Of a stretch of DNA of 13,768 nucleotides, positions 1 to 13,768 are shown one piece after another. Made by a program: the position numbers and the translations under genes. The stretch lies in the NCBI GenBank assembly GCA_963785725.1, contig CAWAWS010000011.1, positions 1-13,768 of the forward strand, in the 5' to 3' direction. Origin of the DNA: an uncultured delta proteobacterium (GTDB taxonomy: Bacteria; Myxococcota_A; Polyangia; Palsa-1104). The notes under the pieces were generated by a model. The model was given only the letters and a program-made list of their open reading frames with translations. It had not been told where the DNA came from and ran no database searches. The first letter of the stretch is position 1; every line of letters begins with the position of its first letter.

Positions 1-9
1 CACCAAATA

Positions 10-1192
10 TTACGCTGACTTGCTCTCCTCTTGCCCTTCCGTTGCAGGCGTCGCGTCCCGGCGATCCCCCACCGGATCCCCCACTGGGTTGCCGAACACC
101 ATCTGAACCACCTTGCCGGCCGCTGCCAACTTCTCCGCACGATCGACGAAGCTGTAGTGCTCCGTCATCTGCGCGGTGACGTGGCCAGTGATCGAGCGCG
201 TGACGATCTCGCCCGCTACCTGGCGCGCGAGGTTGTTGAACGTGCGCCGCAAACCGTGCACGGTGAACCTATGGGTGATCCCCGCCCTCTTCAGCGCCCG
301 CTCGTGCGCCTCACGCAGCCCGTTTTTCTTGAGCAACCGCCCATCAAGCGTCGTGAAGATCGAGCCCTGAGCCAGGCCCGGCACCTGACGTGCCAGCCAC
401 TGCTCGACGGCGATGCTCGCGCAACACCTTTGCCAGACCAGGAACGAGCGGCACTGACCGGATCACGCCTGTCTTGGTCGTTGAGACCTTGCCGTGCCAC
501 TGAGCGCGCCGGACCTGATGCATGCCGCCTCCTCTGTCGACATCTGTCCACTTGAGCGCAGTCGCTTCTCCGTACCTCAGTCCCGTGAGCGCCAGCGTGA
601 GCGCCAGCGGATACTGCCGAGCCGCGATCTCCTTGTACGCGGTCAGAAGCGCCGCGAGCTGCGCCGGAGCTAGCACGTTCGGATCTGCCTCGGTGTAGCC
701 CTGCACCGGAAGGACGCGAACCCGAGCTGGAGGCATTTGTTCGAGGTCATACTCTTCGACCGCGTCCCTGTACACCATCTTGAGGACGAGTAGCGCATTG
801 TTCGCCGTCGCTGCCGACCTCGTCTTCACGATTGCTTCGCGCCAGTCGCGCACATCTGCGTCGGTAACCTTATCGACGAAGAAGTCGCCGAGCGATGGCA
901 CGACGTGGTGGTCGAGGAGGTCAGCGTACGTCCTCCCGGTCGACGCCTTGAGTGCAAGCGCTCTGGACTTCATCCACGACTCGGCGAATTCTGCCAGCCT
1001 CGGGACGGCCACTTGCCGGTAGTCTGCCCCGCGGAGGCGGTCGCGTAGCTCCTCGCGCAGCTTCACGGCCTCCGACATCGAGACCTTTACTATTCGGTCT
1101 ACCTCCTTCATCCGGCCCGTCTTTGGATCTATCCGCGCACCCGGATACGCTTAGCCGTCGAGAAGATTCTCGATCCCTGGATACTTCCGCAT
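10..1192 (-). pseudogene. int: Tyrosine recombinase/phage-type integrase, disrupted by an in-frame TAA and a frameshift (or by sequencing errors)
   Basis: ATG at 1192 with GGAG 9 nt upstream reads MRKYPGIENLLDG*(TAA 1151-1153)AYPGARIDPKTGRMKEVDR and continues into ORF 344-1111 (core-binding domain, TGLRYGE, TTKT). A frameshift near 400-410 joins ORF 10-384 (HGLRRTF, ITGH, MTEHY). The full R-K-H-R-H-Y catalytic set is present across the two frames. Confidence 0.9.
63..87. repeat. Tandem direct repeat GATCCCCCAC (63-72, 75-84; 12-bp period), candidate integrase arm-type binding sites
   Basis: Exact 10-bp repeat in the 3' end of the integrase gene, encoding PVGDPVGD. The functional assignment is inference from its position. 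Confidence 0.45.
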
Positions 1193-1199
1193 GGTGAAC

Positions 1200-1489
1200 A
1201 TCTCCATAGGAGCCCTCGGGAACGCCACGGCCACTGAGCATAGCGTCGAGGTCTGCTACTCGAAAGAGCCATGTCCGCCCACGTCCCCCGCGGCCTTGAG
1301 CTTTCCAGCTGCGACCAAATTCCTCACGGCGGATGCTCCGCGATATCTGAGATACGTCGCGGCTTCGCGAGTCGTCAGATAGGGCGACACCGTCCGATCG
1401 TGCTGCCCCTGCGACGACTCGCCATGATGGTTGTTGGGTGCTATCGGTCTCCGATCGCCCTCGTGATGGCCGGGGCCCGTCGCTTCCAT
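1200..1489 (-). CDS. Excisionase-like helix-turn-helix DNA-binding protein (HTH_17/Xis type), frameshifted in a G-run
   Basis: ATG 1489 with GGAGG 7 nt upstream. YLTTREAATYLRYRGASAVRNLVAAGKLKAA shifts frame at the G5 run (~1285-1289) to GRGRTWLFRVADLDAML. It sits directly upstream of int on the same strand. The 3' end is uncertain because the second frame stays open to 921. Confidence 0.75.
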
Positions 1490-1823
1490 CGTCGAACCTC
1501 CGACGATAGATGCAGCGACGTAAAGTCAGCTTTCGGAACAGAGGCACTTCGCTAGCACTGATTGAAATGGGACCCCTTTTGCGGGGGGTACCTTCCCGGT
1601 GTATTCCAAAGTTCCCACAGCTTTTTGATCATTCCGGGCCGGCGACATAGGGCGGCTATCGGTACGACACGGCGAGTCCGTGTCACTGGAATAGCCGTGG
1701 AAAGAACGATTCGACTTGTCGCCAGCGCGCTCCCGAGTCCAACTCCACGGCCCGAAACGGATCGACTCCGTAGCCACGGAATCTGAATCCTGATCGGCCA
1801 ACGCCGTATTCAGGATACCAAGG

Positions 1824-2344
1824 TCAGCCCCGCTTATAGGCTCTTTCGATGTTCAGCGGTTCCTTGCTGAGATCCATACTAGCAGCCCAGCCATACTGGT
1901 ATTGCCGATCGCCGTGCACAAGGGCCTCGAGCTTCTTTATAGTCGGCGTTATTGTTGTCTCGGCTATGCTTGGATTCCATCACCAAAAGGTTCGCTTTAT
2001 CGTCGCCACGATGATGGATTATGAAGATCGGGGATTTTGCCGTCTATTTTGTATCCACCTTTAGCGCGGTGAAGCTCGGCATCGACCCACACGGTATTCC
2101 AAGGCGCTCCCCAACGCCGGCGACAGACGCTAATCAGTCGATCCAGACGAATGCCAAACCGAAAACAGATGGCTCGCTCAAACGATATAATGCGCTTTTC
2201 GTCTTCTTCGCTACCAACGCCGCCAGGGATTTCGTTCTTTTCCTCGTAATCCGAAGTGGCGGGATCTCCCTGTAGAAGATCAGTCCACGCGAGCTGTAGA
2301 AGTGCCGCTACTTCATCCGCTGAAGGTGGAGGTGAGGTTGTCAT
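1824..2344 (-). CDS. PD-(D/E)xK restriction-endonuclease-like protein, ~172 aa after correcting two +1 frameshifts
   Basis: ATG 2344 reads MTTSPPP...SFERAICFRFGIRL...VWVDAELHR...KIPDL, shift at ~2024, IIHHRGDDKANLLVMESKHSRDNNNADYK, shift at ~1936, KLEALVHGDRQYQYGWAASMDL...YKRG* (TGA 1824-1826). This gives E...PD...ExK motifs. The sequence is less GC-rich than the core genes. Confidence 0.7.
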
Positions 2345-2411
2345 GTCCGCTATCTTGCGCGGAAGAGCTGAGGCAATACCCTGCGACCTTTTGCCGCAAC
2401 TGCCGGTGTGC

Positions 2412-3184
2412 GTGACCGCGCACTTCGTTCGTTCTTTCGGAGCCTCGATCGCATCACGCCAGAATCTGCCGAGGAGTATTGGCGCCATCGGCTTCGCCAC
2501 GTGCGCCGAAAGACGGTGCTCAAGTAGCTTCGGCTCTACGTGGCTTCCTCTCCTGGTGCGCCCTCCAATGGCCATCTTCCGGCCGCGCCGCTCGTTTCGA
2601 CACCGCCTCCGAAGGCCGTAGGCACGCCTGACGCGAGGCGACCGCACAAGGCACAGTTTCTCGTCCTGACCGAGAAGGAGGTTCGCGCGGTGATCGCGAA
2701 CCTGCCGGCCATCGTGAAGGCTCCGCGTGCGCCGCGCGGCTATCCGGTGCAGGCGCGCTTCGAAGTTGCGTGGCAGACCGCGCTGAGGCCTCAGACGCTC
2801 AATCTGCTGCGCGCGCCTGACGACTACAAGCGCGGCCGCAGCTACCTCGTCATCCGCGACGAGATCGACAAGGCGCGATTTGGTCGCCGCCGACCACTAG
2901 CAAGGCCGCGCGCTGCGCTCTCGACTCGATCTGTCCTGACATCGGCCTGCTCTTCGGCCGCCACGATTATCGGTCGGTCCTACGCGCCGCTGGACGTGCT
3001 GCGGAGCTGCCGGAGGAAAAGGCCGCGCACCTGTCGCCGTACGACTTCCGGCACTCACAGGCTGACCTTCCTGGCGGAGCACAGCACGAACCTCGCCGGC
3101 ATCGCCTACCTCGCCGGCCACAAAAACGTCACCACGACGAACCGCTACATCCGGCCTACGGAGCGCGCCGCCGAGAACGTGTGA
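2412..3184 (+). pseudogene. Second tyrosine integrase, N-terminally truncated, with a nonsense codon and several frameshifts
   Basis: Across frames it reads LDRITPESAEEYWRHRLRHVRRKTVLK*(TAG 2525-2527)LSALRGFLSWC (core-binding domain), QTALRPQTL (catalytic R), DEIDKARFGR (K), HLSPYDFRHS, and YLAGHKNVTTTNRY (H, Y). It ends 120 bp from the tRNA-Leu 3' end. Confidence 0.85.
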
Positions 3185-3204
3185 AGGGTGTCGGACGGCA
3201 ATTG

Positions 3205-3233
3205 TGGCCACATACTGGCCGCCGTCGGGCCAC
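3205..3233. repeat. Three imperfect 7-bp repeats at an 11-bp period (TGGCCAC, TGGCCGC, GGGCCAC), candidate arm-type sites
   Basis: Copies start at 3205, 3216 and 3227, between the integrase stop and the tRNA. They overlap a hairpin CGCCGTCG/CGACGGCG (3220-3240). Confidence 0.35.
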
Positions 3234-3303
3234 GACGGCGAGTCGGAGAAAGAAGAAGCCGAAGAGGAAGTAGCAGGAGTTACCGTCGGTGCAGGTGCTG
3301 TTG

Positions 3304-3385
<82 letters not shown>

Positions 3386-3396
3386 GAGGCGGCAGA

Positions 3397-3425
3397 AATC
3401 TAGATGACCCCACGCCCCCTGTCAA
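3397..3425 (-). promoter_or_regulatory. Sigma70-type promoter for tRNA-Leu
   Basis: TTGACA (3425-3420), 17-bp spacer, TAGATT (3402-3397), 11 nt upstream of the tRNA 5' end. Confidence 0.85.
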
Positions 3426-3461
3426 GCGAACGTGACAAATCGCCGCCGTCAACCGGCGCGG

Positions 3462-3860
3462 CTACAGCCCGCAGTGCCGCTCGCTGCCGTTGGGACAGAG
3501 GCGATGCGTGATGCGCGTGACGTCCTCGAGGTCGAACGGCTTCGTCAGGAACTCGCACACGCCGAGCTTGATCGCCTCGTCCGACAGGCTGTGCACGGCC
3601 GACAACAACACGACCCGCGCCACCATCTCGGGAAAGCGCAGCTTGGCCGTCTCCATGAACTTCCAGCCGTCCATGAGCGGCATCATGAGGTCGAGAAAGA
3701 TGAGGTCCGGCATTCCCGCTTCCAGCCTCGCCAGCGCTTGGTAGCCGTTGGCGGCGGTCTCCACGTCGTAGCCTTCTTCGCGAATGACCTCGGCCAGCGA
3801 GCTGAGAATATCGGGATCATCCTCGACGATAAGGATGTTGGCGCACACGTGCTCGATCAT
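3462..3860 (-). CDS. Single-domain response regulator (CheY-like receiver)
   Basis: ILIVEDD, PDLIFLDLMMPLMDG (phosphoacceptor Asp), LLSA and FLTKPF; 132 aa with no output domain. Confidence 0.95.
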   Translation of the reverse strand: MIEHVCANILIVEDDPDILSSLAEVIREEGYDVETAANGYQALARLEAGMPDLIFLDLMMPLMDGWKFMETAKLRFPEMVARVVLLSAVHSLSDEAIKLGVCEFLTKPFDLEDVTRITHRLCPNGSERHCGL

Positions 3861-3940
3861 AGTCGCTTCCGGGCGCGCTTCAACCCTAGGGCATCGGCGG
3901 CGAAGATGCGGTGGCCACGTTACCGAGGCATACTGCGCAC

Positions 3941-4555
3941 ATGGACGAGGGAGACGGATCGGACGGACAGCGCCCCGCGCTCGTGCCCGCGGCCGAGCCG
4001 ACCGCCGAGGCGCCGTCGCGGACCGAGATCGACGCCGCCCTGCGCTTCGTCAACGGCCAGCTGGCCGAGAGCCGCGCCGGCCAGGTCGACCGCGACGCGA
4101 CGCTGCGCGCGCTCGTGGAAACGCTGGTCGCCGCCGGCGCGCTGCCGCCGGGCGAGTTCGAGCGCCGAAAGCAGCGCCTCCTCGACAGCGCCGCGCTCTA
4201 TCCGCCCGATCAGTCGATCGTCAAGCTGGGCGAGCCCGTCGACAAATACGCCGTCGGCCCGCTGCCGGACATCGACTGCGCGGCGCTCATGCCGCTGTGC
4301 AAGGCGCGCTGCTGCACGCTGACGGTGTTCTGCTCGACGCAAGATCTCGACGAGCGCGTCGTGCATTGGGACTACGCCAAGCCCTATCAGCTGCGCAAAC
4401 GCGACGACGGCTACTGCGCCCACTCGGAGCCGGCCACGTTCCGCTGCACCATTTACGCGCAGCGCCCCGCCATCTGCCGCACCTACGACTGCCGCGACGA
4501 CCGGCGCATCTGGCGCGACTTCAGCCGCCGCATCCCCGTCGACGGCGAATACTGA
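3941..4555 (+). CDS. YkgJ-like cysteine-cluster (putative zinc/iron-chelating) protein
   Basis: IDCAALMPLCKARCC...GYCAH...CTIYAQRPAICRTYDC matches the YkgJ-type Cys pattern. ATG 3941 is preferred over GTG 3911. Confidence 0.85.
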   Translation: MDEGDGSDGQRPALVPAAEPTAEAPSRTEIDAALRFVNGQLAESRAGQVDRDATLRALVETLVAAGALPPGEFERRKQRLLDSAALYPPDQSIVKLGEPVDKYAVGPLPDIDCAALMPLCKARCCTLTVFCSTQDLDERVVHWDYAKPYQLRKRDDGYCAHSEPATFRCTIYAQRPAICRTYDCRDDRRIWRDFSRRIPVDGEY

Positions 4556-4561
4556 CGAAGC

Positions 4562-5152
4562 TTACGGATCGCCGGCGCGGCTCTCGCGACGTGACGCGCG
4601 GAACACCGCCGCCGACGGCCGAAAACGCACGCAGCGATCCTCGGCCCAATCGAGCTCGCCCACGCGATAGCCGAGCTGCACGAGGCAGCGCAGATGAAAC
4701 GTCGACCGCCAAGGATGCGCCAGATAATACAGCTGGTCGCCCGACGTCACGATGTGCGCCTCGGACGCGCCCGCCGCGAGCAGGATTCGCCCGGCGTTGC
4801 GCAGGTTCGTCGTCGTGTGGCGCGCGCACGGATCGACGAGGACCGCCGTCTCCTTCACGCCCTGATCGAGCAGCCACTGCCGCATCAAGAGCGCCTCGTT
4901 GTCGGGCGAATGCACGGCGCCGCCGGACACGATCACCGTCGCCGCGCGGCCGCGCGCCAGCAGCTCGGCCGCGCGCGCCAGCCGCCGGGCCGCGCGCGGA
5001 TGCAGCCCGGCGCGCCAGCCGAACAGCGGCGTAAAGCCGGGCACGATGAGGAACGGCGCCGCGCCGTGCCAGCCGGCGTTGAGCGCGGCCGCGTCGACGA
5101 GCTGCCCGCGATGGCGCGGCTGGCAGCGACAAGGGTGGAGCGCGGCGCGCAT
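4562..5152 (-). CDS. YdcF family (DUF218) protein
   Basis: RLARAAELL, VIVSGGAVHSPDNEA, ARHTTTNLRNA and HIVTS motifs. ATG at 5152 lies just after the SDR stop. The track ORF 4562-5962 is a chimera of this gene and the SDR N-terminus. Confidence 0.85.
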   Translation of the reverse strand: MRAALHPCRCQPRHRGQLVDAAALNAGWHGAAPFLIVPGFTPLFGWRAGLHPRAARRLARAAELLARGRAATVIVSGGAVHSPDNEALLMRQWLLDQGVKETAVLVDPCARHTTTNLRNAGRILLAAGASEAHIVTSGDQLYYLAHPWRSTFHLRCLVQLGYRVGELDWAEDRCVRFRPSAAVFRASRRESRAGDP

Positions 5153-5172
5153 TCCGAGCGGCGCAGCGTGCG

Positions 5173-5962
5173 TCAGACGCCGCGAACGAGCCCGCCGTCG
5201 ACGGCCAGCGTCGTGCCCGTCACGTAGCCGGCGCGCGCCGAGCACAAGAAGGCCACGACGTCGCCGACCTCCTCGGGCGTGCCCATGCGGCCCAGCGGAA
5301 TCGTGCGCGCGCGCTCGGTGGCGATTTCGCCGACGGGCCGCCGCTGCATCTCGGCGTTGGCCTCGTCGAGCTCGCGCACGCAATCGGTGTCGACGATGCC
5401 CGGCGCCACGACGTTGACGAGCACGCCTTTGTCGGCCAGCTCCAGCGACAGCGACTTGCCGAGCCCGACCACTGCCGCGCGCACCGCGTTCGACAGCACC
5501 AGCCCGTGGATCGGCTGCTTCACCGTCACCGACGTCAGATGCACGATGCGCGGCTGCGACGACTTGAACAGCGCCGGCAACGCCGTTTGCACCATGCGCA
5601 CCGTCGAAATCAGCAGCAGATCGACGGCGCCACGCCAGGCCGCCTCGTCGAGCTTCTCGAACAGGCCGGCCGGCGGTCCGCCCGAGTTGGTGACGAGGAT
5701 GTCGAGCCCGCCCATGCGCGTCGTCGCCGCCTTGACGGCTTCGGCGGCTTCGTCGCCGCGACCGACGTCGGCGACGGCGATGTGCACGCGCGGGCCATAC
5801 AAGGCCTCGAGCTCGCGCCGCGTCGCGCTCGAGCTTGTCGGCTTTACGGCCGTTGATGACGACGTGCGCGCCTTCCGCCAACAGCGCCGCCGCGACGGCG
5901 CGACCGATGCCCGACGACGAACCGGCAACGAACGCGCGCTTGCCCTCGAGACCGAGATCCAT
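5173..5962 (-). CDS. Short-chain dehydrogenase/reductase (atypical BKR-like subgroup), one +1 frameshift near 5825
   Basis: MDLGLEGKRAFVAGSSSGIG (Rossmann motif) in one frame, then LDILVTNSGGPPAG, LSNAVR, VNVVAPG, IPLGRMG and VDGG in the other. The span is 790 nt, i.e. 263 codons plus one base. Confidence 0.9.
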
Positions 5963-6034
5963 TCCTGCGATGTATCACTGGATTAGGCGGAGGTCGACTT
6001 AGAACGTCGAAGGCAGGCGCGTTGCGAGGCTGAG

Positions 6035-9000
6035 CTACTGGATGATGCTGAGGTCGACCGCGAAGACTTCGACGTAGAACTGGGGAATGTCCATCTGCTG
6101 GTTGATGGCGTACGACGACACCCAGCCCTTGCCGCCCGAGTTCATCTGCAGGTCGGCGTAGAAGCCGTACGAGCCCGCGAACGGCTGCGCGTGGCCGGCG
6201 ATGTACTGCTTGGACCACATGCCGGTGGTGTCGCGGACCGCCTGGCGCAGCTCGACGACCGTCGCGTCCTGATAGCAGATGACGACACGGCCCGCCTGCA
6301 CCTGAATCGACGACGAGTCGCCGACGAAGTGCCACACCGGCGAGGCGAGGCCGTCCTGCGTCTGCTCGTCGTTGGGATGGTAGCCGTCATCGACGACGAC
6401 GCGGGTTTTGTCGGTCGCGTTCCAGTAGAGCAGGTTGCTCTGCGAGTCGTTCTCGTACGAGATGTGCGCGATGCCGTTCTCGTCGTACGCCAGCGAGTTG
6501 TAGCGGCCGACGTCGCCGAGGTCGTTGCCGTTGGCGTCTTCACCGTCGATGATGACCGGCTTGCCCCACGCGCCCATGTTGTTGTTGTAGGCGACGTAGC
6601 GCAGGTTGCCGCGCTGGCGATCGTAGTAGGTGACGCCGGGCGTGCCGTCGGCCTGACGCGCCACCGACGTCATGAGCGCGATGCCTTCGGGCAACAGCGT
6701 GTCGACCGGCGTCGGCGTCGTCGCCATGTCGGGACCGATGGCCATGTCGCCGCCACCGGCCATGTCGGGGCCGACCGCCATATCCGGCGGCGCCACGCCC
6801 ATGTCGGTGACCGGCGCGCCGTTCGACGACTGCAGCCGCGAGTCGAGCACCGTGACCGTCCAGTCGCTCGACGACGCCGGATAGGGCACGTTGGCCTGCG
6901 CCCAGCGCAGCTGCGACTCGGGCTCGCCGCTGACGCCGTTGGCGACCCACGCCGAGTAGGCGATGGCGGGCAGGCCGTCGAGGCCGACGCTCATCGAGGC
7001 GTACATGCCGATGTTGTCGCCGCCCGCGCCCGGCGTGCCGGTGCCGATGTCGACGGTGTGCGAATGCCAGCGAATGGCGCCGAACTCGGCGAACTTGAGC
7101 GCCTGATGCGTCAAGTCGTAGTAGGCGATGATGGGATCACCCGTCGACGAGACGCCGATCGAGGTGTAGCGGCCGACGTCGTCACCCTTGTCGCTGACGC
7201 CGCCGCGGACGTGCGAGTTGGCGATGTCGGGCGTCTCGTCGGGCACGCCGTCGACGAAGTCCCAGCCGGTGACGTCGCCGGGCGGCGTGATGTGACCGAT
7301 CATCAAGTCGCCGTAAGTGTCGTTGTAAGCGGCGACGTACGCATCGGTGCCGAGGATGGTCATCGACGAGAAGCGGCCGATGTCACCGAGCGGAATGTCG
7401 GGGATGCAGCCGCACGTCGAGCCCATGCACGACGGCACTTGACCGGCCGGGCACACCGTCGCCGCGCAGTCGTCGTCGATGGTGCACTGGTTCTTGCCCG
7501 GCTTATGCGAGCCGCAGCCGGCGACGCCGAAGGCGATGACGACTACGACCGCGAGCGGCGCCAGCGCCCGCGCGCGCCGCCGAAGGAGCACCAGCGCGAG
7601 CACGGCGAGACCGAGAAGGCCCCCGCCCGTGCCGCCGCCATCGCTGCCGCCGCCGGCGAAGCTGCAGCCCGACGCCTTGGGCGCCGCGCCGTACACCGGC
7701 AAGCCGAGCCCGGCGATGTCGAACGCGCCGACGCCGACGTTGCCCGCTTCATCCTGCGCGTAGAGCACGAGCGGCTGCGAGCCGCCGTTGGTGAGCGAGT
7801 TGGCCTGCGAGCTGCCCATCGAGCTCACCGACGTCCACGGCGAGCGCGAGCCGTCCGGCATGCGGTAGGCGTAACGCAGCTGCGCCGCCGGCGTCACGAT
7901 GTCGAAGCCGCCGAAGTTGAGCAGGCTGTGGTCCTTGTCGTCGCGCGCCGGATGCAGCTCGGGCGCCATCGAATCGATGAGCGCGTCCAGCTTCGCCGTC
8001 TGCAGATCCTCGGTCTCCCAATGGTTCACGACGCGCGAGCGAACCTCGATCGTGTGGTGACCTTGCAAGAGGAACTGCGGCTCGACCAGCGTCGGGTTCG
8101 GGTTCTGCGTCCAGTCTTCCCACATGCCGCTGTCGATGCGCCACGCGTACTCCACCGGGCGGCCGTTGCTGCCCGTCGTCGACAGCGCCAAGCGCACCGT
8201 CGGACGCGCGCCGGTGATGCCCGGCTCGGTGATGAAGTTCGCCCGCAGCTGCGCCGCGCTCGGCGTGTCGATGTTGCTGATGTTCGCCACCGTCTGCACG
8301 GCGCCGACGACGTGCGGATGCTGCGCGTCGCTCCAGTCGATGAGCGGCGCCGGCGTCCCGGCGACGATGTCGGCGAAGATGCCGACGAAGTCATCCTGCG
8401 TCGTCTGCACGCGCGAGATCGACAGGTTGTCGAGGCTGAAGCCGGCGATCGACGGCAGCTCGATGGGCTTGATGGCGCCGCCGATGGCGCCGGCCGCGAT
8501 GTTGATGAGCGACGGGAACACCGCCGCCAAGCCGGCCGGCGTCTCTTGCAAGAGGTCGGTGTTGCTGGCGCGAATCGTGACCGACTTGGTATCGAGGCCG
8601 CTCAGCGTCAGCTGCACCGCCGGCTTGCCGTCGGCCGCCGTCGTCGAGGTCAAGTCGAGCCCGAGGTTCAAGTCGACCGCCGCCGTCAACAGACGCACGT
8701 AGCGCTCTTCGATCCAGGCGTAGAAGTCGATGCGCAGGTCGCTGATCCCGACGTGAATCAGCGGATCGGCGGCGCCGCCGGCGCCGATCGTGAACGTCAG
8801 CGGCGTCTGCGGGCGCAAGACGAGCTTGAGCGGCGACGTGCGGTCCTCGAGGATGTTCGCCAGCGACGGCACGATGACGCTGAGCGTGCCGGCGTTGAGC
8901 TGCGCGATGGCGCTGCCGTCGATATCGAGGCACAGCGTGCCCGAGTTGTAGATGTGGAAGCCGACCAGATCCAAGAACGTGCGCGACAGACCGAGCGCCA

Positions 9001-10195
9001 AGTCCTCGGTGTTGCCCATGCTGTCGGTCGGATCGGGATTGCCGCTGAACGGACCGGCCGGGTTGAGCGAGTAGTCGTTACGGATGGCGTTGAGCGGCAA
9101 GCTCCACGGCGCGTCCGACAGAACCGGCGTCGGGCGAACCGGCACGCACGCGTTCGGCTCCGACACGTGCGCCGGGTCGCGCGTCGTCTGGTCGCTGTCG
9201 CTGTTGACGCCCGACTCGACGCCGAGCGTGAGCCCGCCGCCCGAGCCCTGCACGTAGCCGCCGGCCGCGACGAACAGCTCGAGCGACGCGTTCGCCGGCG
9301 GATTCAAGCTGCCGAGCAGGCCGCTCGCCGCCAGCGTGCCCGCGATGCCCGGCGGCTTCGGAATCAGCGACTGAATGAGATTGTTGAGCGTCGGCTTGAG
9401 CAGGTTGAGCACGAAGTTCGTGATCGCCTGACCAACGGCGTTGTTGAAGAGGCTGATGACGTCGTTGAGCAAGCTGCCGATGACGCTGCAGCCGCTGGCG
9501 CTGAGGTTGAGGTTGCCGAGCGAGATGTCGGCCAGCGCGAGCGTCAGCTCGCCCGTCGTCGCGTCGATGCCGGTCTGGATGTCGGCGATGATCTCGAGCG
9601 GCTGACCGCTGGCGCCGTTCCAGTGCTGCGACGCGATGTCGAGCGTGCACGAGCCCGACGCGCCCGCGAGGCAGGCGATGCCTTTGATGCCGTAGTCGAT
9701 CTCGAGCGGCACGTTGACGTCGAACTTGGCGTCGACGTGAATGACGGGGTTCGGCCCGTCGGCGAGCGAGATGGTGATCTTGTCGAGCCCCTGCGCGTCG
9801 GTGAGCTGAATCTGCGCCGGGCAGCCGGGCTTGCCGCCGGGGCAGTTGTTCGATTCACAGGCGCCGATGTCGACCGACGCCAGCACGCAGGTGCCGATCG
9901 TCGTGCTCGTCGGCTGCACGGCGCAGATGCCGGTTTGCAGCGAGCCCGACACGAGGTTCGTGATCGTGCTCAAGAGCTTGTCCATGCCCGGTTTCGTAAT
10001 GCGAGCTTGGAGTCCGCCTTCGATGACTTGATTGCTGGGAAGCCCGAGTGGCGCCGGCGCTGGAGTGCCGTTCACCGTGGGCAGTGGGGTGAATCCTCCA
10101 CACCCACCCGCTCCGCTCGAGGAACCACAACCAACTCCGAATGAAACCAGGACGATGCCCGCCACAAGAGTCTGCGCGGCGACGGACTTGACCAT
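6035..10195 (-). CDS. 1386-aa multidomain surface lipoprotein: N-terminal lipobox, putative LBP/BPI-like region, Ig-like domains, internal MYXO-CTERM-like motif, second lipoprotein signal, Cys-rich module, beta-propeller-like C-terminus
   Basis: AGGGAG RBS and strong GC3 bias. Signal peptide ends FGVGC23. SGC844SFAGGG...LLGLAVLALVLLRRR is followed by ARALAPLAVVVVIAFGVAGC894. Propeller-like blades read DIGRFSS, DVGRYTS, NIGMYAS, DVGRYNS and xIAYYD. Domain names are inferred by eye. Confidence 0.9.
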   Translation of the reverse strand: MVKSVAAQTLVAGIVLVSFGVGCGSSSGAGGCGGFTPLPTVNGTPAPAPLGLPSNQVIEGGLQARITKPGMDKLLSTITNLVSGSLQTGICAVQPTSTTIGTCVLASVDIGACESNNCPGGKPGCPAQIQLTDAQGLDKITISLADGPNPVIHVDAKFDVNVPLEIDYGIKGIACLAGASGSCTLDIASQHWNGASGQPLEIIADIQTGIDATTGELTLALADISLGNLNLSASGCSVIGSLLNDVISLFNNAVGQAITNFVLNLLKPTLNNLIQSLIPKPPGIAGTLAASGLLGSLNPPANASLELFVAAGGYVQGSGGGLTLGVESGVNSDSDQTTRDPAHVSEPNACVPVRPTPVLSDAPWSLPLNAIRNDYSLNPAGPFSGNPDPTDSMGNTEDLALGLSRTFLDLVGFHIYNSGTLCLDIDGSAIAQLNAGTLSVIVPSLANILEDRTSPLKLVLRPQTPLTFTIGAGGAADPLIHVGISDLRIDFYAWIEERYVRLLTAAVDLNLGLDLTSTTAADGKPAVQLTLSGLDTKSVTIRASNTDLLQETPAGLAAVFPSLINIAAGAIGGAIKPIELPSIAGFSLDNLSISRVQTTQDDFVGIFADIVAGTPAPLIDWSDAQHPHVVGAVQTVANISNIDTPSAAQLRANFITEPGITGARPTVRLALSTTGSNGRPVEYAWRIDSGMWEDWTQNPNPTLVEPQFLLQGHHTIEVRSRVVNHWETEDLQTAKLDALIDSMAPELHPARDDKDHSLLNFGGFDIVTPAAQLRYAYRMPDGSRSPWTSVSSMGSSQANSLTNGGSQPLVLYAQDEAGNVGVGAFDIAGLGLPVYGAAPKASGCSFAGGGSDGGGTGGGLLGLAVLALVLLRRRARALAPLAVVVVIAFGVAGCGSHKPGKNQCTIDDDCAATVCPAGQVPSCMGSTCGCIPDIPLGDIGRFSSMTILGTDAYVAAYNDTYGDLMIGHITPPGDVTGWDFVDGVPDETPDIANSHVRGGVSDKGDDVGRYTSIGVSSTGDPIIAYYDLTHQALKFAEFGAIRWHSHTVDIGTGTPGAGGDNIGMYASMSVGLDGLPAIAYSAWVANGVSGEPESQLRWAQANVPYPASSSDWTVTVLDSRLQSSNGAPVTDMGVAPPDMAVGPDMAGGGDMAIGPDMATTPTPVDTLLPEGIALMTSVARQADGTPGVTYYDRQRGNLRYVAYNNNMGAWGKPVIIDGEDANGNDLGDVGRYNSLAYDENGIAHISYENDSQSNLLYWNATDKTRVVVDDGYHPNDEQTQDGLASPVWHFVGDSSSIQVQAGRVVICYQDATVVELRQAVRDTTGMWSKQYIAGHAQPFAGSYGFYADLQMNSGGKGWVSSYAINQQMDIPQFYVEVFAVDLSIIQ
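6722..6807 (-). repeat. Coding repeat for a (P/G/T)DM(A/G) x5 linker
   Basis: CATGTC or CATATC at 6725, 6743, 6761, 6779 and 6800 (18-bp period, last 21), encoding TDMGVAPPDMAVGPDMAGGGDMAIGPDMAT. Confidence 0.8.
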
Positions 10196-10232
10196 GGTGA
10201 TGCTCCCTCGTGGTGTAAACTATTTGTTTCGC

Positions 10233-10262
10233 AGCCTACTTGCGTGGGGACGGGAATGTCAA
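10233..10262 (-). promoter_or_regulatory. Candidate sigma70-type promoter for the large lipoprotein gene
   Basis: TTGACA (10262-10257), 18-bp spacer, TAGGCT (10238-10233), 37 nt upstream of the ATG. Confidence 0.55.
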
Positions 10263-10308
10263 CGGCACTCACACTCTAAGTATTTTGAGCGCCGTATCCT
10301 ACACAATT

Positions 10309-10347
10309 CTTGTACGAAAAGACCTACAAGGTACCCAGGTTGACCTG
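10309..10347. promoter_or_regulatory. Candidate operator palindromes CTTGTA-N10-TACAAG (10309-10330) and CAGGT-TG-ACCTG (10336-10347)
   Basis: Inverted repeats in an AT-richer intergenic tract upstream of the candidate promoter. Confidence 0.35.
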
Positions 10348-10900
10348 AGTCACAATGTGCCCGATGACGCCGATTCCATTGGGTTTATGCCGCGACGCAG
10401 CAGAGTGTCAACGGTCATGGACCGAGGCTCAAATGCGAGCACTTGGCCGCAGTGCGTCACGAATCCGGATCACGTCCGCAGATTCAGCGTCGCCTTTCGG
10501 TCACGATCGAGCGAGCCTCGACCCCGCGAATTTGTGGCCGCTTGGAATGATCGCGATCTATCCGCGTTGCGCGACGGCGATCTCGTCGGCATCGCATCGC
10601 GCGGCGGTGGCGAGCGACGGCGCCGCGCGCAGTCGCAGTCGAGCCGAGCGCGGTGGCGCGCGCCATCAGTCGAGCGAGCGGGGCATCGTCGACGCCTGCT
10701 TCGATCGCGCTGCGATACACCGCGATCGGCCACGCAAGGACGAGCGGACGATGGGGCCGAAACGTTGCGTCCGCGAGAGGTCGATGAGCAGCGGTCGTGG
10801 TGTCGTCAGCGCGGCGCGGCTTCGCGCGGAAGATTCGACGATCTTGCGCAGCCGGCCCACCGCGAGGTCGAACGGGAATTCTTAGTGGCTCTTAGCGGTC

Positions 10901-10942
10901 GTAGAGACGCGCCCCTCATTTCTGCGGGCGCGTACCGTCTAC
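10901..10942 (-). terminator. Stem-loop immediately downstream of the small peptide gene
   Basis: ACGCGCCC (10907-10914) pairs with GGGCGCGT (10926-10933), extended by GTAGA/TCTAC. There is no clear U-tract. Confidence 0.35.
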
Positions 10943-11100
10943 CAAGGCTGCGGCTGAGGGGTGTCGTCGGGACGGGCGACGGGCAGTCGCTTGATCCAAG
11001 GCTGCGGCGTGGTGCTGTCGCCGCCGACGATGTGCTGGAGCTGGCGCGCGTCGATCGACTTCAGCATCGGCTTCGGGGTCGAAGGTTTCAGGGTCATCAT
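10939..11100 (-). CDS. Small double-glycine-leader peptide (bacteriocin/RiPP precursor-like), 53 aa (52 aa from ATG 11097)
   Basis: GAGGAG RBS (11109-11104) precedes ATGATG. Translation: MMTLKPSTPKPMLKSIDARQLQHIVGG-DSTTPQPWIKRLPVARPDDTPQPQPW*. Codons are GC3-rich. It is absent from the ORF track, whose shortest entries are ~60 aa. Confidence 0.75.
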   Translation of the reverse strand: MMTLKPSTPKPMLKSIDARQLQHIVGGDSTTPQPWIKRLPVARPDDTPQPQPW

Positions 11101-11449
11101 GTGCTCCTCGGTTGCGGTTGACCTGCCCGCACATGATCACCATTCGTCGTCGACGGCGCGATGACGCCACGCACGACGCACAACTACTGGCTACCGTTCT
11201 TGGGCGAGCTTGCTCGAGCGCACTGCAAAGCAATGGATGACTTTCACGGAGTGAAGACGCCCGGTCTATGAACTCAATCCGTCTGGCAGACCATGCGCCG
11301 TTTGGACGCCGGACGACCTCGAGGGCTTCGATGAGCACCTCGCTGGCGCGGGCTGGCGGTAAGAAGAACGGGAGGGTAGAGGCTCGCCGCCGCGGGCGCC
11401 GTCCAACAAGTGACGCCTATGCAGGTCCACGCAACGGATCAGGTCGTAA

Positions 11450-12373
11450 CTAGAGCGTGGCTGCCACTTCGACCACGAGGTCGCGGAACCAACGCACTGC
11501 CGGTTCCTCCAGCCTCGCTGCGTGCCAGGCGGCGACCATCGTGAACGTGCGCCTCTCGAATGGCGGCTCGAGCGTCGTGAGCCGATTGCCCATCGCGCTG
11601 CGTGCGACCACGCGTCGCGGGAGCGTCGCGACCATGTCGGAGGACGCGATCAGGGCGGGGGCGACCATGAAGTGAGGAATTCGGAGGGCGATCTCGCGCG
11701 AGAGACCCACCTTGCTGAGGACGTCGTCGACGAGCGCGGGGCCATCACCTTCCGGCGAGACCAAGAGGTGACGTAGTCTCGCAAACGACTTGAGGGTCAA
11801 CCGCGAGGTAAGTGCGGGATGCGAATGGCGAAGCACGCAAACAAAGTCTTCGCGGATGAGCTCGGTGACTTCGACGCCGCCGCCGGCGCGTAGACCCGGC
11901 GCGATCAACAAGTCGATCACGCCTTCGCCGAGCTGAGCAAGCTGTGCCTTCGGGTCGGCGATCGGCTTGACCCGCAGCGTCGCTCGGGGCGCACGCTTCG
12001 CGAGCGCAGCGTGAAGCGCGGGCAAGAGCACGATCTCACCGTAGTCCCCCATCGCAAGCCGGAACGCCGCGGGAGCGACGGCTGGGTCGAACGCCTGCGT
12101 CGCGAGCACGATGCGGACCTTGGCGAGAACGTCTTGTAGCGGCGGCGCAATGGCGAGGGCCCGCTGCGTCGGAACCATGCCTGCCCTCGTTCTGATGAAT
12201 AGCGGATCGGAGAATAGTGCGCGGAGGCGCGCGAGCGCGGCGCTCATCGCCGGCTGCGACAAGCCGATTCGTCGGCCTGCCCGCGTCACGCTGCGGTCGG
12301 TCAGCAGAGCGTCGAGCGCGATTAGCAGGTTCAGGTCAACGCTTGCAACATCCACGGAGTGGATAGTTGCCAT
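11450..12373 (-). CDS. LysR-family transcriptional regulator (NodD/NahR/LeuO-like VDLNLL subgroup)
   Basis: VDLNLLIALDALLTDRSVTRAGRRIGLSQPAMSAALARLR HTH, DPLFIRT, and a substrate-binding domain ending PAVRWFR. ATG 12373 is preferred over the track start at 12559. Confidence 0.95.
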   Translation of the reverse strand: MATIHSVDVASVDLNLLIALDALLTDRSVTRAGRRIGLSQPAMSAALARLRALFSDPLFIRTRAGMVPTQRALAIAPPLQDVLAKVRIVLATQAFDPAVAPAAFRLAMGDYGEIVLLPALHAALAKRAPRATLRVKPIADPKAQLAQLGEGVIDLLIAPGLRAGGGVEVTELIREDFVCVLRHSHPALTSRLTLKSFARLRHLLVSPEGDGPALVDDVLSKVGLSREIALRIPHFMVAPALIASSDMVATLPRRVVARSAMGNRLTTLEPPFERRTFTMVAAWHAARLEEPAVRWFRDLVVEVAATL

Positions 12374-12395
12374 ACAAACAATCAGTTCGCCAGAT
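12350..12395. promoter_or_regulatory. Two LysR-type ATC-N9-GAT (T-N11-A) boxes
   Basis: ATCCACGGAGTGGAT (12350-12364, 6-bp perfect arms) and ATCAGTTCGCCAGAT (12381-12395), 31 bp apart, flanking the LysR start. Confidence 0.6.
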
Positions 12396-12582
12396 GATGC
12401 ATCGAGGCGCAAGTTCTCTCCATGGCCGCGCACCACTCGACGAACAGCACGCAGATATCGGCCCTGCGCGCGCGGCCACTCCTCCGACCGAGCTCGCCGG
12501 TGGACTCGTCCGGTCGGCGCAATGAGGCGGCACCCGTCCTCCACGTCGAGTCTCGACACCTGACAATGAAAGGGGCTCTCGA

Positions 12583-12966
12583 ATGATCACCGTCGGATAT
12601 GTGCTCTCTGGCCTGATCGCGGCCACAATTCTGTTCCTTGGCGCTCGCTTTTGGTTGGCACCCGCTACCGCTTCGGCCGCCTTCGGCATTGCGGATTCAC
12701 CACCGCCCTCGACCGGATTGACCGCGTGGCTGGCTGTGAAGGGCACGCGAGACATCGCCTCCGGCCTCTTTGTCCTGCTGCTCATGGCGAACAGGTCGCC
12801 GCGGCTGCTCGGCGAATTCTTGCTCGTGGCGAGCCTCATCGCATTTGGCGACATGGCGACAGTCCTTCGATCCGGCGGGAGAAAAGGCGTTGCCTTCGGC
12901 ATTCATGGCGTTACGGGGACGCTCCTCGTCGCCACCGGCGTGTGCCTCATCGTCGGCGCCAGCTGA
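12583..12966 (+). CDS. DUF4267 family small membrane protein
   Basis: Four hydrophobic segments with LGARFWLAP, AAFG, VKGTRDIASGL, GDMATVL and FGIHGVT. AAAGGGG RBS; divergent from the LysR gene. Confidence 0.85.
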   Translation: MITVGYVLSGLIAATILFLGARFWLAPATASAAFGIADSPPPSTGLTAWLAVKGTRDIASGLFVLLLMANRSPRLLGEFLLVASLIAFGDMATVLRSGGRKGVAFGIHGVTGTLLVATGVCLIVGAS

Positions 12967-13016
12967 CAACTGAGAAGCACGAGCCGCCAAGCCGTCCAAC
13001 GCGAGGGAGCAACAAC

Positions 13017-13475
13017 ATGAAAGCGTCTACTGAGAGTCTGCGCATTTCGGCCGAGTCACCGCTCGCGATGCACAAGGCCGCCATCGAAGCGTTTTTCAAG
13101 GGCGTCGAGGAGCACGACGCGGACCTCGTCGCCTCGCTGCTCGCAGAGGACGTCCTCCAAGAGATTCCCTTCAACCCAAGCGGCAGCATGGCGCCGGTGG
13201 CACGGTTCGAGGGCAAGAAGGCCGCGATGGGCTACTGGACACAGGTCGTCACGAGCTTCTCCCGCACCGTGCTCGTGGACAAGCGCATCTATGCGGCGGA
13301 AGACGGGACCATTTTCTTTGAGGGAAAGGGGGACCTCGTGCACGCCGCGAGCGGGGCCGCGTACAAGAACCTGTACGTTTTCAAGTTCGTGTTTCGCTCG
13401 AACCTGATCTCGCAGATCACCGAGTACTCGAACCCAGTCACTTACGCGAAGCTTGTCGGCGCGCCGATTGGGTGA
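13017..13475 (+). CDS. NTF2/SnoaL-like (PhzA/B-like) protein, 152 aa
   Basis: GAGGGAG RBS before ATG 13017. Motifs LLAEDVLQEIPF, FEGK, YKNLYVFKF and ISQITEYSNP. Confidence 0.88.
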   Translation: MKASTESLRISAESPLAMHKAAIEAFFKGVEEHDADLVASLLAEDVLQEIPFNPSGSMAPVARFEGKKAAMGYWTQVVTSFSRTVLVDKRIYAAEDGTIFFEGKGDLVHAASGAAYKNLYVFKFVFRSNLISQITEYSNPVTYAKLVGAPIG

Positions 13476-13489
13476 CCGCTCGCAGCGAC

Positions 13490-13742
13490 GCGCAGCACTT
13501 CGTCATGAGGGCTCGAAGAAGGTCATCGCGGCACTCATCGCGGGCGTGCCGGACCTCATTCGACGCCGATGATGACGCAGCGATATGCGCACCTCGCGCC
13601 CAATCACTGGCGAGCGCGGAGCTTCGCGCCGCCGGTTCCGGCGGGCGGGGCAGACTTCGCAGAGGAGAAGCGGAAGCGGGCCGAAGAAGGGCGGCCGACG
13701 TACAGCCGGCAACACGACGATCAAGAACAGACGAGCGAATGA
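13490..13742 (+). pseudogene. C-terminal relic of a third tyrosine integrase
   Basis: The frame starting at 13557 reads HSTPMMTQRYAHLAP...SFAPPVPAGGADFAEEKRKR...* (TGA 13740-13742), matching the box II H..T..Y motif. An out-of-frame QHFVMR at 13493-13510 resembles the helix after RHTF. Confidence 0.7.
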
Positions 13743-13768
13743 GGGAAAAGATGAGGACTTACAATATG

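Follow-up and report, generated by a model that had tools for sequence, protein, structure and literature searches.

The minus strand of the window, by which we mean the whole analysed stretch of 13,768 nucleotides (the entire contig C11 of an 8.9-Mb genome with 68% GC and 88% completeness), carries a small gene for a peptide precursor with a double-glycine (GG) leader. The reading that we favour, with a probability of about 0.4, is that this precursor would be cut and exported by an unlinked C39 transporter operon, and that the released unmodified 26-mer would serve as a cell-to-cell signal with two motifs. The leader and the export route are already known, and the new part is a conserved core composed of two PxPW units and a free spacer. 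The gene comprises the following features:

11104..11109, minus strand: Shine-Dalgarno sequence GAGGAG, seen in the sequence, 6 nt before the ATG at 11097
10939..11100, minus strand: precursor gene, 53 codons (52 from the second ATG) plus TAG; based on the ORF, the codon score, a 3-member cluster and the homologues P0004-P0006
11020..11100, minus strand: double-glycine leader, 27 aa, with L-15, I-12, L-7, I-4, G-2 and G-1; based on the computed register, the motif in PMC10885120 and a low-confidence model
10942..11019, minus strand: predicted mature core, 26 aa, no Cys; cleavage site placed by the GG rule
10990..11013, minus strand: core motif 1, T-x-P-x-P-W-[IL]-K (residues 30-37), with T30, P32, P34, W35 and K37 invariant in 5/5 aligned sequences
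10942..10968, minus strand: core motif 2, C-terminal P-x-P-W (residues 45-53), with P50, P52 and W53 invariant in 5/5 aligned sequences

The sequence-only reading had described an ORF of 52-53 codons behind a GAGGAG ribosome-binding site, and both were found, the ORF at 10939-11100 on the minus strand and the binding site at 11109-11104. Translation from 11100 to 10939 gives MMTLKPSTPKPMLKSIDARQLQHIVGG followed by DSTTPQPWIKRLPVARPDDTPQPQPW, and then TAG. Between the GAGGAG and the first ATG there are 3 nt; the second ATG, at 6 nt, has the better spacing and agrees with the 52-aa database record. The GC3 value of the ORF is 0.87, and its frame has the top genome-codon score of the six frames (+5.65; the runner-up, at +0.22, contains a stop). 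Two observations would fit a chance ORF in GC-rich intergenic DNA. Under the genome-trained codon model the ORF scores 0.107 per codon, close to the bottom percentile of the called genes, and a strict GG-leader screen, which matched 10 peptides in this genome, also gave 4, 2, 2 and 6 matches in four control genomes, indicating that the GG pattern alone is no proof of a gene.

This explanation is countered by diverged relatives. A phmmer scan of 1.84 billion protein representatives (threshold E<=0.001) returned four matches, namely the query's own record and P0004, P0005 and P0006, which are 57, 48 and 55% identical to the query (E 3e-8 to 2e-5). All three are complete ORFs of 44-48 aa with a GG leader, the T-x-P-x-P-W-[IL]-K motif, a variable spacer and a terminal P-x-P-W, and in core-only alignments each scored above 20000/20000 shuffles. 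Homologues keeping the GG leader and PxPW, on whose existence the sequence-only reading had staked its proposal, thus exist, and both PxPW units are kept in each. Since they are whole ORFs with the same order of start, leader, motifs and stop, a chance ORF is refuted in practice and its probability is negligible; judged by these homologues, the predicted precursor ORF is a real gene. The three homologues sit on contigs of 586-691 bp with no gene context, and the resemblance of their leaders to GG leaders of the query's genus hints that they may come from the same lineage. The 90% cluster of the query has three members, the other two of which differ by T3N, Q22R, I24V and Q49E.

Soil-run contigs from 4 of the 17 listed runs (X1, X2, X8 and X13) were compared with the stretch; no RNA run with the gene was among those listed, which is no evidence about expression. 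The X1 contig spans 10835-11181 and differs by 20 substitutions and 12 gap letters; all 12 of the latter fall past the stop, which also argues against chance; among the differences listed, the changes inside the ORF are Q49E and one silent Pro codon. The X8 contig, from a different study, matches the leader region 11017-11075, joined to 10215-10493, and its loose end, inspected by eye, carries an RBS-like stretch followed by M-M-T-K-K-T-I. No long piece across the gene was found in runs X2 and X13. The gene is thus present at one and the same site in close strains from two soil studies. The segment 11114-11177, upstream of the gene, is matched by several separate soil contigs and is possibly a conserved promoter element, or a GC-rich chance match.

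The pattern of conservation was followed across the five aligned sequences. Among nine diverged pairs, identity was 50-80% in motif 1, 44-89% in motif 2, 29-33% in the spacer and 35-77% in the leader, and the spacer differed in length by at most 4 residues. The cores measure 22-26 aa, carry a net charge of 0 to -1 and contain no Cys in 5/5; the unmodified 26-aa core of the query has a monoisotopic mass of 3025.54, 0 Cys and a net charge of 0. The motifs and the leader register are kept while the spacer drifts, indicating selection on the two PxPW units and on the leader register rather than on the spacer. Of the duplicated PQPW that had been pointed out earlier, the two units stood, whereas PQPW itself did not prove to be the conserved form, which is PxPW (PQPW, PVPW, PIPW or PLPW). 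The D-x-T said to precede each copy holds only loosely, as D-S-T-T-PQPW in one case and D-D-T-P-Q-PQPW in the other.

At the nucleotide level, a repeat and a hairpin had been described:

10996..11008, plus strand: copy 1 of the exact 13-bp repeat, encoding the first PQPW, seen in the sequence
10942..10954, plus strand: copy 2 of the exact 13-bp repeat, encoding the terminal PQPW, seen in the sequence
10906..10933, minus strand: GC-rich hairpin 3' of the stop, no U-tract, folding at chance level against shuffles

The exact 13-bp direct repeat is present, and its identity extends no further. Repeats of at least 13 bp occurred in 2.9% of 5000 random 162-nt genome windows and in 12.9% of 5000 synonymous recodings of the precursor; taken alone, the repeat is weak evidence, mildly above chance. 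In both copies Trp is preceded by the codon CCT, which was used in 116/1658 Pro-Trp pairs of called genes genome-wide, and this uncommon choice fits a local duplication. The downstream hairpin did not withstand analysis, since its folding was no better than that of shuffled sequences (z -0.84; 34/200 shuffles folded as well). The signal scan gave no terminator or promoter near the precursor gene, no convincing sigma-54 site was seen near it, and Rfam had zero matches across 10150-11500.

The proposal of a double-glycine leader was borne out by the alignment: G26 and G27 are invariant in 5/5 sequences and hydrophobic residues occupy positions -4, -7, -12 and -15 in 5/5 leaders, so that the register is conserved throughout. 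Hydrophobic residues at -4, -7 and -12 are described as needed for GG-leader recognition by LahT, and position -15 as part of the ComA motif (PMC10885120). The structure model has a helix at residues 18-25, at low confidence (mean pLDDT 63.7, pTM 0.18).

A C39 peptidase transporter had been expected elsewhere in the genome, and there is one. The only C39 match belongs to a 742-aa PCAT (C26:63374-65602) whose operon also encodes two adaptors and TolC; among solved structures LahT147 is closest to this PCAT (E 8e-34). Its C39 domain aligns at Cys27, His101 and Asp117, the catalytic triad named in PMC6363468, and the triad is intact. No GG precursor was found on contig C26, which carries this PCAT. 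C39 genes are present in 4/4 congeners, and in L206 and L207 (G003 C118 and G004 C36) similar congener PCAT operons adjoin GG precursors of their own, one of which has a leader closely resembling the P0004-P0006 leaders. Pneumococcal GG peptides are described as sharing exporters, and unmodified GG peptides with a shared transporter and no adjacent receptor, BriC and others, are also on record (PMC7595303). Because the single PCAT has an intact triad but no precursor of its own, and GG peptides lie on other contigs, cleavage and export in trans are likely; the simplest reading, which we infer from gene content, is that one exporter would serve scattered precursors. Mechanistically, the leader helix would dock on the C39 domain, the precursor would be cleaved after Gly27, and the extended 26-mer core would leave through PCAT, adaptor and TolC in one step. 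From the leader register and the exporter sequence, this docking and exit route is very probable.

Of the 10 screen matches in this genome, one was a fragment of a membrane protein and was dropped, and the remaining nine were judged to be precursors. Seven of them contain Cys, and for four of these seven the locus also carries LanC-like, radical SAM or MNIO genes. Four GG peptides exceed the cut-off of the NF038153 class I lanthipeptide leader model; one peptide adjoins a radical SAM/SPASM gene and another an MNIO gene. The GG peptide on C47 has a leader score below the cut-off, yet adjoins LanB/LanC-like genes. A GG-leader peptide with a CPTC core (contig C39, 705253-706564, L192) lies directly 5' of a ChrH-like MNIO gene. 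Two GG peptides, the query and one on C3, are Cys-free and Pro-rich and have no recognised maturase nearby. The latter (C3:344128-344262; L075:8129-8263), a second orphan, is above the TIGR01847 cut-off.

The peptide gene had been called an orphan, and so it appears in the contig: no transporter or modifying enzyme gene is present in the window, and none of the neighbours is a transporter, a maturase, a receptor kinase or an obvious immunity gene. With the contig ending 2.7 kb upstream and genome completeness at 88%, genes linked to the peptide could be absent from the assembly. No kinase that could form a two-component receptor was found among the scanned window ORFs, the neighbours being LysR, DUF4267, SnoaL and MYXO-CTERM-like genes. 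The sole response regulator of the window is 7 kb off, in a block kept by congeners that lack the peptide, which counts against signalling. The block 3400-10195 is syntenic in four congeners and one confamilial genome. In four of these relatives the place upstream of the large MYXO-CTERM-like gene is taken by a lipoprotein/redoxin operon, which had no close match in the query assembly, and the fifth contig stops inside a similar gene. At the corresponding place the query has the peptide gene, followed by LysR, DUF4267 and SnoaL and, where the contig ends, by an integrase-like scrap. Relatives thus have different genes at the same place, indicating that the peptide occupies a variable site. We did not count LysR, DUF4267 and SnoaL as belonging to one unit with the peptide: they are generic families, LysR and DUF4267 have atypical codon use, and the integrase-like scrap lies behind them. 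The X1 contig extends 410 letters beyond 11181, yet does not match 11182-11500, a weak hint that peptide gene and LysR module are independent of each other. Positions 1-5472 of the window, which contain integrase pieces and a tRNA-Leu at 3303-3385, are duplicated at the start of contig C6 with 95% identity and 48 gap openings, which suggests strain mixing or assembly errors.

The same surroundings bear on a cis-acting leader or arrest peptide that would control the downstream 1386-aa MYXO-CTERM-like surface protein. The peptide gene is on the same strand as this exported-protein gene and upstream of it, its Pro-rich C-terminus comes directly before the stop, and in close strains it is found at this site too. 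A 744-nt gap, however, separates it from the large gene, which may have its own promoter, suggested by a TTGACA at 10262-10257 (noted by eye; not passed by the scan). The peptide also lacks an end of the RAPP/RGPP type described for arrest peptides (PMC12992588), the large gene occurs in five congeners or confamilials that lack the peptide, and the internal PxPW copy would be left unexplained. We consider regulation in cis highly improbable. The 1386-aa protein itself (window 6035-10195) has weak LBP/BPI and MYXO-CTERM matches and is conserved across the family.

The patchy distribution and the mobile-looking DNA alongside are typical of accessory antagonistic genes, and an unmodified secreted effector would use an identical export route; it could be a class II bacteriocin- or microcin-like peptide, an enzyme-inhibiting Pro-rich peptide or an EbfG-like biofilm-promoting protein. 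Proline-rich antimicrobials are generally cationic, unlike the family cores, which are neutral to acidic (net 0 to -1). The low-confidence model has no hydrophobic helix in the core, and past the stop there is no co-oriented immunity-like gene, only the 744-nt gap, which holds no called gene. GG peptides with non-signalling roles are described in a Gram-negative bacterium (EbfG1-4; PMC4997328). On balance an effector function is unlikely.

The suggestion that the peptide is a RiPP is so far unsupported: no linked maturase was found, and the obvious classes fail their defining tests. Class I lanthipeptides were rejected because the cores have 0 Cys in 5/5, which excludes lanthipeptide chemistry, and because there is no NF038153 hit and no LanB/LanC nearby; LanB matches in the genome are confined to C47 and C26. 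For graspetides, T30 and K37 are invariant, but no acidic residue is, and the 88%-complete genome has no match to the one ligase model used, TIGR04184. Neither an MvdD-type ATP-grasp nor a YcaO match was found in the genome. The triceptide-type aromatic-x-x motif is present as the invariant W-[IL]-K. No cyclophane-forming radical SAM/SPASM enzyme scored above its model threshold, the best TIGR04261 match reaching 38.8 bits against a cut-off of 310 in a gene that has a precursor of its own, and five rSAM proteins that were scanned are nearer to other families.

A RiPP could instead be modified in trans, before PCAT export, by an unlinked enzyme acting on Trp, for instance by a radical-SAM Trp-Lys cross-link on W-[IL]-K or by oxidation or prenylation of the C-terminal Trp. 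Both W35-x-K37 and the terminal W53 are invariant. The Trp-Lys link of darobactin has a W-x-K spacing, and repeated cores, as here, are typical for iterative maturases. Darobactin is described as containing Trp-Lys C-C links (PMC9055067). The genome also holds candidate maturases with no assigned substrate, which count against an unmodified core: a row of S26-like peptidase, HprK-like kinase, radical SAM and PqqD genes with no precursor seen (C7:797532-800314, L190), a divergent LanB of full length that stands alone some 20 kb from the PCAT and beside which neither LanC nor a precursor was seen (C26:86279-88882, L210), and 11 P450 matches. Set against this reading are the missing enzyme classes named above, the core without Cys or an invariant acidic residue, and the second Trp, which has no downstream Lys. 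The LynF prenyltransferase model had zero matches anywhere, controls included, and the sole Trp-DMATS (C33:74009-77981, L213), fused to a haem-oxygenase-like domain, sits in an operon with a class V aminotransferase and an O-methyltransferase, which points to probable small-molecule chemistry. No link was found between the peptide locus and the C7 cassette, the C26 LanB, the P450s or the DMATS fusion. We regard modification in trans as rather unlikely, and the core as somewhat more apt to stay unmodified than not.

Two conserved, Trp-anchored Pro motifs on a free tether look less like a folded toxin or an enzyme scaffold than like a binding ligand, and we therefore favour the unmodified signal. 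We infer that it is to be preferred to the RiPP modified in trans, with the antagonistic or structural peptide ranked after both. In the signal, each PxPW unit might bind a receptor pocket as an extended, proline-rich, Trp-anchored segment, with the spacer as tether; alternatively, the invariant Lys might mark a further cleavage point, which would release two short PxPW peptides. Both are weak proposals.

The distribution of the family counts against signalling. Searches of 41 further genomes of the order (incomplete genomes), of 400 class and 400 phylum genomes (overlapping and incomplete sets), and three family searches of 138, 73 and 89 genomes (overlapping sets) brought up no convincing family member; the unpublished genome G363 was counted in tallies only. 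No related loci were found in GTDB genome contigs or in viral contigs, and plasmid sequences had no match to the locus. A word-index protein search returned the query's own cluster only, and with alignment the same four proteins (4/27 candidates). Several candidates were rejected: a single metagenome-contig match (61/64 parts scanned) is antisense and due to chance; the one longer protein among 1753 candidates, a KR-repeat protein at E 0.79, is unrelated; DNA-pattern scans gave 23, 30 and 37 stretches and a class-wide pattern search 36 places (loci for 30), none of them a family member once translated; and the weak profile matches L166-L177 and L211 are chance or other GG peptides. Judged from these searches, the family is apparently rare and known from metagenomes. 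Rarity across order, class and phylum means that there is no lineage-wide signal.

The core had been called unlike any described class, and this held: it has no Pfam hit, no curated model at cut-off, no PDB match (best E 0.77), and no NCBIfam or literature match was found. Leads from the ESM Atlas are all under 0.9, including a ComC cluster at 0.88, and are leads only. No description of a double-PxPW core was found in the open-access literature, a search whose scope did not extend to supplementary genome-mining tables. Since the leader and the export route are textbook, the kind of gene is unsurprising. The short, Cys-free core is cheap to make and the candidate protease is nearest, among solved structures, to the broad-substrate LahT147, which makes processing and activity directly testable. 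Should the peptide prove to be a signal, myxobacterial communication would gain a ribosomal peptide pheromone; should it prove to be modified, an orphan maturase would gain a substrate. A wider proposal, which we hold as doubtful, is a soil-myxobacterial pheromone family of bivalent PxPW-spacer-PxPW peptides with a shared exporter and an unlinked receptor, possibly Trp-modified by an orphan maturase cassette. Were it true, Gram-positive-style GG-peptide signalling, or new Trp chemistry, would exist in a myxobacterial lineage; no GG-peptide signalling in a myxobacterial lineage was found in the open-access literature.

Among known systems, ComC/CSP, BlpC, BriC, EntF and LahA with LahT147 (PDB 6MPZ) share with the query the leader register -15/-12/-7/-4/GG and a short Cys-free core, and a LahT-type PCAT is present in the genome; the predicted use of an unlinked exporter would be as for BriC. 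The query differs from this group in its Gram-negative myxobacterial host with adaptor and TolC, in having no adjacent exporter or sensor kinase, and in its duplicated PxPW core, which is below the cut-off of every curated model. Assignment to the ComC/EntF-type pheromones by curated model was rejected accordingly (NF033383, EntF, 12.3 bits against a cut-off of 35). EbfG1-4 and PteB of Synechococcus elongatus are described as a likewise Gram-negative case of small GG proteins that a peptidase transporter secretes, with a non-antibiotic role (PMC4997328); by that description the query is set apart by its 26-aa core, two PxPW units and lone gene. The NF038153 class I lanthipeptide precursors of the same genome share the Lys-rich N-terminus and the GG site, and probably use the same exporter, whereas the query has no NF038153 hit, no Cys and no LanB/LanC nearby. 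Crocagin CgnA of Chondromyces crocatus is also a myxobacterial ribosomal peptide, with a core that ends in a modified Trp; as described in PMC10070186, it has 21 aa, a three-residue Tyr/Trp core and clustered enzymes, whereas the query combines a GG leader with a 26-aa core and lacks a cluster. Darobactin and the triceptides have in common with the query the invariant W-x-K of motif 1, but the query has no matching radical SAM above cut-off, either in the genome or nearby. In Planococcus dechangensis (L109:1452-3441), a 476-aa HTH/TPR ORF precedes a Sec-type peptide that carries ten tandem KAR-TPEPWSV units, a pair that looks like a putative RRNPP regulator with a multi-copy pheromone. This TPEPW peptide presents the PxPW unit in another pheromone-like layout, as an unrelated analogy with no homology implied.
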